Assembly (NCBI RefSeq): GCF_013167455.1
Contig: NZ_CP038328.1
DNA: 64,000 bases
DNA from: Escherichia coli O157:H7
GTDB taxonomy: Bacteria > Pseudomonadota > Gammaproteobacteria > Enterobacterales > Enterobacteriaceae
Reading direction: 5' to 3' (one strand)
Shown: piece by piece, positions 1 to 64,000 of the stretch
Numbering within the stretch: the first letter of the stretch is position 1
How the letters are laid out: the number at the start of each line of letters is the position of its first letter
Program-made: the position numbers and the translations under genes
The notes under the pieces: generated by a model
What the model was told of the DNA's origin: nothing
The model's input: only the letters and a program-made list of their open reading frames with translations
The model's database searches: none

Positions 1-609
1 AAATACAACACTGACCACGCCATCCTTGATGTGGCGGAGCTGGACGGTTTATTGACGGCGGTGTTGAGTTCTCCGCAAGAGATTGAACCGGCACAGTGGC
101 TGGTTGCCGTGTGGGGTGGGGCTGACTATGTGCCGCGCTGGGCGTCAGAGAAAGAGATGACGCGCTTTATGAACCTGGCTTTTCAACATATGGCCGATAC
201 CGCAGAGCGTCTGAACGAATTCCCGGAGCAGTTTGAGCCGTTATTCGGCTTGCGAGAAGTTGATGGCAGCGAGCTGACGATTGTTGAGGAGTGGTGCTTT
301 GGCTATATGCGGGGCGTGGCACTTTCTGACTGGTCAACATTGCCCGATTCGTTAAAACCAGCGCTGGAGGCGATAGCGCTGCACGGTACTGAGGAAAACT
401 TCGAGCGGGTAGAGAAGATGTCGCCAGAAGCGTTTGAAGAGAGCGTAGATGCCATTCGACTGGCGGCGCTTGATCTACATGCGTACTGGATGGCGCATCC
501 GCAGGAAAAAGCTGTTCAGCAACCGATCAAAGCAGAAGAGAAACCGGGGCGTAACGATCCTTGCCCGTGCGGTAGTGGTAAAAAATTTAAGCAGTGCTGC
601 CTGCATTAA
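1..609 (+). CDS. yecA: SEC-C motif protein YecA (UPF0149 family), 5'-truncated by window edge
   Basis: ORF 31..609 stays open in frame back to position 1; C-terminus [13 protein letters not shown] is a SecA-like SEC-C zinc motif; K-12 synteny next to tyrP. Confidence 0.85.
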
Positions 610-670
610 GAAGTCAAATTGGGTGTCAGCGTTAATTCTGGCACCCAATAAGGAATTTGAGGCTATCTAA

Positions 671-1882
671 TCACCCCACTTCTGGTAACAACCCTGCCGC
701 AATCAAAAATTGCACGCCAATCACAGCAATACCACAGAGAAACACCACCACCAGCGCCGGACGACCACCTTTGACCCGGTAACCCGCTTGAGGATTGTGC
801 TTTCTGCTTTGCCAGGTCAACAGCGAAGGGATAATCAATGCCAGTACCGCCAGCGCCACACCGGCGTAACCCAGCGCCATCACAAATCCTCGTGGATAAA
901 ACAGTGCAAACGCCAACGGTGGCAGAAAGGTAATTGCTCCAGTTTGCAATCGTCCACCAACGGTATTTGAACGCTGAAACAAATCTGCCAGATAATCAAA
1001 TAAGCCTAACGCAACGCCGAGAAATGACGTGGCAAGGGCTAAATCAGCAAATAAATGCACTGCCAGCTCAACATGCGGAGAGGCCACCATTTCGCGTAAC
1101 GCCTGTAACAGCCCGTTTAATCCGGCATGATTAGCCAGCAATCCCATAAAGGTTGTTGAATCAATGCTGCCAAGCGTCGCCACCTGCCAGAAAATATATG
1201 CCACCAGGGGGATCGCACTACCGGTTATAAACACCCAGCGTAGCTTACGAATGTTGCCATCCATATAGCTGACAATACTCGGCACGCTACCGTGAAAACC
1301 AAACGACGTAAAAATCACCGGGATTGCAGACAGTGCCAGCCCCTGTTGCAACGGCAGGGTTAAAAGATTCACTTTGTGAATATGCGGTAGCAGCAATACC
1401 AGCATCACCACCAGAAAAATAATTTTGGCGCTGAACAGAAAACGGTTAAATAAATCGACCAGCGATGTCCCGACACAAACCACGCCACCGGCAACAAAAG
1501 TGAACAACAACACGCCAGCGGTTGCCGACATTGAAATACCTGTCCAGTCGCTGATGCTGGAGGCCAACAATTCACCGGCACCGCTGATGTATGCCGCAGT
1601 CAGAGCATACATTAAGAACATCATACTGAAGCCCGTCAGCCATTGACCGTAGCGTCCCAGATAGCGTTTTGCCAGCGTGCCCAGACCGGTATCTGCCGGA
1701 ACATGCTGGTACACCTCCAGCAGTAATAGCGCCGTGTAGCACATCAACGCCCAAAGCCCAATCAACAAGATTAACGTAACGCTAAAACCAACACCGGCCG
1801 CAGCCAGCGGCATTGCCAGCATGCCTGCGCCAATTGTGGTTCCCGCCACGATAAAAACACTTCCCAGGGTTCTGTTTTTCAC
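671..1882 (-). CDS. tyrP: Tyrosine-specific transporter (HAAAP family permease)
   Basis: 403-aa multi-pass hydrophobic ORF matching TyrP length and sequence; TyrR boxes immediately upstream. Confidence 0.95.
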
Positions 1883-1962
1883 GCTTTCTTCTGTCCTGAC
1901 GATCTTTATGAGTGATATCTGCGGCGCAGGTTAAGGCATAACGGCTGCTTCGTCAAACCGAC

Positions 1963-1992
1963 GTTACATATGGTGTAAACATAAATGTACAA
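1963..1992. promoter_or_regulatory. Tandem TyrR boxes in tyrP promoter
   Basis: gttacatatggtgtaaacataaatgtaca contains two overlapping TGTAAA-N6-TTTACA-like palindromes directly upstream of tyrP. Confidence 0.6.
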
Positions 1993-2073
1993 TAAAAAGC
2001 ATTCAGTCCTGCGCTGGCGCAAAGTCTTCATAAGCGGCAATCGCTACGCTAGGCTTTTTTTTGAGGAGGAACG

Positions 2074-2313
2074 ATGGACTCTATTCACGGTCATGAAGTG
2101 TTAAATATGATGATTGAATCAGGCGAGCAATATACGCATGCCAGTCTGGAAGCTGCGATTAAAGCGCGTTTTGGTGAACAGGCACGTTTTCACACTTGCT
2201 CGGCAGAAGGGATGACAGCGGGAGAGCTGGTAGCGTTTCTGGCAGCAAAAGGCAAATTTATACCTTCAGAAGAAGGTTTTTCGACCGATCAGAGTAAGAT
2301 TTGCCGTCACTGA
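2074..2313 (+). CDS. yecH: Uncharacterized protein YecH (DUF2492)
   Basis: 79-aa ORF with GAGGAGG Shine-Dalgarno; position between tyrP and ftnA as in K-12. Confidence 0.85.
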   Translation: MDSIHGHEVLNMMIESGEQYTHASLEAAIKARFGEQARFHTCSAEGMTAGELVAFLAAKGKFIPSEEGFSTDQSKICRH

Positions 2314-2349
2314 TTTGAAATGGCGGCAGAAACCTGCCGCCGGAGAGCA

Positions 2350-2847
2350 TTAGTTTTGTGTGTCGAGGGTAGAGAGTTCTTTGTCGATAAAATACAGACC
2401 TTCGCCGCTTTTGCCTGCCAGGCTTAATTTATCAATAATCGATTTGAACAGTTTCTCTTCTTCATGCTGCTCAGAAACATACCACTGCAGGAAATTAAAT
2501 GTTGGGTAGTCCTGATTGGTCATTGCAGCATGAGCCAGTTCGTTAATTTTCTGGGTGATTAATTGTTCGTGTTTATAGGTTTCCTGGAATAATTCATCAA
2601 GTGAGGAATATTCAGCAAACGGAGATTCAACGGTATTAATACGCGGTAAATTGCCGGTATCAGTCAGGTAATCAAACAGACGCTGCATATGCGTCATCTC
2701 TTCCTGGGCGTGACGGCGCAGGAACGCGGCAGCACCTTCGAAGGTATGATAGCTGCACCAGGCGCTCATTTGCTGATAAAGCAGTGAAGAGTACAGTTCC
2801 AGGTTCATCTGCTCATTAAGTTTTTCAATCATTTCTGGTTTCAGCAT
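2350..2847 (-). CDS. ftnA: Ferritin FtnA (iron storage)
   Basis: ORF translation from [21 protein letters not shown] is the 165-aa ferritin; the listed 170-aa ORF has a 5-codon upstream extension that I trimmed. Confidence 0.93.
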
Positions 2848-3017
2848 GATAGTGCTCCACAAAGGTTATATTTGTTGCTGTGGCGTCACTATAATTTGTT
2901 ATTTTATTATTTGCAAAAGGTAAAATATAAACTTCAATTATTAAAAATACGAATGGGAATAAAACGCATTACCGCTATTTCTTTAATCAGCGAAGATCCC
3001 CTCGCTGATTAAAATAT

Positions 3018-3341
3018 TTAGAGAAAGACAGGGAAGGCGGAATGATGGCACTGATATGACAAAGTGAATTCCGTATTCAAACATAAGGAACCCGCAAAAA
3101 GGCTACAGTTGCCTACTGGCTGACCAAAGGGGATCGCGTGGGTATAGCCTTCCTGTTGGCATGCGCGATCGGAGATCCCGCGACTGACATAACGATCGGT
3201 ATGGGCATGCTGCAAAAAAGCCTGGTCATAAACCAACCGTACAATACCTGTTGCCGCGTCAACTTCGCTCACATGGGCCTGGCGAGTAACCGTACACCCC
3301 GCCAGCGTTATTAATGAAAGAGTCAGAATCAGAAGTCTCAT
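3018..3341 (-). CDS. yecR: Lipoprotein YecR
   Basis: 107-aa ORF with lipoprotein signal peptide and lipobox (LITLAGC). Confidence 0.85.
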   Translation of the reverse strand: MRLLILTLSLITLAGCTVTRQAHVSEVDAATGIVRLVYDQAFLQHAHTDRYVSRGISDRACQQEGYTHAIPFGQPVGNCSLFAGSLCLNTEFTLSYQCHHSAFPVFL

Positions 3342-3504
3342 GGTCCAGCCAGAAGAGTAAGAGAAAGCACTATTTTACGCGTTACAGCGCTGCGACAATG
3401 GCCGGAAAAGACGCCTGGCAGGCGCTATTTCTTGCCATCTGTAGGTGTCAGAAATAGGGGGCTGTTCTTTGATTATCATTTTTATAACATTAAAGGGGTA
3501 TTTA

Positions 3505-3520
3505 TGTGATTTGTATCACA
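3505..3520. promoter_or_regulatory. CRP binding site (perfect TGTGA-N6-TCACA)
   Basis: tgtgatttgtatcaca upstream of azuC; a second near-consensus site tgtgatggttgtcata lies at 3535..3550. Confidence 0.6.
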
Positions 3521-3602
3521 TAAAGATTGATTTTTGTGATGGTTGTCATATTATAAGCGCAAAGACAATAACACCTGTATAACAAATGGTCGGAGTGCCG
3601 CG

Positions 3603-3689
3603 ATGAAACTGCGCAAAATCCTGAAAAGTATGTTCAATAACTATTGCAAGACGTTCAAAGACGTACCGCCAGGCAATATGTTCCGATAA
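3603..3689 (+). CDS. azuC: Small membrane-associated protein AzuC (28 aa)
   Basis: ATG..TAA encoding MKLRKILKSMFNNYCKTFKDVPPGNMFR, followed directly by an intrinsic terminator; too short for the 60-aa ORF track. Confidence 0.8.
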   Translation: MKLRKILKSMFNNYCKTFKDVPPGNMFR

Positions 3690-3690
3690 C

Positions 3691-3717
3691 AAAAAACCTG
3701 CTCCGGCAGGTTTTTTT
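3691..3717 (+). terminator. Rho-independent terminator after azuC
   Basis: aaaaaacctgctccggcaggttttttt: GC stem with 7-T run. Confidence 0.7.
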
Positions 3718-3803
3718 GTGTCCTGATGAGGGTGGATGTGACTATCGTTGAAGATGTGAAGCCGCTACTATAACGGCTTTCAAAATGCTATCAGGAGTTT
3801 ACG

Positions 3804-4055
3804 ATGTCCCAGACGCTGAATGCCGATCAGGAACTGGTTTCTGATGTGGTTGCTTGCCAGTTGGTTATCAAACAAATTCTGGATGTTCTCGATGTAATCG
3901 CGCCCGTTGAAGTTCGTGAAAAAATGTCCAGTCAGCTGAAGAATATCGACTTTACTCATCATCCCGCTGCCGCAGACCCGGTCACCATGCGGGCAATCCA
4001 AAAAGCCATCGCGCTGATTGAGCTCAAGTTTACCCCACAAGGCGAATCCCATTAA
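3804..4055 (+). CDS. yecJ: Uncharacterized protein YecJ (DUF2766)
   Basis: 83-aa ORF with AGGAG Shine-Dalgarno; K-12 synteny. Confidence 0.85.
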
Positions 4056-4134
4056 AAAACCGCTGCTTCAAAAAAGATGAGGCAGCGGTTTCTCAAAAAC
4101 TTCATCGGTGCAATGCATTAGCGTCGATGTATGA

Positions 4135-4638
4135 TCAATGCAGCTGATGCGACACGACATTCAGAACATGTTGGTCGGTCTGCACTGGGCACATACCCGC
4201 AAGTTTCGCACTGCGCACTTCATCAAGAATGGTTTGCAGCAACAGGCCATCATGCTGCTGTTCTTTTTCCAGATCGCGCAGGAAATTGACGGTTGAATCA
4301 TCATTCAGTTCTTTCGCTTCATCGGCTAACTGTGCCAACGTACTAGAACGTTGCTCGTATTCTTCCATCGTTTTTTGGAACAGTTCTTCCAGAGAGTTCA
4401 GTTTTTCACCGGGAACATCAATGGCTTTAACGATGGGGGTAGCGCCGACACTCTTCATAAAGTTAAACATGCGCATCATTTGGGTCACATTACTCTGTGC
4501 CTGGGCGCGAAGGAAAGTGGCGGTGCCGTTCAGACTCTGTTCAGAACACCAGTTACTCAGGTGAAGGTAGAGATTGGATGCGTAAAACTCGCGGTTCATT
4601 TGAGAGTTGAGTTTGAGAAGCATTCCAGCGGTTGCCAT
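4135..4638 (-). CDS. ftnB: Ferritin-like protein FtnB
   Basis: 167-aa ORF, ferritin-like fold, paralogous to ftnA. Confidence 0.9.
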
Positions 4639-5149
4639 ACCTAATATCCTTATATCCAGAAGTGGAGAGGTGCAAGATAAATCAAAACACCATAATTACT
4701 GTTTGCAGAATAATTCCTTTCTGCCGGTCCGAAATGTGATCGTGGAGTCAATTCTGACGATGATCTGAAATAAGAATAACGTCTGAACGGGTATAAGAAA
4801 ATGCTTAAATCATCAAGTTTATATATTTTTACATTTCATTGATGAAATCAATGTAACTGCAATGAATTTTAATGATAGTGCTTTTTGTATCTTGTTGATA
4901 TTAATCAATGAATTTGAATTCATGATGAAGTGATTATTTTATAAAACGTTTTTTCATTTTTGCGAGATGGCTCTCATTATACGTGTTCTGTTAATTAATG
5001 AGCACAGTGATAATTAATGACGAAATGAATGACGTGCATTTTCCACATCTTTGAGTTGCGGTTATTACACCATTTCAAAAACTCAACGCCAGGTAATGCG
5101 GCCTATTGACTGGTGAAAAAGAAGACATCCCGCATGGGTACCAAAGACA

Positions 5150-5434
5150 ACAAGGATTTCCAGGCTAATCTTATGGATTAATCTGCTGTGCATTCAACAA
5201 TTTGTCTGACAAATTGGCTTTTCCTTATGTCTTTTCCCGCTAAATTTATGCACGTTCTCACTGTAATTCTGCGATGTGATATTGCTCTCCTATGGAGAAT
5301 TAATTTCTCGCTAAAACTATGTCAACACAGTCACTTATCTTTTAGTTAAAAGGTAATGCTTTGTTTTCCGATTAATTTAACGAATGTCATTCGTTTTTGC
5401 CCTGCACAAAACGACACTAAAGCTGGAGAGAACC
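5150..5434 (+). promoter_or_regulatory. araFGH promoter region with candidate AraC half-site
   Basis: tatggattaatctgctg (5172..5188) matches about 13 of 17 positions of the reverse-complemented AraC I1 half-site; exact promoter elements not resolved. Confidence 0.4.
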
Positions 5435-6424
5435 ATGCACAAATTTACTAAAGCCCTGGCAGCCATTGGTCTGGCAGCCGTTATGTCACAATCCGCTATG
5501 GCGGAGAACCTGAAGCTCGGTTTCCTGGTGAAGCAACCGGAAGAGCCGTGGTTCCAGACCGAATGGAAGTTTGCCGATAAAGCCGGGAAGGATTTAGGGT
5601 TTGAGGTTATTAAGATTGCCGTGCCGGATGGCGAAAAAACATTGAACGCGATCGATAGCCTGGCCGCCAGTGGCGCAAAAGGTTTCGTTATTTGTACTCC
5701 GGACCCGAAACTCGGCTCTGCCATCGTGGCGAAAGCGCGTGGCTACGATATGAAAGTCATTGCCGTGGATGACCAGTTTGTTAACGCCAAAGGTAAGCCA
5801 ATGGATACCGTTCCTCTGGTGATGATGGCGGCGACCAAAATTGGCGAACGTCAGGGCCAGGAACTGTATAAAGAGATGCAGAAACGTGGCTGGGATGTCA
5901 AAGAAAGCGCGGTGATGGCGATTACCTCCAACGAACTGGATACGGCTCGTCGCCGTACTACGGGTTCTATGGATGCGCTGAAAGCTGCAGGATTCCCGGA
6001 AAAACAAATTTATCAGGTACCTACCAAATCTAACGACATCCCCGGGGCATTTGACGCTGCCAACTCAATGCTGGTTCAACATCCGGAAGTTAAACATTGG
6101 CTGATCGTCGGTATGAACGACAGCACCGTGCTGGGCGGCGTACGCGCGACGGAAGGTCAGGGCTTTAAAGCGGCCGATATCATCGGTATCGGTATTAACG
6201 GTGTGGATGCGGTGAGCGAACTGTCTAAGGCACAGGCAACCGGCTTCTACGGTTCCCTGTTGCCAAGCCCGGACGTACATGGTTATAAGTCCAGCGAAAT
6301 GCTTTACAACTGGGTAGCAAAAGGTGTTGAACCGACCAAATTCACCGAAGTTACCGACGTGGTGCTGATCACGCGTGACAACTTTAAAGAAGAACTGGAG
6401 AAAAAAGGTTTAGGCGGTAAGTAA
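5435..6424 (+). CDS. araF: L-arabinose ABC transporter periplasmic binding protein
   Basis: 329-aa product from MHKFTKALAAIGLAAVMSQSAMA (signal peptide); GGAGAG Shine-Dalgarno; the listed ORF has a 17-codon upstream extension. Confidence 0.95.
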   Translation: MHKFTKALAAIGLAAVMSQSAMAENLKLGFLVKQPEEPWFQTEWKFADKAGKDLGFEVIKIAVPDGEKTLNAIDSLAASGAKGFVICTPDPKLGSAIVAKARGYDMKVIAVDDQFVNAKGKPMDTVPLVMMAATKIGERQGQELYKEMQKRGWDVKESAVMAITSNELDTARRRTTGSMDALKAAGFPEKQIYQVPTKSNDIPGAFDAANSMLVQHPEVKHWLIVGMNDSTVLGGVRATEGQGFKAADIIGIGINGVDAVSELSKAQATGFYGSLLPSPDVHGYKSSEMLYNWVAKGVEPTKFTEVTDVVLITRDNFKEELEKKGLGGK

Positions 6425-6493
6425 TTTGCCGGAAAAATTCCCCTTTGCATGATGCAGAGGGGGTGTGAACGACCAGTGATTCACGGAGACGTT

Positions 6494-8008
6494 ATGCAAC
6501 AGTCTACCCCGTATCTCTCATTTCGCGGCATCGGTAAAACGTTTCCCGGCGTTAAGGCGCTGACGGATATTAGTTTTGACTGCTATGCCGGTCAGGTTCA
6601 TGCGTTGATGGGTGAAAATGGCGCAGGAAAATCAACTCTCTTAAAAATCCTCAGCGGCAACTATGCGCCAACCACGGGTTCTGTAGTGATTAATGGGCAG
6701 GAAATGTCCTTTTCCGACACGACCGCAGCACTTAACGCGGGTGTGGCGATTATTTACCAGGAACTGCATCTCGTGCCGGAAATGACCGTCGCGGAAAACA
6801 TCTATCTCGGCCAGCTGCCGCATAAAGGCGGCATTGTGAATCGCTCATTGCTGAATTATGAGGCGGGTTTACAACTTAAACATCTTGGTATGGATATTGA
6901 CCCGGACACGCCGCTGAAATATCTCTCCATTGGTCAGTGGCAGATGGTTGAAATCGCCAAGGCGCTGGCGCGTAACGCTAAAATTATCGCCTTTGATGAG
7001 CCAACCAGCTCCCTTTCTGCCCGCGAAATCGACAATCTTTTCCGCGTTATTCGTGAACTGCGAAAAGAGGGGCGGGTGATCTTATACGTTTCTCACCGTA
7101 TGGAAGAAATATTTGCCCTCAGCGATGCCATCACTGTCTTTAAAGATGGACGTTATGTCAAAACCTTTACCGATATGCAGCAGGTTGACCACGACGCGCT
7201 GGTGCAGGCGATGGTCGGGCGCGACATTGGCGATATCTACGGCTGGCAACCGCGTAGTTATGGCGAGGAGCGCCTGCGTCTTGATGCTGTGAAAGCACCA
7301 GGCGTGCGTACGCCAATAAGTCTGGCGGTTCGCAGTGGTGAAATTGTTGGGCTGTTTGGTCTGGTAGGGGCGGGGCGTAGCGAATTAATGAAAGGCATGT
7401 TTGGCGGGACGCAAATCACCGCCGGTCAGGTTTATATCGACCAACAGCCGATCGATATTCGTAAACCGAGCCACGCCATTGCCGCAGGCATGATGCTCTG
7501 CCCGGAAGATCGCAAAGCGGAAGGCATTATTCCTGTGCACTCCGTTCGCGACAATATCAACATCAGTGCCAGACGTAAACATGTGCTCGGCGGTTGTGTA
7601 ATCAACAACGGTTGGGAAGAAAACAATGCCGATCACCACATTCGTTCGCTCAACATCAAAACGCCGGGCGCTGAGCAACTGATTATGAATCTCTCAGGTG
7701 GAAATCAGCAAAAAGCCATTCTGGGCCGCTGGTTATCGGAAGAGATGAAGGTCATTTTGCTGGATGAACCTACGCGCGGCATTGATGTTGGTGCTAAGCA
7801 CGAAATATATAACGTGATTTATGCGCTGGCGGCGCAGGGTGTGGCGGTGCTGTTTGCCTCCAGCGACTTACCTGAAGTCCTCGGCGTTGCCGACCGGATT
7901 GTGGTGATGCGCGAAGGTGAAATCGCCGGTGAATTGTTACACGAGCAGGCAGATGAGCGTCAGGCACTGAGCCTTGCGATGCCTAAAGTCAGCCAGGCAG
8001 TTGCCTGA
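6494..8008 (+). CDS. araG: L-arabinose ABC transporter ATP-binding protein (duplicated ABC domains)
   Basis: 504-aa product from [10 protein letters not shown]; two Walker A motifs ([18 protein letters not shown]) and ABC signature LSGGNQQK. Confidence 0.95.
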
Positions 8009-8022
8009 GTAAGGAGAGTATG

Positions 8023-11375
<3,353 letters not shown>

Positions 11376-11381
11376 GAGCGG

Positions 11382-11810
11382 TTAATCTCCCGTAAGTGGA
11401 ACTAACAGCACATCGACCTCACTTGAGGCAATCACTCTTTTCGCCGAGCAGGATGCTCGCGAAAAGAAACTGTGATTGTGATTACCGCAAATCACCAAAT
11501 CGAAATGATATTTGCGACAAACTTCCAGAATATGTTCGCTTAACTCACCGTAGGCAATAAACGTCTTGTCAACGGGATACCCCGCATCCTGAATTAACTT
11601 ATCAAGAAAGCTTTGCGTTTCTTCCTGCATCACGCTGCGTAAATCTTCAAGCATCGGCGCAGCTAATTGATTGTACATTTCCGGGTCGGAAGCGAGAGTA
11701 ATTAAACTGATGTGTCCCTTTACTGGCCTGGCGATAGATACCGCTTTTGCCAGCAGTTGCTGACTTTCCGGTGTAACCGCAACAGCGACAAGAATATTGC
11801 TATAGCTCAT
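11382..11810 (-). CDS. uspC: Universal stress protein C
   Basis: 142-aa UspA-family ORF; divergent from flhDC. Confidence 0.9.
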   Translation of the reverse strand: MSYSNILVAVAVTPESQQLLAKAVSIARPVKGHISLITLASDPEMYNQLAAPMLEDLRSVMQEETQSFLDKLIQDAGYPVDKTFIAYGELSEHILEVCRKYHFDLVICGNHNHSFFSRASCSAKRVIASSEVDVLLVPLTGD

Positions 11811-12589
11811 AACCTGTTCCTTATTCTGTGAACTTCAGGTGACATTAAAGCTTTACTCCTAATGGAGAAACGACGCAATCCCAACTCAGTCAAACAGGTA
11901 AATATTAGTCCGATTATTAGTAAAGACAATTAATCAATCACTCTCGGTGATCATATGATTTCAACTGTAATTATAAGAAAATAATGTACTGATTCCCCGC
12001 ATTAAACAAGTGGTTAATATATGCAAAACATTTTATTAACATTAAGTTGATTGTTGCCTTTCTTTGTATTTAATTAGTTTGTTGTGCGGTAAGTGTCTGT
12101 TTAAAAATAGCTTATCTGGTATTGCATGAAAGTGATTATTTATAGCAGATGATTATTTACGGTGAGTTATTTTAACTGTGCGCAACATCCCATTTCGATT
12201 ATTCCTGTTTCATTTTTGCTTGCTAGCGTAGCGAAAAACTTTTTAACAGATTGAAATACACCCAAAACAAAAGTATGACTTATACATTTATGTTAAGTAA
12301 TTGAGTGTTTTGTGTGATCTGCATCACACATTATTGAAAATCGCAGCCCCCCTCCGTTGTATGTGCGTGTAGTGACGAGTACAGTTGCGTCGATTTAGGA
12401 AAAATCTTAGATAAGTGTAAAGACCCCCTTCTATTTGTAAGGACTTATTAAACCAAAAAGGTGGCTCTGCTTATTGCAGCTTATCGCAACTATTCTAATG
12501 CTAATTATTTTTTACCGGGGCTTCCCGGCGACATCACGGGGTGCGGTGAAACCGCATAAAAATAAAGTTGGTTATTCTGGGTGGGAATA
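11811..12589 (+). promoter_or_regulatory. flhDC master-operon regulatory region and long 5' UTR
   Basis: 780-bp AT-rich intergenic region upstream of flhD; contains the CRP site at 12313..12328; no IS element present. Confidence 0.8.
12313..12328 (+). promoter_or_regulatory. CRP site of the flhDC promoter
   Basis: tgtgatctgcatcaca, perfect TGTGA-N6-TCACA; its centre lies about 270 bp upstream of the flhD ATG, consistent with the known -71.5 site and ~198-nt leader. Confidence 0.75.
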
Positions 12590-12940
12590 ATGCATACCTC
12601 CGAGTTGCTGAAACACATTTATGACATCAACTTGTCATATTTACTACTTGCACAGCGTCTGATTGTTCAGGACAAAGCGTCCGCTATGTTTCGTCTCGGC
12701 ATAAATGAAGAAATGGCGACAACATTAGCGGCACTGACTCTTCCGCAAATGGTTAAGCTGGCAGAAACCAATCAGCTGGTTTGTCACTTCCGTTTTGACA
12801 GCCACCAGACGATTACTCTGTTGACGCAAGATTCCCGCGTTGACGATCTCCAGCAAATTCATACCGGCATCATGCTCTCAACACGCTTGCTGAATGATGT
12901 TAATCAGCCTGAAGAAGCGCTGCGCAAGAAAAGGGCCTGA
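12590..12940 (+). CDS. flhD: Flagellar master regulator FlhD
   Basis: 116-aa product from [14 protein letters not shown]; the listed ORF begins 9 nt upstream at a GTG (119-aa form). Confidence 0.93.
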
Positions 12941-12942
12941 TC

Positions 12943-13521
12943 ATGAGTGAAAAAAGCATTGTTCAGGAAGCGCGGGATATTCAGCTGGCAATGGAATTGA
13001 TCACCCTGGGCGCTCGTTTGCAGATGCTGGAAAGCGAAACACAGTTAAGTCGCGGACGCCTGATAAAACTTTATAAAGAACTGCGCGGAAGCCCACCGCC
13101 GAAAGGCATGCTGCCATTCTCAACCGACTGGTTTATGACTTGGGAACAAAACGTTCATGCTTCGATGTTCTGTAATGCATGGCAGTTTTTACTGAAAACC
13201 GGTTTGTGTAATGGCGTCGATGCGGTGATCAAAGCCTACCGTTTATACCTTGAACAGTGCCCGCAAGCAGAAGAAGGACCGCTGCTGGCATTAACCCGTG
13301 CCTGGACATTGGTGCGGTTTGTTGAAAGTGGATTACTGCAACTTTCCAGCTGCAACTGCTGCGGCGGCAATTTTATTACCCACGCTCACCAGCCTGTTGG
13401 CAGCTTTGCCTGCAGCTTATGTCAACCGCCATCCCGGGCAGTAAAAAGACGTAAACTTTCCCAGAATCCTGCCGATATTATCCCACAACTGCTGGATGAA
13501 CAGAGAGTACAGGCTGTTTAA
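12943..13521 (+). CDS. flhC: Flagellar master regulator FlhC (zinc-binding)
   Basis: 192-aa ORF with Cys cluster CNCCGG...CSLC; immediately downstream of flhD. Confidence 0.95.
13452..13478 (+). promoter_or_regulatory. Sigma-28 (FliA) promoter inside flhC 3' end (motA/MotR promoter)
   Basis: TAAA-N15-GCCGATAT matches the sigma-28 consensus TAAA-N15-GCCGATAA. Confidence 0.6.
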
Positions 13522-13579
13522 CTGATACGGTGTGGCGCAACATTCCAGCAGCGGTAACGACGTACCGCTGCTTTTTTTT
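13486..13579 (+). ncRNA. motR: MotR-like sigma-28-dependent sRNA from the motA 5' UTR
   Basis: Sigma-28 promoter followed about 95 nt later by an intrinsic terminator upstream of the motA start; ends are approximate. Confidence 0.5.
13545..13579 (+). terminator. Intrinsic terminator between flhC and motA
   Basis: ccagcagcgg-taacgacgta-ccgctgc stem-loop followed by 8 T. Confidence 0.7.
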
Positions 13580-13647
13580 GCCCCAATCGCGCGTTAACGC
13601 CTGACGACTGAACATCCTGTCATGGTCAACAGTGGAAGGATGATGTC

Positions 13648-14531
13648 GTGCTTATCTTATTAGGTTACCTGGTTGTTCTCGGTACAGTTTTCGGCGGTTA
13701 TTTGATGACCGGTGGAAGCCTTGGAGCACTCTATCAACCCGCTGAACTGGTGATTATTGCCGGTGCAGGGATTGGGTCGTTTATTGTCGGCAATAATGGA
13801 AAAGCGATTAAAGGCACGCTGAAAGCGCTGCCGTTGCTGTTTCGTCGCTCCAAATACACCAAAGCAATGTATATGGATCTGCTGGCTCTGCTTTATCGGT
13901 TGATGGCGAAATCGCGGCAGATGGGGATGTTTTCGCTGGAACGTGATATTGAAAATCCCCGTGAGAGCGAGATCTTCGCCAGCTACCCACGCATCATCGC
14001 GGATAGCGTCATGCTTGATTTTATCGTCGATTATCTGCGCCTGATTATCAGCGGTCACATGAACACCTTCGAAATCGAAGCCCTGATGGATGAAGAGATT
14101 GAGACGCACGAAAGCGAGGCAGAAGTCCCGGCGAACAGTCTGGCGCTGGTCGGGGACTCACTTCCGGCGTTTGGTATTGTCGCGGCTGTAATGGGGGTCG
14201 TTCACGCGTTAGGTTCAGCCGATCGTCCTGCCGCCGAGCTGGGGGCGCTTATCGCACATGCGATGGTGGGGACTTTCCTCGGCATTTTATTGGCTTACGG
14301 ATTTATTTCCCCATTAGCGAGTGTTTTACGTCAGAAAAGCGCCGAAACCAGCAAAATGATGCAGTGCGTCAAAGTCACACTGCTTTCTAATCTGAACGGT
14401 TACGCACCGCCTATCGCCGTTGAGTTTGGTCGCAAAACGCTCTATTCCAGCGAACGTCCGTCGTTTATTGAACTGGAAGAGCATGTGCGTGCGGTGAAAA
14501 ATCCGCAACAACAGACGACAACCGAGGAAGC

Positions 14532-14535
<4 letters not shown>
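13648..14535 (+). CDS. motA: Flagellar motor stator protein MotA
   Basis: GTG start after GGAAGGA; 295-aa four-TM protein. Confidence 0.95.
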
Positions 14536-17427
<2,892 letters not shown>

Positions 17428-17447
17428 ATGAGTAAAAAGGTAACAAT

Positions 17448-17951
17448 ATGACCGGTATGACGAATGTAACAAAGCTGGCCAGCGAGCCGTCAGGCCAGGA
17501 ATTTCTGGTATTTACCCTTGGTGATGAAGAGTACGGTATTGATATCCTGAAAGTGCAGGAGATCCGTGGCTACGATCAGGTAACACGGATTGCGAACACG
17601 CCAGCGTTTATCAAAGGCGTCACGAATCTGCGCGGCGTTATTGTGCCGATTGTTGACTTACGAATTAAGTTCAGCCAGGTGGATGTGGACTATAACGACA
17701 ACACGGTAGTTATCGTCCTGAATCTCGGACAGCGGGTGGTCGGCATCGTGGTTGACGGCGTTTCAGACGTGCTTTCATTGACGGCGGAGCAAATTCGTCC
17801 GGCACCAGAGTTTGCCGTGACGCTTTCAACAGAATATCTCACTGGACTGGGCGCACTGGGCGACCGTATGTTGATTCTGGTGAACATCGAAAAACTGCTG
17901 AACAGCGAAGAGATGGCGCTGTTAGATAGCGCGGCGTCAGAAGTGGCGTAA
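17448..17951 (+). CDS. cheW: Chemotaxis coupling protein CheW
   Basis: 167-aa ORF. Confidence 0.95.
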
Positions 17952-17979
17952 TTCTCCTGATTTCCTCAATTGAAATGAA

Positions 17980-18008
17980 CCCGATGATCTGCGCATCGGG
18001 TTTTATTT
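17980..18008 (+). terminator. Intrinsic terminator after cheW
   Basis: cccgatg-atctgcg-catcggg stem-loop followed by tttt. Confidence 0.6.
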
Positions 18009-18035
18009 CAATTTCGCGGCGGGTGGCATCAGCAA

Positions 18036-18062
18036 TAAAGTTTCCCCCTTCCTTGCCGATAA
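18036..18062 (+). promoter_or_regulatory. Sigma-28 (FliA) promoter of the tar-tap-cheRBYZ operon
   Basis: TAAAGTTT-N11-GCCGATAA is a perfect sigma-28 consensus about 30 bp upstream of the tar start. Confidence 0.8.
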
Positions 18063-18093
18063 CGAGATCAACTTGTTTTCAGGAAGGTGCCTT

Positions 18094-19755
18094 ATGATTA
18101 ACCGTATCCGCGTAGTCACGCTGTTGGTAATGGTGCTGGGGGTATTCGCACTGTTACAGCTTATTTCCGGCAGTCTGTTTTTTTCTTCCCTTCACCATAG
18201 CCAGAAGAGCTTTGTGGTTTCCAATCAATTACGAGAACAGCAGGGCGAGCTGACGTCAACCTGGGATTTAATGCTGCAAACGCGCATTAACCTGAGTCGT
18301 TCAGCGGTGCGAATGATGATGGATTCCTCCAATCAACAAAGTAATGCCAAAGTTGAATTGCTCGATAGCGCCAGGAAAACATTGGCCCAGGCCGCGACTC
18401 ATTATAAAAAATTCAAAAGCATGGCACCGTTACCTGAAATGGTCGCTACCAGTCGTAATATTGATGAAAAATATAAAAACTATTACACAGCGTTAACTGA
18501 ACTGATTGATTATCTTGATTATGGCAATACTGGAGCTTATTTCGCTCAGCCAACCCAGGGAATGCAAAATGCAATGGGCGAAGCGTTTGCTCAGTACGCC
18601 CTCAGCAGTGAAAAACTGTATCGCGATATCGTCACTGACAACGCAGATGATTACCGATTTGCCCAGTGGCAACTGGCGGTTATCGCGCTGGTGGTGGTAT
18701 TGATTCTGCTGGTGGCGTGGTATGGCATTCGCCGTATGTTGCTTACACCGCTGGCAAAAATTATTGCTCACATTCGCGAAATCGCCGGTGGTAACCTGGC
18801 GAATACCCTGACCATTGACGGGCGCAGTGAAATGGGCGACCTGGCGCAGAGCGTTTCACATATGCAACGCTCTTTGACTGACACCGTCACTCATGTCCGC
18901 GAAGGTTCAGATGCCATCTATGCCGGTACCCGTGAAATTGCGGCGGGCAACACCGATCTTTCCTCCCGTACGGAACAGCAGGCATCCGCGCTGGAAGAAA
19001 CTGCCGCCAGCATGGAGCAGCTCACCGCGACAGTGAAGCAAAACGCCGATAACGCCCGCCAGGCCTCGCAACTGGCGCAAAGTGCCTCCGACACCGCCCA
19101 GCACGGCGGCAAAGTGGTGGATGGCGTAGTGAAAACGATGCATGAGATCGCCGATAGTTCGAAGAAAATCGCCGACATTATCAGCGTAATCGACGGTATT
19201 GCCTTCCAGACTAATATCCTCGCGCTGAATGCCGCTGTTGAAGCCGCGCGAGCGGGTGAACAGGGCCGTGGTTTTGCCGTGGTGGCGGGCGAAGTGCGTA
19301 ATCTTGCCAGTCGTAGCGCCCAGGCGGCAAAAGAGATCAAAGCTCTCATTGAAGACTCCGTCTCGCGCGTTGATACCGGTTCGGTGCTGGTCGAAAGCGC
19401 CGGGGAAACAATGAACAATATCGTCGATGCTGTCACTCGCGTGACTGACATTATGGGCGAGATTGCATCGGCATCGGATGAACAGAGCCGTGGCATTGAT
19501 CAAGTCGCATTGGCGGTTTCGGAAATGGATCACGTCACGCAACAGAACGCATCGCTGGTGCAGGAATCAGCTGCCGCTGCAGCTGCGCTGGAAGAACAGG
19601 CTAGTCGTTTAACGCAAGCGGTTTCCGCGTTTCGTCTGGCAGCCAGCCCACTCACCAATAAACCGCAAACACCATCCCGTCCTGCCAGTGAGCAACCACC
19701 GGCACAGCCACGACTGCGAATTGCTGAACAAGATCCAAACTGGGAAACATTTTGA
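18094..19755 (+). CDS. tar: Methyl-accepting chemotaxis protein II (aspartate/maltose chemoreceptor)
   Basis: 553-aa product from [14 protein letters not shown] signalling domain; C-terminal NWETF pentapeptide. Confidence 0.95.
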
Positions 19756-19800
19756 CGAGTATTTACTAACGCGGTCATTGCCGCCTGATGGGGAGCGTTG

Positions 19801-21402
19801 ATGTTTAATCGTATTCGAATTTCGACCACGCTGTTTTTAATTTTGATTCTCTGCGGGATCTTGCAGATTGGCAGTAACGGCATGTCTTTTTGGGCATTTC
19901 GCGACGATTTGCAACGACTGAATCAGGTCGAGCAGAGCAATCAGCAACGTGCGGCATTAGCGCAAACTCGGGCGGTAATGTTACAGGCCAGTACCACGCT
20001 GAACAAAGCAGGCACTCTGACAGCGCTTAGCTATCCGGCGGATGACATTAAAACGTTGATGACGACGGCGCGTGCCAGTCTGACGCAATCCACCACGCTG
20101 TTTAAAAGTTTTATGGCGATGACTGCGGGCAACGAGCACGTCAGGGCATTGCAAAAAGAGACGGAGAAAAGTTTTGCCCGCTGGCACAACGATCTCGAAC
20201 ATCAGGCGACCTGGCTTGAAAGTAATCAACTTTCGGATTTCCTCACTGCGCCGGTGCAGGGATCACAGAATGCGTTTGACGTTAACTTTGAGGCCTGGCA
20301 GCTGGAGATCATCCATGTGCTGGAAGCCGCCAGTGCGCAAAGCCAGCGTAACTATCAGATTTCGGCGCTGGTGTTTATCAGCATGATTATTGTTGCGGCG
20401 ATCTACATCAGCAGTGCGCTGTGGTGGACGCGCAAGATGATTGTTCAACCACTGGCCATTATCGGTAGCCATTTTGACAGCATTGCTGCGGGTAATCTGG
20501 CGCGTCCGATTGCGGTATATGGTCGTAATGAGATCACCGCCATTTTTGCCAGCCTGAAGACCATGCAGCAGGCTTTGCGTGGGACGGTAAGTGATGTGCG
20601 TAAGGGAAGCCAGGAGATGCACATTGGTATCGCGGAGATTGTCGCAGGCAATAACGATCTCTCAAGTCGTACCGAACAGCAGGCGGCATCGCTGGCACAA
20701 ACGGCCGCCAGTATGGAGCAATTAACCGCCACGGTAGGGCAAAACGCCGATAACGCACGACAGGCGTCGGAACTTGCAAAAAATGCCGCGACAACGGCGC
20801 AGGCGGGCGGTGTTCAGGTCAGTACCATGACTCACACCATGCAGGAGATCGCCACCAGCTCGCAAAAAATTGGCGACATTATCAGCGTTATCGACGGAAT
20901 TGCTTTCCAGACCAATATTCTGGCCCTGAATGCGGCAGTAGAAGCGGCTCGCGCCGGAGAGCAGGGGCGTGGTTTTGCGGTAGTGGCAGGAGAAGTGCGC
21001 AATCTTGCCAGCCGAAGCGCCCAGGCGGCAAAAGAGATCAAAGGGCTGATCGAAGAGTCAGTCAATCGTGTCCAGCAGGGTTCGAAACTGGTGAATAACG
21101 CCGCCGCGACCATGACCGATATTGTCAGTTCGGTGACCCGCGTGAACGACATTATGGGAGAAATTGCTTCGGCCTCGGAAGAACAACGGCGGGGGATTGA
21201 GCAGGTTGCGCAGGCTGTCAGCCAGATGGATCAGGTGACACAGCAGAACGCCTCGCTGGTAGAAGAAGCGGCGGTGGCAACGGAACAACTGGCGAATCAG
21301 GCCGACCATCTTTCGTCGCGTGTGGCGGTATTTACCCTTGAAGAACATGAAGTAGCACGACATGAGTCGGCGCAGTTACAAATTGCGCCAGTGGTATCCT
21401 GA
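19801..21402 (+). CDS. tap: Methyl-accepting chemotaxis protein IV (dipeptide chemoreceptor)
   Basis: 533-aa MCP paralog directly downstream of tar; lacks the NWETF tail. Confidence 0.95.
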   Translation: MFNRIRISTTLFLILILCGILQIGSNGMSFWAFRDDLQRLNQVEQSNQQRAALAQTRAVMLQASTTLNKAGTLTALSYPADDIKTLMTTARASLTQSTTLFKSFMAMTAGNEHVRALQKETEKSFARWHNDLEHQATWLESNQLSDFLTAPVQGSQNAFDVNFEAWQLEIIHVLEAASAQSQRNYQISALVFISMIIVAAIYISSALWWTRKMIVQPLAIIGSHFDSIAAGNLARPIAVYGRNEITAIFASLKTMQQALRGTVSDVRKGSQEMHIGIAEIVAGNNDLSSRTEQQAASLAQTAASMEQLTATVGQNADNARQASELAKNAATTAQAGGVQVSTMTHTMQEIATSSQKIGDIISVIDGIAFQTNILALNAAVEAARAGEQGRGFAVVAGEVRNLASRSAQAAKEIKGLIEESVNRVQQGSKLVNNAAATMTDIVSSVTRVNDIMGEIASASEEQRRGIEQVAQAVSQMDQVTQQNASLVEEAAVATEQLANQADHLSSRVAVFTLEEHEVARHESAQLQIAPVVS

Positions 21403-21420
21403 AGTGATTGAGAAGGCGCT

Positions 21421-22281
21421 ATGACTTCATCTCTGCCCTGTGGGCAAACGTCTTTATTGTTACAGATGACCGAGCGCCTGGCGCTTTCCGACGCGCATTT
21501 TCGGCGGATAAGTCAATTGATCTATCAACGAGCCGGGATCGTTCTGGCTGACCATAAACGCGACATGGTTTACAACCGACTGGTTCGTCGTTTGCGTTCG
21601 CTGGGACTGACGGATTTCGGTCATTATCTGAACTTGCTGGAATCTAATCAGCACAGCGGTGAGTGGCAGGCGTTTATCAATTCGCTGACCACGAATCTGA
21701 CGGCATTTTTCCGTGAGGCACATCATTTCCCTCTGCTCGCGGATCACGCACGTCGCCGTTCTGGCGAGTATCGCGTATGGAGCGCGGCGGCTTCGACCGG
21801 CGAAGAGCCGTACAGCATTGCGATGACGCTGGCTGACACATTGGGCACCGCGCCCGGACGCTGGAAAGTGTTTGCCAGTGATATCGACACCGAAGTGCTG
21901 GAAAAAGCCAGAAGCGGTATCTATCGCCATGAAGAGTTGAAAAACCTGACGCCGCAGCAACTGCAACGGTATTTCATGCGAGGGACGGGACCGCATGAAG
22001 GGCTGGTACGCGTGCGTCAGGAGCTGGCGAACTATGTTGATTTTGCCTCGCTGAATCTACTGGCGAAACAGTACACCGTGCCGGGGCCGTTTGATGCGAT
22101 CTTCTGTCGTAACGTCATGATCTACTTCGATCAAACTACCCAGCAGGAGATTTTGCGCCGCTTTGTTCCGCTCCTTAAACCCGACGGATTGCTGTTTGCG
22201 GGTCACTCTGAAAACTTTAGCCACCTCGAGCGCCGCTTCACGCTGCGTGGTCAAACGGTGTATGCGCTAAGTAAGGATTAA
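21421..22281 (+). CDS. cheR: Chemotaxis protein methyltransferase CheR
   Basis: 286-aa ORF. Confidence 0.95.
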
Positions 22282-22283
22282 CG

Positions 22284-23737
<1,454 letters not shown>

Positions 23738-23747
23738 GGATGCGACT

Positions 23748-24392
23748 ATGATGCAACCATCAATCAAACCTGCTGACGAGCATTCAGCTGGCGATATCAT
23801 TGCGCGCATCGGCAGCCTGACGCGTATGCTGCGCGACAGTTTGCGGGAACTGGGACTGGATCAGGCCATTGCCGAAGCGGCGGAAGCCATCCCCGATGCG
23901 CGCGATCGTTTGTACTATGTTGTGCAGATGACCGCCCAGGCTGCGGAGCGGGCGCTGAACAGTGTTGAGGCGTCACAACCGCATCAGGATCAAATGGAGA
24001 AATCAGCAAAAGCGTTAACCCAACGTTGGGATGACTGGTTTGCCGATCCGATTGACCTTGCCGACGCCCGTGAACTGGTAACAGATACGCGGAAATTTCT
24101 GGCAGATGTACCCGCGCATACCAGCTTTACTAACGCGCAACTGCTGGAAATCATGATGGCGCAGGATTTTCAGGATCTCACCGGGCAGGTCATTAAGCGG
24201 ATGATGGATGTCATTCAGGAGATCGAACGCCAGTTGCTGATGGTGCTGTTGGAAAACATCCCGGAACAGGAGTCGCGTCCAAAACGTGAAAACCAGAGTT
24301 TGCTTAATGGACCTCAGGTCGATACCAGCAAAGCCGGTGTGGTAGCCAGTCAGGATCAGGTGGACGATTTGTTGGATAGTCTTGGATTTTGA
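23748..24392 (+). CDS. cheZ: CheY-P phosphatase CheZ
   Basis: 214-aa product from [12 protein letters not shown]; the listed ORF begins at an upstream in-frame TTG. Confidence 0.95.
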
Positions 24393-24401
24393 TTTGTATT
24401 G

Positions 24402-24466
24402 CCTGATGTGGCGTGACCACGTCATATCAGGCGGTCTGATAAGGCGATGACGCCGCATCCGACAAA
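24402..24466. repeat. REP-like palindromic elements downstream of cheZ
   Basis: gcctgatgtggcgtgaccacgtcatatcaggc palindrome and gacgccgcatccgaca REP core. Confidence 0.5.
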
Positions 24467-24593
24467 CGCACACTATGCTTGATGTGTGGCAGCAAAAGCC
24501 CTAAATCCCGCCTGTTTTGCCCCTTACTCAAACCATTGAACGCTTTGCGCTCTGGCATCATTTACGCTTAATACTCTTTCCAGGATTGGCGAC

Positions 24594-25742
24594 GTGTCTG
24601 ACGAGAGCGACGACAAAACAGAAGCCCCCACACCTCACCGACTAGAAAAAGCGCGGGAAGAGGGGCAAATCCCGCGTTCCCGTGAACTGACCTCACTGCT
24701 GATTTTGCTGGTGGGCGTTAGTGTTATCTGGTTTGGCGGTGTGTCGCTGGCCCGTCGATTGTCGGGCATGCTCTCCGCTGGGCTGCATTTTGATCACAGT
24801 ATTATCAAAGACCCGAATCTGATCCTCGGGCAAATTATTCTGCTGATCAGAGAAGCCATGCTGGCGCTGCTACCGCTGATTAGCGGCGTGGTGCTGGTGG
24901 CGCTCATTTCTCCGGTTATGCTGGGGGGGCTGGTATTTAGCGGAAAATCCTTGCAGCCGAAGTTTTCCAAACTCAACCCGCTACCGGGCATAAAACGGAT
25001 GTTCTCGGCACAGACTGGCGCGGAGTTGCTTAAAGCAATTTTGAAAACCATCCTGGTTGGCAGCGTGACGGGGTTTTTTCTCTGGCATCACTGGCCGCAT
25101 ATGATGCGCTTAATGGCCGAGTCTCCGATTACCGCCATGGGTAATGCGATGGATTTGGTAGGGCTATGCGCACTGCTGGTGGTGCTTGGTGTCATTCCAA
25201 TGGTGGGATTTGACGTCTTTTTCCAAATCTTCAGCCACCTGAAAAAGCTGCGAATGTCGCGGCAGGATATTCGTGATGAGTTCAAACAAAGCGAAGGCGA
25301 CCCCCATGTTAAAGGGCGGATCCGTCAGATGCAGCGAGCTGCCGCACGGCGTCGGATGATGGCCGATGTGCCGAAAGCGGATGTCATTGTCAATAACCCG
25401 ACCCACTATTCGGTAGCGTTGCAGTATGACGAAAACAAAATGAGCGCACCGAAAGTGGTCGCTAAAGGTGCAGGGCTGGTCGCGCTGCGCATTCGTGAAA
25501 TTGGCGCTGAAAATAACGTCCCGACGCTTGAAGCGCCGCCGCTGGCGCGAGCGCTGTATCGACATGTGGAGATTGGTCAACAAATCCCGGGTCAACTGTA
25601 CGCCGCGGTGGCGGAAGTGCTGGCCTGGGTCTGGCAACTGAAACGCTGGCGTCTGGCTGGTGGACAGCGCCCTGTACAACCTACTCATCTTCCGGTGCCG
25701 GAAGCCCTGGATTTTATTAACGAGAAACCGACCCATGAGTAA
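24594..25742 (+). CDS. flhB: Flagellar export apparatus protein FlhB
   Basis: GTG start; 382-aa product with NPTH autocleavage motif. Confidence 0.93.
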   Translation: MSDESDDKTEAPTPHRLEKAREEGQIPRSRELTSLLILLVGVSVIWFGGVSLARRLSGMLSAGLHFDHSIIKDPNLILGQIILLIREAMLALLPLISGVVLVALISPVMLGGLVFSGKSLQPKFSKLNPLPGIKRMFSAQTGAELLKAILKTILVGSVTGFFLWHHWPHMMRLMAESPITAMGNAMDLVGLCALLVVLGVIPMVGFDVFFQIFSHLKKLRMSRQDIRDEFKQSEGDPHVKGRIRQMQRAAARRRMMADVPKADVIVNNPTHYSVALQYDENKMSAPKVVAKGAGLVALRIREIGAENNVPTLEAPPLARALYRHVEIGQQIPGQLYAAVAEVLAWVWQLKRWRLAGGQRPVQPTHLPVPEALDFINEKPTHE

Positions 25743-27813
25743 TCTGGCCGCGATGCTGCGCCTGCCCACAAACCTGAAATCGACACAATGGCAGATCCTT
25801 GCCGGACCGATTTTGATCCTGTTGATCTTGTCGATGATGGTGCTGCCACTGCCCGCATTCATACTCGACCTGTTGTTTACCTTCAATATTGCCTTGTCGA
25901 TCATGGTGTTGCTGGTGGCGATGTTTACCCAGCGCACGCTTGAGTTTGCTGCGTTTCCGACCATTTTGTTGTTTACCACGCTGTTGCGTCTGGCACTTAA
26001 CGTGGCTTCAACCCGTATCATTTTAATGGAAGGGCATACCGGCGCAGCGGCGGCAGGGAAGGTGGTTGAAGCGTTCGGTCACTTCCTCGTTGGTGGCAAT
26101 TTCGCTATCGGTATCGTGGTGTTTGTCATTCTCGTGATCATCAACTTTATGGTCATTACCAAAGGTGCCGGGCGTATCGCAGAAGTGGGTGCGCGCTTTG
26201 TTCTCGATGGTATGCCGGGTAAGCAGATGGCGATTGACGCCGACCTTAACGCCGGATTGATTGGTGAAGATGAGGCGAAAAAACGCCGCTCCGAAGTCAC
26301 TCAGGAAGCCGATTTTTACGGCTCAATGGACGGGGCAAGTAAGTTTGTTCGCGGCGATGCCATCGCCGGGATCCTCATCATGGTCATTAACGTTGTCGGC
26401 GGGTTGCTGGTCGGCGTGCTGCAACATGGCATGAGCATGGGACACGCGGCGGAAAGTTATACGCTCTTGACCATTGGTGACGGTCTGGTGGCACAAATCC
26501 CGGCTCTGGTGATTTCTACCGCCGCGGGGGTCATTGTTACGCGTGTCAGCACCGATCAGGATGTTGGCGAGCAGATGGTGAATCAGCTTTTCAGTAACCC
26601 AAGCGTTATGTTGTTAAGCGCTGCCGTGCTCGGTTTACTCGGCCTGGTGCCTGGAATGCCGAACCTGGTATTTTTGCTGTTCACTGCCGGATTGCTGGGG
26701 CTGGCCTGGTGGATCCGTGGACGCGAACAAAAAGCGCCTGCCGAACCAAAACCGGTAAAAATGGCAGAGAATAATGCCGTTGTCGAAGCGACGTGGAACG
26801 ATGTACAACTGGAAGATTCTCTGGGAATGGAAGTGGGTTATCGACTGATCCCGATGGTCGATTTCCAGCAGGATGGTGAGTTGTTGGGCCGTATACGCAG
26901 TATCCGCAAGAAATTTGCCCAGGAGATGGGATTTCTGCCGCCAGTGGTGCACATTCGCGACAATATGGATCTGCAACCTGCCCGCTATCGCATTTTGATG
27001 AAAGGCGTGGAGATAGGCAGTGGTGATGCTTATCCGGGGCGCTGGCTGGCTATTAACCCTGGAACCGCTGCCGGGACGTTACCTGGTGAGGCGACCGTCG
27101 ATCCGGCATTTGGCCTGAATGCTATCTGGATTGAAAGTGCGCTAAAAGAACAGGCGCAGATTCAGGGGTACACAGTGGTTGAGGCCAGCACGGTGGTAGC
27201 AACGCATCTTAACCACCTCATTAGCCAGCATGCCGCAGAGCTGTTTGGTCGTCAGGAGGCGCAACAGCTGCTGGATCGCGTCGCCCAGGAGATGCCAAAG
27301 CTGACGGAAGATCTCGTCCCTGGCGTCGTCACGCTCACCACACTGCATAAAGTGCTGCAAAATCTCCTCGATGAAAAAGTACCGATTCGCGATATGCGCA
27401 CTATTCTCGAAACGCTGGCGGAACATGCGCCCATCCAAAGCGATCCACATGAATTAACCGCCGTCGTGCGCGTGGCGTTGGGACGGGCGATTACCCAGCA
27501 GTGGTTTCCTGGCAAAGATGAAGTCCATGTTATTGGCCTCGATACACCGCTGGAACGTTTGTTGCTACAGGCGTTGCAGGGCGGGGGCGGACTGGAGCCA
27601 GGGCTGGCGGATCGTTTACTGGCGCAAACTCAGGAAGCGCTATCCCGTCAGGAGATGTTGGGTGCGCCGCCAGTTTTATTGGTGAACCACGCGCTGCGAC
27701 CATTATTGTCTCGCTTTCTGCGCCGCAGCTTGCCGCAGTTAGTGGTGCTGTCGAATCTGGAACTGTCTGATAACCGACATATCCGCATGACGGCGACAAT
27801 TGGCGGTAAATGA
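25735..27813 (+). CDS. flhA: Flagellar export apparatus protein FlhA
   Basis: 692-aa product from MSNLAAMLRLP; 8-nt overlap with flhB. Confidence 0.95.
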   Translation: MSNLAAMLRLPTNLKSTQWQILAGPILILLILSMMVLPLPAFILDLLFTFNIALSIMVLLVAMFTQRTLEFAAFPTILLFTTLLRLALNVASTRIILMEGHTGAAAAGKVVEAFGHFLVGGNFAIGIVVFVILVIINFMVITKGAGRIAEVGARFVLDGMPGKQMAIDADLNAGLIGEDEAKKRRSEVTQEADFYGSMDGASKFVRGDAIAGILIMVINVVGGLLVGVLQHGMSMGHAAESYTLLTIGDGLVAQIPALVISTAAGVIVTRVSTDQDVGEQMVNQLFSNPSVMLLSAAVLGLLGLVPGMPNLVFLLFTAGLLGLAWWIRGREQKAPAEPKPVKMAENNAVVEATWNDVQLEDSLGMEVGYRLIPMVDFQQDGELLGRIRSIRKKFAQEMGFLPPVVHIRDNMDLQPARYRILMKGVEIGSGDAYPGRWLAINPGTAAGTLPGEATVDPAFGLNAIWIESALKEQAQIQGYTVVEASTVVATHLNHLISQHAAELFGRQEAQQLLDRVAQEMPKLTEDLVPGVVTLTTLHKVLQNLLDEKVPIRDMRTILETLAEHAPIQSDPHELTAVVRVALGRAITQQWFPGKDEVHVIGLDTPLERLLLQALQGGGGLEPGLADRLLAQTQEALSRQEMLGAPPVLLVNHALRPLLSRFLRRSLPQLVVLSNLELSDNRHIRMTATIGGK

Positions 27814-28205
27814 TGAGAACCTTATTAGCAATATTATTGTTTCCGCTGCTGGTGCAAGCCGCCGGGGAGGGGATGTGGCAGGCAAGTAGTGTCGGAATTA
27901 CGCTAAATCATCGCGGTGAGTCGATGTCGTCTGCACCTCTTTCTACGCGACAACCTGCTTCAGGATTGATGACGCTGGTGGCGTGGCGGTATCAGCTTAT
28001 CGGCCCGACACCTGCAGGACTGCGGGTTCGCTTGTGTTCGCAATCTCGTTGTGTCGAATTAGATGGGCAGAGCGGAACCACCGTGGCCTTTTCCGGTATA
28101 GCGGCAGCAGAACCGTTGCGCTTTATCTGGGAAGTGCCTGGCGGTGGGCGGTTAATTCCGTCGCTGAAAGTACAACGTAATGAAGTGATTGTGAATTATC
28201 GCTGA
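27813..28205 (+). CDS. flhE: Flagellar protein FlhE
   Basis: 130-aa product with signal peptide; its ATG overlaps the flhA TGA (ATGATGA); alternative start at 27810. Confidence 0.9.
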   Translation: MRTLLAILLFPLLVQAAGEGMWQASSVGITLNHRGESMSSAPLSTRQPASGLMTLVAWRYQLIGPTPAGLRVRLCSQSRCVELDGQSGTTVAFSGIAAAEPLRFIWEVPGGGRLIPSLKVQRNEVIVNYR

Positions 28206-28262
28206 AGGACAAAAAAATTACGCGCTCGCGAGTATGTTTAATAACTCAGTGAAAAAGGCTGG

Positions 28263-28308
28263 ATGTTTTGTTGCAATCATTTATCAGGAATAGCTTGCAA
28301 CAAAACAT
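28263..28308. terminator. Bidirectional hairpin between convergent flhE and yecT
   Basis: Perfect 14-bp inverted repeat atgttttgttgcaa / ttgcaacaaaacat with an 18-nt loop; no strong T-run. Confidence 0.45.
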
Positions 28309-28324
28309 GCCAAAAATATGTGAA

Positions 28325-28813
28325 TTATCCTCTTGTCAAAGGGCTTGGATAAAAATCTTCAGAGTTACGGTATAGCTGCAACTGGCGAGTTCGCGTATTG
28401 GTCTGTATGATCATACATGATAGCCATTCTGATTCAGAATAAGGGTTACTTAAATCCTGAACGTCCTCATTTGAAAGGATTAATTCACATTCTTTGTCCC
28501 TAAAATCCAGCCAGGCTCGTTGTGATTTTTTAAGCAAGTTAAGTTGTTCAGTATCAGGTTTTTTTGCACCTGTGCGTGGCACTTGTTCTATATAACGATA
28601 AGCTTCACCATAAGCTTTATTTAATTGCGCATCGACGAGATTGTATTCTTGTCGCAGACATGATTTGATCACGTTAATGTCAGTATCATCACCTGAATTT
28701 TTTTGCCAACAATCTTTGATGGCTGAAATGTCATGATCATTTACTATAAGCGTATCTTCTGCGTAAACCTGGCAAGAGATAATGCCTAATGTTAATACAA
28801 GAAATTTAAACAC
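28325..28813 (-). CDS. yecT: Uncharacterized secreted protein YecT (DUF1311 / LprI-like)
   Basis: 162-aa ORF with N-terminal signal peptide MFKFLVLTLGIISCQVYA; visibly low GC compared with its neighbours. Confidence 0.8.
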   Translation of the reverse strand: MFKFLVLTLGIISCQVYAEDTLIVNDHDISAIKDCWQKNSGDDTDINVIKSCLRQEYNLVDAQLNKAYGEAYRYIEQVPRTGAKKPDTEQLNLLKKSQRAWLDFRDKECELILSNEDVQDLSNPYSESEWLSCMIIQTNTRTRQLQLYRNSEDFYPSPLTRG

Positions 28814-28932
28814 TGCGGTATTCCTTAAATTGAACCGTTACCGTTTCCCTGGAGCTGGATATTACGCTTCTGGCCTCTTACTCAACAGCGAGAAAACAAT
28901 GGCATGCCTATTTTCAGAATACATTTAGATGG

Positions 28933-28968
28933 TAATAAAAAAGCCTGATCGGCTAAACCTGATCAGGC
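28933..28968 (-). terminator. Intrinsic terminator of argS
   Basis: agcctgatc / gatcaggct stem preceded on the + strand by an A-run (T-run on the - strand). Confidence 0.6.
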
Positions 28969-28989
28969 TTCACTCTCACGAAAAATCGA

Positions 28990-30723
28990 TTACATACGCT
29001 CTACAGTCTCAATACCCAGCGTATCCAGACCCAGCTTCAGCGTCTTCGCTGTCAGTTGTGCCAGTTTCAGACGGCTGTTACGCACTTCTTCGTTTTCTGC
29101 GCTGAGGATCGGGCAGTGCTCGTAGAAGCCAGAGAACAGACCGGCCAGATCGTACAGGTAAGCACACATTACATGCGGCGTGCCTTCACGGGCAACCACG
29201 GTGAGGGTTTCTTCAAACTGCAGCAGGCGAGCTGCCAGTTGCGCTTCACGATCTTCACGGATGATAACCGGAGCTGCAGCCAGTTGCTCTTCGTCAATTT
29301 CTGCTTTACGGAACACGGACAATACACGCGTGTATGCATACTGCATGTATGGCGCGGTATTACCCTCAAACGCCAGCATGTTGTCCCAGTCGAAGATGTA
29401 GTCCGTGGTGCGGTTTTTGGAGAGATCCGCATATTTCACCGCACCAATACCAACCGCGTTAGCCAGTTTTTCCAGCTCGTCGGCTGGCATATCCGGGTTC
29501 TTTTCTGCCACCAGACGGCGTGCACGTTCCAGGGCTTCATCCAGCAGATCGGCCAGTTTCACTGTACCACCCGCGCGGGTTTTGAACGGTTTGCCGTCTT
29601 TACCCAGCATCATGCCGAACATGTGGTGTTCCAGCGGTACGGATTCCGGTACATAGCCTGCTTTACGGACGATAGCCCATGCCTGCATCAGGTGTTGATG
29701 CTGACGGGAGTCGATGTAATACAGCACGCGATCGGCATGCAGTGTTTCATAACGATATTTCGCACAGGCGATATCAGTGGTGGTGTAGAGATAGCCGCCA
29801 TCTTTCTTCTGAATGATCACGCCCATCGGTTCGCCTTCCTTGTTTTTAAACTCATCAAGGAATACGACGGTCGCCCCTTCGCTTTCTACTGCCAGACCTT
29901 TGGCTTTGAGATCCGCCACAATTCCTGGCAGCATTGGGTTGTAGAGGCTTTCGCCCATCACGTCATCATGGGTCAGCGTCACGTTGAGACGATCGTAAGT
30001 GATCTGGTTCTGCGTCATGGTGATGTCGACCAGTTTGCGCCACATCTCGCGGAAATATTCGTCACCGCTTTGCAGTTTTACCACGTAGTTACGTGCACGC
30101 TCGGCAAACTCTTCATCTTCGTCGTAATGCTTTTTCGCATCGCGGTAGAAACCTTCAAGGTCAGCCAGCTCCATTTCACCGGCGTTTTCCTGCTGCTGCT
30201 TTTCCAGCCATGCAATCAGCATACCGAACTGAGTGCCCCAGTCGCCGACGTGGTTTGCGCGAATCACTTTGTGACCGAGGAACTCCAGAGTACGCACTGC
30301 TGCGTCACCAATAATGGTAGAGCGCAGGTGACCGACGTGCATCTCTTTCGCCACGTTTGGCGCAGAGTAGTCAACCACAATGGTCTGTTTTTCTGGCGTA
30401 GCAACACCGAGACGATCGGACGCCAGCGCCTGCTGAACATGTTCAGCCAGGAATGCCGGATCAAGGAAAATGTTGATAAAGCCTGGACCGGCGATCTCAA
30501 CTTTGCTGGCGATACCGTTAAGATCCAGATGAGTCAGCACCTGCTCTGCTAATTGTCGCGGTGCCATACCCAGTTTTTTAGCAACTGCCATCATGCCGTT
30601 AGCCTGATAGTCGCCGAACTGAACTTTTGCTGACTGACGAACCTGCGGTTCGCAATCCGCAGGCGCGCCTGCCGCAATCATGGCCTGACGGACTTTTTCT
30701 GAGAGAAGAGCCTGAATATTCAC
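28990..30723 (-). CDS. argS: Arginine--tRNA ligase
   Basis: 577-aa class I aaRS with HVGH motif ([10 protein letters not shown]). Confidence 0.96.
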
Positions 30724-30938
30724 CGGAATACCTTACATTGATGAAGCGAGCAAAAATTGCCCGCACCAGTTAAAGAAATTAGGGCGGGAGTATACTGCAA
30801 ATGGCTGTTTTCGTCAGCAACGTGCGCGTGGCGTATTGCCGTTTTCACTATTGCATCAGAAGCGGCGTGAAATCAGCGGTTGGTTGGCGCAGGGCAACAG
30901 GGTAAATTAACGCTTTTACTGAAAGACGAAGAGTGATT

Positions 30939-31505
30939 ATGGCGAACTGGCAATCTATCGACGAGCTGCAGGATATTGCATCGGATTTACCGCGATTTAC
31001 CCACGCATTAGATGAACTTTCCCGCCGTCTGGGGTTGAATATCACTCCGCTGACTGCCGATCACATTTCTTTGCGTTGCCATCAAAACGCCACTGCTGAG
31101 CGCTGGCGTCGCGGGTTTGAACAGTGTGGCGAGCTTTTGTCAGAAAATATGATCAATGGCAGACCGATTTGTCTGTTTAAATTGCATGAACCGGTACAGG
31201 TTGCACACTGGCAGTTTTCTATTGTGGAGCTACCGTGGCCTAGGGAAAAACGTTACCCGCACGAAGGTTGGGAACATATTGAAATCGTTTTGCCGGGTGA
31301 TCCAGAAACGCTGAATGCCCGTGCGCTGGCATTGCTTTCTGATGAAGGACTCAGCCTACCGGGGATCTCAGTTAAAACCAGTTCGCCAAAAGGTGAGCAT
31401 GAACGATTACCGAATCCGACGCTGGCGGTCACCGATGGCAAAACGACCATTAAATTTCATCCGTGGTCCATTGAAGAGATTGTTGCCAGCGAGCAGTCGG
31501 CGTAA
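30939..31505 (+). CDS. yecM: Uncharacterized protein YecM (glyoxalase/VOC-like fold)
   Basis: 188-aa product from MANWQSIDELQ; the listed ORF begins at an upstream GTG; divergent from argS. Confidence 0.85.
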   Translation: MANWQSIDELQDIASDLPRFTHALDELSRRLGLNITPLTADHISLRCHQNATAERWRRGFEQCGELLSENMINGRPICLFKLHEPVQVAHWQFSIVELPWPREKRYPHEGWEHIEIVLPGDPETLNARALALLSDEGLSLPGISVKTSSPKGEHERLPNPTLAVTDGKTTIKFHPWSIEEIVASEQSA

Positions 31506-31509
31506 TTAA

Positions 31510-32345
<836 letters not shown>

Positions 32346-32652
32346 TCCCTGAATAGTATAAAAAATGAACGATTACCGCGATCTGTTGAGCGGGTGACAG
32401 TGCACATAGCGTTGTGCTAAAAATATTTTATATATTCACATTAATTATGTGATTTAAATTGCTAAAACTGACAAATATATATTCTAAATAACAACTGGAT
32501 TATTCCTTAGCAATTAATGATTACATTGTAATAAATCATATTCTTTAGCGATTATTTCAGGCAGTGTTGTGCCGAATTAAGCAAGTAGTCAATTCGTTGT
32601 GTATTTATTTATACAATGATTTCGGTGTTCTGGAATTTAATTAGAGGAATCT

Positions 32653-33753
32653 ATGCGAGGGAAAAAACGCATTGGGTTATTGTTTTTGCTGATAGCGGTT
32701 GTGGTTGGTGGTGGCGGGTTCTTGATGGCGCAAAAAGCCTTACATAAAACGTCGGATACAGCATTTTGCCTTTCCTGCCACTCGATGAGTAAACCTTTTG
32801 AGGAATATCAGGGAACTGTCCACTTTTCGAACCAGAAAGGGATACGTGCGGAATGTGCCGATTGCCATATTCCAAAGTCAGGGATGGATTATTTATTCGC
32901 TAAATTAAAAGCATCTAAAGATATTTATCATGAATTTGTTAGCGGCAAAATAGACAGTGACGATAAGTTCGAAGCTCATCGCCAGGAAATGGCCGAAACA
33001 GTATGGAAAGAATTAAAAGCAACTGACTCTGCAACGTGCCGTAGTTGCCATTCTTTTGATGCCATGGATATTGCCTCGCAAAGTGAATCTGCGCAGAAAA
33101 TGCATAACAAAGCACAAAAGGGCGGCGAAACCTGTATCGATTGTCATAAAGGCATTGCCCATTTTCCGCCAGAAATAAAAATGGATGACAACGCGGCGCA
33201 TGAGCTGGAAAGTCAGGCCGCTACTTCAGTGACTAATGGCGCACATATTTATCCTTTCAAAACTTCTCGCATAGGCGAGCTGGCTACCGTGAATCCTGGT
33301 ACCGATCTCACCGTCGTTGATGCCAGTGGCAAACAGCCGATCGTTCTGTTGCAGGGTTATCAAATGCAGGGCAGTGAAAACACGCTCTACCTGGCGGCAG
33401 GTCAACGGCTGGCGCTAGCCACATTAAGTGAAGAAGGTATCAAGGCGCTCACGGTAAACGGGGAATGGCAGGCTGACGAATACGGCAATCAATGGCGTCA
33501 GGCGTCTTTACAGGGTGCGCTTACCGATCCCGCATTAGCGGACCGTAAACTGCTATGGCAATACGCTGAAAAACTTGACGATACCTATTGCGCTGGTTGT
33601 CATGCCCCTATTGCCGCCGACCATTACACCGTCAATGCGTGGCCGTCCATTGCCAAAGGAATGGGGGCACGAACCAGCATGAGCGAAAACGAACTGGACA
33701 TTTTAACGCGGTATTTCCAGTACAACGCCAAAGATATTACCGAGAAACAGTGA
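32653..33753 (+). CDS. torY: Pentaheme c-type cytochrome TorY (NapC/NirT family)
   Basis: 366-aa ORF with N-terminal TM anchor and five CxxCH motifs (CLSCH, CADCH, CRSCH, CIDCH, CAGCH). Confidence 0.93.
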
Positions 33754-33777
33754 TCCTCGTTGATCAGGGAGGAAGTT

Positions 33778-36207
33778 ATGACATTAACAAGACGTGAATT
33801 TATTAAACACAGCGGTATTGCCGCTGGAGCGCTGGTGGTGACATCGGCAGCACCGCTACCCGCATGGGCAGAAGAGAAGGGCGGTAAAATCCTCACCGCG
33901 GGACGTTGGGGAGCGATGAACGTAGAAGTGAAGGACGGCAAGATTGTTTCTTCGACAGGCGCGCTGGCGAAAACCATACCGAACTCCTTACAGTCTACGG
34001 CGGCGGATCAGGTACACACCACGGCGCGTATTCAGCATCCGATGGTGAGAAAAAGCTATCTCGACAATCCACTGCAACCGGCGAAAGGTCGTGGCGAAGA
34101 TACCTATGTACAGGTGAGCTGGGAACAGGCATTAAAACTGATTCATGAGCAACATGAGCGTATTCGTAAAGCTAACGGACCATCGGCCATTTTTGCCGGA
34201 TCTTACGGCTGGCGCTCTTCTGGCGTGTTGCATAAAGCGCAAACCTTACTGCAACGTTATATGAACCTGGCGGGCGGTTATTCCGGGCATAGCGGCGATT
34301 ATTCAACCGGGGCAGCACAGGTGATCATGCCGCATGTGGTCGGTTCTGTAGAGGTGTATGAACAGCAGACCTCCTGGCCGCTGATTCTGGAAAACAGCCA
34401 GGTTGTGGTGCTGTGGGGAATGAACCCGCTGAATACCTTAAAAATTGCCTGGAGCAGTACCGATGAGCAAGGGCTGGAATACTTCCATCAGCTGAAAAAA
34501 TCTGGCAAACCAGTGATTGCCATTGATCCTATCCGCTCTGAAACCATCGAGTTCTTTGGCTATAATGCCACCTGGATCGCGCCGAATATGGGCACCGACG
34601 TGGCACTGATGTTAGGGATTGCGCATACCCTGATGACACAAGGCAAACACGATAAAGTGTTCCTTGAAAAATACACCACCGGGTATCCGCAGTTTGAAGA
34701 GTATCTGACAGGTAAGAGCGATAATACTCCGAAGAGCGCGGCCTGGACGGCGGAAATTACTGGCGTACCGGAAGCGCAGATAGTCAAACTCGCTGAACTG
34801 ATGGCGGCGAATCGCACAATGCTGATGGCAGGCTGGGGAATTCAGCGCCAGCAATATGGTGAACAGAAACACTGGATGCTGGTGACGCTGGCGGCGATGT
34901 TAGGGCAGATTGGTACACCGGGCGGCGGTTTTGGTTTCTCTTATCATTACTCCAACGGTGGCAACCCGACGCGTGTTGGCGGCGTGCTGCCGGAAATGTC
35001 TGCGGCGATTGCCGGACAGGCCAGCGAGGCCGCTGATGATGGCGGAATGACGGCGATTCCTGTTGCCCGTATCGTCGATGCGCTGGAAAATCCTGGCGGC
35101 AAATATCAGCATAACGGTAAAGAACAAACGTATCCGAATATCAAAATGATCTGGTGGGCGGGTGGCGGTAACTTTACCCATCACCAGGATACTAATCGTC
35201 TGATCAAAGCATGGCAGAAACCGGAGATGATCGTCGTTTCTGAATGCTACTGGACCGCAGCTGCTAAACATGCAGATATCGTATTACCGATCACCACATC
35301 GTTTGAGCGCAATGACTTGACGATGACCGGTGATTACAGCAACCAGCATATTGTACCGATGAAGCAGGCTGTCGCTCCGCAATTTGAAGCGCGAAACGAT
35401 TTTGACGTGTTTGCCGAACTTGCGGAATTACTGAAACCAGGCGGAAAAGAGATCTATACCGAAGGTAAAGATGAAATGGCGTGGCTGAAATTTTTCTATG
35501 ATGCCGCTCAGAAAGGTGCCCGTGCGCAACGCGTCACTATGCCAATGTTTAATGCCTTCTGGCAGCAAAATAAACTGATCGAAATGCGCCGCAGCGAGAA
35601 GAACGAACAGTACGTTCGTTATGGTGATTTCCGCGCCGATCCGGTGAAAAATGCGCTGGGTACGCCAAGCGGCAAAATTGAGATTTACTCCAAAACGCTG
35701 GAAAAATTTGGCTATAAGGATTGCCCGGCACACCCAACCTGGCTTGCGCCTGATGAGTGGAAAGGTACCGCCGACGAGAAGCAGTTACAGCTTCTGACCG
35801 CACATCCGGCACACCGTTTACACAGTCAGCTTAACTATGCGCAACTGCGTAAAAAATATGCGGTTGCCGATCGTGAACCAATCACTATTCACACCGAAGA
35901 TGCTGCTCGCTTTGGTATTGCGAATGGCGATCTGGTCCGTGTCTGGAACAAACGTGGTCAGATTTTGACAGGCGCTGTGGTGACTGACGGGATCAAAAAA
36001 GGCGTGGTATGCGTGCATGAAGGTGCATGGCCAGATCTGGAAAATGGCTTGTGTAAAAACGGCAGTGCGAACGTGTTAACGGCGGATATCCCCAGCTCGC
36101 AGCTGGCAAATGCCTGTGCCGGTAACTCTGCGCTGGTGTATATCGAAAAATATACGGGTAACGCACCGAAGTTAACGGCGTTTGATCAGCCAGCTGTTCA
36201 GGCATAA
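33778..36207 (+). CDS. torZ: TMAO/N-oxide reductase TorZ (molybdopterin oxidoreductase)
   Basis: 809-aa product with Tat signal (TRREFIK...AWA); the listed ORF has a 6-codon upstream extension. Confidence 0.95.
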
Positions 36208-36258
36208 GACGTGAAAAGCGCCCGGAAACGGGCGCTGAGGTTATGCAAACATAAAGCT

Positions 36259-36357
36259 GCCTGATGCGCTATGCTTATCAGGCCTACATAGTCCCTGCAA
36301 TATATTGAATTAGCAAGGTTTTGTAGGCTGGATAAGGCGTTCACGCCGCATCCGGCA
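36259..36357. repeat. REP elements between torZ and cmoB
   Basis: gcctgatgcgctatgcttatcaggcctaca and gtaggctggataaggcgttcacgccgcatccggca. Confidence 0.6.
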
Positions 36358-36371
36358 GTAATACCAGACCT

Positions 36372-38519
<2,148 letters not shown>

Positions 38520-38571
38520 ACAAACTCCCTTTAAAATGGCCGATGGCACCTGTCTATGATAGGTGGCAAAT

Positions 38572-39390
38572 TCAGAAAAGAGAAGATTGCTGTGGAATAG
38601 CCGGAACTGCTCCGATCTCTGGAAGCGTTTTACGTAAGTCTTCCCACAGGGTATGTACCAGTTCCGGGGCCTGGGCAATATCTGGCGTATGTAAAAAAAG
38701 ATAAGGCGTAGTGGTCTGATGCCACTGCGCTAATTTTTGTAACCAGACCTGAAATAATTCCCGGTTTTGCGTCATATCATCACTACCGATAAAACGGATC
38801 AGCGGATTTGTCGCCGTCAGTACAGCATGTACCGGAACTTTAGGTTTTTTTCGTTGAGCGTCGCGAATAGCTTCACTGTGTGGACGTGCTGCATGAACCG
38901 GGCGGCTGTCTAAAATCACCTGATTAACGCCGCGCTGATGTAAACCGCGATTAAGCGTTTGTTCCTCTTCCCCTTTGGCGAAAAACTGTGGATGGCGGAC
39001 TTCCACACCATAATTAAATTCGCCAGGGAGAGAATCGAGAAAATGCCAAAGCGCAGGCAGCTCCCGTGGGCCGAATGTGGCAGGCAGTTGCAGCCAGTAT
39101 TGCCCAATGCGCGGAGCCAACGGTGACATGCGGGTCAAAAATTCAGTCACTAAATCATCGCAATGTCGTAATGCTGCCTGATGCGAAATGGTCGCCGGAA
39201 ACTTAAAACAGAAGCGGAAGTCATCTGTGGTCTGTTCACGCCAGCGCAGGACAACCTCGGGTTTCGGCAGGGCGTAAAGCGTGGTGTTGCCCTCCACGCA
39301 GTTAAAGTGACGGGCATACTCTTCAAGGCTGGTGATCCCCAACCGCACCCATTTAGGATGCGACCATTGCGGTAGACCGATGTAAATCAT
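38572..39390 (-). CDS. yecE: Uncharacterized protein YecE (DUF72)
   Basis: 272-aa ORF. Confidence 0.88.
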
Positions 39391-39953
39391 AACGCGTTGA
39401 GGATCTCTTCCACGCTACGCACACGGGCGATGCGCGGGTAGATATGGTTGATACTGTTATTGTGCTGCTCGGCGCTAGCGGCACTACAGGCATCTTCGGC
39501 AATCACCAGATTAAAGCCAAGTTCCCAGGCATTGCGGGCGGTGGATTCAACTCCGATATTGGTCGAGATCCCACATAACACTATTGTATCGATACCTCGG
39601 CGGCGTAATTGCAACTCCAGATCCGTACCGTAAAACGCACCCCACTGACGTTTGATTATTTCGATATCACTGTCAGTTGCACCTAATGCAGCTGGATGTT
39701 GCCACCAGTTTTCGGGCAACACTTTAGCGGGGGAAGGGGCATCAACCGGCTGTTTTAATGCTTCGGCGTAATCGGCAGACCAGCCAACGCGCACCAGAAA
39801 CACGGGCTGACCGCTGGCGCGAAATTTCGCCGCCAGCTTCCCGGCGCGATTAACTACCTCATCGGCAGTATGTGGACCACCGGCAAAAGGTAAGATGCCT
39901 TCTTGTAAATCGATCACCACCAGCGCAGTGGTTTTAGCATTAAGTTCAAGCAT
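39387..39953 (-). CDS. yecD: Isochorismatase-family hydrolase YecD
   Basis: 188-aa product from [17 protein letters not shown]; 4-nt overlap with yecE. Confidence 0.88.
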
Positions 39954-40262
39954 GATGACTCCTGAAAAAACAAAATCGTGCCTCACACCTTAATGCGATT
40001 AGCCGATGGCGGAACGACAAATTTTGTTAATTTGTATGAGTTCGGGCAACACCTTTATAGCAAACTGGCGTAGAGTCTGATTTCAGGCCCGATATAAAGT
40101 GGTAACGAGGCGTTCCAGCGCGGGCCAGGCTCTTACGGTGCGGCAGAATTTCCAGTATAATAGCCGCCTTTTTTCATTCAGTTGTGACATACAGCTAACG
40201 CTGCGACTTGGTCACCTGCGCAGCAGGGGGCATCCGCCGGCAGCTAAGTTAAGGGATATCTC

Positions 40263-42035
40263 ATGCGTACAGAATATTGTGGACAGCTCCGTTTGTCCCA
40301 CGTGGGGCAGCAGGTGACTCTGTGTGGTTGGGTCAACCGTCGTCGTGATCTTGGTAGCCTGATCTTCATCGATATGCGCGACCGCGAAGGTATCGTGCAG
40401 GTATTTTTCGATCCGGATCGTGCGGACGCGTTAAAGCTGGCCTCTGAACTGCGTAATGAGTTCTGCATTCAGGTCACGGGCACCGTACGTGCGCGTGACG
40501 AAAAAAATATTAACCGCGATATGGCGACCGGCGAAATCGAAGTGCTGGCGTCCTCGCTGACTATCATCAACCGCGCAGATGTTCTGCCGCTTGACTCTAA
40601 CCACGTCAACACCGAAGAAGCGCGTCTGAAATACCGCTACCTCGACCTGCGTCGTCCGGAAATGGCTCAGCGCCTGAAAACCCGCGCTAAAATCACCAGC
40701 CTGGTGCGCCGTTTTATGGATGACCACGGTTTCCTCGACATCGAAACTCCGATGCTGACCAAAGCCACGCCGGAAGGCGCGCGTGACTACCTGGTGCCTT
40801 CTCGTGTGCACAAAGGTAAATTCTACGCACTGCCGCAATCCCCACAGTTGTTCAAACAGCTGCTGATGATGTCCGGCTTTGACCGCTACTATCAGATCGT
40901 TAAATGCTTCCGTGACGAAGACCTGCGCGCTGATCGTCAGCCTGAATTTACTCAGATCGATGTGGAAACTTCTTTCATGACCGCGCCGCAAGTGCGTGAA
41001 GTGATGGAAGCGCTGGTGCGCCATCTGTGGCTGGAAGTGAAGGGCGTGGATCTGGGCGATTTCCCAGTAATGACCTTTGCGGAAGCCGAACGCCGTTATG
41101 GTTCTGATAAACCGGATCTGCGTAACCCGATGGAACTGACCGACGTTGCTGATCTGCTGAGATCTGTTGAGTTTGCAGTATTTGCAGGTCCGGCGAACGA
41201 TCCGAAAGGTCGCGTTGCCGCTCTGTGTGTTCCGGGTGGCGCATCGCTGACCCGTAAGCAGATCGACGAATACGGTAACTTCGTTAAAATCTACGGCGCG
41301 AAAGGTCTGGCTTACATCAAAGTTAACGAACGCGCGAAAGGTCTGGAAGGTATCAACAGCCCGGTAGCGAAGTTCCTTAATGCAGAAATCATCGAAGCCA
41401 TCCTGGATCGTACTGCCGCGCAAGATGGCGATATGATTTTCTTCGGTGCCGACAACAAGAAAATTGTTGCCGACGCGATGGGCGCACTGCGCCTGAAAGT
41501 GGGTAAAGACCTTGGTCTGACCGACGAAAGCAAATGGGCACCGCTGTGGGTTATCGACTTCCCGATGTTTGAAGACGACGGTGAAGGCGGCCTGACGGCA
41601 ATGCACCATCCGTTCACCTCACCGAAAGACATGACGGCTGCAGAGCTGAAAGCTGCACCGGAAAATGCGGTGGCGAACGCTTACGATATGGTCATCAATG
41701 GTTACGAAGTGGGCGGTGGTTCAGTACGTATCCATAATGGTGATATGCAGCAGACGGTGTTTGGTATTCTGGGTATCAACGAAGAGGAACAGCGCGAGAA
41801 ATTCGGCTTCCTGCTCGACGCTCTGAAATACGGTACTCCGCCGCACGCAGGTCTGGCATTCGGTCTTGACCGTCTGACCATGCTGCTGACCGGCACCGAC
41901 AATATCCGTGACGTTATCGCCTTCCCGAAAACCACGGCGGCAGCGTGTCTGATGACTGAAGCACCGAGCTTTGCTAACCCGGCTGCACTGGCTGAGCTGA
42001 GCATTCAGGTTGTGAAGAAGGCTGAGAATAACTGA
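40263..42035 (+). CDS. aspS: Aspartate--tRNA ligase
   Basis: 590-aa class II aaRS. Confidence 0.96.
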
Positions 42036-42152
42036 TATGACTCAAATACACGAAATCATTCGCGTTGCATCGAGGCGGCAACTGAGTGAACTCCCATGAG
42101 CATAGATAACTATGTGAATGGGATGAGCGAAGGCAGTCAACGAAGAGGCAGC

Positions 42153-42605
42153 GTGAAGGATAAAGTGTATAAGCGTCCCGTTTCGATCTTAGTGGTCATC
42201 TACGCACAAGATACGAAACGGGTGCTGATGTTGCAGCGGCGTGATGACCCCGATTTCTGGCAGTCGGTAACCGGCAGCGTGGAAGAGGGTGAAACCGCGC
42301 CGCAAGCTGCCATGCGCGAAGTAAAGGAAGAGGTCACCATTGATGTTGTCGCTGAACAACTGACCTTAATTGACTGTCAGCGCACGGTAGAGTTTGAAAT
42401 TTTTTCACATTTACGTCATCGCTATGCGCCGGGCGTGACGCGTAATACGGAATCATGGTTCTGTCTTGCGCTTCCGCATGAGCGGCAGATCGTTTTCACT
42501 GAACATCTGGCTTACAAGTGGCTTGATGCGCCTGCTGCGGCGGCGCTCACTAAGTCCTGGAGCAACCGGCAGGCGATTGAACAGTTTGTAATTAACGCTG
42601 CCTGA
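42153..42605 (+). CDS. nudB: Dihydroneopterin triphosphate diphosphatase (Nudix)
   Basis: GTG start giving 150 aa from (M)[10 protein letters not shown]; Nudix box [20 protein letters not shown]. Confidence 0.9.
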
Positions 42606-42633
42606 ACAGGCAGGGCTATCTGGAGATATTTTT

Positions 42634-43374
42634 ATGGCAGGTCATAGTAAATGGGCCAACACCAGACATCGTAAAGCTGCGCAGGATGCTAAGCGCGGTA
42701 AAATCTTCACTAAAATCATTCGTGAGCTGGTAACCGCGGCTAAGCTGGGCGGTGGCGATCCGGACGCTAACCCGCGTCTGCGTGCAGCAATTGATAAAGC
42801 ACTGTCTAACAACATGACCCGTGACACTCTGAACCGCGCAATTGCACGTGGTGTGGGCGGTGATGATGATGCGAACATGGAAACCATCATCTACGAAGGT
42901 TACGGTCCTGGCGGCACGGCAATCATGATTGAATGTCTGTCTGACAACCGCAACCGTACCGTTGCTGAAGTGCGTCATGCATTCAGCAAATGTGGCGGTA
43001 ACCTCGGTACTGATGGTTCCGTAGCCTATCTGTTCAGCAAAAAAGGCGTCATCTCCTTCGAGAAAGGCGATGAAGACACCATCATGGAAGCAGCACTGGA
43101 AGCAGGTGCTGAAGACGTTGTGACCTATGATGACGGCGCGATTGATGTCTACACTGCATGGGAAGAAATGGGTAAAGTGCGCGACGCTCTGGAAGCGGCA
43201 GGTCTGAAAGCAGACAGCGCGGAAGTTTCCATGATCCCGTCTACCAAAGCTGATATGGATGCAGAAACCGCACCGAAACTGATGCGTCTGATCGATATGC
43301 TGGAAGATTGCGACGACGTGCAGGAAGTTTACCATAACGGTGAAATCTCTGATGAGGTCGCAGCGACTCTCTGA
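42634..43374 (+). CDS. yebC: YebC/PmpR family DNA-binding regulator / translation factor
   Basis: 246-aa [18 protein letters not shown]. Confidence 0.93.
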
Positions 43375-43408
43375 TGAGGCCTGCTAAACAGCAAAACGGA
43401 GACGCGTG

Positions 43409-43930
43409 ATGGCTATTATTCTCGGCATTGATCCGGGTTCGCGCGTGACCGGCTACGGCGTCATCCGCCAGGTAGGTAGGCAACTGTCCTACCTGGGTAG
43501 CGGATGCATACGCACCAAAGTGGATGATTTACCGTCTCGTCTGAAACTCATCTATGCGGGCGTGACGGAAATCATCACCCAGTTCCAGCCCGATTATTTC
43601 GCCATTGAACAAGTCTTTATGGCAAAGAACGCTGACTCAGCCCTGAAACTGGGCCAGGCGCGCGGCGTGGCGATTGTGGCGGCGGTGAATCAGGAGTTGC
43701 CAGTATTTGAATACGCGGCACGTCAGGTAAAGCAAACGGTGGTAGGTATTGGTAGTGCCGAAAAAAGCCAGGTGCAGCATATGGTCCGCACCTTGCTGAA
43801 ACTGCCCGCTAATCCACAGGCGGATGCCGCCGATGCGCTGGCGATTGCCATCACCCACTGCCACGTTAGTCAGAATGCGATGCAGATGAGCGAATCGCGG
43901 CTGAACCTGGCGAGAGGGCGACTGCGTTAA
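43409..43930 (+). CDS. ruvC: Holliday junction resolvase RuvC
   Basis: 173-aa product [17 protein letters not shown]. Confidence 0.95.
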
Positions 43931-43931
43931 G

Positions 43932-44534
43932 TTATACCGCCTCGGTCAGTTCCGGCTGAGGCGTTTCCACTCCCTCCGCATGAATCAACACCAAACCTGG
44001 ATGATGCCACAAACTGGCTGGCGTGACGGTTTTACGCTCCCACGGAATAGAACCCAGGAACCAGAATTTCCAGAAAGTGAGTTTTGCATTCGGATTGCTA
44101 TTTAACAATTCTCCAAACGTCTCTATTTCACCCACCGGAATACATAGCGCTTCTTTATAAATATCAAAAACAAATTTTGAACAGAACTGGCGCGAAGATT
44201 CGTATTTAAAACCGGTGTGGTAAAGTTTGCGTAGCCGGGAGGGAACCTGTTCAACAATTCGTTGTTTTTGTTGTTCTGTCAGCCCAGCGTCTAATCGCTT
44301 TATAGCATAGCGTTGATTAGACGAACGTTTAATAAAACGAGATAGCGTGGTGATGGTTGAAAGGGGAACCCGGCTTTCTGCAACCAGGAAGTCTTCACCG
44401 TTATGACCGATAATGATCCCGACGTGATTACTCCAGCAATTTGATGCAGCTGATATTTGACCAAATAAGGCAGCACCTATACATGTAAAGACTTTATCTC
44501 CAATTTCATATTCAGCAGGGTAATTAATATTCAC
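43932..44534 (-). CDS. yebB: Uncharacterized protein YebB (probable permuted papain-like amidase, YaeF/YiiX family)
   Basis: The listed 233-aa ORF has a very AT-rich 5' end; trimmed to a 200-aa product from an internal GTG to match the remembered length. Both start and family assignment are uncertain. Confidence 0.7.
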
Positions 44535-44741
44535 GTTGTCATTCCATTGAAATAGATACGAATATACGTAATAGCATAAAAAATTTATTTTTTCAGGAGG
44601 CGCAATGTATATTTTTATTACGCATTTCTTCACTGAATATGTAATATTAAAATATTTACTTCCAATATAACCTGTAGAATAAATTATACTGTGCCATTTT
44701 TCAGTTCATCGAGACACCTCGCAAGTTTTTTTCATCCTTCG

Positions 44742-44757
44742 CTGGATATCTATCCAG
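44742..44757 (+). promoter_or_regulatory. LexA (SOS) box of ruvAB
   Basis: ctggatatctatccag, a palindrome of CTGG-N8-CCAG form (near-consensus CTGT-N8-ACAG) about 50 bp upstream of ruvA. Confidence 0.8.
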
Positions 44758-44808
44758 CATTTTTTTATCATACAGCATTATCTTTGATTCATTACGCAGG
44801 AGCGTCAT

Positions 44809-45420
44809 GTGATAGGCAGACTCAGAGGCATCATCATTGAAAAACAACCCCCGCTGGTGTTAATTGAAGTGGGCGGCGTAGGCTATGAAGTGCATATGCC
44901 GATGACCTGTTTTTATGAACTCCCTGAAGCGGGTCAGGAAGCGATCGTTTTCACCCACTTTGTGGTGCGTGAAGACGCGCAACTGCTGTACGGTTTTAAC
45001 AATAAACAAGAGCGCACGTTGTTCAAAGAGTTGATCAAAACCAACGGCGTCGGCCCGAAGTTGGCGCTGGCGATCCTCTCCGGAATGTCAGCGCAGCAGT
45101 TCGTTAATGCCGTTGAGCGTGAAGAAGTGGGGGCACTGGTGAAACTGCCGGGTATTGGCAAAAAAACCGCCGAACGCTTGATTGTTGAAATGAAAGACCG
45201 ATTTAAAGGTTTGCATGGCGATCTCTTTACGCCAGCCGCCGACCTGGTACTCACGTCTCCTGCCAGCCCGGCGACCGACGATGCTGAACAAGAAGCGGTT
45301 GCCGCGCTGGTGGCGCTGGGCTATAAACCACAAGAAGCAAGCCGCATGGTGAGCAAAATCGCTCGCCCTGACGCCAGCAGTGAAACATTAATTCGCGAAG
45401 CCCTACGCGCCGCGTTATGA
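44809..45420 (+). CDS. ruvA: Holliday junction branch migration protein RuvA
   Basis: GTG start; 203-aa ORF. Confidence 0.95.
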
Positions 45421-45425
45421 GGTAA

Positions 45426-46439
<1,014 letters not shown>

Positions 46440-46676
46440 GTCGGATTGGTCGCTCGCACCGCATCCGACATTGGCAGTGTGCCTGATGCGACGCTATTCG
46501 CGTCTTATCAGGCATATACCAGAGATAGCGAACCGTAGGTCGGAAAAGGCGCTCGCGCCGCATCCGACATTGGCAGTGTGCCTGATGCGACGCTGTTCGC
46601 GTCTTACCAGGCCTACCAGAGATAGCGAACCGTAGGTCGGATAAGGCGCTCGCGCCGCATCCGACAAATGTGTTCA
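46440..46676. repeat. BIME/REP array: two direct ~100-bp repeat units plus a partial third
   Basis: Unit gctcgc(a/g)ccgcatccgacattggcagtgtgcctgatgcgacgct...cgtaggtcgga(a/t)aaggcg occurs at 46452 and 46551, with a partial copy at 46648. Confidence 0.7.
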
Positions 46677-46684
46677 GCGATAGA

Positions 46685-47470
46685 TTAGCTGGCCTGCTTT
46701 TTCATCATACTGATAATAAATAACAGTGCCGCACATAGCACCACCGACGGACCCGCCGGCGTATCGTAAAACGCGGAAAAGGTTAAACCGTCAGTTACTG
46801 CCACCATCCCCACCAAAACAGCGACACCAGCCATCTGTTCCGGCGTACGGGCAAAGCGACGCGCAGTAGCTGCAGGAATAATCAGCAACGAAGTAATAAT
46901 CAACGCACCGACAAATTTCATCGCTACACCAATCGTCAATGCCGTCACCAGCATCAACAACAATTTCACTCGCTGTAATTTCACACCATCAACAAACGCC
47001 AGATCCGGGCTAATCGTCATCGACAGCAAATTGCGCCATTGCCAGAACAAAATAGCCACCACGATGACCACGCCAATTGCAATAGAGATGAGATCTTCTG
47101 GCGTCACTGCCAGTAAATCACCGAACAGGTAAGCCATCAAATCAACACGAATGTTAGACATCAGACTAACGACCACCAGGCCCAGCGACAGGGCACTGTG
47201 CGCCATAATCCCTAATAACGTGTCGATCGCCAGCTGTGGACGCTTCTCCAGCCATACCAGACCGCCCGCCAGCAGCAGCGTAACGGCAATCACCGCATAG
47301 AATGGATTCACGTCCAGCAACAAACCAAACGCGACACCAAGTAATGAGGCATGAGCCAGCGTATCACCGAAATAAGACATACGACGCCAGACTACAAACG
47401 AACCCAGCGGACCCGCGGCACAGGCGAGCATGATCCCGGCTAACCAACCGGGAAATAATAATTCAATCAT
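46685..47470 (-). CDS. znuB: Zinc ABC transporter permease
   Basis: 261-aa membrane ORF. Confidence 0.95.
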
Positions 47471-48222
47471 GAGCGATCATTTCCCCGACGCAAAACAATT
47501 CGTCCCTGTAAATCGTGACGATGATTATGATGATGGCGATAGATACCCAGTTGTTCAGCACCACGAGGACCAAACATTGAAATAAACTCCGGATGCAGGG
47601 AAACAACTTCCGGTGTGCCGGAACAACAAATGTGATGATTCAGGCACAGCACTTCATCGGTTTTTGCCATCACCAGATGAAGATCGTGAGAAACCATTAA
47701 AACGCCACAATCCAGTTCACGACGCAGTTGGTCAATAAGGTCATATAACGCCACCTGGCCATTTACATCCACGCCTTGAGTGGGTTCATCCAGCACTAAT
47801 AATTGCGGGCGATTTAACAATGCTCGCGCTAACAGTACACGCTGCGTTTCGCCACCAGAGAGCTTTTGCATCGGTGCGTTAATCAGGTGCCCGGCCTGGA
47901 CACGTTTCAGTGCAGGCAAAATATCTTCTTTATGTGTACCAGGGCGTAAGCGTAAAAAACGGTTTACGGTCAGTGGCAACGTGGTGTCGAGATACAGCTT
48001 CTGCGGTACATAGCCGATGCGCAGTTTTCCGTTGCGCTTGATAACCCCTTCATCGGGTGTTACCAGCCCGAGCACTACCCGTACCAGTGTCGACTTACCT
48101 GCGCCATTTGGCCCAAGTAAAGTCAAAATTTTTCCAGGTTTAAGTTCCAGCGACACATCAGAGAGGACGCGGCGTTGGCCAAAAGAAACCGAGACATTTT
48201 CCAGGGAAACCAGACTTGTCAT
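47467..48222 (-). CDS. znuC: Zinc ABC transporter ATP-binding protein
   Basis: 251-aa ORF with Walker [10 protein letters not shown]; 4-nt overlap with znuB. Confidence 0.95.
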
Positions 48223-48248
48223 GTTAATTTTAGTCTTGCAGTAGTCAT

Positions 48249-48268
48249 GAAATGTTATAATATCACAC
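48249..48268. promoter_or_regulatory. Zur box in the divergent znuCB / znuA promoter
   Basis: gaaatgttataatatcacac, a Zur-type AT-rich palindrome. Confidence 0.75.
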
Positions 48269-48300
48269 TTCTCATATTCATTACGATGATTGGTCGCATT

Positions 48301-49233
48301 ATGTTACATAAAAAAACGCTTCTTTTCGCAGCATTATTCGCCGCTCTCTGGGGCGGTGCAACACAGGCCGCAGATGCCGCCGTTGTCGCTTCGCTTAAAC
48401 CCGTTGGGTTCATCGCTTCTGCCATTGCTGATGGGGTAACAGAAACGGAGGTTTTACTTCCTGACGGCGCTTCAGAACATGATTATTCACTGCGTCCATC
48501 GGATGTAAAACGCTTACAGAACGCGGACTTAGTCGTTTGGGTTGGCCCGGAGATGGAAGCGTTTATGCAAAAACCGGTAAGCAAATTACCAGAAGCGAAG
48601 CAGGTAACGATTGCGCAGCTTGAAGATGTGAAACCGCTACTGATGAAAAGTATTAACGGCGATGATGATGATCACGACCACGCGGAAAAAAGTGACGAAG
48701 ATCACCATCACGGCGATTTCAACATGCATCTTTGGCTTTCCCCAGAGATAGCGCGGGCTACAGCGGTTGCAATCCATGGAAAATTAGTGGAACTTATGCC
48801 GCAAAGTCGAGCCAAACTTGACGCCAACCTGAAGGATTTTGAGGCACAATTAGCCTCAACCGAAACGCAGGTTGGTAACGAGCTCGCGCCGCTCAAGGGG
48901 AAAGGTTATTTCGTTTTTCACGATGCTTACGGCTATTTCGAAAAACAGTTCGGACTGACACCGCTTGGTCATTTTACCGTTAACCCTGAGATTCAACCTG
49001 GCGCGCAGCGTTTACATGAAATAAGAACACAGTTGGTTGAGCAAAAAGCAACCTGCGTTTTTGCTGAGCCACAGTTCAGGCCAGCGGTCGTTGAGAGCGT
49101 CGCACGAGGGACATCCGTTCGTATGGGAACGTTGGATCCCTTGGGGACGAATATCAAACTGGGTAAAACAAGCTATTCAGAATTCCTGAGTCAATTAGCC
49201 AACCAGTATGCGAGCTGCCTGAAAGGAGATTAA
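48301..49233 (+). CDS. znuA: Zinc ABC transporter periplasmic binding protein
   Basis: 310-aa product from [12 protein letters not shown] with a His/Asp-rich loop ([17 protein letters not shown]); the listed ORF has a 42-codon upstream extension. Confidence 0.95.
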
Positions 49234-49248
49234 TGAGGAAGTGATTAC

Positions 49249-50571
49249 GTGCAACAGATAGCCCGCTCTGTCGCCCTGGCGTTTAATAATTTACCGCGAC
49301 CACACCGCGTTATGTTGGGGTCGCTCACCGTTCTTACTCTGGCCGTCGCTGTCTGGCGGCCCTATGTTTATCACCGCGATGCCACGCCAATTGTCAAAAC
49401 CATTGAGCTGGAACAGAACGAAATTCGTTCGCTCTTACCTGAAGCCAGTGAGCCGATTGATCAAGCTGCACAAGAAGATGAAGCCATTCCCCAGGACGAA
49501 CTGGATGACAAAATCGCCGGTGAAGCGGGCGTGCATGAATATGTTGTTTCCACTGGCGATACGCTAAGCAGCATTCTCAATCAGTATGGTATTGATATGG
49601 GTGATATCACCCAACTGGCTGCGGCCGACAAAGAATTGCGTAACCTGAAAATCGGTCAACAACTCTCCTGGACATTAACCGCGGACGGCGAACTGCAGCG
49701 CCTCACCTGGGAAGTGTCTCGTCGTGAAACCCGAACCTATGACCGTACTGCCGCTAACGGTTTTAAAATGACCAGCGAAATGCAGCAAGGAGAGTGGGTT
49801 AACAATCTGCTGAAAGGTACCGTCGGGGGGAGCTTTGTTGCCAGCGCCAGAAACGCCGGTTTGACCAGCGCCGAAGTGAGCGCAGTGATTAAAGCCATGC
49901 AGTGGCAAATGGATTTCCGCAAACTGAAAAAAGGCGATGAATTTGCGGTATTAATGTCTCGAGAAATGCTTGATGGTAAACGTGAGCAAAGCCAGCTGCT
50001 GGGCGTACGTTTGCGTTCAGAAGGTAAAGATTATTACGCTATCCGCGCTGAAGATGGCAAATTCTACGATCGTAACGGTACTGGTCTGGCGAAAGGATTC
50101 TTGCGATTCCCGACGGCGAAACAGTTCCGTATCTCGTCTAACTTTAACCCGCGTCGTACTAATCCGGTGACCGGTCGCGTTGCACCACACAGAGGTGTTG
50201 ATTTCGCCATGCCGCAGGGTACGCCAGTGCTTTCAGTGGGTGACGGTGAAGTGGTGGTTGCCAAACGCAGTGGCGCAGCAGGTTATTATGTGGCTATTCG
50301 TCATGGTCGCAGCTACACCACGCGTTATATGCACTTGCGCAAGATTCTGGTGAAACCGGGGCAGAAGGTGAAACGTGGCGACCGTATCGCGCTTTCCGGT
50401 AATACCGGACGTTCAACCGGGCCGCATCTGCACTATGAAGTATGGATAAACCAGCAGGCCGTAAACCCGCTGACGGCAAAACTGCCGCGTACCGAAGGGC
50501 TGACCGGCTCCGATCGTCGCGAATTCCTGGCGCAGGCCAAAGAGATTGTGCCGCAGCTACGGTTTGATTAA
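49249..50571 (+). CDS. mepM: Murein DD-endopeptidase MepM (LysM + M23 peptidase)
   Basis: GTG start; 440-aa ORF. Confidence 0.93.
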
Positions 50572-50587
50572 TTAACATCCATTCGCA

Positions 50588-50617
50588 GCCGGTACGCAGT
50601 CAGTACCGGCTTTTTTT
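50588..50617 (+). terminator. Intrinsic terminator after mepM
   Basis: gccggtac-gcagtca-gtaccggc stem-loop followed by ttttttt. Confidence 0.75.
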
Positions 50618-50690
50618 ATTTGGTGCGGGGCAAGTTGCGCCGCTACACTATCACCAGATTGATTTTTGCCTTATCCGAAACTGGAAAAGC

Positions 50691-51662
50691 ATGGAAACGA
50701 AAAAAAATAATAGCGAATACATTCCTGAGTTTGATAAATCCTTTCGCCACCCGCGCTACTGGGGAGCATGGCTGGGCGTAGCAGCGATGGCGGGTATCGC
50801 TTTAACGCCGCCAAAGTTCCGTGATCCCATTCTGGCACGGCTGGGACGTATTGCCGGACGACTGGGAAAAAGCTCACGCCGTCGTGCGTTAATCAATCTG
50901 TCGCTCTGCTTTCCAGAACGTAGTGAAGCTGAACGCGAAGCGATTGTTGATGAGATGTTTGCCACCGCGCCGCAAGCGATGGCAATGATGGCTGAGTTGG
51001 CAATACGCGGGCCGGAGAAAATTCAGCCGCGCGTTGACTGGCAAGGGCTGGAGATCATCGAAGAGATGCGGCGTAATAACGAGAAAGTTATCTTTCTAGT
51101 GCCGCACGGTTGGGCCGTCGATATTCCTGCCATGCTGATGGCCTCGCAAGGGCAGAAAATGGCAGCGATGTTCCATAATCAGGGCAACCCGGTTTTTGAT
51201 TATGTCTGGAACACGGTGCGTCGTCGCTTTGGCGGTCGTCTGCATGCGAGAAATGACGGTATTAAACCATTCATCCAGTCGGTACGTCAGGGGTACTGGG
51301 GATATTATTTACCCGATCAGGATCATGGCCCAGAGCACAGCGAATTTGTGGATTTCTTTGCCACCTATAAAGCGACGTTGCCCGCGATTGGTCGTTTGAT
51401 GAAAGTGTGCCGTGCGCGCGTTGTACCGCTGTTTCCGATTTATGATGGCAAGACGCATCGTCTGACGATTCAGGTGCGCCCACCGATGGATGATCTGTTA
51501 GAGGCGGATGATCATACGATTGCGCGGCGGATGAATGAAGAAGTCGAGATTTTTGTTGGTCCGCGACCAGAACAATACACCTGGATACTAAAATTGCTGA
51601 AAACTCGCAAACCGGGCGAAATCCAGCCGTATAAGCGCAAAGATCTTTATCCCATCAAATAA
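50691..51662 (+). CDS. lpxM: Lipid A myristoyltransferase LpxM (MsbB)
   Basis: 323-aa ORF. Confidence 0.95.
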
Positions 51663-51751
51663 AAAAGCCTCTCGCGAGGAGAGGCCTTCGCCTGATGATA
51701 AGTTCAAGTTTGCTTCAGAATATTCGAAATCTGTTGAACTATCATTGAACT

Positions 51752-51789
51752 GTAGGCCGGATGTGGCGTTTTCGCCGCATCCGGCAACG
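51752..51789. repeat. REP element between lpxM and pykA
   Basis: gtaggccggatgtggcgttttcgccgcatccggcaacg. Confidence 0.6.
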
Positions 51790-51792
51790 TAC

Positions 51793-53235
51793 TTACTCTA
51801 CCGTTAAAATACGCGTGGTATTAGTAGAACCCACGGTACTCATCACGTCGCCCTGGGTGACAATCACCAGGTCACCAGACATCAAGTAACCTTTATCGCG
51901 CAGCAGATTAACCGCTTCGCTGGCAGCTGCTACGCCGTCATTAGCGCTATCAAAGTGCACCGGCGTAACGCCACGATAGAGAGCAGTCAGGTTCAGCGTA
52001 CGTTCATGGCGCGACATGGCGAAAATTGGTAGACCAGAGCTGATACGGGAGGTCATCAGCGCGGTACGACCCGATTCGGTCATGGTAATGATCGCCGTAA
52101 CGCCTTTCAGGTGGTTAGCTGCGTACATTGCTGACATGGCAATAGCTTCTTCCACATTGTCGAACTGAACGTCCAGACGGTGTTTAGAAACGTTGATGCT
52201 CGGGATTTTTTCCGCACCCAGGCAAACGCGCGCCATGGCTGCAACAGTTTCTGACGGATACTGCCCAGCGGCAGTTTCTGCAGACAGCATCACAGCGTCA
52301 GTACCATCCAGAACGGCGTTTGCTACGTCCATGACTTCTGCACGCGTCGGCATCGGGTTAGTAATCATTGACTCCATCATCTGGGTCGCCGTGATTACCG
52401 CTCGGTTTAGCTGACGCGCACGACGGATCAACGCTTTCTGAATGCCGACCAGTTCCGGGTCGCCAATTTCCACACCGAGGTCGCCACGTGCAACCATTAC
52501 CACGTCAGAGGCGAGGATGATGTCATCCATTGCATCCTGGCTGCAAACGGCTTCCGCACGTTCAACCTTGGCAACAATTTTCGCATCACATCCTGCATCG
52601 CGTGCCAGGCGACGGGCATAGTTCAGATCTTCGCCACAGCGTGGGAAGGAGACAGCCAGGTAATCTACGCCAATCAACGCCGCAGTCTTAATGTCTGCTT
52701 TGTCTTTTTCGGTCAGCGCTTCAGCCGACAAACCGCCGCCAAGTTTGTTGATACCTTTATTGTTGGAGAGGGGACCACCGACGGTGACTTCGGTGAACAC
52801 TTTCATGCCCTGAACTTCCAGTACTTTTAACTGGACGCGACCATCGTCCAGCAGCAGGATGTCACCAGGCACGACGTCAGCAGGCAGGCCTTTGTAGTTG
52901 ATACCGACTTTTTCTTTGTCGCCTTCACCTTTACCCAGGTTGGCGTCGAGCAGGAATTTATCCCCAATATTGAGGAAAACTTTGCCTTCTTTAAAGGTGG
53001 ATACACGGATTTTGGGCCCCTGGAGGTCACCCAGAATAGCCACATGACGCCCCAGTTTTGCGGCAATCTCACGAACTTTATCCGCGCGCATTTTGTGATC
53101 TTCAGGCGAGCCGTGAGAAAAGTTCATACGTACAACGTTGGCACCCGCCGCGATAACTTTTTCAAGATTATTATCGCGATCTGTTGCTGGGCCTAACGTG
53201 GTAACGATTTTTGTTCTGCGAAGCCTTCTGGACAT
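51793..53235 (-). CDS. pykA: Pyruvate kinase II
   Basis: 480-aa product from [19 protein letters not shown]; the listed 527-aa ORF is a 47-codon upstream extension. Confidence 0.95.
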
Positions 53236-53362
53236 GTAATACTCCGTTGACTGAAACAACCAGGTGTTGCTTGAACATGAAATCCGAATGAAATAACGCC
53301 GCGATGGCGATAAAATAATCTCATTCGGATGTCGTATAAGATTAGAACAGTGACAGTCGCTT

Positions 53363-54232
53363 TTAGCGATCGTCACTTAAATTAAGTAACTGCTTATCAA
53401 AACGCGATTCCTTCAGCGCTTCCTTGACCCGCTTCAAGTTATCTCTGAATTTTGCACCGCGTCGCAAAGTAAATCCTGTCGCCAGCACATCTATCACGGT
53501 CAGCTGTGCAAGTCGAGAAACCATGGGCATATAAATGTCAGTATCTTCCGGTACGTCGAGGGTAATTGCCAGCGTTGCTTCCCGGGCGAGCGGGGTACCC
53601 GCAGAGGTGAGGGCAATCACCATAGCGTCGTTTTCGCGTGCCAGCTGCGCCAGCTCGACCAGATTTTTTGTTCTTCCGGTGTGAGAAATCAGCACCACCA
53701 CGTCTCCGTCGCTACAATTCATACAACTCATGCGTTGCAGCACAATATCATCGGAGTACACCACCGGAACATTAAAACGAAAGAACTTATTCATCGCATC
53801 GTGGGCAACGGCGGCTGAAGAGCCTAATCCGAAAAAGGCGATTTTTTTTGCCTGAGTGAGCAAGTCGACGGCGCGGTTGATGGCAGATTTATCCAGTGAA
53901 TGACGGACATGATCGAGCGTTGCCATTGCGGACTCAAATATTTTCCCTGTGTATGATTCAACGCTGTCATCTTCATTGACGTTGCGATTAACATAGGGAG
54001 TGCCATTCGCCAGACTCTGTGCCAGATGAAGTTTAAAATCAGGAAAACCGCGCGTGTCCATGCTGCGACAGAAACGATTCACCGTCGGTTCGCTAACATT
54101 GGCTTCCAGTGCCAGAGCAGCAATACTCGAATGGATCGCGTTATCGGGCGAAGCCAGAATGACCTCGGCAACTTTGCGCTCTGATTTGCTCAAATGTTCC
54201 AGCTGAGACTGGATTTTTTCCAGCATATTCAT
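53363..54232 (-). CDS. hexR: RpiR-family transcriptional regulator HexR
   Basis: 289-aa ORF with N-terminal HTH and SIS domain; divergent from zwf. Confidence 0.93.
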
Positions 54233-54569
54233 GATGTAAAGAGACTCACGGGTAATGACGATTTCCGCACTGAAAGAAATCGAAATGCAGTTTTGTCAGA
54301 TATTACGCCTGTGTGCTGTGTTAATGACAAAAGCAGATAAAAAAGTTGTTATTTTTTTTCATAACATGATCAGTGTCAGATTTTTACCCAATGGAAAACG
54401 ATGATTTTTTTATCAGTTTTGCCGCACTTTGCGCGCTTTTACCGTAATCGCACGGGTGGATAAGCGTTTACAGTTTTCGCAAGCTCGTAAAAGCAGTACA
54501 GTGCACCGTAAGAAAATTACAAGTATACCCTGGCTTAAGTACCGGGTTAGTTAACTTAAGGAGAATGAC

Positions 54570-56045
54570 ATGGCGGTAACGCAAACAGCCCAGGTCTGTG
54601 ACTTGGTCATTTTCGGCGCGAAAGGCGACCTTGCGCGTCGTAAATTGCTGCCTTCCCTGTATCAACTGGAAAAAGCCGGTCAGCTCAACCCGGACACCCG
54701 GATTATCGGCGTAGGGCGTGCTGACTGGGATAAAGCGGCATATACCAAAGTTGTCCGCGAGGCGCTCGAAACTTTCATGAAAGAAACCATTGATGAAGGT
54801 TTATGGGACACCCTGAGCGCACGTCTGGATTTTTGTAATCTCGATGTCAATGACACTGCTGCATTCAGCCGTCTCGGCGCGATGCTGGATCAAAAAAATC
54901 GTATCACCATTAACTACTTTGCCATGCCGCCCAGCACTTTTGGCGCAATTTGCAAAGGGCTTGGCGAGGCAAAACTGAATGCTAAACCGGCACGCGTAGT
55001 CATGGAGAAACCGCTGGGGACGTCGCTGGCGACCTCGCAGGAAATCAATGATCAGGTTGGCGAATACTTCGAGGAGTGCCAGGTTTACCGTATCGACCAC
55101 TATCTTGGTAAAGAAACGGTGCTGAACCTGTTGGCGCTGCGTTTTGCTAACTCCCTGTTTGTGAATAACTGGGACAATCGCACCATTGATCATGTTGAGA
55201 TTACCGTGGCAGAAGAAGTGGGGATCGAAGGGCGCTGGGGCTATTTTGATAAAGCCGGTCAGATGCGCGACATGATCCAGAACCACCTGCTGCAAATTCT
55301 TTGCATGATTGCGATGTCTCCGCCGTCTGACCTGAGCGCAGACAGCATCCGCGATGAAAAAGTGAAAGTACTGAAGTCTCTGCGCCGCATCGACCGCTCC
55401 AACGTACGCGAAAAAACCGTACGCGGGCAATATACTGCGGGCTTCGCCCAGGGCAAAAAAGTGCCGGGATATCTGGAAGAAGAGGGCGCGAACAAGAGCA
55501 GCAATACAGAAACCTTCGTGGCGATCCGCGTCGACATTGATAACTGGCGCTGGGCCGGTGTGCCATTCTACCTGCGTACTGGTAAACGTCTGCCGACCAA
55601 ATGTTCTGAAGTCGTGGTCTATTTCAAAACACCTGAACTGAATCTGTTTAAAGAGTCGTGGCAGGATCTGCCGCAGAATAAACTGACTATCCGTCTGCAA
55701 CCTGATGAAGGCGTGGATATCCAGGTACTGAATAAAGTTCCTGGCCTTGACCACAAACATAACCTGCAAATCACCAAGCTGGATCTGAGCTATTCAGAAA
55801 CCTTTAATCAGACGCATCTGGCGGATGCCTATGAACGTTTGCTGCTGGAAACCATGCGTGGTATTCAGGCACTGTTTGTACGTCGCGATGAAGTGGAAGA
55901 AGCCTGGAAATGGGTAGACTCCATTACTGAGGCGTGGGCGATGGACAATGATGCGCCGAAACCGTATCAGGCCGGAACCTGGGGACCCGTTGCCTCGGTG
56001 GCGATGATTACCCGTGATGGTCGTTCCTGGAATGAGTTTGAGTAA
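54570..56045 (+). CDS. zwf: Glucose-6-phosphate 1-dehydrogenase
   Basis: 491-aa ORF with motif RIDHYLGKE. Confidence 0.96.
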
Positions 56046-56070
56046 TATCTGCGCTTATCCTTTATGGTTA

Positions 56071-56085
56071 TTTTACCGGTAACAT
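56071..56085 (+). promoter_or_regulatory. Candidate GntR operator in the edd promoter
   Basis: ttttaccggtaacat contains the palindrome TTACCGGTAA. Confidence 0.45.
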
Positions 56086-56279
56086 GATCTTGCACAGATT
56101 GTAGAACAATTTTTACACTTTCAGGCCTCGTGCGGATTCACCCACGAGGCTTTTTTTATTACACTGACTGAAACGTTTTTGCCCTATGAGCTCCGGTTAC
56201 AGGCGTTTCACTCATAAATCCTCTGAATGAAACGCGTTGTGAATCATCCTGCTCTGACAACTCAATTTCAGGAGCCTTT

Positions 56280-58091
56280 ATGAATCCACAATTGTTACGC
56301 GTAACAAATCGAATCATTGAACGTTCGCGCGAGACTCGCTCTGCTTATCTCGCCCGGATAGAACAAGCGAAAACGTCGACCGTTCATCGTTCGCAGTTGG
56401 CATGCGGTAACCTGGCACACGGTTTCGCTGCCTGCCAGCCAGAAGACAAAGCCTCTTTGAAAAGCATGTTGCGTAACAATATCGCCATCATCACCTCCTA
56501 TAACGACATGCTCTCCGCTCACCAGCCTTATGAACACTATCCAGAAATCATTCGTAAAGCCCTGCATGAAGCGAATGCGGTTGGTCAGGTTGCGGGCGGT
56601 GTTCCGGCGATGTGTGATGGTGTCACCCAGGGGCAGGATGGAATGGAATTGTCGCTGCTAAGCCGCGAAGTGATAGCGATGTCTGCGGCTGTCGGGCTGT
56701 CCCATAACATGTTTGATGGTGCTCTGTTCCTCGGGGTGTGCGACAAGATTGTCCCGGGTCTGACGATGGCAGCCCTGTCGTTTGGTCATTTGCCTGCGGT
56801 GTTTGTGCCGTCTGGACCGATGGCAAGCGGTTTGCCAAATAAAGAAAAAGTGCGTATTCGCCAGCTTTATGCCGAAGGTAAAGTGGACCGCATGGCCTTA
56901 CTGGAGTCAGAAGCCGCGTCTTACCATGCGCCGGGAACATGTACTTTCTACGGTACTGCCAACACCAACCAGATGGTGGTGGAGTTTATGGGGATGCAGT
57001 TGCCAGGCTCTTCTTTTGTTCATCCGGATTCTCCGCTGCGCGATGCTTTGACCGCTGCCGCTGCGCGTCAGGTTACACGCATGACCGGTAATGGTAATGA
57101 ATGGATGCCGATCGGTAAGATGATCGATGAGAAAGTGGTGGTGAACGGTATCGTTGCACTGCTGGCGACCGGTGGTTCCACTAACCACACCATGCACCTG
57201 GTGGCGATGGCGCGCGCGGCCGGTATTCAGATTAACTGGGATGACTTCTCTGACCTTTCTGATGTTGTACCGCTGATGGCACGTCTCTACCCGAACGGTC
57301 CGGCCGATATTAACCACTTCCAGGCGGCAGGTGGCGTACCGGTTCTGGTGCGTGAACTGCTCAAAGCAGGCCTGCTGCATGAAGATGTCAATACGGTGGC
57401 AGGCTTTGGTCTGTCTCGTTATACCCTTGAACCATGGCTGAATAATGGTGAACTGGACTGGCGGGAAGGGGCGGAAAAATCACTCGACAGCAATGTGATC
57501 GCTTCCTTCGAACAACCTTTCTCTCATCATGGTGGGACAAAAGTGTTAAGCGGTAACCTGGGCCGTGCGGTTATGAAAACCTCTGCCGTGCCGGTTGAGA
57601 ACCAGGTGATTGAAGCGCCAGCGGTTGTTTTTGAAAGCCAGCATGACGTTATGCCGGCCTTTGAAGCGGGTTTGCTGGACCGCGATTGTGTCGTTGTTGT
57701 CCGTCATCAGGGGCCAAAAGCGAACGGAATGCCAGAATTACATAAACTCATGCCGCCACTTGGTGTATTATTGGACCGGTGTTTCAAAATTGCGTTAGTT
57801 ACCGATGGACGACTCTCCGGCGCTTCAGGTAAAGTGCCGTCAGCTATCCACGTAACACCAGAAGCTTACGATGGCGGGCTGCTGGCAAAAGTGCGCGACG
57901 GGGACATCATTCGTGTGAATGGACAGACAGGCGAACTGACGCTGCTGGTAGACGAAGCGGAATTGGCTGCTCGCGAACCACACATTCCTGACCTGAGCGC
58001 GTCACGCGTGGGAACAGGACGTGAATTATTCAGCGCCTTGCGTGAAAAACTGTCCGGTGCCGAACAGGGCGCAACCTGTATCACTTTTTAA
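56280..58091 (+). CDS. edd: Phosphogluconate dehydratase (Entner-Doudoroff)
   Basis: 603-aa ILVD/EDD-family ORF. Confidence 0.96.
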
Positions 58092-58127
58092 GACGACAAA
58101 TTTGTAATCAGGCGAGAGAAAACTCTG

Positions 58128-58769
58128 ATGAAAAACTGGAAAACAAGTGCAGAATCAATCCTGACCACCGGCCCGGTTGTACCGGTTATCGTGGTAAAAA
58201 AACTGGAACACGCGGTGCCGATGGCAAAAGCGTTGGTTGCTGGTGGGGTGCGCGTTCTGGAAGTGACTCTGCGTACCGAGTGTGCAGTTGACGCTATCCG
58301 TGCTATCGCCAAAGAAGTGCCTGAAGCGATTGTGGGTGCCGGTACGGTGCTGAATCCACAGCAGCTGGCAGAAGTCACTGAAGCGGGTGCACAGTTCGCA
58401 ATTAGCCCGGGTCTGACCGAGCCGCTGCTGAAAGCTGCTACCGAAGGGACTATTCCGCTGATTCCGGGGATCAGCACTGTTTCCGAACTGATGCTGGGTA
58501 TGGACTACGGTTTGAAAGAGTTCAAATTCTTCCCGGCTGAAGCTAACGGCGGCGTGAAAGCCCTGCAGGCGATCGCGGGTCCGTTCTCCCAGGTCCGTTT
58601 CTGCCCGACGGGTGGTATTTCTCCGGCTAACTACCGTGACTACCTGGCGCTGAAAAGCGTGCTGTGCATCGGTGGTTCCTGGCTGGTTCCGGCAGATGCG
58701 CTGGAAGCGGGCGATTACGACCGCATTACTAAGCTGGCGCGTGAAGCTGTAGAAGGCGCTAAGCTGTAA
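58128..58769 (+). CDS. eda: KDPG / KHG aldolase
   Basis: 213-aa ORF. Confidence 0.96.
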
Positions 58770-58777
58770 AAGTCAAA

Positions 58778-58805
58778 ATGCCCGATCGAGGATCGGGCAT
58801 TTTTG
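58778..58805. terminator. Bidirectional intrinsic terminator between eda and purT
   Basis: tgcccgatc-gag-gatcgggca stem-loop flanked by aaaa upstream and ttttt downstream. Confidence 0.75.
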
Positions 58806-58824
58806 TAGCGTTTATTTGCCGGGT

Positions 58825-60003
58825 TTAACCCTGTACTTTTACCTGTCCGGCGGCGTGCTTCGCGCGTTCAATGGCGTCAACAACACTCTCTGCAGTAGCC
58901 AGTGCCACCCCCAGACGACGGCTGCCATCAATTTCCGGCTTACCAAATAAACGAATCTGCAAATCTGCGCCTACGGCATTCTGCACATTATCAAACGTGA
59001 CATTCTGACTGGTCAGTTGTGGCAGAATAACGGCAGAAGCTGCAGGACCATACTGACGGATCCCGCCAACCGGAAGTCCGAGGAAGGCACGTACATGCAG
59101 GGCAAACTCTGAGAGATCTTGAGAAATTAACGTCACCATCCCGGTATCATGTGGACGAGGGGAGACCTCACTGAAAATCACCTCATCACCACAGACAAAC
59201 AGCTCGACACCAAACAGACCATAACCGCCCAGTGCCAGCACCACTTTACGGGCAATCTCCTGCGCACGTTCAAGGGCAAGCGGGCTCATTTGCTGTGGTT
59301 GCCAGGATTCACAGTAGTCGCCATCTTCCTGGCGATGACCTACTGGTGCACAGAAATGGACGCCATCCACCGCGCTGACGGTTAGCAGGGTAATTTCGAA
59401 GTCAAACTTAACGACGCCTTCAACAATTACGCGGCCCGCTCCGGCGCGACCGCCTTGCTGAGCGTATTCCCATGCCTGAGCAAGTTGCTCTGCAGAGCGA
59501 ATAAACGTCTGCCCCTTGCCGGAAGAGCTCATCACCGGTTTTACAATGCAGGGATAGCCAATGGCGGCAACCGCCTCGCGGAAAAGGCTTTCGCTATCGG
59601 CAAAACGATAAGTGGAAGTGGGCAGCTGCAGCTCTTCTGCCGCCAGGCGACGGATACCCTCGCGATTCATCGTTAATTTCGTTGCGCGAGCGCAGGGGAC
59701 AACATTCAGTCCTTCCTCTTCAAGTTGGATCAGCATATCGGTGGCAATAGCTTCGATCTCCGGCACGATATAATGTGGTTTTTCCAGTTCAACCACACGG
59801 CGTAATGCATCACCATCAAGCATATTAATGACATGGGAGCGATGCGCGACATGCATGGCTGGTGCGTCGGCATAGCGATCGACGGCAATCACCTCTACGC
59901 CGAGACGCTGACACTCGATTGCCACTTCTTTACCCAGTTCACCGGAGCCTAATAACATCACGCGAGTTGCTGCCGGACGCAGCGCAGTGCCTAATAACGT
60001 CAT
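58825..60003 (-). CDS. purT: Formate-dependent GAR transformylase PurT
   Basis: 392-aa ATP-grasp ORF. Confidence 0.95.
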
Positions 60004-60040
60004 AACGAATATCCCCTGATTAATTCCGCGCGCAGTATAA

Positions 60041-60056
60041 ACGAAAACGTTTGCGT
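60041..60056. promoter_or_regulatory. PurR box upstream of purT
   Basis: acgaaaacgtttgcgt is the exact reverse complement of the PurR consensus ACGCAAACGTTTTCGT. Confidence 0.75.
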
Positions 60057-60101
60057 GTGTCTTTATTGCTGGTGTTGATCTCTCAACCGAAAAGAAATAT
60101 A

Positions 60102-60117
60102 CTGTATAGAATCACAG
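60102..60117 (+). promoter_or_regulatory. LexA (SOS) box of yebG
   Basis: ctgtatagaatcacag matches CTGT-N8-ACAG. Confidence 0.75.
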
Positions 60118-60136
60118 TTATTATGAGAGGCTGCAA

Positions 60137-60427
60137 ATGGCGGTTGAAGTTAAATACGTAGTCATTCGTGAGGGCGAAGAGAAAATGTCGTTTACCAGCA
60201 AAAAGGAAGCCGATGCTTATGACAAAATGCTTGATACGGCGGATCTGCTTGACACCTGGCTGACAAATTCTCCAGTGCAAATGGAAGACGAGCAACGTGA
60301 AGCCCTTTCGCTATGGCTGGCAGAACAAAAAGATGTGCTGAGCACCATTCTGAAAACCGGCAAATTACCGTCCCCACAGGTCGTCGGTGCTGAATCCGAA
60401 GAGGAAGATGCCTCACACGCGGCCTGA
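60137..60427 (+). CDS. yebG: DNA damage-inducible protein YebG
   Basis: 96-aa ORF downstream of a LexA box. Confidence 0.9.
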   Translation: MAVEVKYVVIREGEEKMSFTSKKEADAYDKMLDTADLLDTWLTNSPVQMEDEQREALSLWLAEQKDVLSTILKTGKLPSPQVVGAESEEEDASHAA

Positions 60428-60445
60428 AGCAACTTGCGCTCCTGA

Positions 60446-60850
<405 letters not shown>

Positions 60851-61176
60851 TGGGTTCTGATAATTCGATTGACCGTTGGCGGATGCGGCGCGAGTGCCTT
60901 GTCCGCCCCAGAACGCACCACAATCGTAGGCCTGAGAAGACGCAACAGCGTCGCATCGGGCAATCAGCATCAAACAATGCCACTCAAAACGACAAACTAC
61001 TTTCACCTAAAATACCCTTATCACCTGATATACAGTAAATACCTTACCTGGCGCGAATTTCTTTGAATAACGGCCTACCGCCCCGCTTATTTGCGCATCT
61101 TTTGTCTCGATATACATTTTCTGACATCCTCATCCTCTATGCTACAGGCACTAAAAATGGTTATTGAGGAGCAAAT

Positions 61177-61836
61177 ATGGCTAACTGGTTAAATCAACTG
61201 CAATCCCTGCTTGGGCAAAGCAGTTCTTCTACCTCCTCGTCTGCGGATCAGGGATTGGGCAAACTTTTAGTGCCGGGCGCATTAGGCGGACTGGCTGGAC
61301 TGCTGGTCGCAAATAAATCAGCACGTAAACTTCTTACGAAATATGGCACCAACGCGTTGCTGATTGGCGGCGGAGCGGTAGCGGGTACGGTGCTGTGGAA
61401 TAAATACAAAGATAAAATTCGCGCGGCGCATCAGGACGAACCGCAGTTTGGCTCGCAAAGTACGCCGCTGGATGAGCGTACGGAACGTTTGATCCTTGCG
61501 CTAGTCTTTGCCGCTAAAAGTGATGGTCATATTGATGCCAAAGAACGTGCGGCAATCGACCAGCAATTGCGTGAAGCCGGCGTGGAAGAGCAGGGGCGGG
61601 TACTCATTGAGCAGGCAATCGAACAACCGCTGGATCCACAACGCCTGGCTACCGGGGTCCGCAATGAAGAAGAGGCGCTGGAAATCTATTTCCTGAGCTG
61701 CGCGGCTATTGATATTGACCATTTTATGGAACGCAGTTACCTGAATGCACTGGGTGACGCGCTGAAAATCCCCCAGGATGTTCGTGAAGGCATTGAACGC
61801 GATCTCGAACAGCAAAAACGCACTTTGGCGGAATAA
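61177..61836 (+). CDS. yebE: Inner membrane protein YebE (DUF533)
   Basis: 219-aa ORF. Confidence 0.88.
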
Positions 61837-62017
61837 TTCCGCTCTCTGGATAGCCTGAAGTTGACTATTTCGGGCTATCCAGAACAGCACAGCCATTTGA
61901 ACAGGCTGATTTTCTCTGTCTGCATAACATTCGATATTCGCGCCATTACCTGTCATCATCTAAGCAATGACTGCCCTGTTTCGCTTGCATCCCCGGTGAG
62001 TTTTGCCACCCTTATAA

Positions 62018-64000
<1,983 letters not shown>

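What the first reader, a model, noticed from the sequence alone, without database searches (positions are those of the whole stretch)
3505..3717. 28-codon azuC small protein with two upstream CRP sites and its own terminator
A perfect CRP palindrome (tgtgatttgtatcaca) and a second near-consensus site precede a 28-codon ORF that is immediately followed by an intrinsic terminator. This is a compact catabolite-regulated unit consistent with the dual-function AzuC protein / AzuCR RNA. Sub-60-aa genes like this are invisible to the ORF track.
Basis: partly seen in the sequence, partly recalled or inferred. Interest (0 to 1): 0.4.

Follow-up and report, generated by a model that had tools for sequence, protein, structure and literature searches.

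The report
Known E. coli azuC/AzuCR small gene

Summary
There are two CRP boxes (3505-3520 perfect core, 3535-3550 one mismatch), a 28-codon ORF (3603-3689) and a strong hairpin plus T-run (3691-3717).

The segment is 100% identical to E. coli O157 chromosomes. It is identical to K-12 across the whole unit. RefSeq K-12 annotates both the CDS azuC (b4663) and the ncRNA azuR (b4434), which map to window 3561-3719. The peptide scores 75.9 bits against the NCBIfam AzuC equivalog (cutoff 30).

In 61 of 80 yecJ-anchored enterobacterial loci the unit is conserved with clear footprints. Half-sites, -35/-10 and terminator stem are near-invariant while spacers are free. Box spacing is fixed at 30 bp, and third codon positions wobble.

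One refinement: the boxes centre at about -48.5 and -18.5, over the core promoter, and published work shows that CRP represses azuCR (high in glucose, up in a crp mutant).

Three small additions came out of the comparison. A hairpin inside the CDS (3660-3682) is kept by compensatory synonymous changes. The gene occurs in more genera than the literature's wording suggests. The upstream palindrome coincides with a published FNR motif.

Novelty: already known. Interest: low.

The parts
3505..3520 (.). CRP box 1, TGTGAtttgtaTCACA (22-bp site 3502-3523), centred about -48.5 from the annotated TSS. It coincides with the FNR motif coordinates published for K-12 (1988042-1988058).
   Evidence: G-T-G-A and T-C-A-C are invariant or nearly so in 62 sequences while the N6 spacer is free. 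FNR coordinates come from PMC12266141 and were converted using the, 16 mapping.
3527..3532 (+). -35 hexamer TTGATT
   Evidence: Promoter scan, 9 of 12 matches with a 16-bp spacer. Conservation 0.97 across genera.
3535..3550 (.). CRP box 2, TGTGAtggttgTCATA, centred about -18.5. It lies in the promoter spacer and its right half overlaps the -10 hexamer.
   Evidence: Half-sites 0.99 and 1.00 conserved, spacer 0.68. Start-to-start distance to box 1 is 30 bp in 60 of 60 loci.
3549..3554 (+). -10 hexamer TATTAT
   Evidence: Conservation 0.98. It ends 7 nt before the annotated 5' end at 3561.
3561..3719 (+). AzuCR (IsrB/IS092; RefSeq azuR) transcript, 159 nt as annotated. The paper calls it 164 nt.
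   Evidence: K-12 ncRNA azuR 1987843-1988001, mapped through an alignment identical over the whole unit. The TSS at 1988001 is stated in PMC8915982.
3572..3578 (+). Target of the FnrS sRNA 5' end (CACCUGU pairs with GCAGGUG)
   Evidence: PMC8915982 places it 25-31 nt upstream of the ORF and reports compensatory mutants. Duplex found, with fnrS taken from K-12. CACCTGC/T is present in 45 of 62 orthologues.
3592..3595 (+). Shine-Dalgarno GGAG, 7 nt before the ATG
   Evidence: GGAG lies 4-10 nt before the start codon in 59 of 62 orthologues.
3603..3689 (+). azuC CDS, 28 aa, cationic amphipathic peptide
   Evidence: (NF033642) and annotation. Codon-position conservation is 0.97/0.94/0.77. Hydrophobic moment is 0.53 against 0.23 +/- 0.12 in shuffles, net charge +6.
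3642..3657 (+). Candidate AzuR seed, TATTGCAAGACGTTCA, complementary to cadA +2..+18. It lies inside the CDS. This is my inference.
   Evidence: The best local hybrids fall at 3631-3674 and over the cadA SD/start codon, which fits the paper's statement that pairing overlaps the CDS. The energies were not better than shuffles.
3660..3682 (+). CDS-internal stem-loop (codons 20-27), kept in other genera by compensatory synonymous changes. It is weaker in E. coli because of a C-A mismatch at 3667/3675.
   Evidence: RNAalifold. Pair counts: 3665/3677 AU 24, CG 11, GC 7, UG 2; 3668/3674 GC 46, AU 6. There are 26 double-change cells against 7.6 +/- 2.1 in shuffles (0 of 500), and slid controls give 0-1.
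3691..3717 (+). Intrinsic terminator: stem 3691-3701 with 3706-3716 (GC core CCTGC/GCAGG), loop 3702-3705, T-run 3711-3717
   Evidence: Fold at -16.9 kcal/mol, z = -5.7. Stems 0.98 conserved, loop variable. The annotated RNA 3' end is at 3719.

Best explanation
This is the chromosomal azuC/azuR (AzuCR, formerly IsrB/IS092) gene of E. coli, lying between yecR and yecJ.

A sigma-70 promoter (-35 at 3527-3532, -10 at 3549-3554) starts a roughly 159-nt RNA at about 3561. The RNA ends at its own intrinsic terminator at about 3717-3719.

Two CRP boxes lie 30 bp apart, about three helical turns, so on the same face of the DNA. They are centred near -48.5 and -18.5. Box 2 sits on the promoter spacer and the -10 hexamer. 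When glucose is absent, cAMP-CRP occupies the core promoter and represses transcription. The RNA is therefore made mainly during growth on glucose.

The RNA has two jobs. It is the mRNA for the 28-aa cationic amphipathic peptide AzuC, which associates with the inner membrane and stimulates the glycerol-3-phosphate dehydrogenase GlpD. As the riboregulator AzuR, it uses sequence inside the ORF to pair with and repress cadA and galE mRNAs, so translation and pairing compete. Under anaerobiosis the FnrS sRNA pairs with the 5' UTR (3572-3578) and blocks AzuC synthesis.

Shown here:
- identity of the locus, its boundaries and the motif geometry;
- the conservation footprints;
- the coding signature;
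- the FnrS complementarity;
- the terminator.

Taken from the literature:
- repression by CRP;
- translation of the ORF;
- the GlpD, cadA/galE and FnrS effects.

Inferred: steric occlusion of RNA polymerase by CRP at box 2, and cooperation with box 1.
For: Identity:
- The 601-bp query is 100% identical to O157 chromosomes and is found in 5419 of 5426 complete E. coli genomes, with azuC annotated under the match.
- It is identical to K-12 over the unit, where both CDS azuC b4663 and ncRNA azuR b4434 are annotated.
- NCBIfam equivalog NF033642 scores 75.9 bits against a cutoff of 30.

Promoter and CRP geometry:
- Scan hit TTGATT-16-TATTAT.
- Box coordinates.

Footprints in 62 sequences:
- Half-sites score 0.90-1.00 against spacers at 0.58-0.68 and flanks at 0.46-0.57.
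- GTGA is invariant in both boxes and the spacing is a constant 30 bp.

Coding signature:
- 25 of 28 third positions vary, against 12 of 28 at each of the first and second positions.
- The peptide is kept at 27-29 aa.
- Amphipathicity.

RNA-level constraint: covarying hairpin inside the CDS and a conserved 5'-UTR block that holds the FnrS complement.

Terminator.

Literature: PMC8915982 reports CRP-mediated repression, the SPA-tagged protein, GlpD binding, cadA/galE repression and FnrS compensatory mutants. PMC12266141 refers to two previously annotated CRP sites.
Against: - CRP binding and the sign of regulation were not tested here. They rest on Hemm et al. 2010 as cited in PMC8915982; the original paper is not held.
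- IPOD-HR occupancy changes were reported mainly upstream of the annotated CRP sites.
- My in-silico test of cadA pairing did not beat shuffled controls.
- The full-length E. coli fold is not unusually stable (z = -1.5) and does not contain the CDS hairpin.
- Transcript length and TSS differ slightly between sources. RefSeq gives 159 nt with the ATG at +43. The paper gives 164 nt with the CDS at +40 to +126. The box positions are therefore good to about +/-3 bp.
Confidence: 0.95

Rival explanations
1. The two CRP boxes activate the promoter, as at a class I or class II CRP-dependent promoter, so the unit would be switched on when glucose is absent, like catabolic operons.
For: The perfect consensus half-sites resemble strong activating sites. 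A reader might assume that 'catabolite-regulated' means activated.
Against: Relative to the annotated 5' end, the boxes centre at about -48.5 and -18.5. These are not the activating positions -41.5, -61.5 or -71.5. Box 2 overlaps the -10 hexamer and the spacer. PMC8915982 reports higher AzuC and AzuCR in glucose and elevated levels in a crp mutant.
Confidence: 0.03
2. The upstream palindrome (3505-3520) is mainly or additionally an FNR operator, shared or competed for with PhoP and NarP. In that case the 'two CRP sites' would really be one CRP/promoter site plus a multi-regulator operator.
For: PMC12266141 lists FNR motifs at K-12 1988039-1988058, PhoP at 1988046-1988063 and NarP at 1988060-1988076, and reports derepression when each is mutated. 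Converted through the, 16 mapping, the FNR motif is window 3504-3523, which is box 1. The site contains TGAT-N4-ATCA, the core shared by the FNR and CRP consensus sequences (established knowledge).
Against: All 62 orthologues keep G at 3506 (GTGA, CRP-type) and never T (TTGA, FNR-type). The same paper describes its new sites as lying 'further upstream' of the annotated CRP sites, so my coordinate conversion may not match their figure, which is not held. The NarP and far-upstream region is not conserved outside Escherichia (0.46).
Confidence: 0.3
3. The locus is only an mRNA for a small protein. The riboregulator (AzuR) activity would then be an overexpression artefact, with no RNA-level function selected.
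For: My local pairing test against cadA was indistinguishable from shuffles. The whole-RNA fold is not significant. Rfam has no family for it.
Against: Compensatory changes at synonymous sites keep a stem inside the CDS. This is selection on the RNA beyond the protein code. The 5'-UTR block is conserved. PMC8915982 reports repression by a stop-codon mutant, compensatory mutations for cadA and galE, higher cadA-gfp expression in the deletion strain, and Hfq/ProQ co-immunoprecipitation.
Confidence: 0.08
4. The locus is only a non-coding sRNA and the 28-codon frame is fortuitous.
For: It was first catalogued as an sRNA (IS092/IsrB), and RefSeq still carries an ncRNA feature.
Against: The third-position wobble pattern, the conserved start codon and SD, and the conserved 27-29 aa length across at least 14 genera. 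The NCBIfam equivalog match. The tagged protein and ribosome binding reported in PMC8915982.
Confidence: 0.01

Closest known systems
AzuCR (IsrB/IS092; azuC b4663 plus azuR b4434) of E. coli K-12
   Same: Identical sequence from CRP box 1 through the terminator, the same neighbours yecR and yecJ, and the same 28-aa product.
   Different: Nothing inside the unit. The window is an O157-type chromosome, with a few substitutions only in the flanks.
Spot 42 / SpfP (spf) of E. coli
   Same: A small dual-function RNA of carbon metabolism. Its transcription is repressed by cAMP-CRP and it also encodes a very small protein (PMC8916003 abstract; CRP-repressed).
   Different: It is unrelated in sequence. 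SpfP is 15 aa and acts on CRP itself, whereas AzuC is 28 aa, membrane-associated and acts on GlpD. In AzuCR the pairing region lies inside the ORF.
SgrS / SgrT
   Same: An enterobacterial dual-function RNA linking sugar metabolism with a small membrane-acting protein.
   Different: In SgrS the coding and pairing regions are separate, and the RNA is induced by SgrR under glucose-phosphate stress. In AzuCR the two regions overlap and compete.
VcdRP of Vibrio cholerae
   Same: A dual-function RNA of similar size encoding a 29-aa protein and balancing carbon uptake and metabolism (PMC8672173 abstract).
   Different: A different organism with no sequence relationship tested. Its coding and pairing regions are separate according to PMC8915982.

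Membership tests
AzuC small protein (NCBIfam NF033642, equivalog) | HMM score above the curated cutoff | tested here: met
   75.9 bits against a cutoff of 30, E = 1.3e-21, covering residues 2-27.
AzuC small protein (NCBIfam NF033642, equivalog) | Same gene as the annotated azuC: sequence identity and yecR-azuC-yecJ synteny | tested here: met
   RefSeq azuC (WP_010723106.1; K-12 b4663) lies under 100%-identical matches, flanked by yecR and yecJ.
AzuC small protein (NCBIfam NF033642, equivalog) | Evolves as a protein-coding frame | tested here: met
   Third positions vary in 25 of 28 codons, against 12 of 28 at each of positions 1 and 2. ATG or GTG start, SD and 27-29 aa length are kept in 61 loci.
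AzuC small protein (NCBIfam NF033642, equivalog) | Amphipathic helix, membrane association and GlpD stimulation | not testable with these tools
   Only amphipathicity could be computed: hydrophobic moment 0.53, with 58 of 5000 shuffles at least as high. Membrane and GlpD data are from PMC8915982.
AzuCR/IsrB dual-function sRNA | Discrete transcript of about 160 nt with its own promoter and intrinsic terminator | tested here: met
   Sequence identical to the K-12 azuR feature. Promoter hexamers and terminator fold are present, and both are conserved. The transcript itself was not observed here.
AzuCR/IsrB dual-function sRNA | Base pairing with cadA and galE through sequence inside the ORF | tested here: inconclusive
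   The best local hybrids map to 3631-3674 and to the cadA SD/start codon, but at -24.2 kcal/mol against -20.1 +/- 3.3 for shuffles. Full-length duplexfold output was uninterpretable.
AzuCR/IsrB dual-function sRNA | FnrS target in the 5' UTR | tested here: met
   The FnrS 5' end GCAGGUG is complementary to 3572-3578. CACCTGC/T is present in 45 of 62 orthologues. Functional proof is in PMC8915982.
AzuCR/IsrB dual-function sRNA | Hfq and ProQ binding | not testable with these tools
   Literature only.
AzuCR/IsrB dual-function sRNA | Match to a curated RNA family model | not testable with these tools
   No Rfam 15 family reaches threshold on 3561-3719. No AzuCR/IsrB model appears to exist.
CRP-repressed promoter | Sites matching TGTGA-N6-TCACA | tested here: met
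   0 and 1 mismatches. Half-sites conserved, spacers free, GTGA invariant.
CRP-repressed promoter | A site overlapping the core promoter elements | tested here: met
   Box 2 (3535-3550) lies between the -35 hexamer (3527-3532) and overlaps the -10 hexamer (3549-3554). It is centred at -18.5 from the annotated 5' end at 3561.
CRP-repressed promoter | CRP-cAMP binding, and derepression in a crp mutant | not testable with these tools
   Reported by Hemm et al. 2010 as cited in PMC8915982. The original paper is not held.
Intrinsic (Rho-independent) terminator | GC-containing hairpin followed directly by a U-run at the RNA 3' end | tested here: met
   -16.9 kcal/mol, z = -5.7. The T7 run is at 3711-3717 and the annotated 3' end is at 3719. 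The consensus scanner missed it.

The most novel reading that the evidence does not exclude
AzuCR may carry a previously undescribed RNA module. This is a stem-loop inside the 3' half of the ORF (3660-3682), just upstream of the terminator, that is maintained across genera by compensatory changes at synonymous sites. It could be a ProQ- or Hfq-binding element or a stability element that helps decide between the mRNA and sRNA fates. In addition, the whole unit, with its invariant 30-bp twin CRP-box architecture, occurs in at least 14 enterobacterial genera, which is more than the 'limited number' stated in the literature. It has also been lost repeatedly (Salmonella, the C. freundii group, Buttiauxella, one Escherichia lineage).
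Probability: 0.45. Interest if true: 0.25.

Novelty: already known. Interest (0 to 1): 0.1.

Why it matters
It matters little as a discovery. AzuC has been known since 2008-2010, and AzuCR as a dual-function RNA since 2022. It does show that a tool-less read can recover a gene shorter than 30 codons that ORF-length filters and Rfam both miss.

The comparative data give two modest leads for specialists. [quoted passage not shown]

Tried and rejected
1. Rfam, at E-value threshold on 2.5 kb and at gathering threshold on the whole window, has no family for AzuCR. The only nearby hit was sub-threshold STnc370 (37.6 bits against 54), on both strands, driven by an identical terminator stem.
2. I tested whether STnc370 occupies the azuC-less Salmonella locus. 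There were no hits in 6 azuC-less loci, so the similarity is incidental.
3. The consensus terminator scan missed the real terminator. It was replaced by folding.
4. Full-length RNA.duplexfold of AzuCR against FnrS, cadA and galE gave unrealistically long hybrids. Only the pairing at the FnrS 5' end was usable.
5. A sliding-window pairing test against cadA was not better than shuffles. galE was not pursued further.
6. Hemm et al. 2010 (PMC2798279) is not held, and no supplements are held for PMC12266141. The published CRP and FNR site drawings could therefore not be compared base for base.
7. The 48-codon extension listed by the ORF tool (TTG at 3543) is rejected. It starts upstream of the TSS, and the 5' UTR carries non-triplet indels among orthologues.

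Full report
**Observation**

- CRP box 1 is TGTGATTTGTATCACA at 3505-3520. It matches TGTGA-N6-TCACA perfectly.
- CRP box 2 is TGTGATGGTTGTCATA at 3535-3550, with one mismatch.
- An ATG at 3603 opens a 28-codon frame ending at TAA 3687-3689. It reads MKLRKILKSMFNNYCKTFKDVPPGNMFR.
- GGAG lies at 3592-3595.
- One base after the stop comes AAAAAACCTGC-TCCG-GCAGGTTTTTT and the T-run 3711-3717. This folds at -16.9 kcal/mol, z = -5.7, unmatched by 200 shuffles.

The pattern-based terminator scan did not report the hairpin. I infer that the flanking A-run pairs with the T-run and leaves too few T's as a tail.

The number of CRP-consensus matches in the window (3 against 2.2 expected) is not remarkable in itself. 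What is remarkable is that two of the three sit 30 bp apart in front of this ORF.

**Identity**

A 601-bp query around the feature matches 5419 of 5426 complete E. coli genomes. It is 100% identical to O157 chromosomes. RefSeq annotates yecR, azuC ('stress response protein AzuC') and yecJ under the match.

In K-12 MG1655 the same DNA carries two features. These are CDS azuC (b4663, 1987873-1987959) and ncRNA azuR (b4434, 1987843-1988001). K-12 and the window are identical from upstream of box 1 to beyond the terminator. The annotated RNA therefore maps to window 3561-3719 and the CDS to 3603-3689.

The peptide scores 75.9 bits against the NCBIfam equivalog NF033642, whose cutoff is 30. Rfam 15 has no model that reaches threshold here.

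**Anatomy relative to the transcript**

The promoter scan finds TTGATT (3527-3532), a 16-bp spacer and TATTAT (3549-3554). The -10 hexamer ends 7 nt before the annotated 5' end at 3561.

Box 1 is centred at -48.5 and box 2 at -18.5. Box 2 fills the promoter spacer, and its right half (TCATA) overlaps the -10 hexamer.

PMC8915982 gives the TSS as K-12 1988001, but it also speaks of a 164-nt RNA with the CDS at +40 to +126. RefSeq implies 159 nt with the ATG at +43. The positions are therefore good to about 3 bp, and either way box 2 lies on the core promoter.

**Comparative evidence**

I anchored on the neighbour yecJ and retrieved 80 loci from different enterobacterial species.

*Where azuC is present.* tblastn finds azuC about 110 nt upstream of yecJ, in the same orientation, in 60 loci, and further away in one more (Entomohabitans). 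The genera include:
- Escherichia, some Citrobacter, Enterobacter, Lelliottia;
- Kosakonia, Leclercia, Silvania;
- Pseudescherichia, Pseudocitrobacter, Pseudenterobacter;
- Huaxiibacter and Superficieibacter.

*Where it is absent.*
- Salmonella arizonae and diarizonae, where an RpiB-like ORF lies between yecR and yecJ.
- C. koseri.
- The C. freundii group.
- Buttiauxella.
- One Escherichia lineage in which yecR and azuC are deleted, leaving a degenerate terminator next to ftnA.

*Conservation in the 62-sequence alignment.* The pattern is a classical footprint.

| Element | Conservation |
|---|---|
| Box 1 half-sites | 0.90 / 0.98 |
| Box 1 spacer | 0.58 |
| -35 hexamer | 0.97 |
| Box 2 half-sites | 0.99 / 1.00 |
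| Box 2 spacer | 0.68 |
| -10 hexamer | 0.98 |
| Far upstream | 0.46 |
| Terminator stems and T-run | 0.98-0.99 |
| Terminator loop | 0.81 |
| Downstream | 0.57 |

- GTGA is invariant in both boxes.
- The box-to-box distance is 30 bp in all 60 loci in which both boxes matched the search patterns.
- In the ORF, third codon positions vary in 25 of 28 codons, against 12 of 28 at each of positions 1 and 2.
- An SD is kept in 59 of 62 sequences.
- The product stays at 27-29 aa.

This is independent evidence that the frame is translated and that both boxes, the promoter and the terminator are functional.

**Mechanism**

PMC8915982 reports that:
- AzuC-SPA and AzuCR RNA are high in glucose and low in glycerol or galactose;
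- levels rise in a crp mutant (citing Hemm et al. 2010);
- AzuC is an amphipathic, inner-membrane-associated peptide that co-purifies with GlpD and raises its activity;
- the RNA represses cadA and galE by pairing through sequence that overlaps the ORF, so that translation and pairing compete;
- the RNA binds Hfq and ProQ;
- the 5' end of FnrS pairs 25-31 nt upstream of the ORF to block AzuC synthesis, shown with compensatory mutants.

My results fit each point that I could test.
- The box geometry is that of a repressor operator, not an activator site.
- AzuC residues 1-20 have a hydrophobic moment of 0.53, against 0.23 +/- 0.12 for shuffles, and the net charge is +6.
- FnrS (K-12 feature) begins GCAGGUG, which is complementary to 3572-3578.
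- That heptamer lies in the best-conserved part of the 5' UTR. It is present as CACCTGC in 44 of the 62 sequences, and as CACCTGT only in the window sequence.

I infer that CRP bound at box 2 excludes RNA polymerase, and that box 1, three helical turns away, stabilises this. That step is not shown here.

The cadA pairing could not be confirmed statistically. The best local hybrids fall at 3631-3674 and over the cadA SD and start codon, but they are no better than shuffles.

**Points beyond the literature I could read**

*(a) A conserved hairpin inside the ORF.* RNAalifold on 21 orthologues proposes a hairpin at 3660-3682, directly before the terminator.

On 56 distinct sequences, two of its nine pairs lie at synonymous sites and co-vary:
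- 3665/3677: AU 24, CG 11, GC 7, UG 2, unpaired 12.
- 3668/3674: GC 46, AU 6.

There are 26 double-change cells against 7.6 +/- 2.1 in shuffles (0 of 500), and slid-partner controls give 0-1.

Three caveats apply.
- The changes cluster by clade.
- Escherichia has a C-A mismatch at 3667/3675.
- The hairpin is absent from the E. coli MFE, whose overall z-score is only -1.5.

*(c) Overlap with a published FNR motif.* PMC12266141 reports FNR, PhoP and NarP repressor motifs at K-12 1988039-1988076. By my coordinate conversion the FNR motif is box 1 itself. The invariant G at 3506 argues that the site is CRP-type, but dual use is possible.

**Verdict**

The one refinement is that CRP represses rather than activates.

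This is a textbook-level, already annotated gene: novelty 'already known', interest low. The hairpin and the distribution data are minor leads, not a new system.

Noticed in passing
window 3660-3682: A stem-loop inside the azuC ORF is maintained across genera by compensatory changes at two synonymous-site pairs (3665/3677 and 3668/3674). It is not mentioned in the main text of the AzuCR paper. It is weaker in E. coli itself.
   Followed up: yes
L003-L082 (yecJ-anchored loci): azuC is present in 61 of 80 species loci, covering at least 14 genera. It is absent from Salmonella arizonae and diarizonae, C. koseri, the C. freundii group and Buttiauxella. In Salmonella (L011 1695-2333) an RpiB-like 212-aa ORF lies between yecR and yecJ instead.
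   Followed up: partly
L003 2230-2420: Escherichia sp. MOD1-EC7003 has lost yecR and azuC. The start of ftnA abuts a degenerate copy of the azuC terminator (aaaaaaactgttccggctggtttttt) upstream of yecJ.
   Followed up: partly
window 3486-3523: The published FNR, PhoP and NarP repressor motif coordinates for the isrB promoter (K-12 1988039-1988076) convert to this stretch. The FNR motif therefore coincides with CRP box 1. A TACCCCT NarL/NarP-like heptamer lies on the minus strand just upstream and is conserved only in Escherichia.
   Followed up: partly
window 3561-3724: The sources disagree slightly. RefSeq azuR is 159 nt with the ATG at +43. The paper states 164 nt with the CDS at +40 to +126, although it gives the same TSS coordinate (1988001).
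   Followed up: partly
L035, L021, L047, L044, L042, L036, L032, L034 (Enterobacter clade); L013 (E. albertii): An Enterobacter clade uses GTG as the azuC start codon and has lost the FnrS-complementary heptamer (AAAGTTGTA in place of AACACCTGC). E. albertii also lacks the heptamer. The window and K-12 carry CACCTGT (a terminal G-U), where 44 of the 62 sequences have CACCTGC.
   Followed up: partly
window 3690-3803: azuC lies about 110 nt upstream of yecJ (DUF2766, function unknown), co-oriented, in 60 loci. In Entomohabitans it lies about 1.3 kb upstream. The scan found no plus-strand promoter between them, so terminator read-through into yecJ is conceivable.
   Followed up: no
window 12313-12328: This is the only other perfect TGTGA-N6-TCACA in the window (TGTGATCTGCATCACA). 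It lies about 270 bp upstream of the flhD start codon (12591), which is consistent with the known CRP site of the flhDC promoter.
   Followed up: partly
window 3412-3424: A small GC-rich hairpin followed by a T-rich run lies on the plus strand, inside the divergent yecR-azuC intergenic region, with no plus-strand gene upstream of it. Its meaning is unknown.
   Followed up: no
window 17971-18046 (-), 32037-32344 (+), 36280-36322 (-), 46538-46613 (+): Rfam gathering-level hits elsewhere in the window are C0465, MicL, ES036 (CssrF) and naRNA4 (CssrE). These are known E. coli sRNA and REP-type elements.
   Followed up: no
window 3685-3749 (-): A sub-threshold Rfam hit to the Salmonella sRNA STnc370 is caused by an identical AAAAAACCUGC/GCAGGUUUUUU terminator stem. 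STnc370 is not found at the azuC-less loci.
   Followed up: yes

Follow-up and report, generated by a model that had tools for sequence, protein, structure and literature searches.

The intergenic region between the divergent genes ftnB and araF of Escherichia coli probably combines a separate control region for each gene, the two facing in opposite directions, with an intervening AT-rich spacer that is specific to the lineage and bound by H-NS; on its araF side lies a perfect palindrome that is a predicted operator of YieP. This protein is a little-studied GntR-family repressor that has been linked to 3-hydroxypropionate tolerance, to lactate-utilisation genes and to the sRNA RydC. The palindrome, CAATTTGTC-T-GACAAATTG, occupies positions 5198-5216 with no strand assigned (core ATTTGTCTGACAAAT at 5200-5214, centre 5207), all positions being those of the window, i.e. 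the whole 64-kb stretch of DNA analysed. Its centre lies 37.5 bp from the centre of each of two AraC dimer sites and thus exactly midway between them. The region as a whole is ordinary, densely packed regulatory DNA, in which the link to YieP is modestly new and no new kind of element is present.

Genomic context of the ftnB-araF region

The gap spans positions 4639-5434 (796 bp) and is flanked on the left by ftnB (4135-4638, minus strand), beyond which lie yecJ and azuC, and on the right by araF (5435-6424, plus strand). It is among the two longest gaps of the 64-kb window, where a crude gene model gives a median gap of 55 bp and places 50 of 61 gaps below 250 bp. No ORF of at least 60 aa lies wholly inside it, the largest being 53 aa, and the G+C content drops to 23-27% over positions 4750-5000, in the ftnB-proximal half. 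The original prediction had described an AT-rich gap of about 0.8 kb between these two genes, unusual in a window where most spacers are shorter than 250 bp and devoid of any ORF of 60 aa or more; its coordinates and each of these descriptions are borne out.

Nothing is annotated within the 796 bp either by PGAP or in the curated K-12 record (NC_000913.3). The sequence of the gap was found in 5412 of 5426 complete E. coli genomes, with 100% identity to an O157-related genome. It differs from K-12 MG1655 at five bases with no indels, so that the K-12 coordinate is obtained as 1991563 minus the window position. Within-species variation was taken from an alignment of eight divergent E. coli genomes across the gap; short megablast queries were uninformative on population conservation, as SNPs in the flanks break the 28-nt seed.

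Conservation of the palindrome

The palindrome had been reported as a perfect 9-1-9 inverted repeat at 5198-5216, which is exact, and as matching none of the operator consensi of CRP, LexA, Fur, PurR and FNR, with which we agree. A perfect palindrome with arms of at least 9 bp and a loop of at most 3 is found in 2.6% of dinucleotide shuffles of the gap; on its own the palindrome is therefore only mildly unusual, and it is conservation that lends it strong support. When the araF locus was gathered from 80 species of the Enterobacteriaceae, a box matching the dyad ATTTGT-N3-ACAAAT in at least 10 of its 12 positions was present 233-236 bp before the araF ATG in 62 of them, compared with a background of 21 such hits in 552 kb (about one per 26 kb). 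Conservation in related genomes, by which the original prediction would have had the palindrome judged, is thus observed for 62 of the 80 species, with the position fixed. The box is degenerate in the remaining 18, which include Cedecea, Siccibacter, Franconibacter, Pantoea and some Citrobacter and Mangrovibacter. One further box-like sequence, GATTGTAGAACAATT in the zwf-edd spacer (56097), was set aside, its occurrence being as frequent as chance predicts.

Conservation is distributed within the site in a particular manner. Over the 80 species the arms score 0.84 and the AraC and CRP sites nearby 0.77-0.88, against 0.53-0.59 for the spacers adjacent to the palindrome; taken together, these spacers and the central triplet (0.53-0.65) vary freely. 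The triplet is found as CTG, CCG, CGG, CAG, AGG, CAT or ATG with the arms held. Within E. coli the palindrome varies only at its outermost pair and its central base, and the flanks are hypervariable. Conserved arms around a variable centre, with variable flanks, read as the signature of a site for a symmetric dimer.

It could be argued that the palindrome has no protein partner and arises by chance or as a structural property of AT-rich DNA, for instance as a bendable spacer between the AraC sites, given that the region is AT-rich and that arms of 9 bp do arise in the small fraction of shuffles given above. We consider this very improbable. Conservation of the arms extends over about 25 genera, with free variation in the 3 bp at the centre and in the two flanks, a pattern of a dimer-binding site and not of a compositional feature.

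Proposed assignment of the palindrome to YieP

The site, TTGT-CTG-ACAA, agrees with the generic dyad of the GntR/FadR family, NyGT-N3-ACNy, in which the central triplet is free. A text search with an 11-mer led to the footprinted operators of LhgR and AlkR, two GntR/FCD regulators of Pseudomonas, and thereby suggested the GntR/FadR family. Both protected sequences, TTGTCTGACAA and ATTGTCAGACAAT, coincide exactly with the core of the araF palindrome, although organisms, regulators and ligands all differ, so that the match indicates the class of protein and not its identity.

Within this family, the published motif of YieP, atTTGTaTGAcaAAT, which was derived from 33 ChIP-exo sites, is matched by ATTTGTCTGACAAAT at 14 of 15 positions, including all of the capital-letter (high-information) positions. 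The same 15-bp dyad, ATTTGT-N3-ACAAAT, is shared with the YieP sites at ykgEFG, yohJK and rydC. The ykgE site, ATTTGTCATACAAAT, matches it at 12 of 12 positions, and ykgE is bound by YieP in ChIP-exo and derepressed when yieP is mutated; the site in the rydC promoter, ATTTGTATGATAAAT, which lies between the -10 and -35 elements, matches at 11 of 12, and repression of rydC by YieP has genetic evidence. Sites of 10/12 were found upstream of arcB and of dauA, and one of 9/12 upstream of yohJ. In 200 kb of K-12 sequence there are only three matches of at least 11/12, namely those at araF, ykgE and rydC. Moreover, the variants of the araF site in other Escherichia have a 15-bp core that is either identical to the rydC version or at most one base away from the ykgE version. 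The palindrome is hence predicted to be a conserved operator of YieP, a member of the GntR/FadR family, in the araFGH control region.

The site might instead belong to another dimeric regulator, for instance DgoR, PdhR or a further GntR/FadR paralogue, or else to a LysR-type protein (T-N11-A); we hold this to be unlikely. The generic GntR pattern would be compatible with several members of the family; the site matches the PdhR box at 15 of 17 positions and the DgoR core at 9 of 11, and a LysR protein has been reported on the same 11-mer in Pseudomonas. Nevertheless, the boxes of PdhR, FadR and UxuR use GGT/ACC and not TGT/ACA. The DgoR operators upstream of dgoR, TGTAGTACA and TGTACTACA, do share TTGT/ACAA with the palindrome but keep a GTA.TAC that is missing from it, and no similar palindrome was found in the control regions of lgoR, rspR, rspA or mcbR. 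The YieP motif fits far better than these and recurs at independent YieP targets.

With respect to published data on the predicted YieP operator, neither araF nor ftnB is named in the main text of the YieP ChIP-exo papers, and araF is absent from the YieP i-modulon, which derives from cultures on glucose, where araFGH is off. The placement of the box also differs from that at the strong YieP targets. There it is found at or just downstream of the core promoter, in an arrangement of simple repression, whereas the araF box is about 118 bp upstream of the inferred start and sits between two activator sites.

The araFGH control region

The last 285 bp of the gap are conserved across genera. Half-sites for AraC follow the consensus TAGC-N7-TCCATA, and two pairs of them, each a direct repeat 21 bp apart on the minus strand, were found with 14-16 matches of 17 and are conserved. 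The distal dimer site (5151-5188) consists of TAGCCTGGAAATCCTTG and CAGCAGATTAATCCATA, with 15/17 and 16/17 matches and a mean conservation of 0.77 over the 80 species, and the proximal one (5226-5263) of TAGCGGGAAAAGACATA and CAGTGAGAACGTGCATA, with 15/17 and 14/17 and a mean of 0.85. An AraC half-site-like motif had been noted earlier at 5172-5188, and it is indeed a 16/17 match on the minus strand, one half of the distal pair.

A putative CRP site at 5272-5293 (no strand assigned; centre 5283.5) adjoins the proximal AraC site. It contains TGTGA-N6-TCTCC at 5276-5291, matches the CRP consensus at 14 of 22 positions with a perfect left half, and has a conservation of 0.88. This is consistent with the araFGH promoter as published, in which CRP binds over the -35 region, AraC binds upstream of it, and every known element is downstream of a primer located at window position 5062 (PMC2893085). 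The conserved block that follows the CRP site ends at about 5319. If the CRP centre is placed at -41.5, the araF start falls at about 5325 and the leader measures about 110 nt; on this CRP geometry the -10 region would be GCTAAAACT, with this region and the start together occupying 5310-5325 on the plus strand. The start, the CRP register and the position of the palindrome at about -118 are accordingly to be read as estimates from sequence. TGTCA-N6-TCACT at 5320-5335 had initially been favoured as the CRP site, and was dropped for its lack of conservation and of a good adjoining AraC site.

The putative leader of araF (5326-5434, plus strand) contains the Shine-Dalgarno GGAGAG at 5423-5428 and an element, GGTAATGCTTTGTTTT at 5352-5367, with a conservation of 0.91 as against 0.56-0.57 for its flanks. 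Pairing of the leader with Spot 42 was considered and rejected: a conserved CCCTRC complements bases 1-6 of Spot 42, but the energy of the duplex differs from that of shuffles by no more than 1 sd. A second araF promoter has been described in vitro with sigma-S polymerase (Maciag et al.).

The araF side (5150-5434) would therefore be organised with CRP over the -35 region and two AraC dimer sites upstream, oriented away from the gene. As in the araBAD/araC system, the AraC half-sites are directly repeated at a spacing of 21 bp, AraC has more than one dimer site, and there is a dependence on CRP. It departs from araBAD/araC in its opposite order, CRP being adjacent to the polymerase and AraC farther upstream, in the orientation of the half-sites, which face away from the gene, and in a third, unrelated dyad located between the AraC sites.

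The ftnB control region

The 5' untranslated leader of ftnB is 127 nt long (Pourciau et al., PMC6686035), which places the start at about 4765 and the leader at 4639-4765 on the minus strand. We counted four GGA motifs in it, three of which are footprinted by CsrA, one of these over the Shine-Dalgarno (PMC6686035). Two Term-seq 3' ends fall inside the leader, at window positions 4707 and 4664 (+59 and +102). The core promoter (4766-4801, minus strand) has a -10-like TATTCT at 4773-4778 and a -35-like TTTTCT at 4796-4801, both hexamers being read from the sequence and the former being suitably spaced, and the sole sigma-70 ChIP-seq peak of the gap is found at U00096.2 1984820, equivalent to window position 4767. 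Citrobacter has a homologue of this promoter region.

On the minus strand at 4818-4832, some 60 bp ahead of the ftnB start, lies GTAAA-N5-ATAAA, a 14/15 match to GTAAA-N5-GTAAA. Its interpretation as a CpxR box would fit the report of ftnB among CpxR-activated genes (PMC9600279). Taken together, the ftnB side, from 4639 to about 4910, would comprise a leader subject to translational repression by CsrA, a sigma-70 promoter, a CpxR-like box and a silent FNR box.

H-NS cover and the silent FNR box

The FNR box, TTGATATTAATCAA at 4895-4908 (no strand assigned), is a perfect consensus located about 136 bp upstream of the ftnB start. It was missed in the original prediction and is the only perfect FNR consensus site in the 64-kb window; it lies inside the 23-codon ORF discussed below. 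In published K-12 data no FNR ChIP peak is listed at 4895-4908, whether with or without H-NS, and Table S6 of Myers 2013 records this position as a high-scoring predicted FNR site that has no FNR peak and overlaps H-NS. The right half of the box reads ATCGA or ATCGG in six of the eight E. coli sampled. A box that is not occupied in vivo, is covered by H-NS and is polymorphic within E. coli does not qualify as part of an FNR-activated promoter. In Salmonella, H-NS is reported to bind and repress ftnB and FNR to activate it, and binding of FNR in vitro far upstream of E. coli ftnB is attributed to Partridge et al. 2007, a source cited here at second hand.

H-NS itself covers the entire gap. ChIP-chip peaks in K-12 (U00096.2 1983947-1985830 and 1982242-1989198) span all of it, in both aerobic and anaerobic growth (Myers et al.), and with a G+C content of 23-27% the region has the character of an H-NS-bound AT-rich region. 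The same study places araF among the genes that have an oxygen response only in an hns stpA mutant. The published peaks, together with an FNR box that is silent under H-NS, support the suggestion in the original prediction that this is a silencing region bound by a nucleoid protein. The H-NS cover seen in K-12 could also exclude YieP, as FNR appears to be excluded.

Consensus scans of the gap for Fur, ArcA, NsrR, IscR and IHF sites returned weak matches only. The region upstream of ftnA is similar in being a long AT-rich H-NS-bound stretch upstream of a ferritin-family gene. Nandal et al. in 2010 are said to have described silencing of the ftnA promoter by H-NS, relieved by Fur. ftnB differs from ftnA in that the gap contains no convincing Fur box (best match 12/19), and in that its reported activators are CpxR and FNR, with post-transcriptional control by CsrA in addition.

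The mini-ORF and the search for an sRNA

A mini-ORF of 23 codons (ATG..TGA, 4862-4933, plus strand), which reads MNFNDSAFCILLILINEFEFMMK, was located by ORF scan as previously indicated, and the observation that it has no Shine-Dalgarno also stands, the 15 nt that precede its ATG (4862) containing no purine-rich Shine-Dalgarno. It coincides with a regulatory-type site, the FNR consensus described above. The proposal that it is a small-protein gene is not supported. The gap holds five ATG ORFs of at least 23 codons as compared to 6.0 +/- 1.9 in dinucleotide shuffles, so the mini-ORF is not above chance, and it is unannotated in NC_000913.3, a curated record that does include validated small proteins such as AzuC.

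That the ORF encodes a real small hydrophobic protein is to our judgement the least probable of the readings considered. The peptide is hydrophobic and the ORF is uninterrupted, at 23-24 codons, in 8/8 E. coli sampled. However, these eight differ by four non-synonymous and two synonymous changes plus a shift of the stop, and in strain HZ13 the ORF is disrupted by an IS5-family element. Five other Escherichia species have lost the ATG or the frame, whose conservation had been proposed as a check: in three the ATG has become ATA, and in E. albertii and a close Escherichia species the frame stops after 10-11 codons. The ORF also lies inside the fastest-evolving segment of the gap, which has no homologue outside Escherichia, and there is neither a sigma-70 peak nor an RNA 3' end nearby on its strand. 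We conclude that the mini-ORF is most likely a chance ORF.

The middle of the gap, with some 300 bp that have no assigned function and two weak terminator-like hairpins in the gap, could alternatively encode an unannotated small RNA, as had also been suggested. The evidence makes this highly improbable. Over the gap Rfam gave only sub-threshold noise and no hit above threshold, and the promoter scan for an sRNA returned no promoter-like site. Term-seq shows no 3' ends between K-12 1986100 and 1986799, the only ends in the gap being those of the ftnB leader, just as the only sigma-70 peak is that of the ftnB promoter. The segment in question is, again, the one that evolves fastest and lacks a homologue outside Escherichia.

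Origin of the AT-rich spacer

The gap can be divided into three parts by comparison with other genera. Positions 4643-4842 are alignable to ftnB-proximal DNA of Citrobacter and positions 5149-5434 to araF-proximal DNA in many genera; the segment between them, 4843-5148, has no detectable homologue in Citrobacter, Enterobacter or Klebsiella, and its local alignments to the matching Citrobacter and Enterobacter regions gave z ≤ 3. By alignment, G+C content (23-34%) and ChIP-chip, this segment (no strand assigned) is an Escherichia-specific, fast-evolving, H-NS-covered spacer. Among the eight E. coli genomes, 9.9% of its columns are variable as against 1.9% in the ftnB-proximal part.

In most genera sampled, a gene of 185 aa, classed by NCBIfam as a DJ-1-family glyoxalase III, is located between ftnB and araF, on the same strand as araF and with its 3' end about 318 bp before the araF ATG. 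Carriers include Citrobacter, Enterobacter, Klebsiella, Leclercia, Kosakonia, Buttiauxella and Phytobacter. In Escherichia it is lacking in 6/6 species, and tblastn with three orthologues found no protein-level remnant in E. coli (best E = 0.7). Its decay can be seen elsewhere: the gene carries an internal deletion in one Citrobacter, is reduced to its 3' part in another and is frameshifted in one Leclercia, and it has been replaced in several Enterobacter. Repeated loss of the DJ-1 gene is the simplest reading. The gene would have been lost in Escherichia, with about 300 bp of fast-evolving AT-rich DNA now in its place, and both control regions would have been retained in Escherichia, with the AT-rich DNA between them having no traceable origin.

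Implications for arabinose uptake

To our knowledge, the regulators usually listed for araFGH are AraC and CRP only, in a regulon that is among the best studied. YieP bound at the palindrome would alter the assembly of the two AraC dimers and CRP on the araFGH promoter. The box is far upstream and, unlike that at rydC, does not overlap the core promoter, so the effect envisaged is interference with, or remodelling of, the AraC-AraC-CRP arrangement and not occlusion. YieP would thereby place high-affinity arabinose uptake under a second metabolic input, most probably a repressive one, a sign favoured because the best-characterised YieP targets are repressed. We put it forward as a tentative possibility, somewhat short of an even chance, that YieP feeds directly into the arabinose regulon in this manner, gates assembly of the AraC/CRP complex at araFGH in most Enterobacteriaceae and thereby controls high-affinity uptake of both arabinose and galactose.

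For the locus itself, a candidate small protein and a candidate sRNA are removed from consideration, and the long intergenic region is explained by the loss of a gene whose scar H-NS now covers. If the YieP assignment is true, YieP would gain a well-understood promoter for studies of its mechanism, and the third conserved site of fixed geometry at araFGH would imply an unrecognised metabolic signal acting on high-affinity arabinose uptake.

The ftnB-araF intergenic region in Escherichia and related genera

In most Enterobacteriaceae, a gene encoding a 185-aa glyoxalase III of the DJ-1 family is located between ftnB and araF (L010, L012, L018, L081 and most of L007-L081, as the araF loci of the species compared are numbered here). 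In L012 the gene occupies positions 2126-2683, for which the equivalent place in the window is approximately 4843-5148, and it was absent from the ftnB-araF interval in all of the Escherichia loci compared. Comparison of the loci also revealed that the gene is decaying independently outside Escherichia, by an internal deletion in L011, by a frameshift in L013, by reduction to a 3' remnant in L020 and by replacement in L016, L017, L021, L023 and L026.

The AT-rich middle of the interval has been struck by insertion sequences in two E. coli strains. Strain HZ13 carries ISKpn26, an IS5-family element (L090, 1470-2683), inserted at approximately window position 4904, and strain Ecol_542 carries IS1 (L097, 2756-3666) at approximately 4841 and has lost araFGH together with most of otsBA. 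Among the eight E. coli sequences compared, a perfect FNR box (4895-4908) is confined to those of K-12 and O157; in the remaining six (L091-L096) the right half of the box reads ATCGA or ATCGG. A second long spacer that is devoid of a long ORF (770 bp) is present at window 11811-12580.

The araF and ftnB leaders

Within the inferred araF leader, GGTAATGCTTTGTTTT (5352-5367) is 91% conserved across 80 species, compared to approximately 56% for its flanks. A second araF promoter recognised by the sigma-S polymerase has been reported in vitro, and GGTAATGCTTTGTTTT could be the -10 region of this promoter; alternatively, it could be an element acting at the RNA level. Bases 1-6 of Spot 42 are complementary to another conserved leader motif at 5400-5406 (CCCTGCA in the window, CCCTACA in K-12 and most genera). 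However, the duplex energy of Spot 42 with the whole araF leader was no better than that of shuffled sequences and the predicted pairing therefore stays a weak lead.

In published Term-seq data, two 3' ends of RNAs from the ftnB strand map within the ftnB leader, at window 4707 (K-12 1986856, +59 from the start) and 4664 (K-12 1986899, +102); of these, the upstream one was scored as not Rho-dependent. Since both ends fall inside the leader, short RNAs derived from it, with GGA motifs that CsrA binds, may accumulate.

YieP-type boxes

A relative of the YieP-type dyad with one mismatch, GATTGTAGAACAATT, is found in the zwf-edd spacer (window 56097-56111); across the window, the number of such matches equals the chance expectation.

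In the Pseudescherichia-like loci L051, L062 and L063, a second YieP-like box, ATTCATCTTACAAAT, lies approximately 1005 bp before the araF ATG and approximately 130 bp upstream of the DJ-1-family gene. Up-regulation of hchA, which encodes another glyoxalase III, has been reported in a yieP mutant. The position of the second box upstream of the DJ-1-family gene hints that YieP may also control this glyoxalase gene in the Pseudescherichia-like lineage.

Follow-up and report, generated by a model that had tools for sequence, protein, structure and literature searches.

The uspC-flhD intergenic region of an Escherichia coli O157:H7 chromosome as an uninterrupted flhDC regulatory region

The DNA between uspC and flhD in the stretch analyzed here (64 kb of an Escherichia coli O157:H7 chromosome, referred to below as the window) is almost certainly the native, uninterrupted flhDC regulatory region of this chromosome. 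Its sequence is already known and ordinary, as published O157:H7 genomes carry the identical one, and it contains no segment derived from an insertion sequence (IS). The uninterrupted state is also the norm of the species, occurring in about 97% of complete E. coli genomes, so that intactness should be regarded as the default and not as a finding. The features of the region are listed below, with coordinates in the window.

11382-11810, minus strand: uspC coding sequence, 142 amino acids; an open reading frame divergent from flhD, with uspC annotated at the matching position in Sakai.
11811-12589, no strand: uspC-flhD intergenic region (the gap), uninterrupted, 779 bp; from identity to Sakai and EDL933 and indel-free alignment to K-12.
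11900-12300, no strand: AT-rich upstream regulatory stretch, 29% G+C; assigned from composition and by analogy with the repressor, nucleoid-protein, and IS region of K-12.
11991-11994, no strand: unoccupied site, the position of a 1228-bp IS3-family element in O55:H7 DEC5B; from sequence comparison.
12074-12077, no strand: TTAG, which fits an IS5 target, 516 bp upstream of the flhD ATG; the site is inferred from this distance.
12285-12292, no strand: CATTTATG, one copy, which flanks IS1H on both sides in MG1655; from alignment and the MG1655 annotation.
12293-12296, no strand: TTAA, one copy, which flanks IS5 on both sides in W3110; from alignment to W3110.
12313-12328, no strand: cAMP-CRP site TGTGATCTGCATCACA, a perfect TGTGA-N6-TCACA palindrome centered at 12320.5; from a consensus scan.
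12357-12385, plus strand: candidate sigma-70 promoter, TTGTAT (12357-12362), 17 bp, TACAGT (12380-12385); inferred from the position of the start site.
12392-12589, plus strand: 198-nt flhDC leader (5' UTR), with GGA motifs at 12398 and 12441; from the published leader length and alignment to K-12.
12392-12611, minus strand: counterpart of the K-12 antisense RNA AsflhD (MG1655 1978176-1978395); transferred by colinearity.
12590-12940, plus strand: flhD, 116 amino acids, Q77L relative to K-12; from the open reading frame and the Sakai annotation.
12943-13521, plus strand: flhC, 192 amino acids, protein identical to K-12; from the open reading frame and the Sakai annotation.

The gap occupies 11811-12589, between uspC on the minus strand and the flhD ATG at 12590. 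The earlier note had delimited it exactly, although its length is 779 bp and not the 780 bp given there, and had rightly described it as AT-rich: its G+C content is 35.4% (29% in 11900-12300) versus 50.5% for the whole 64-kb window. The gene order otsBA-uspC-flhDC-motAB is as annotated in Sakai, with otsB and otsA upstream and motA and motB after flhC, and the window, like Sakai, contains the flhDC-mot-che-flhBAE cluster in full. Orthology of the region is indicated both by its place between divergent uspC and flhD inside this gene order and by colinear identity, which is 100% to O157:H7 genomes and 96.0-99.6% to 10 other alleles. The UspC protein of the window differs from that of K-12 at three amino acids.

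In comparison with other O157:H7 genomes, the gap matched Sakai, EDL933, TW14359, EC4115, and Xuzhou21 at 100% identity and 100% coverage, and it is identical in every O157:H7 genome among the 30 matches listed. The flhDC region of Sakai and EDL933 (ECs_2603-ECs_2602) has the same 779 bp and the same flanking genes, with no difference inside the region. Colinearity with Sakai extends over the full 64 kb of the window, with four SNPs between the two. One of these falls in araH (8020-9009), where position 8283 gives codon 88 as TGT (Cys) in the window and the gene is an intact open reading frame of 329 amino acids, whereas codon 88 in Sakai is a TGA stop and the gene is annotated as the pseudogene araH_1. 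As araH is among only four differences from Sakai in 64 kb, the window comes from an O157:H7 strain other than Sakai. Since the window is O157:H7 and not K-12, comparison with K-12 serves as background and does not describe a property of this sequence.

Neither of the usual signatures of a transposable element was found in the gap: there is no transposase reading frame (the longest open reading frame touching the gap, flhD aside, has 40 amino acids), and a repeat search found neither direct nor inverted repeats of at least 12 bp, and hence no terminal inverted repeats, as the earlier note had observed. No part of the gap is copied elsewhere in the 64-kb window. A search of 11300-13700 against Rfam with an E-value threshold gave no match; because the leader and AsflhD have no curated Rfam family, this null result says nothing either way.

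The earlier note had proposed a comparison with MG1655 and W3110. The MG1655 gap is 1555 bp long and holds IS1H (768 bp) with an 8-bp target duplication of CATTTATG; when IS1H and one duplicate are removed, 779 bp remain, which align to the window with no indels and 16 substitutions (97.9% identity). The W3110 gap of 1978 bp is the sum of the 779 bp of the window gap, the 1195 bp of IS5, and a 4-bp TTAA duplication, and the window gap aligns without indels to both of its flanks. In nine additional strains of various lineages (O145:H28, an O6:K2:H1 strain, and isolates from pigs, birds, and humans), the gap measures 778-780 bp and is 96.0-99.6% identical to that of the window, with single-base indels only. 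Relative to empty sites, the window therefore has no extra DNA (779 bp versus 778-780 bp in 10 other alleles, with indels of at most 1 bp), whereas the occupied alleles measure 1555 bp in MG1655, 1978 bp in W3110, and 2011 bp in DEC5B (3675-5685 of the locus in that strain). Target-site duplication is absent as well, as CATTTATG and TTAA each occur once at the sites concerned. The indel-free match to the IS-free form of MG1655 and to the W3110 flanks bears out the view that the flhDC control region is uninterrupted, with no IS-derived segment anywhere in 11811-12589.

The description of this region as an IS hotspot agrees with published accounts of it as an IS target (PMC11237407, PMC5007776, PMC5493358), and IS insertion upstream of flhDC is known to activate motility in K-12 (PMC11237407, PMC5289928, PMC5493358). 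It had also been claimed that laboratory K-12 carries IS1 or IS5 here, and indeed the IS1 of MG1655 and the IS5 of W3110 lie within 4 bp of each other. Their targets abut (12285-12296), so that two independent laboratory activations occurred at the same 12-bp spot. Both sites, roughly 100 bp upstream of the start of transcription, are empty in the window. The IS-activated alleles of laboratory K-12 (IS1H in MG1655; IS5 in W3110, MC4100, DH10B, and RP437-type strains) share their flanks and targets with the window, which lacks the 768-bp IS1 and the 1195-bp IS5. A further IS5 insertion, in a Keio mhpR mutant, was reported 516 bp upstream of the flhD ATG (PMC11237407), the distance at which TTAG occurs in the window.

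Insertions in natural or environmental strains involve the same intergenic region, and none of them is found in the window. IS30 was described in the uspC-flhD gap of chlorine-tolerant wastewater strains (uspC-IS30-flhDC) and in 0 of 845 animal and human isolates (PMC5007776). The junction of the IS3-family element of DEC5B was detected in one of 5,426 genomes. Had this insertion been fixed in O55:H7, the sister lineage, the empty site of O157:H7 would have been informative, but fixation was rejected, as the insertion occurs in DEC5B only. In addition, three natural isolates with an interrupted locus were inspected (CP53, HCP6S3_I1, and 2017.17.01CC), all of which have IS1 followed by a deletion of flhDC through flhE. 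IS1 lies within the gap or beside it (for HCP6S3_I1, inside flhD) and is followed directly by yecT/argS, with roughly 16 kb comprising flhDC, mot, che, and flhBAE gone. IS1-bounded motility loss thus recurs at this locus, and in the examined isolates the outcome is loss, not activation, of motility. A search of the literature on IS629 or other IS elements upstream of flhDC in O157:H7 found nothing relevant.

A census of complete E. coli genomes placed these cases in proportion. The gap was matched in 5,421 of 5,426 genomes, and at least 80% of it was present in one piece in 5,271 of the 5,426. For a 500-bp core (11993-12492), the sequence was contiguous in 5,244 of 5,414 genomes and split into two places in 153. 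The MG1655-type IS1 junction was covered to at least 80% in 77 genomes, and among the matches listed most were laboratory K-12 stocks; the other IS1-junction matches listed were two-piece matches in pig isolates, two of which, when inspected, had IS1 elsewhere at the locus together with a deletion. The W3110-type IS5 junction was found in 60 genomes, mostly laboratory K-12 stocks. Most genomes that depart from the uninterrupted state are derivatives of laboratory K-12 or have lost the motility cluster through an IS1-bounded deletion.

Known control elements of flhDC could be located within the gap. The cAMP-CRP site at 12313-12328 is one of two perfect CRP palindromes in the window, compared with 0.09 expected by chance. 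The other, TGTGATTTGTATCACA, lies at 3505-3520 in the yecJ-yecR intergenic region, where K-12 presumably has the catabolite-regulated small-protein/sRNA gene azuC (isrB). The flhDC leader has been determined to be 198 nt long (PMC10530849, PMC12692685), and the end of the AsflhD annotation in MG1655 agrees exactly with this length, lying 198 nt upstream of the flhD ATG. Together with the indel-free alignment to K-12, this leader length places the start site, taken from K-12 by colinearity, at 12392 and the center of the CRP site at -71.5. Centers near -61.5, -71.5, -82.5, and -92.5 are typical of class I activators, and -71.5 is one of these positions. Soutourina et al. reportedly placed the flhDC CRP site at -71.5 in 1999. 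In the window, the site matches the consensus, and its center lies upstream of the -35 element on the activating face of the helix. The claim that the CRP site has the expected spacing was thus sustained, as the K-12 offset is kept and the center falls at -71.5 from the K-12-derived start. CRP is a direct activator of flhDC in E. coli (PMC10530849).

The sequence TTGTAT-17-TACAGT is probably the sigma-70 promoter of flhDC, judging from its position relative to the start site. In a consensus scan for promoters and terminators, this candidate was too weak to score, and such weak hexamers are as expected for an activator-dependent promoter. The only pick of that scan was a promoter-like site on the minus strand (12198-12169), which was set aside, as the number of picks was below the shuffled expectation. 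The leader of K-12 is a target of CsrA and of the small RNAs ArcZ, OmrA/B, OxyS, and McaS (PMC10530849, PMC12692685), and AsflhD runs antisense across it from a promoter 22 nt inside flhD (PMC9600491). In K-12 without an insertion (MG1655 minus IS1H, or BW25113-type strains), the CRP site, promoter, leader, and AsflhD lie at identical offsets from the flhD ATG. Farther upstream, the flhDC DNA of K-12 binds H-NS, LrhA, OmpR, RcsAB, Fur, IHF, MatA, and YjjQ (PMC5493358).

Based on these correspondences, a working scheme can be proposed for the region, every step of which is carried over from K-12 by orthology or exact colinearity. Transcription would begin near 12392, some 198 nt ahead of the flhD ATG, at a weak sigma-70 promoter that would be activated by cAMP-CRP bound in class I fashion to the palindrome centered at -71.5. 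About 500 bp of AT-rich upstream DNA would bind repressors and nucleoid proteins (H-NS, LrhA, OmpR, RcsAB, Fur, IHF, and others), which would hold flhDC expression low in a condition-dependent manner. After initiation, CsrA and several small RNAs would act on the 198-nt leader, across which AsflhD would run in antisense. In laboratory K-12, IS1 or IS5 about 100 bp upstream of the start would cut the promoter off from the upstream region and thereby increase motility. Because these K-12 sites are empty in the window, native control of flhDC should operate in full here.

The gap differs from K-12 by 16 substitutions, all of which except 11911C are common to other lineages sampled (11 aligned sequences). 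At 11911, the window has C instead of T, the sole gap substitution unique to it among the 11 aligned alleles. The leader contains four of the differences from K-12 (12427, 12428, 12445, and 12465), all of them also found in other strains. At 12328, the last base of the CRP site, A is present in the window and in all nine other non-K-12 strains, and G is present in K-12 alone (TCACG), which makes the perfect palindrome the species norm and K-12 the outlier. At flhDC, the weaker CRP half-site is thus that of the reference laboratory strain. Within the first 184 bp of the gap, DEC5B and the window show a single difference.

A further difference from K-12 lies in the coding sequence of flhD. Codon 77 (12818-12820) is CTG (Leu) in the window and CAG (Gln) in K-12, and Gln77 is also found in the solved structures 1G8E, 2AVU, and 4ES4, in O55:H7 DEC5B, and in eight newly sampled strains that share the FlhD protein accession of K-12. 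An exact 61-mer with the Leu77 codon was found in 294 of 5,367 genomes, and every one of these that was sampled was O157:H7. FlhD Q77L is therefore, on the sequences compared, a lineage-specific, O157:H7-derived change in an almost invariant protein.

Several other readings of the region have to be weighed against that of an ordinary native control region. As the region is a documented IS target, it was worth seeking a concealed IS remnant, such as a lone terminal repeat, a truncated copy, or the scar of an excision; apart from this reputation, no supporting trace was found, and such a remnant is so improbable as to be negligible, considering that the length of the gap agrees with the IS-free K-12 form and with nine strains without any indel of more than 1 bp, that repeats and reading frames above 40 amino acids are missing and both CATTTATG and TTAA are single-copy, and that the IS3-family element of DEC5B has no match in the window. 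It is also very unlikely, if slightly less so, that an IS-free locus is an unusual and informative state, for instance one that marks a lineage as non-laboratory or poorly motile. In favor of this reading, the MG1655- and W3110-type junctions are common among laboratory K-12 genomes (77 and 60 genomes, respectively), but at least 80% of the gap is in one piece in 5,271 of 5,426 genomes and just 153 are split for the core. The two K-12 junction types make up most of these exceptions, the remaining examined ones are IS1-bounded cluster deletions or the one-off IS3-family insertion, and IS30 was absent from this position in the 845 animal and human isolates (PMC5007776).

More room is left for the possibility that the O157:H7 allele is regulated unlike that of K-12, through the CRP half-site, the four leader changes, 11911, and FlhD Q77L, which is nevertheless considered unlikely. 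In its favor are the 16 substitutions relative to K-12, the G at 12328 that weakens the CRP half-site in K-12 alone, the uniqueness of 11911C among the 11 sequences sampled, and the confinement of FlhD L77 to 294 genomes, all of those sampled being O157:H7. On the other hand, all gap differences but one are common to many E. coli lineages, which makes K-12 the outlier rather than O157:H7, and a literature search found no paper addressing such a difference. A narrower version, in which O157:H7 may have retuned its flagellar master switch after the split from O55:H7 via Q77L and possibly 11911, appears more doubtful still. No result contradicts the reading of the gap as the native, uninterrupted flhDC regulatory region, which is retained.

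With a native flhDC region, motility phenotypes of this strain cannot be put down to IS activation of the laboratory K-12 type. The census indicates that insertions at this hotspot are in essence a feature of laboratory K-12, and that the commoner IS event seen in natural isolates is IS1-bounded loss of the motility cluster. FlhD Q77L is the remaining lead from this locus. If the master switch was indeed retuned, Q77L and 11911 would alter the activity or stability of FlhD4C2, or upstream repression, with effects on motility and on the exposure of flagellin in the host.

Follow-up and report, generated by a model that had tools for sequence, protein, structure and literature searches.

At the end of flhC, the window (the whole 64-kb stretch of DNA that was analysed) holds a promoter and a terminator which together almost certainly represent the published and annotated motR gene of E. 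coli, and are thus not a new unit. The small RNA MotR, 95 nt long, occupies positions 13485-13579 on the + strand, with A13485 as its +1 and the end of the U tract as its 3' end. Nothing is added here on flagellar regulation itself, as MotR, its promoter, its terminator and the readthrough into motAB-cheAW are all covered by the literature and by the annotation of the K-12 reference. The interest of the finding is rather that a real regulatory RNA, omitted by both PGAP and Rfam 15, can be recognised from nothing more than the raw sequence. Moreover, the strain in which the MotR-rpsJ pairing was defined bears a derived allele, predicted to pair better than the ancestral one present here, and this may be a small lead for the specialist.

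Identity, promoter and terminator of MotR

The RefSeq record of K-12 MG1655 (NC_000913.3) contains an ncRNA named motR (b4828, 'small RNA MotR'), 95 nt in length, placed at 1977208-1977302 on the minus strand and overlapping the last 37 nt of flhC. When aligned to the window, b4828 matched 13485-13579 over its full length, with 94 of 95 nucleotides identical and no gaps. The motR cloning primer SM001 (Melamed et al. 2023), which begins ACAACTGCTGG / ACAACTGCTGGATG, likewise corresponds to the window from 13485 onward. The initial annotation had described this locus as a 'MotR-type' 5'-UTR sRNA; its reading as an sRNA is supported by these data, but the label turned out to be too weak, the locus being MotR itself. 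The transcript of about 95 nt that it predicted agrees with the distance from the +1 at 13485 to 13579, which is exactly 95 nt. Also its remark that MotR is usually absent from gene lists was borne out, as the PGAP records of E. coli show only flhC and motA at this place. No Rfam 15 model matches MotR, and a scan of positions 11000-16000 on both strands against Rfam 15 (E <= 1) gave no match.

The RNA begins within the tail of flhC, terminates between flhC and motA and is read from the same strand as motA, while the region as a whole is the flhDC-motAB-cheAW region of E. coli. flhC itself (12943-13521, + strand) is an ORF of 192 aa, corresponding to the annotated flhC of E. coli genomes and preceded by flhD, which ends at 12940. 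The last 37 nt of flhC are at the same time the first 37 nt of MotR. They include a small 5' hairpin (13492-13503, + strand), in which MotR nt 8-10 pair with nt 17-19 inside the flhC coding sequence; as this hairpin is invariant, covariation speaks neither for nor against it.

Two observations concern the DNA further upstream. K-12 MG1655 carries IS1H upstream of flhD, and this element is absent from the window: BLAST segments against K-12 abut at window positions 12285-12292, flanking K-12 positions 1978503-1979270. In the window, the regulatory region of flhDC is thus without this interruption. The antisense RNA AsflhD (b4839), when its coordinates are transferred from NC_000913.3, falls at about 12392-12611 on the minus strand, overlapping the start of flhD.

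The last 70 bp of flhC hold a sigma-28 (FliA) promoter (13452-13478, + strand), which starts exactly 70 bp upstream of the end of the gene. Its letters, read directly from the window, are TAAACTTTCCCAGAATCCTGCCGATAT, consisting of a -35-like TAAA at 13452-13455, a spacer of 15 nt and a -10 element GCCGATAT at 13471-13478. In comparison to the sigma-28 consensus, TAAA-N15-GCCGATAA, there is one mismatch, located at the last base, and the near-perfect FliA promoter TAAA-N15-GCCGATAT which the initial annotation had placed in this part of flhC is thus indeed present. Six nucleotides separate the end of the -10 element (13478) from the +1 at 13485. The same motif has been published as the motR/motA promoter (PMC10578931). 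Sites with at most one mismatch are rare, as only 2 were found in the 64-kb window on both strands, with 0.29 expected from dinucleotide-preserving shuffles. The other site, at 18036-18062 (+ strand), is a perfect match to the consensus (TAAAGTTTCCCCCTTCCTTGCCGATAA). It follows cheA- and cheW-sized ORFs, lies directly upstream of a tar-like ORF of 560 aa (18073-19755) and is presumably the tar operon promoter, so that it serves as an internal positive control for the motif search. Both matches are located where class-3 flagellar promoters are expected.

A Rho-independent terminator is found at 13547-13579 (+ strand), composed of a stem-loop (13547-13572) and a U tract (13572-13579), and it is the top-scoring terminator-like site within positions 12000-15000. 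Its stem of 10 pairs, 6 of them G-C, encloses a loop of 6 nt and is followed by the tail TTTTTTTGCC; the T run at 13572-13579 is 8 long, its first T being the partner of A13547 in the stem. The claim of a strong intrinsic terminator with 8 T between flhC and motA is therefore accurate. Folding of the RNA yields this hairpin in the MFE structure as well as in the centroid one, and a 3' hairpin with a U tail is in keeping with Hfq binding. The terminator is not bidirectional, as a T run is missing behind the stem on the minus strand. A 45-aa ORF lies antisense across this terminator (13478-13615, minus strand); it is probably spurious, a mechanical ORF with no support, and was rejected.

As to its surroundings, the terminator is situated between the flhC stop (13521) and the GTG start of motA at 13648. 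The hairpin begins 26 nt past that stop and is the sole terminator-like site on the way to motA, which makes it very likely that flhDC transcripts end there as well. In terms of position, MotR thus closes the flhDC unit at its 3' end and at the same time forms the 5' leader of motA. The remainder of the motA 5' UTR (13580-13647, + strand) contains the motA ribosome-binding region, and scanning of this interval between the terminator and motA revealed no promoter-like site. It follows that transcripts starting at 13485 would either stop at 13579, as MotR, or continue as the mRNA of motAB-cheAW, of which motA (13648-14535, + strand) is the first gene.

Conservation of the promoter-terminator unit

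Within the species, a 401-nt query across the locus matched 5376 of the 5426 complete E. coli genomes with identities of 90-100%; O157:H7 was among the strains that matched at 100%, and flhC and motA were annotated beneath these matches. For other genera, we scanned a collection of species-representative genomes with one exact pattern, comprising the promoter and the flhC codons that follow it. This gave 120 loci, all but 2 of which (Moraxella and UASB14) encode the C-terminus of FlhC in the same frame, and 2 further loci were too short to analyse. The promoter is thereby conserved in the same flhC reading frame at about 117 loci of other Enterobacterales, a number to be read with the fact that these loci were retrieved by a pattern containing the promoter motif itself.

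At 82 loci, the hairpin AGCAGCGG...CCGCUGCU is followed by 6-9 U, giving a predicted RNA of 89-96 nt from the +1, and two Mangrovibacter loci show, by eye, a shorter version of it. The genera and species bearing the hairpin include Citrobacter, Salmonella, E. albertii, Enterobacter, Kosakonia, Cedecea, Buttiauxella, Lelliottia, Franconibacter, Izhakiella and Erwinia. At the level of sequence, then, promoter, spacing and terminator are conserved in many genera of Enterobacteriaceae and Erwiniaceae. In an alignment of 42 sequences the terminator helix is paired in 99.3% of cells, and 3 of the 10 stem pairs, in the upper stem, show compensatory double changes (G-C to A-U, U-A to C-G). Because the rows were picked partly by a regex for the lower stem, conservation there is partly by construction, and only the variation of the upper stem is informative. 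Control helices in which the 3' partner was slid by 1-3 columns scored far lower. Within a non-coding linker that is otherwise variable, a GUGUGG block is kept across genera.

A different picture emerged for 33 loci of Pectobacterium, Dickeya, Brenneria and Serratia, in which the promoter in flhC is kept without the terminator of Enterobacteriaceae, other structures being present instead. This pattern fits what has been published, namely conservation of the sRNAs in some of the Enterobacteriaceae and a wider conservation of the motR promoter (PMC10578931). Several loci of Pectobacterium, Brenneria and Samsonia are examples of a sigma-28 motif in the flhC tail with the terminator absent. In Pectobacterium and Brenneria we noted a conserved hairpin of 13-16 bp, GAAUCUAUCACUG...CAGUGAUAGAUU, which lies roughly 55-95 nt past the predicted +1 and has behind it a stretch rich in pyrimidines but no clean U run, and several Serratia loci have a GC hairpin immediately after the stop codon. 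These hairpins may be different leader elements. There is also variation in E. coli itself: in strain N21 the U tract aligned to 13572-13579 is broken (TTTCTTTT vs TTTTTTTT) and the loop is changed too, a variant that might raise readthrough into motA.

Function of MotR and variation in its seed

In K-12, MotR has been described by Melamed et al. (eLife 2023) as an RNA of about 95 nt made by termination in the motA 5' UTR (PMC10578931). Its sigma-28 dependence was demonstrated there on northern blots, among them those of a fliA deletion strain, the band of about 95 nt was enriched by Hfq co-immunoprecipitation, and longer bands were ascribed to readthrough of the MotR terminator, by which the motR promoter also drives motAB-cheAW (PMC10578931). 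Hence the northern blot of wild type versus fliA mutant with mapping of transcript ends, suggested in the initial annotation, is already published for K-12. The RNA forms RIL-seq chimeras with specific targets in K-12 and was also detected by Hfq RIL-seq in EPEC and Salmonella; it pairs within the fliC and rpsJ coding sequences, with a rise in the levels of fliC mRNA and of S10 (PMC10578931). Overexpression of MotR led to more flagella in a nusB-dependent manner, and the chromosomal M1 mutation, a change of 3 nt in the seed, led to fewer flagella with MotR levels unchanged (PMC10578931). The authors proposed a feedback in which antitermination by S10/NusB acts on the motR terminator, its readthrough setting how much MotR is made relative to operon mRNA; they also reported that a compensatory mutation in rpsJ failed to restore binding, and called the mechanism of the broad effects unclear (PMC10578931).

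Transferred to the window, the following scheme is highly probable. Sigma-28 RNA polymerase would start at A13485 from the promoter in the last flhC codons; a fraction of the transcripts would end at the terminator, releasing the 95-nt MotR, and the remaining ones would read through to give motAB-cheAW mRNA. MotR, with its strong 3' hairpin and U tail, would bind Hfq, and its region around nt 43-54 would pair inside the coding sequences of rpsJ (encoding S10) and fliC. Such pairing would raise the levels of S10 and of flagellin mRNA and result in more flagella, possibly via S10-NusB antitermination of long flagellar operons. The present analysis establishes the sequence identity of the RNA, its position, promoter motif, terminator and conservation across genera. 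Its sigma-28 dependence, size, Hfq binding, targets and phenotype come from the K-12 literature, and we infer that they would be the same in this strain, in which one nucleotide of the seed differs.

This nucleotide may deserve attention. The seed, or target-pairing region, lies at 13527-13538 (+ strand; MotR nt 43-54, ACGGUGUGGCGC), and the loss-of-function positions of M1, nt 46-48, correspond to 13530-13532 (GUG to CAC, primers SM467/468). The sole difference from K-12 is MotR nt 49 (13533), which is U here and A in K-12, and which adjoins the M1 positions on their 3' side. MotR binding on rpsJ has been mapped at about +150 of the coding sequence (PMC10578931). With the K-12 allele, MotR nt 43-54 are predicted to form an uninterrupted 12-bp duplex with about rpsJ +141..+152. 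In the same register, U49 stands opposite the second position of a UUC (Phe) codon, resulting in a central U·U mismatch. The predicted energy of the local rpsJ duplex is -22.4 kcal/mol for K-12 (A49), -18.7 kcal/mol for the window (U49), -15.1 kcal/mol for a U49 + C54A haplotype and -11.2 kcal/mol for the M1 mutant. U49 thus costs the predicted duplex 3.7 kcal/mol vs the K-12 allele, leaving it weaker, not abolished. These energies come from local fragments, as duplexes predicted between MotR nt 1-62 and the complete rpsJ mRNA extended too far to be informative. A comparison of the alleles on K-12 fliC was uninformative: several sites had similar energy, M1 reached equal scores at other places, and the text of the paper does not state the fliC site. 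On the positional route to fliC in the matching O157:H7 genome, a P2-like prophage intervenes.

Among complete E. coli genomes, the exact MotR 30-mer with U49, as in the window, occurs in 586, including O157:H7 strains, and that with A49, as in K-12, in 2973, about 1800 genomes having others. Beyond the window haplotype, U49 is present in an E. coli haplotype that adds C54A; the haplotype GGUGUGGCGAA, third after those of the window and of K-12, has U49 too. In other genera GUGUGG, hence U49, is the consensus, and in the alignment A49 is confined to the K-12 row. As U49 is the cross-genus consensus, K-12 carries the derived allele, which is also the one pairing best with rpsJ. The rpsJ 30-mer at the target site, on the other hand, is identical in 5419 of 5426 genomes. 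The seed of MotR therefore varies naturally and its rpsJ target does not. If this matters, one could speculate that the link between MotR and S10 is stronger in K-12 than in strains like this one, the conserved function of MotR lying elsewhere (e.g. in fliC or other targets), though we consider this rather unlikely.

The same data bear on a reading in which MotR acts little, if at all, as a regulator in trans. The hairpin could be a cis-acting leaky terminator, i.e. an attenuator, that sets the amount of motAB-cheAW mRNA, with the short RNA chiefly a by-product whose trans activity is weak or dispensable in this strain. The weakened rpsJ duplex of U49 would suit this idea, as would the proposed tuning of the MotR to operon mRNA ratio by S10/NusB-dependent readthrough (PMC10578931), and, with the promoter-free stretch upstream of motA, expression of the operon from this promoter does require readthrough. 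However, a seed mutation of 3 nt that lowers the number of flagella at constant MotR levels in K-12, and the binding of K-12 MotR to Hfq and to specific RIL-seq partners (PMC10578931), argue for activity in trans, and a GUGUGG block kept across genera in a variable non-coding linker would be superfluous for a pure attenuator. We thus regard this reading as very improbable, while an attenuator role and a trans-acting sRNA role are not mutually exclusive. It is hardly credible that a plain flhDC terminator and a plain motA promoter are merely juxtaposed by chance, the 95-nt species being non-functional noise: although the hairpin very likely serves flhDC too, and although Pectobacterium, Dickeya, Brenneria and Serratia have the promoter with no such sRNA arrangement, this is already contradicted for K-12 by published northern, Hfq co-immunoprecipitation, RIL-seq, reporter and chromosomal-mutant data (PMC10578931), and both the length of the RNA and its seed-like block are tightly conserved in many genera.

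MotR among known small RNAs

A regulatory MotR is accordingly the reading we retain, and its closest relative is b4828 of K-12 MG1655, with which locus, +1, length, promoter and terminator are all shared, and from which it is set apart by the A49 to U49 exchange next to the M1 positions. Small RNAs made from promoters inside a coding sequence and ending at the terminator of that gene are exemplified by MicL (in cutC) and DapZ (in dapB). MotR resembles them in that its promoter is within a coding sequence and its end is the terminator after flhC, but it differs in that its transcript can run on into a downstream operon, so that its terminator is also a point at which readthrough is regulated.

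With the flagellar sRNAs derived from the 3' UTRs of uhpT, fliC and flgL, MotR shares the regulon and the UTR-derived logic, whereas it arises itself from a 5' UTR by premature termination (PMC10578931). One of them, UhpU, has a promoter inside a coding sequence as MotR does, and another, FliX, has an effect on fliC and the S10 operon opposite to that of MotR (PMC10578931). Finally, the leader of Salmonella mgtCBR (Choi et al. 2017, cited in PMC10578931) is similarly a short RNA that acts in trans and results from termination ahead of the first gene of its operon. MotR is without an evident ligand- or translation-sensing leader, and its control would lie with the sigma factor and, possibly, with S10/NusB antitermination.

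Follow-up and report, generated by a model that had tools for sequence, protein, structure and literature searches.

Gene order and variation at the locus

The window analysed here is a 64,000-nt stretch of E. coli O157:H7 DNA. In the RefSeq annotation of an identical O157:H7 record and of K-12, ruvC (plus strand) ends at position 43930 and is followed by the yebB CDS (43932..44534, minus strand), which encodes a 200-aa protein of families PF05708 and NF008547 from a GTG start at 44534. Further along lies yobI (44605..44670, plus strand; 21 aa), annotated in RefSeq, known as b4677 in K-12 and assigned to NF038179. The ruvA CDS (44809..45420, plus strand) has a GTG start inside the sequence cATGTGa, and ruvB is the next gene. 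The explanation of the locus that we prefer as a whole, and in which we have good confidence, is the standard E. coli arrangement ruvC / yebB / yobI / ruvAB. All structural features of the locus are already annotated or published. A sequence-only reading of this DNA, which listed yebB, the LexA box and ruvA, had placed the 5' end of yebB directly against the ruvA promoter. The two are in fact separated by the annotated yobI, which is the real coding content of the AT-rich stretch and was missed in that reading.

A 1-kb query covering 43850-44850 matches O157:H7 strains at 100% identity and was found in 5,425 of 5,426 complete E. coli genomes. In the complete E. coli genome NZ_OZ547461.1, an IS1 element is inserted in yebB, so yebB is dispensable in that strain. 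Since its length ranges from 0.27 to 1.8 kb across genera, the yebB-ruvA spacer is an indel hot spot. In E. albertii (L005) and Escherichia sp. E1V33 (L042), the LexA box is parted from yebB by 1.1-1.8 kb of other DNA, and the place of yobI is taken by an ORF for a 228-aa multi-pass protein without a Pfam match (minus strand; positions 1518-2204 of the E. albertii locus and 901-1587 of the E1V33 locus). An Rfam search of 43800-44900 returned no family, the single sub-threshold match being spurious.

At the far end of yebB, ruvC has an intrinsic terminator (43938..43968, plus strand) with a hairpin at 43938-43963 and a 3' end at 43968, a primary 3' end in Term-seq (Adams 2021). The hairpin (-18.2 kcal/mol, z = -4.2) falls inside the last codons of the convergent yebB. 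A bicyclomycin-sensitive (Rho) 3' end is also found antisense to yebB, at 44043.

YebB and its start codon

YebB matches NCBIfam NF008547 (YebB), a whole-protein HMM, with 403-406 bits against a cut-off of 227, and Pfam PF05708 (Peptidase_C92) with 149.7 bits against 27 (E=1e-43). It matches the YebB equivalog model over its full length and has a C92 domain, which places it with the permuted papain-like enzymes YebB, YiiX and YaeF. No feature distinguishes it from the YebB family: it is the reference YebB itself, with 98-100% identity to a 5001-member E. coli cluster. The solved relative is the E. coli paralogue YiiX (PDB 2IF6). Residue 10 of the 200-aa protein is where alignment with both the Pfam C92 domain and the YiiX structure begins, and the N-terminus of the C92 domain coincides with the annotated start.

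The sequence-only reading chose GTG 44534 and left the yebB start unclear. That GTG is the RefSeq start in 14 of 14 E. coli records inspected, and comparative sequence analysis settles the matter in its favour. We used the 233-aa translation that includes the upstream open frame as a query and obtained 255 homologues at E <= 1e-10. Among the best 120 of these 255, coverage of the query never exceeds 87%, and lengths of 190-204 aa predominate. N-termini were then compared in an alignment of 22 sequences from about ten genera, reaching from Escherichia to Providencia, Proteus and Budvicia. The 21 homologues in it (Escherichia, Citrobacter, Salmonella, Klebsiella, Providencia, Proteus, Budvicia and others) have their N-terminal Met in the column of V34, which is GTG 44534, and residues 1-33 of the 233-aa translation find no match in any of them. 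Strong conservation (Y38, E43, G45, D46) sets in right after the V34 column, and C66, H70, H139 and C151 (233-aa numbering), candidates for the catalytic Cys and His of the permuted NlpC/P60 fold, are invariant in all 22 YebB sequences.

The nucleotide sequence around the start agrees with this placement. Across 47 loci from other species, the codon aligned to GTG 44534 is mostly ATG, with a GGA or GGAG core 8-12 nt upstream of it; one of 14 E. coli strains likewise has ATG at 44534. In the window, a weak Shine-Dalgarno-like GGAA (44542..44545, minus strand) lies 8-11 nt upstream of the yebB GTG, with an anti-SD energy of -3.3 kcal/mol, and its GGA core is conserved at the same distance across genera. 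Positions -20 to -1 of yebB are almost invariant in 14 E. coli, the only changes being single-strain ones at -1 and -20. The NF008547 match reaches a few residues (WNDN) upstream of the start; we read this as conservation of ribosome-site nucleotides (aatGGAatGAcaac vs agtGGAgtGAtaaa in Enterobacter sp.) and not of protein. By these comparisons yebB translation almost certainly starts at GTG 44534, the database start. The product is read as a 200-aa cytoplasmic permuted papain-like enzyme, translated from GTG 44534 by way of the weak GGAA ribosome site.

The open frame upstream of yebB

As the sequence-only reading stated, the yebB frame is open for 33 codons above GTG 44534 (44535..44633, minus strand), up to an in-frame GTG at 44633 that is not conserved; the frame remains open to 44705, or 57 codons, before closing. 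The upstream codon had been given as ATG. At 44633-44631 the codon is GTG (CAC on the plus strand). In K-12 (U00096.3) position 44633 corresponds to 1946152, and 44534 to 1946251. The stretch is very AT-rich, as had also been noted: the 99-nt extension has 28% G+C, and 100-nt windows across it have 24-28%, against a mean of 50.5% for the 64-kb window, of which they form the lowest 0.4-1%. The most AT-rich 100 nt of the window lies elsewhere, at 32421-32520 (19% G+C). Chance was assessed with composition-preserving shuffles of the 274-nt upstream region, in which at least 33 codons were open in 4.8% and at least 57 in 0.5%. The openness is thus mildly unusual, and it is unremarkable for one gene picked from about 60.

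YebB might instead, or also, be translated from GTG 44633 as a 233-aa proteoform with an N-terminal extension. This codon does lie inside the 226-nt leader of the sole mapped yebB transcript, described below, and the frame is open there, with a 57-codon openness that just 0.5% of shuffles reach. GTG 44633, however, lacks Shine-Dalgarno pairing (0 kcal/mol), and in 5 of 14 E. coli it is replaced by GCG; four of these five are without any upstream in-frame start. The frame of the extension is closed by in-frame stops 11 codons upstream of the yebB start in E. coli SCPM-O-B-8794 (L004) and 4 codons upstream in both E. albertii and E1V33, and these three loci have no upstream start codon in the yebB frame. 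No homologue or database protein, among the best 120 of 255 or the 21 aligned, carries the extension. Polymorphism in 14 E. coli also argues against translation: within the yebB CDS 70% of it is at third positions, with a synonymous:nonsynonymous ratio of 42:16, whereas in the extension it is spread 2/5/7 over the codon positions with a ratio of 7:7, a pattern without a coding signature. The extension is, moreover, the antisense strand of yobI. A conserved start, a ribosome site and coding-type conservation, the marks of an N-terminally extended proteoform, are all missing here, and we regard translation from GTG 44633 as very improbable.

Initiation at an upstream ATG at 44633 with a functional Shine-Dalgarno sequence had been named as the outcome that would overturn the choice of GTG 44534; at that position there is no ATG, no Shine-Dalgarno sequence and no conservation. 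The impression that the upstream frame does not look like coding sequence was correct, as seen in the missing Shine-Dalgarno sequence, homologue coverage and coding-type polymorphism. The comparisons show the 33-codon frame to be, by its sequence characteristics, non-coding for YebB. It is unlike coding sequence because it consists of promoter and leader DNA and of the antisense strand of yobI. By analogy with exported paralogues, we also considered whether the 33 residues might include a signal peptide or a lipobox. This idea was rejected: by eye the extension has no hydrophobic core or lipobox, and none of the aligned homologues has a leader.

yobI, the gene opposite the extension

The yobI gene runs antisense to the yebB "extension" and has a strong ribosome site, the Shine-Dalgarno sequence AGGAGG (44595..44600, plus strand), 4 nt before the ATG. 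Its anti-SD energy is -10.3 kcal/mol, compared with the -3.3 and 0 kcal/mol at 44534 and 44633. The product matches NF038179 (stress_YobI) over residues 1-21 of 21, with 59.3 bits against a cut-off of 33. YobI belongs to the E. coli small proteins that were first located in 2008 (PMC5821084), and the gene in the window is identical to the known E. coli yobI in its 21-aa sequence, its position and its strong ribosome site.

Of the 14 E. coli sampled, 13 have an intact yobI, with five amino-acid variants. In the remaining strain (L054) its start reads ATA, and PGAP annotates the gene there all the same; the start is also ATA in Escherichia sp. MOD1-EC7003 (L003). The ORF is absent from E. coli SCPM-O-B-8794, E. 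albertii and E1V33, the whole stretch being replaced in the last two by the 1.1-1.8 kb of other DNA. yobI is thus intact only in E. coli proper. Its synonymous:nonsynonymous ratio of 3:7 in 14 E. coli suggests weak constraint, and the gene looks young. We considered whether yobI is a remnant of the 228-aa membrane-protein gene of E. albertii and E1V33. FFTEYVI and LFTQFVI do resemble one another, but blastn similarity is confined to the ruvA-proximal 70-89 bp, and the idea was rejected.

The LexA box and the ruvA promoter

The ruvAB LexA (SOS) box, CTGGATATCTATCCAG, lies exactly where the sequence-only reading located it, at 44742..44757 (no strand assigned), and overlaps the ruvA -35 element. 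It has the palindromic form CTG-N10-CAG with an AT-rich centre. With 16 other published boxes as the basis of a LexA weight matrix and 30 shuffles as background, we scored this box at 19.2 bits, second in the window and above the maximum of the 30 shuffles (18.3). The top LexA-type box of the window is TACTGTATAGAATCACAGTT at 60100-60119 (19.9 bits), which is of the yebG type and one base off the published yebG box. A second SOS box at 44689-44704 (CTGTGCCATTTTTCAG) was rejected, as it scores just 6.4 bits and ranks 19 in the window. For the ruvAB box, the same 25-mer has been given as the SOS motif upstream of ruvA, which is among the UV-induced genes (PMC3009722).

A consensus scan places the ruvA sigma-70 promoter, TGGATA-17-TATCAT, at 44743..44771 (plus strand). 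It fits the mapped ruvA TSSs at 44777 and 44780 (plus strand), which have 13 and 9 reads in Kim et al. 2012, with a 51-mer ending at 44777. Identical ruvAB promoter hexamers were reported in a gSELEX study (PMC3946193). From 44717 to 44808, a segment comprising the LexA box, the promoter and the ruvA leader, 1 site in 92 is polymorphic in 14 E. coli. At the ruvA start itself, cATGTGAta (44807-44812), an ATG-TGA start-stop overlaps the GTG start; ruvA is already among the atGTG genes in PMC9841429.

The LexA box is shared by 16 loci, from Escherichia to Klebsiella and Kluyvera, which differ within it only by C or T at a single central position. These loci represent seven genera and keep the box, the T-run and TATNATA whatever lies upstream. 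This conservation bears on a different role for the same sequence, namely that the LexA-box palindrome and its T7 run (44741-44766) are an intrinsic terminator of yobI that shields ruvAB from yobI read-through. A consensus scan gives a terminator-like match at 44741-44766, where a hairpin of -10.6 kcal/mol (z = -5.1) is followed by U7. Yet the palindrome and the T-run are conserved in species without yobI, LexA binding and the promoter spacer account fully for both, and the Term-seq tables covered here (Adams 2021) list no yobI or ruvA 3' end. We think it improbable that the element terminates yobI transcripts and continue to regard it as a LexA box with its promoter spacer.

A leftward transcript from the ruvA promoter

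In the TSS table of Kim et al. 2012, which covers exponential phase in M9 glucose and requires reads in both replicates, one TSS is assigned to yebB, at 44760 (minus strand; 5 reads, both replicates; its 51-mer maps to 44760-44810). It is the only published TSS assigned to yebB. Its 5 reads, from this single dataset, compare with a mean TSS depth of 108 in the same study; the assignment was made merely because yebB is the next gene downstream, and the -35 region is poor. A yebB-ward transcript from 44760 has a 226-nt leader and is antisense to all of yobI; with the 603-nt CDS it would measure at least about 830 nt.

The leftward -10 element, TATGAT (44767..44772, minus strand), occupies -12 to -7 relative to TSS 44760 and is the reverse complement of the ruvA -10 region. 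It shares the heptamer TATCATA with the ruvA -10, TATCAT (44766-71, plus strand). The typical TSS spacing of bacterial bidirectional promoters is 18 bp; here the opposite-strand TSSs (44760 on the minus strand, 44777 and 44780 on the plus strand) are 17-20 bp apart and the -10 elements overlap, the two features by which such promoters are recognised. The TATNATA symmetry is kept in 16 of 16 loci. In its geometry, ruvA/yebB is like the bidirectional promoters with overlapping symmetrical -10 elements described in the abstracts of Warman et al. (10.1101/2020.01.31.928960) and PMC12825309. No paper in the literature searched links ruvA to bidirectional promoters.

We read the ruvA SOS promoter as one that fires both ways: the TSSs come from published data, while the promoter geometry is taken from the DNA sequence. 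Published RNA polymerase holoenzyme SELEX peaks in the spacers on either side of yobI and an RpoS peak at ruvA<>yebB are in keeping with this reading. RNA polymerase would start rightward at 44777/44780 for ruvAB and also leftward at 44760, 3 nt from the LexA box, passing antisense through yobI and reaching yebB after 226 nt. The predicted fold of the leader RNA (z = -2.1) is too weak to build on. The leftward transcript begins with 5'-AUG (44758-44760, minus strand), which opens a 19-codon ORF. That this is a leaderless ORF translated from the +1 AUG is unlikely, given that its length differs in E. albertii and that the AUG is lost in genera with GCC for GCA.

Possible LexA control of yebB

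Which promoter serves yebB, and whether LexA affects it, had been left unclear by the sequence-only reading. A partial answer is that the sole mapped yebB-ward TSS begins 3 nt from the LexA box. The box occupies +4 to +19 of the yebB-ward RNA, and LexA repression is therefore plausible; LexA bound at 44742-44757 would block both directions. A single SOS box can be common to divergent genes, as at uvrA-ssb. By analogy, the one LexA box between the opposite starts of ruvA and yebB could repress both. Unlike at uvrA-ssb, the leftward product at ruvA/yebB is weak and long-leadered, and both its function and LexA control of it are putative. Expression compendia have led to a prediction that yebB is among the targets of LexA (PMC2689187). 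We lean slightly towards the view that the yebB-ward transcript should be SOS-inducible.

Whether this RNA yields YebB is a separate matter. That the RNA with the 226-nt leader is a productive yebB mRNA seems to us possible, with the balance somewhat against it; alternatively, it could be a by-product whose main effect is to oppose yobI. Its untranslated, AT-rich leader of 226 nt is a likely target for Rho or H-NS, and in the gSELEX table (PMC3946193) the ruvA-yobI spacer carries an HNS flag.

yebB could also be expressed from a second, LexA-independent sigma-70 promoter in the 70-bp yebB-yobI spacer or the 5' end of yobI. TSS 44760 would then be non-productive divergent noise from the symmetrical ruvA -10, and LexA would have no meaningful effect on YebB. 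The gSELEX study found RNA polymerase holoenzyme peaks in both the ruvA-yobI and the yobI-yebB spacers, and for the RpoD holoenzyme peak in the latter its authors proposed the promoter CTGAAA-17-TATTAC (PMC3946193), which lies at 44596-44568 (minus strand) with an expected TSS near 44561. The few reads and the poor -35 of TSS 44760 fit this account. So does the TATNATA symmetry, which is conserved even without yebB close by, as expected of a by-product, and yebB is mentioned neither in the main text nor in the supplements examined of the UV tiling-array paper. The Kim et al. 2012 table, however, has no TSS near 44561, yet contains 44760; the proposed -10, TATTAC, is without the final T; and the expression-compendium analysis put yebB with LexA targets. 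A proximal, LexA-independent promoter is accordingly a serious candidate, to which we would give about one chance in three.

For the leftward arm of the ruvA promoter, a LexA-yebB link, if real, would be specific to E. coli, because 1.1-1.8 kb parts the box from yebB in E. albertii and E1V33. One may picture that, once E. coli proper had lost the DNA that keeps yebB away from ruvA in sister species, yebB and the young yobI came within range of transcription from the symmetrical, LexA-controlled ruvA promoter through its leftward arm. On SOS induction this arm would make a yebB mRNA with a 226-nt leader that doubles as an antisense RNA to the whole of yobI, and DNA damage would act in opposite ways on the papain-like hydrolase and the small membrane protein that the two genes encode. 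We put this scenario forward tentatively and consider it, taken whole, rather unlikely.

Implications

The finding is largely ordinary and comes down to what is already annotated, together with a small gene that was known but had been overlooked. The outcome confirms the database start of yebB and matters little beyond annotation hygiene; it also illustrates how, when sequence alone is read, the strand opposite a gene of 21 codons can pass for an "ambiguous 5' end". Biologically, the one item of some substance is the bidirectional reading of the ruvA SOS promoter, with the LexA box just inside the yebB-ward RNA. If the leftward RNA is functional, the SOS regulon would, in E. coli alone, include yebB, and yobI would gain an SOS-inducible antisense partner.

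Follow-up and report, generated by a model that had tools for sequence, protein, structure and literature searches.

We are highly confident that the spacer between the ruvAB and znuCB genes of Escherichia coli O157:H7 is filled by a BIME-2 array, which derives from an ancestral Y-Z2-Y arrangement to which O157:H7 has added one 99-bp unit. The array lies in a stretch of DNA of 64,000 nucleotides (the window), where it takes up the 245-bp spacer of the convergent genes ruvB (+) and znuB (−). Neither the element nor its behaviour is new, and the K-12 locus is named in a published table of gyrase cleavage; the sole point specific to the window is the 5-REP allele of O157:H7, a minority form among E. 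coli.

Tandem Repeats Finder, applied to the whole 64-kb window, placed a period-99 tandem array at 46451-46666 (2.2 copies, 94% matches, score 379) and returned no second tandem array scoring above 50. In an ungapped repeat search the copies were spaced 99 and 97 nt apart, and at a lag of 99 nt 77 of 90 positions were identical, against 37.4 ± 1.8 (maximum 45) in 300 dinucleotide-preserving shuffles. A sequence-only reading of this DNA had described two direct repeats of about 100 bp with a partial third, and had named the lack of a period of about 100 bp as the observation that would speak against it; the repeat searches found the direct repeat at period 99. Unit 1 spans 46439-46537 (99 nt) and unit 2 spans 46538-46634 (97 nt), and the partial third unit is the last Y REP alone (46635-46668, 34 nt). 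The earlier coordinates, 46440-46676, were correct to within about 8 nt. To call the units nearly identical was generous, as the two full units differ at 9 positions and by a 2-nt indel (about 89% identity), with most of the mismatches in the degenerate first REP adjoining ruvB. The array is also the largest repeat of the window only among tandem repeats. The longest repeat overall, of about 500 bp, joins 18925-19434 and 20626-21135 (73-77% identity, 1701 bp apart) and is the common signalling domain of tar and tap, two adjacent chemoreceptor paralogs.

The placement between ruvB and znuB was confirmed by the open reading frames and by a near-identical annotated record, that of O157:H7 strain Xuzhou21, which shows 5 differences from the window over 64,000 positions and carries the same gene names. 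One of the differences concerns araH, annotated as a pseudogene in the Xuzhou21 record: position 8283 differs and the araH frame of the window is intact, so we rejected the pseudogene as a feature of the window. The features of the locus are as follows.

45429..46439, + strand: ruvB CDS, from the ORF and the annotation of the near-identical record; stop TAA at 46437-46439
46436..46668, no strand: whole BIME-2 array, five alternating REPs in two full Y-S-Z2-linker units and a terminal Y
46436..46472, consensus on − strand: REP a, Y-type, degenerate; 25/35 positions; GTAA for GTAG; −14.2 kcal/mol
46473..46479, no strand: head-to-head linker GGCAGTG, S-type by length; 7 nt
46480..46516, + strand: REP b, Z2-type; 32/37 positions; −25.1 kcal/mol; holds the TnpA(REP) type I motif TGCCTGAT
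46517..46534, no strand: tail-to-tail linker of unit 1, ..CCAGAGATAGCGAACC
46535..46571, − strand: REP c, Y-type; 29/35 positions; GTAG intact at 46535-46538
46572..46578, no strand: head-to-head linker GGCAGTG; 7 nt
46579..46616, + strand: REP d, Z2-type; 34/37 positions; CTAC intact
46617..46631, no strand: tail-to-tail linker CAGAGATAGCGAACC; 15 nt, from CTAC to GTAG
46632..46668, − strand: REP e, Y-type; 30/35 positions; GTAG at 46632-46635; stem end 18 nt from the znuB stop codon
46685..47470, − strand: znuB CDS, from the ORF and annotation; convergent with ruvB

The array thus reads Y(−), Z2(+), Y(−), Z2(+), Y(−), with five imperfect palindromes, two in each full unit; that each unit contains REP palindromes had been proposed. 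For typing, each REP was aligned to the canonical sequences of the three E. coli REP types as given in Durrant et al. 2024 (PMC11208160). Y was the best type for REPs a, c and e (25, 29 and 30 of 35 positions), and REPs b and d had Z2 alignment scores of 27-30, compared with 14-17 for Z1 or Y. REPs c, d and e have an intact GTAG/CTAC foot. At the foot of REP a the tetranucleotide is GTAA, coinciding with the ruvB stop, and the CTAC tail tetranucleotide of REP b is broken by a 2-nt insertion that yields CATATAC.

In the definition of Ton-Hoang 2012, BIME-2s combine z2 with y REPs, have a short S linker and occur in tandem, with strains differing in the number of copies, and BIME-1s consist of z1 and y REPs in a single copy with a long L linker that often holds an IHF site. 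The array combines Y and Z2 REPs in alternating orientation with 7-nt S linkers and has no L linker; it is tandem (2.2 copies here), and its REP number (3, 5 or 7) varies with the strain. It is also extragenic, bounded by the stop codons of ruvB (46439) and znuB (46685), and its only overlap with a gene is the GTAA of REP a on the ruvB stop codon. The earlier identification of REP/BIME DNA therefore holds under a narrower name, BIME-2 being more exact because the linkers are of 7 nt and 15 nt and carry no IHF-like site.

The orthologous K-12 element is listed in Table DS3 of Sutormin 2018 as 'BIMEs2 1947056-1947182, 126 bp, znuB>-<ruvB', with two gyrase cleavage sites under ciprofloxacin, two under rifampicin plus ciprofloxacin and two under oxolinic acid, and with none under microcin B17. 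Cleavage was commoner in y than in z2 REPs and was seen in only a subset of BIME-2s, and BIME-2s were transcription-independent gyrase sites whose signal rose when transcription was blocked (Sutormin 2018). By extension from this 3-REP ortholog, the O157:H7 array would serve at the level of DNA as a transcription-independent site of gyrase binding and cleavage. The sequence-only reading had spoken of binding by gyrase and IHF; the mapped cleavage of the K-12 ortholog supports the gyrase half, and the IHF half falls with the lack of an L linker and of an IHF-like site.

The locus was found in 5,425 of 5,426 complete E. coli genomes. To estimate allele frequencies we twice drew a systematic sample of 59 chromosomes, in even steps down the hit ranking, and the two samples agreed. 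Counts of genomes in which at least 80% of the query was covered (4,413 and 4,783) merge alleles and join BLAST pieces and are not allele counts; the IS1397 allele alone was counted exactly, by means of a junction query. Alleles of 3 REPs, as in K-12, made up about 71% of the sampled chromosomes, those of 5 REPs about 8% and those of 7 REPs about 8%, with a 216-bp allele holding a foreign insert at about 2-3% and IS-carrying alleles at about 10%. The variation in copy number that had been expected between strains is therefore present across E. coli genomes as alleles of 3, 5 and 7 REPs. Examples of alleles of the spacer are as follows.

K-12 MG1655: 146-bp spacer, Y-Z2-Y
The window and BL12: 245- and 243-bp spacers, 5 REPs
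O169:H41 F6326-C1 and HN68: 344- and 340-bp spacers, 7 REPs
ET245: 1117-bp spacer, 7 REPs and an IS1 adjoining znuB
E. coli H105: IS1397 insertion, locus 1007-2657, junction query 900-1220

The array draws REP-specific insertion sequences, as IS1397 and IS621 both occur at this locus in other strains. IS1397 sits in the loop of the Z2 REP (CGCTGTT / IS / TGTTCG), with an identical junction in 555 of 5,426 genomes (10.2%); work referred to within Ton-Hoang 2012 describes this element as inserting specifically into BIME REPs. The foreign insert of the 216-bp allele comes from IS621. In B2-type alleles it is a remnant of about 66-78 nt, fused to a Y REP, of the outermost part of that element's non-coding left end, on the bridge-RNA side. 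In E. coli 729_270514_x_12 (spacer positions 100-177), a stretch of 78 nt is 97% identical to the IS621 end, and the remnant is also present in H105. At two independent loci (IS621 copies 978-2270) its 59-nt core precedes the IS621 transposase gene by 134 nt, and this core occurs in 2,233 of 5,426 genomes, in up to 27 places per genome. The remnant in the spacer appears to be the leftover of an old insertion that has mostly been deleted. IS621 targets REPs by means of its bridge RNA (Durrant et al. 2024, PMC11208160). REP-specific insertion sequences are drawn to the loops and stems of the REPs at this locus, and the array is in this sense a genomic target. In ET245, at about 3000-3767, an IS1A lies between the last REP of the 7-REP array and the znuB stop, with duplicated CAGCGATAG on both sides. 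The spacer has thus seen at least five kinds of event: the gain of one unit, the gain of two units, insertion of IS1397, insertion and later decay of IS621, and insertion of IS1.

O157:H7 and BL12, both with 5 REPs, differ in the unit variants that make up their arrays. The unit nearest znuB has, in most alleles, a TGTT loop, as in K-12 and in other species, and the extra units on the ruvB side have TATT. These differences in unit variants and in the distribution of loops point to repeated, independent rearrangements, and a comparison of six allele sequences suggests that expansions add units on the ruvB side.

For the comparison among species we used one DNA pattern scan, anchored on the conserved C terminus of RuvB, which returned 44 species representatives of the Enterobacteriaceae. 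In nearly all 44, ruvB and znuB are convergent. A Y-Z2-Y core in a spacer of 134-148 bp is present in E. albertii, E. whittamii, three further Escherichia lineages and E. coli; as every Escherichia species sampled has this core, the 3-REP form is ancestral, and the forms with 5 and 7 REPs are derived within E. coli. In other genera the spacer, of 28 to 1107 bp, contains unrelated types of REP or none. The 713-bp spacer of Citrobacter amalonaticus AUH_CA_2023_1 contains ten REPs in the same orientation at a period of 68 bp, with one inverted REP at the end; here the locus has expanded independently in a genus other than Escherichia. The ruvB-znuB spacers of two further C. amalonaticus genomes measure 43 bp and 124 bp. 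An enterobacterial ruvB-znuB junction was also found in CACSKA010000003.1, a contig labelled Chryseobacterium sp. 18061, with a ZnuB 91% identical to that of E. coli; this contig is probably mislabelled or contaminated.

The O157:H7 array accordingly started as Y-Z2-Y and gained one 99-bp Y-Z2 unit on the ruvB side, most likely through unequal recombination or slippage between units or through strand exchange by TnpA(REP) (RAYT). Motifs that TnpA(REP) requires, as defined by Ton-Hoang 2012, are present in the array: GTAG at 46535 and 46632, the type I motif at 46480 and 46579, and the type II motif GGCCTACC at 46610. TnpA(REP) recombines BIMEs in vitro (Ton-Hoang 2012). Given these motifs, the gain of a unit could stem from TnpA(REP), or else from ordinary unequal recombination.

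These observations bear on the reading of the array as a selfish or neutral remnant, spread by RAYT/TnpA(REP) and tolerated, in which the 3/5/7 polymorphism has no phenotype and the effects on gyrase and RNA hairpins are incidental. We regard this as a serious possibility, though one we do not favour. Copy number and unit makeup differ freely among strains, insertions of the 1.3-kb IS1397 occur in about 10% of genomes with the flanking genes retained, other genera have unrelated REPs or none in spacers of 28 to 1107 bp, and the substrate motifs of an enzyme that recombines BIMEs in vitro are in place, all of which suits a neutral element. However, no Escherichia species sampled lacks the 3-REP core, gyrase cuts the K-12 element reproducibly in three drug treatments (Sutormin 2018), and genome-wide both members of a convergent gene pair tend to be more highly expressed when REPs lie between them (2026 preprint). 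The idea of a neutral remnant is compatible with the main explanation, that of a BIME-2 array enlarged by one unit, and fits alongside it.

Another part of the array, its first REP, meets the end of ruvB. The ruvB stop codon occupies the GTAG site of this REP, as TAG in E. albertii, E. whittamii and E. sp. E1V33 and as TAA in E. coli, and the foot of the first REP reads CCGTAAGTCGG, compared with CCGTAGGTCGG in units 2 and 3. Since the stop fills the GTAG position, the hairpin of REP a opens at the first base past the stop (46440), with 0 nt between them. Liang and Deutscher (Mol Cell 2015) reportedly found that REPs lying no more than about 15 nt from a stop codon cause ribosome stalling and trans-translation. 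The main role of the array could then be translational, with REP a stalling terminating ribosomes and cutting RuvB output through trans-translation. The position of the ruvB stop (46437-46439) inside the GTAG site with the stem starting at 46440, and the conservation of this arrangement across Escherichia species with either TAG or TAA, are in keeping with such a role, and the 2026 REP325 preprint lists regulation of translation as a REP role that is not excluded. We nevertheless consider it unlikely as the main role, because REP a forms the weakest of the five hairpins (−14.2 kcal/mol, z = −3.1), the hairpin on the znuB side lies 18 nt from the stop, beyond the reported range, and the tandem structure and variable copy number are left unexplained. 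More speculative still is the idea that the expansions, to 5 REPs in O157:H7 and 7 elsewhere, form a quantitative dial, in which more Y REPs would give a stronger gyrase site and a stronger two-way barrier while REP a throttles RuvB. If this were true, strains would differ heritably in the output of ruvAB (recombination repair) and znuCB (zinc uptake) with coding and promoter sequences unchanged.

At the level of RNA, hairpins of −14 to −25 kcal/mol are predicted for each of the five REPs on both strands, and the region folds far more stably than its shuffles (z = −5.3 for the + strand, −6.7 for the −). No intrinsic terminator, that is, a GC-rich hairpin followed by a U tract, was found in 46440-46684, the sole match lying at 46745-46722 within znuB, and no promoter-like site was found in the ruvB-znuB spacer. 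As the spacer has neither, we infer that both converging transcripts run into the stacked hairpins. By analogy with REP325, a 12-REP Y/Z2 array that is a partly Rho-dependent terminator and an mRNA stabiliser (2026 preprint), the hairpins would act as partial, Rho-assisted terminators for both converging mRNAs and would block 3'-exonucleases on both. The same preprint reports that REPs between convergent genes correlate genome-wide with raised expression of both genes, and that the effect of a REP on mRNA depends on context, half-lives not being uniformly lengthened. The stabilisation of upstream mRNA put forward in the sequence-only reading is thus a documented REP property that varies with context, and one the array may have. 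The preprint's Table S16 lists 78 REP-containing bidirectional terminators; within the part of the supplement covered here, ruvB is absent and znuB appears solely in a differential-expression table.

REPs c and d (46538-46613, +) match the Rfam model RF02564 (naRNA4) with 61.5 bits, against a gathering score of 59.5, and the other two units, with 51.2 and 37.5 bits, fall under that score. The naRNA4 model is one Y-Z2 BIME-2 unit of REP325, so the match tells of sequence family and not of function. We judge it very improbable that the units are genes for naRNA4-like RNAs that bridge REP cruciforms with HU and condense the chromosome: one unit does pass RF02564, but any BIME-2 unit fits this model and only one of the three units exceeds the threshold, the spacer has no promoter-like site, and in a 2026 study nucleoid volume was unchanged on deletion or overexpression of REP325/naRNA4 and REP-REP contacts were HU-independent.

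The IHF consensus WATCAANNNNTTR has no exact match in the whole window and no match with 0 or 1 mismatches in 46436-46684, and a BIME-1 at 36258-36358, used as a positive control, has two one-mismatch sites in its 33-nt linker. That the array is an IHF-binding BIME-1 or RIP-type element can be dismissed as barely credible. What speaks for it is the common description of REP arrays at large as binders of 'gyrase and IHF', which is not specific to this locus; the array itself has no Z1 REP and no L linker, is tandem rather than single-copy, lacks the consensus at up to one mismatch where the control has it, and is placed under BIME-2, not BIME-1, in Sutormin 2018. The IHF-carrying L linker belongs to BIME-1; the phrase 'gyrase and IHF' therefore merges two classes of BIME, and only its gyrase half applies to the array.

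The control element in the torZ-cmoB spacer is a classic BIME-1, made up of a Z1 REP, a 33-nt A/T-rich linker and a Y REP, and Rfam ES036 (CssrF) matches 36280-36322 (−) within it above the gathering score. Further REPs of the window are an inverted pair of a Y and a Z2-like REP after yebF (60876-60960, in the yebF-yebE spacer) and single Y REPs after cheZ (24433-24466, cheZ-flhB) and after lpxM (51755-51788, lpxM-pyk). Two other RNA families also matched above their gathering scores, namely MicL sRNA at 32037-32344 (+), within and after cutC (373.7 bits), and C0465 RNA at 17971-18046 (−), between cheW and tar (105.2 bits).

The literature on BIME-2 arrays goes back to the 1990s, so the value of the array as a discovery is small, and its worth is that of a clean annotation and a worked example, in which a single window separates BIME-2 (gyrase) from BIME-1 (IHF). 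The polymorphism of 3, 5 and 7 REPs is a simple lineage marker, the 5-REP allele of exactly this sequence being typical of O157:H7. If REP number tunes the expression of convergent genes, as the 2026 preprint proposes in general terms, the locus offers natural alleles on which this could be tested.

Among known systems, the REPINs and RAYT doublets of Pseudomonas and other bacteria are inverted pairs of REPs for which a Y1 HUH transposase is the presumed agent of mobility. The array resembles them in its GTAG/CTAC tetranucleotides and cleavage motifs; unlike them, it is known for local change in copy number alone, and the RAYT gene lies outside this window. The REP325/naRNA4 locus (yjdM-yjdN) likewise consists of alternating Y and Z2 REPs in tandem units, but it has 12 REPs and lies inside an operon between co-directional genes, whereas the array has 5 REPs and lies between convergent operons. 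The functional data, on termination and stabilisation, are those of REP325 only. With BIME-1 (RIP/RIB), such as the element at 36258-36358, the array has in common inverted REP palindromes, a Y REP and an extragenic position; BIME-1 differs in having Z1, a single copy and a long L linker with an IHF site, where the array has Z2, tandem copies and short linkers. The closest counterpart is the znuB>-<ruvB BIME-2 of K-12, which is the ortholog of the array, with the same locus, flanking genes, Y and Z2 REPs and linkers. The K-12 element has 3 REPs over 126 bp in a 146-bp spacer, and the O157:H7 allele has 5 REPs in a 245-bp spacer, one 99-bp Y-Z2 unit more. In that extra unit the loop is TATT and the tail CATATAC, where the ancestral sequences are TGTT and CTAC.

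Follow-up and report, generated by a model that had tools for sequence, protein, structure and literature searches.

A PurR operator and a LexA box in the 133-bp spacer between the divergent genes purT and yebG of Escherichia coli O157:H7

Divergent promoters that lie back to back within a short spacer are familiar from araC-araBAD and ilvY-ilvC, where both sides are coupled by a single regulator or by supercoiling. The spacer between purT and yebG of E. coli is likewise arranged back to back. However, it differs from those two systems in that two unrelated repressors act there, each overlapping one promoter. Both operators are of well-described kinds. The operators of the PurR regulon (purF, purL, purHD; PMC3159470) consist of the same 16-bp palindrome, ACGNAAACGTTTGCNT, placed over the core promoter, and they repress when PurR has its corepressor bound; the site at purT shows no difference of substance from them. 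The gammaproteobacterial SOS boxes of recA, sulA and umuDC share with the box at yebG the CTGT-N8-ACAG core, an A/T-rich centre and a position over the -10 element or the start site. Among SOS boxes the K-12 yebG allele is of intermediate strength (heterology index 6.3).

The closest described system is the same locus in E. coli K-12. Belliveau et al. (2018; PNAS 115:E4796; PMC6003448) mutagenised the spacer by Sort-Seq at base-pair resolution and read it out in both directions. The purT side was described as a 'simple repression architecture' with the repressor site between -35 and -10. This site was visible only with adenine and was lost in a purR deletion, and DNA affinity chromatography on it captured PurR with hypoxanthine. 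The yebG side contained LexA and RNA polymerase sites, and yebG was induced by mitomycin C. Cho et al. (2011; PMC3159470) had listed purT among the 'newly found' members of the PurR regulon: PurR occupies the K-12 purT site in vivo (ChIP-chip with and without adenine), and purT expression depends on PurR and adenine and is derepressed in a purR deletion. Induction of yebG by DNA damage in K-12 has been published for AZT, UV and mitomycin C. The K-12 box, TACTGTATAAAATCACAGTT, is among the UV-induced LexA boxes, and yebF is reported to be fully and yebE partly LexA-dependent (PMC3009722). A 2024 AZT study, which also gives the heterology index of the box, reports 4.4-fold induction of yebG by AZT with a 9.7-fold lexA dependence, while purine genes tend to be down-regulated. 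In Salmonella, yebG is induced 41-fold with nalidixic acid. Since the spacer has been dissected in published studies, the finding that we describe here is a published case; the PurR/LexA region between purT and yebG is already known and is of the textbook type.

The stretch of DNA analysed here (the window; 64,000 nucleotides) belongs to the core chromosome of E. coli and is of the O157:H7 type. Positions 59950-60200 are 100% identical to O157:H7 strains and are found in 5,425 of 5,426 complete E. coli genomes, and positions 39298-64000 share 99.96% identity with strain PV15-279. Locally, the genes run zwf-edd-eda, purT (minus strand), yebG, yebF, yebE and ptrB, the last four being on the plus strand. 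Gene calls and NCBIfam matches agree with the preliminary description on the identities of purT and yebG and on the coordinates of the 133-bp divergent spacer (60004-60136), which extends from the purT start codon (complement), ending at 60003, to the yebG ATG at 60137. The description had also placed the two boxes 45 bp apart and the two promoters back to back. The gap is indeed 45 bp (60057-60101), and a consensus scan returned purT hexamers on the minus strand and yebG hexamers on the plus strand that are the same as those assigned by Shimada et al. (2014) from genomic SELEX with RpoD holoenzyme (Table 1). No terminator-like site was seen within 59900-60500, and the purT-yebG spacer gave no match to an RNA family in an Rfam scan.

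Table 1. Features of the purT-yebG region, with positions in the window and conservation of alignment columns among 80 species
Feature	Position	Strand	Column conservation	Description
purT	58825..60003	-		formate-dependent GAR transformylase, 392 aa; NCBIfam equivalog NF006766, 651.9 bits; purT in RefSeq E. coli annotation
purT -10, TATACT	60034..60039	-	96%	consensus scan; Shimada 2014 prediction
PurR operator, ACGAAAACGTTTGCGT	60041..60056		98%	in the 18-bp purT -35/-10 spacer, about -14 to -29
purT -35, AAGACA	60058..60063	-	78%	consensus scan; Shimada 2014
Segment between the -35 hexamers, 11 bp	60064..60074		0.50 bits/column	poorly conserved; all large length changes between species map here
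yebG -35, TTGATC (K-12: TTGATT)	60075..60080	+	TTG 70-80%	consensus scan; Shimada 2014
yebG -10, TATACT	60098..60103	+	96%	consensus scan; Shimada 2014
LexA (SOS) box, TACTGTATAGAATCACAGTT	60100..60119		half-sites 99%	core CTGT-N8-ACAG at 60102-60117; about -10 to +10 of the yebG start
yebG Shine-Dalgarno, GAGAGG	60125..60130	+		read from the sequence
yebG	60137..60427	+		DNA damage-inducible protein, 96 aa, PF07130; NCBIfam NF007475, 206 bits

The PurR site has one mismatch relative to the perfect palindrome, ACGCAAACGTTTGCGT. It was introduced as an 'exact' operator, and this wording is acceptable since the site matches the ChIP-derived consensus ACGNAAACGTTTGCNT in full and is letter for letter the K-12 purT site of Cho et al. 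(2011). It fills 16 of the 18 bases between the purT -35 and -10 hexamers and so overlaps the core promoter, from which transcription would start at about 60027, judging by the position of the -10 hexamer. By its position inside the purT promoter, the PurR box belongs to purT. We scored the site with a matrix built from 27 other published PurR sites, purT being left out, and compared the result with 30 shuffles of the 64-kb window searched on both strands. The site reaches 24.5 bits, higher than every site used for training (maximum 23.1) and than the best match in the shuffles (18.6 bits). Another PurR-like sequence, CGGAAACCGCTTGCGT, is found on the minus strand at 19612-19627, inside the 3' end of tar. 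Its score of 17.4 bits falls in the range of the shuffles, and it is probably a chance match.

The core of the LexA box reads CTGTATAGAATCACAG. A search with the 20-bp LexA consensus allowing up to 3 mismatches gave no match, because the yebG box departs from the idealised palindrome at 5 positions. With a matrix derived from 17 other published E. coli LexA boxes (yebG left out), the 20-mer scores 20.6 bits, above all shuffles (best 17.2 bits) and within the range of the training sites (16.6-28.9 bits), and the LexA box proposed beforehand is thereby borne out. The sole other strong match to the matrix in the window, CGCTGGATATCTATCCAGCA at 44740-44759 upstream of ruvA, is the known SOS box of ruvAB (PMC3009722).

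The yebG hexamers are separated by 17 bp, a spacing that is fixed across species, and the position of the -10 hexamer suggests a transcription start at about 60110. The LexA 20-mer overlaps the -10 element by 4 bp and spans the presumed start, and the LexA box lies 19 bp before the yebG ATG (14-21 bp in other species). The block GGCTGCAA preceding the ATG is highly conserved in the alignment. Relative to a computational prediction from 1997, Belliveau et al. (2018; PMC6003448) moved the RNA polymerase site of yebG 9 bp downstream. An alternative -10 element, TAGAAT, can be read at 60107-60112. However, its -35 element (60084-60089) is unconserved (0.19 bits), and the conservation of the upstream -10 element extends to its TA, which the LexA 20-mer does not cover. 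The pattern of conservation thus favours TTGnnn-17-TATACT over TAGAAT as the probable yebG promoter. In both cases, the site of the polymerase at yebG is overlapped by the LexA box.

To what extent could either motif, or both, be a chance match with no regulatory role? With 0.64 occurrences expected, the window contains two instances of the bare pattern CTGT-N8-ACAG, and a match to the core by itself therefore says little. However, the full-matrix scores of both sites exceed those in every shuffle, the sites are the same or nearly the same as sites that are bound experimentally in K-12, and their columns are 98-99% conserved in 80 species while the flanks drift. Scores, conservation and published binding together refute a chance origin of the PurR and LexA motifs, and we assign it practically no probability.

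For the comparison across species we scanned one genome per species, which yielded 80 yebG loci from the Enterobacteriaceae and an alignment of 81 sequences. purT is divergent from yebG in all 80 species; the spacer measures 127-144 bp in 79 of these and 261 bp in one. The PurR box has the same sequence as in the window in 62 of the 80 species, and in every species it has at most 3 mismatches to the palindrome. A LexA-type box is likewise present throughout, with exact CTGT-N8-ACAG in 75 species and CTGG or CCAG variants in the remaining five. Such variants occur in the known LexA boxes of ruvA and cho and of recN and uvrD (PMC3009722). Conservation in the 80 species is confined to the two -10 elements, the two -35 elements, the two operators and the ribosome-binding site. 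The spacer of the yebG promoter carries 0.33 bits/column, and no further conserved block that could be used as a shared operator was found in the purT-yebG spacer in this alignment. Large inserted residues fall after 60064 and 60068, and the other alignment gaps fall in the two 5' UTRs.

The short distance between the promoters led the preliminary description to propose possible regulatory cross-talk, in which the occupancy or firing of one promoter alters the other. Such coupling could possibly arise from negative supercoiling due to divergent transcription, from competition between two RNA polymerases whose upstream contacts would overlap, or from PurR itself, which lies at about -54 to -69 of yebG. 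PurR bends DNA, and its site falls in the upstream stretch that the alpha subunits of a polymerase bound at yebG would touch. Only 11 bp separate the two -35 hexamers, and about 83 bp the start sites assigned from the hexamers. With such tight packing, the SOS response of yebG might vary in size or heterogeneity with purine status, and purT might be boosted via local negative supercoiling when yebG fires strongly under SOS. Moreover, among the 75 species with an exact CTGT-N8-ACAG, 69 have a gap of 43-46 bp between the boxes, and the literature that we found contains no report of yebG under adenine or of purT under DNA damage.

However, the gap of 43-46 bp needs no special explanation because promoter geometry fixes 34 of the 45 bp, and the sole free part, the 11-bp segment between the -35 hexamers, is unconserved. 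Insertions into this segment seem to have arisen independently at least four times. E. whittamii and Escherichia sp. E1V33 have an 8-bp tandem duplication there, K. pneumoniae has 9 additional base pairs, and Superficieibacter and a related metagenome-assembled genome have 10-12. The largest insertion, 126 bp at the equivalent of about 60064, occurs in K. spallanzanii and places the boxes 172 bp apart; it is bounded by inverted repeats (ATACCCT...AGGGTAT), contains a palindrome and may resemble an enterobacterial repeat of the ERIC type. Centre-to-centre distances between the boxes are consequently 59-62, 69-73 or 188 bp. A fixed helical phasing between the PurR and LexA boxes was considered and rejected, as the phases vary across species, and these differences argue against face-of-helix contact between PurR and LexA. 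The published expression data point the same way. Sort-Seq windows spanning the K-12 spacer gave direction-specific features only, under a figure title stating that the method 'distinguishes directional regulatory features' (Belliveau et al. 2018; PMC6003448). A meta-analysis of stress responses places purT among the down-regulated pur hubs and yebG among the up-regulated DNA-repair genes, such that across stresses purT falls with the pur regulon and yebG rises with the SOS genes.

The operators also separate cleanly where the two genes are not neighbours. A distant YebG homologue with 65% identity retains the arrangement of purT followed by divergent yebG-yebF-yebE, and both boxes are kept. 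Four homologues with 52-60% identity reside in unrelated neighbourhoods with neither purT nor a PurR-like site, and in each of them a canonical LexA box precedes the start codon by 31-46 bp. Two further homologues (55% and 48% identity) likewise have neither purT nor a PurR-like site, and no LexA-type box was found in the 300 bp upstream of them. As the LexA box accompanies distant yebG genes that have no purT, it belongs to yebG. Of the regulatory reading put forward at the outset, the operators, the genes and the back-to-back promoters therefore stand. The cross-talk is unsupported in view of the direction-specific Sort-Seq features, the opposite responses of the two regulons, the insertions of 8-126 bp and the LexA boxes without purT, and we regard coupling of the two promoters as improbable. 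Weak coupling, should it exist, would add a further neighbour effect between divergent bacterial promoters and would introduce no new principle.

A different proposal is that the spacer is controlled mainly by stationary-phase or nucleoid proteins (RpoS holoenzyme, H-NS, SspA), with PurR and LexA being secondary. In genomic SELEX with RpoS holoenzyme, the purT 5' end carries the strongest peak of the K-12 genome (390-fold), and a second one falls in the spacer (PMC5493296). H-NS has been noted for the purT-yebG spacer as well, and purT expression is SspA-dependent. However, all of this comes from binding in vitro or from global data, with sites unmapped here, and the spacer has neither a further conserved block nor a CRP-like site within 2 mismatches, whereas the effects of PurR and LexA have been directly demonstrated in published work. 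We consider predominant control by these other proteins very unlikely. Nothing evident in the sequence from about 59900 to 60136 explains the SELEX peak at the purT 5' end. The search for a CRP site in the spacer was made on account of effects of cAMP that yebG is said to show, and this candidate was rejected. Elsewhere in the window, the CRP consensus TGTGA-N6-TCACA is matched perfectly at 3505-3520 and 12313-12328, upstream of azuC and flhD, which are plausibly known CRP targets.

The explanation that we favour, and hold to be very probable, is that the spacer contains two independent sigma-70 promoters placed back to back, each with its own simple-repression operator. PurR together with hypoxanthine or guanine would bind its operator in the spacer of the purT promoter and keep RNA polymerase off when purines are plentiful. 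On the other side, a LexA dimer would bind over the yebG -10 element and start site and prevent yebG, and probably also yebF and yebE, from being transcribed until LexA undergoes RecA-stimulated self-cleavage in the SOS response. The adjacency of purT and yebG would then be due to an old gene order of the Enterobacteriaceae and not to a shared regulatory device. The two published placements of RNA polymerase at yebG, 9 bp apart, count against this explanation of two independent promoters, and 'simple' repression is not the whole story given the reported inputs from H-NS, RpoS holoenzyme (SELEX) and SspA. Apart from getting the annotation right, the result is of small importance. The purine-supply and DNA-damage regulons, which are unrelated and global, meet here in one short spacer without shared control, a clean and conserved case, and the spacer has already served as a model for quantitative promoter dissection.

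The window and K-12 have the same layout, with PurR between the purT -35 and -10 elements and LexA over the RNA polymerase site of yebG. The sequences of the PurR operator, of the purT -10 and -35 elements and of the yebG -10 element are equal, and the O157-type spacer presumably behaves like that of K-12. Three single-base differences distinguish the two spacers (window/K-12): G/A at 60072, C/T at 60080 and G/A at 60109; therefore, quantitative behaviour could differ. Position 60080 lies in the yebG -35 element, and 60109, adjacent to the presumed start site, is a central base of the LexA box. The change from A in K-12 to G in the window at 60109 lowers the LexA matrix score by 1.6 bits, from 22.2 to 20.6, and sets the lineage of the window apart from other SOS boxes by a G at position 10 of the box. 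Over positions 60081-60150, 290 of 5,420 complete E. coli genomes (about 5%) match the window fully, and among the matches listed the 100%-identical genomes are O157:H7. A natural single-base change in the LexA box of Salmonella shifts basal yebG expression, and by analogy the A-to-G change at 60109 in the O157:H7 lineage might do so too.

In one of 5,426 genomes, that of E. coli MS 21-1 (NZ_CP146670.1), the ISL3-like element ISEc53 is inserted inside the yebG LexA box (equivalent to 60106-60113). The insertion has produced an 8-bp target duplication, ATAAAATC; the operator is split and yebG is parted from its promoter. The element carries a gene of the ClbS/DfsB family, to which the colibactin self-protection protein belongs.

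Two further observations concern the remainder of the window. In the reference O157:H7 strain PV15-279, an Stx2a prophage adjoins yecD at the equivalent of about 39298. At this point the window runs on into core genes (torZY, argS, flhBA, the che genes, flhDC, otsBA and araFGH), and therefore the Stx2a prophage site is unoccupied in the present strain. Rfam matches above the gathering score were obtained in the window for the MicL sRNA (32037-32344, plus strand), C0465 (17971-18046, minus strand), naRNA4 (CssrE; 46538-46613, plus strand) and ES036 (CssrF; 36280-36322, minus strand).
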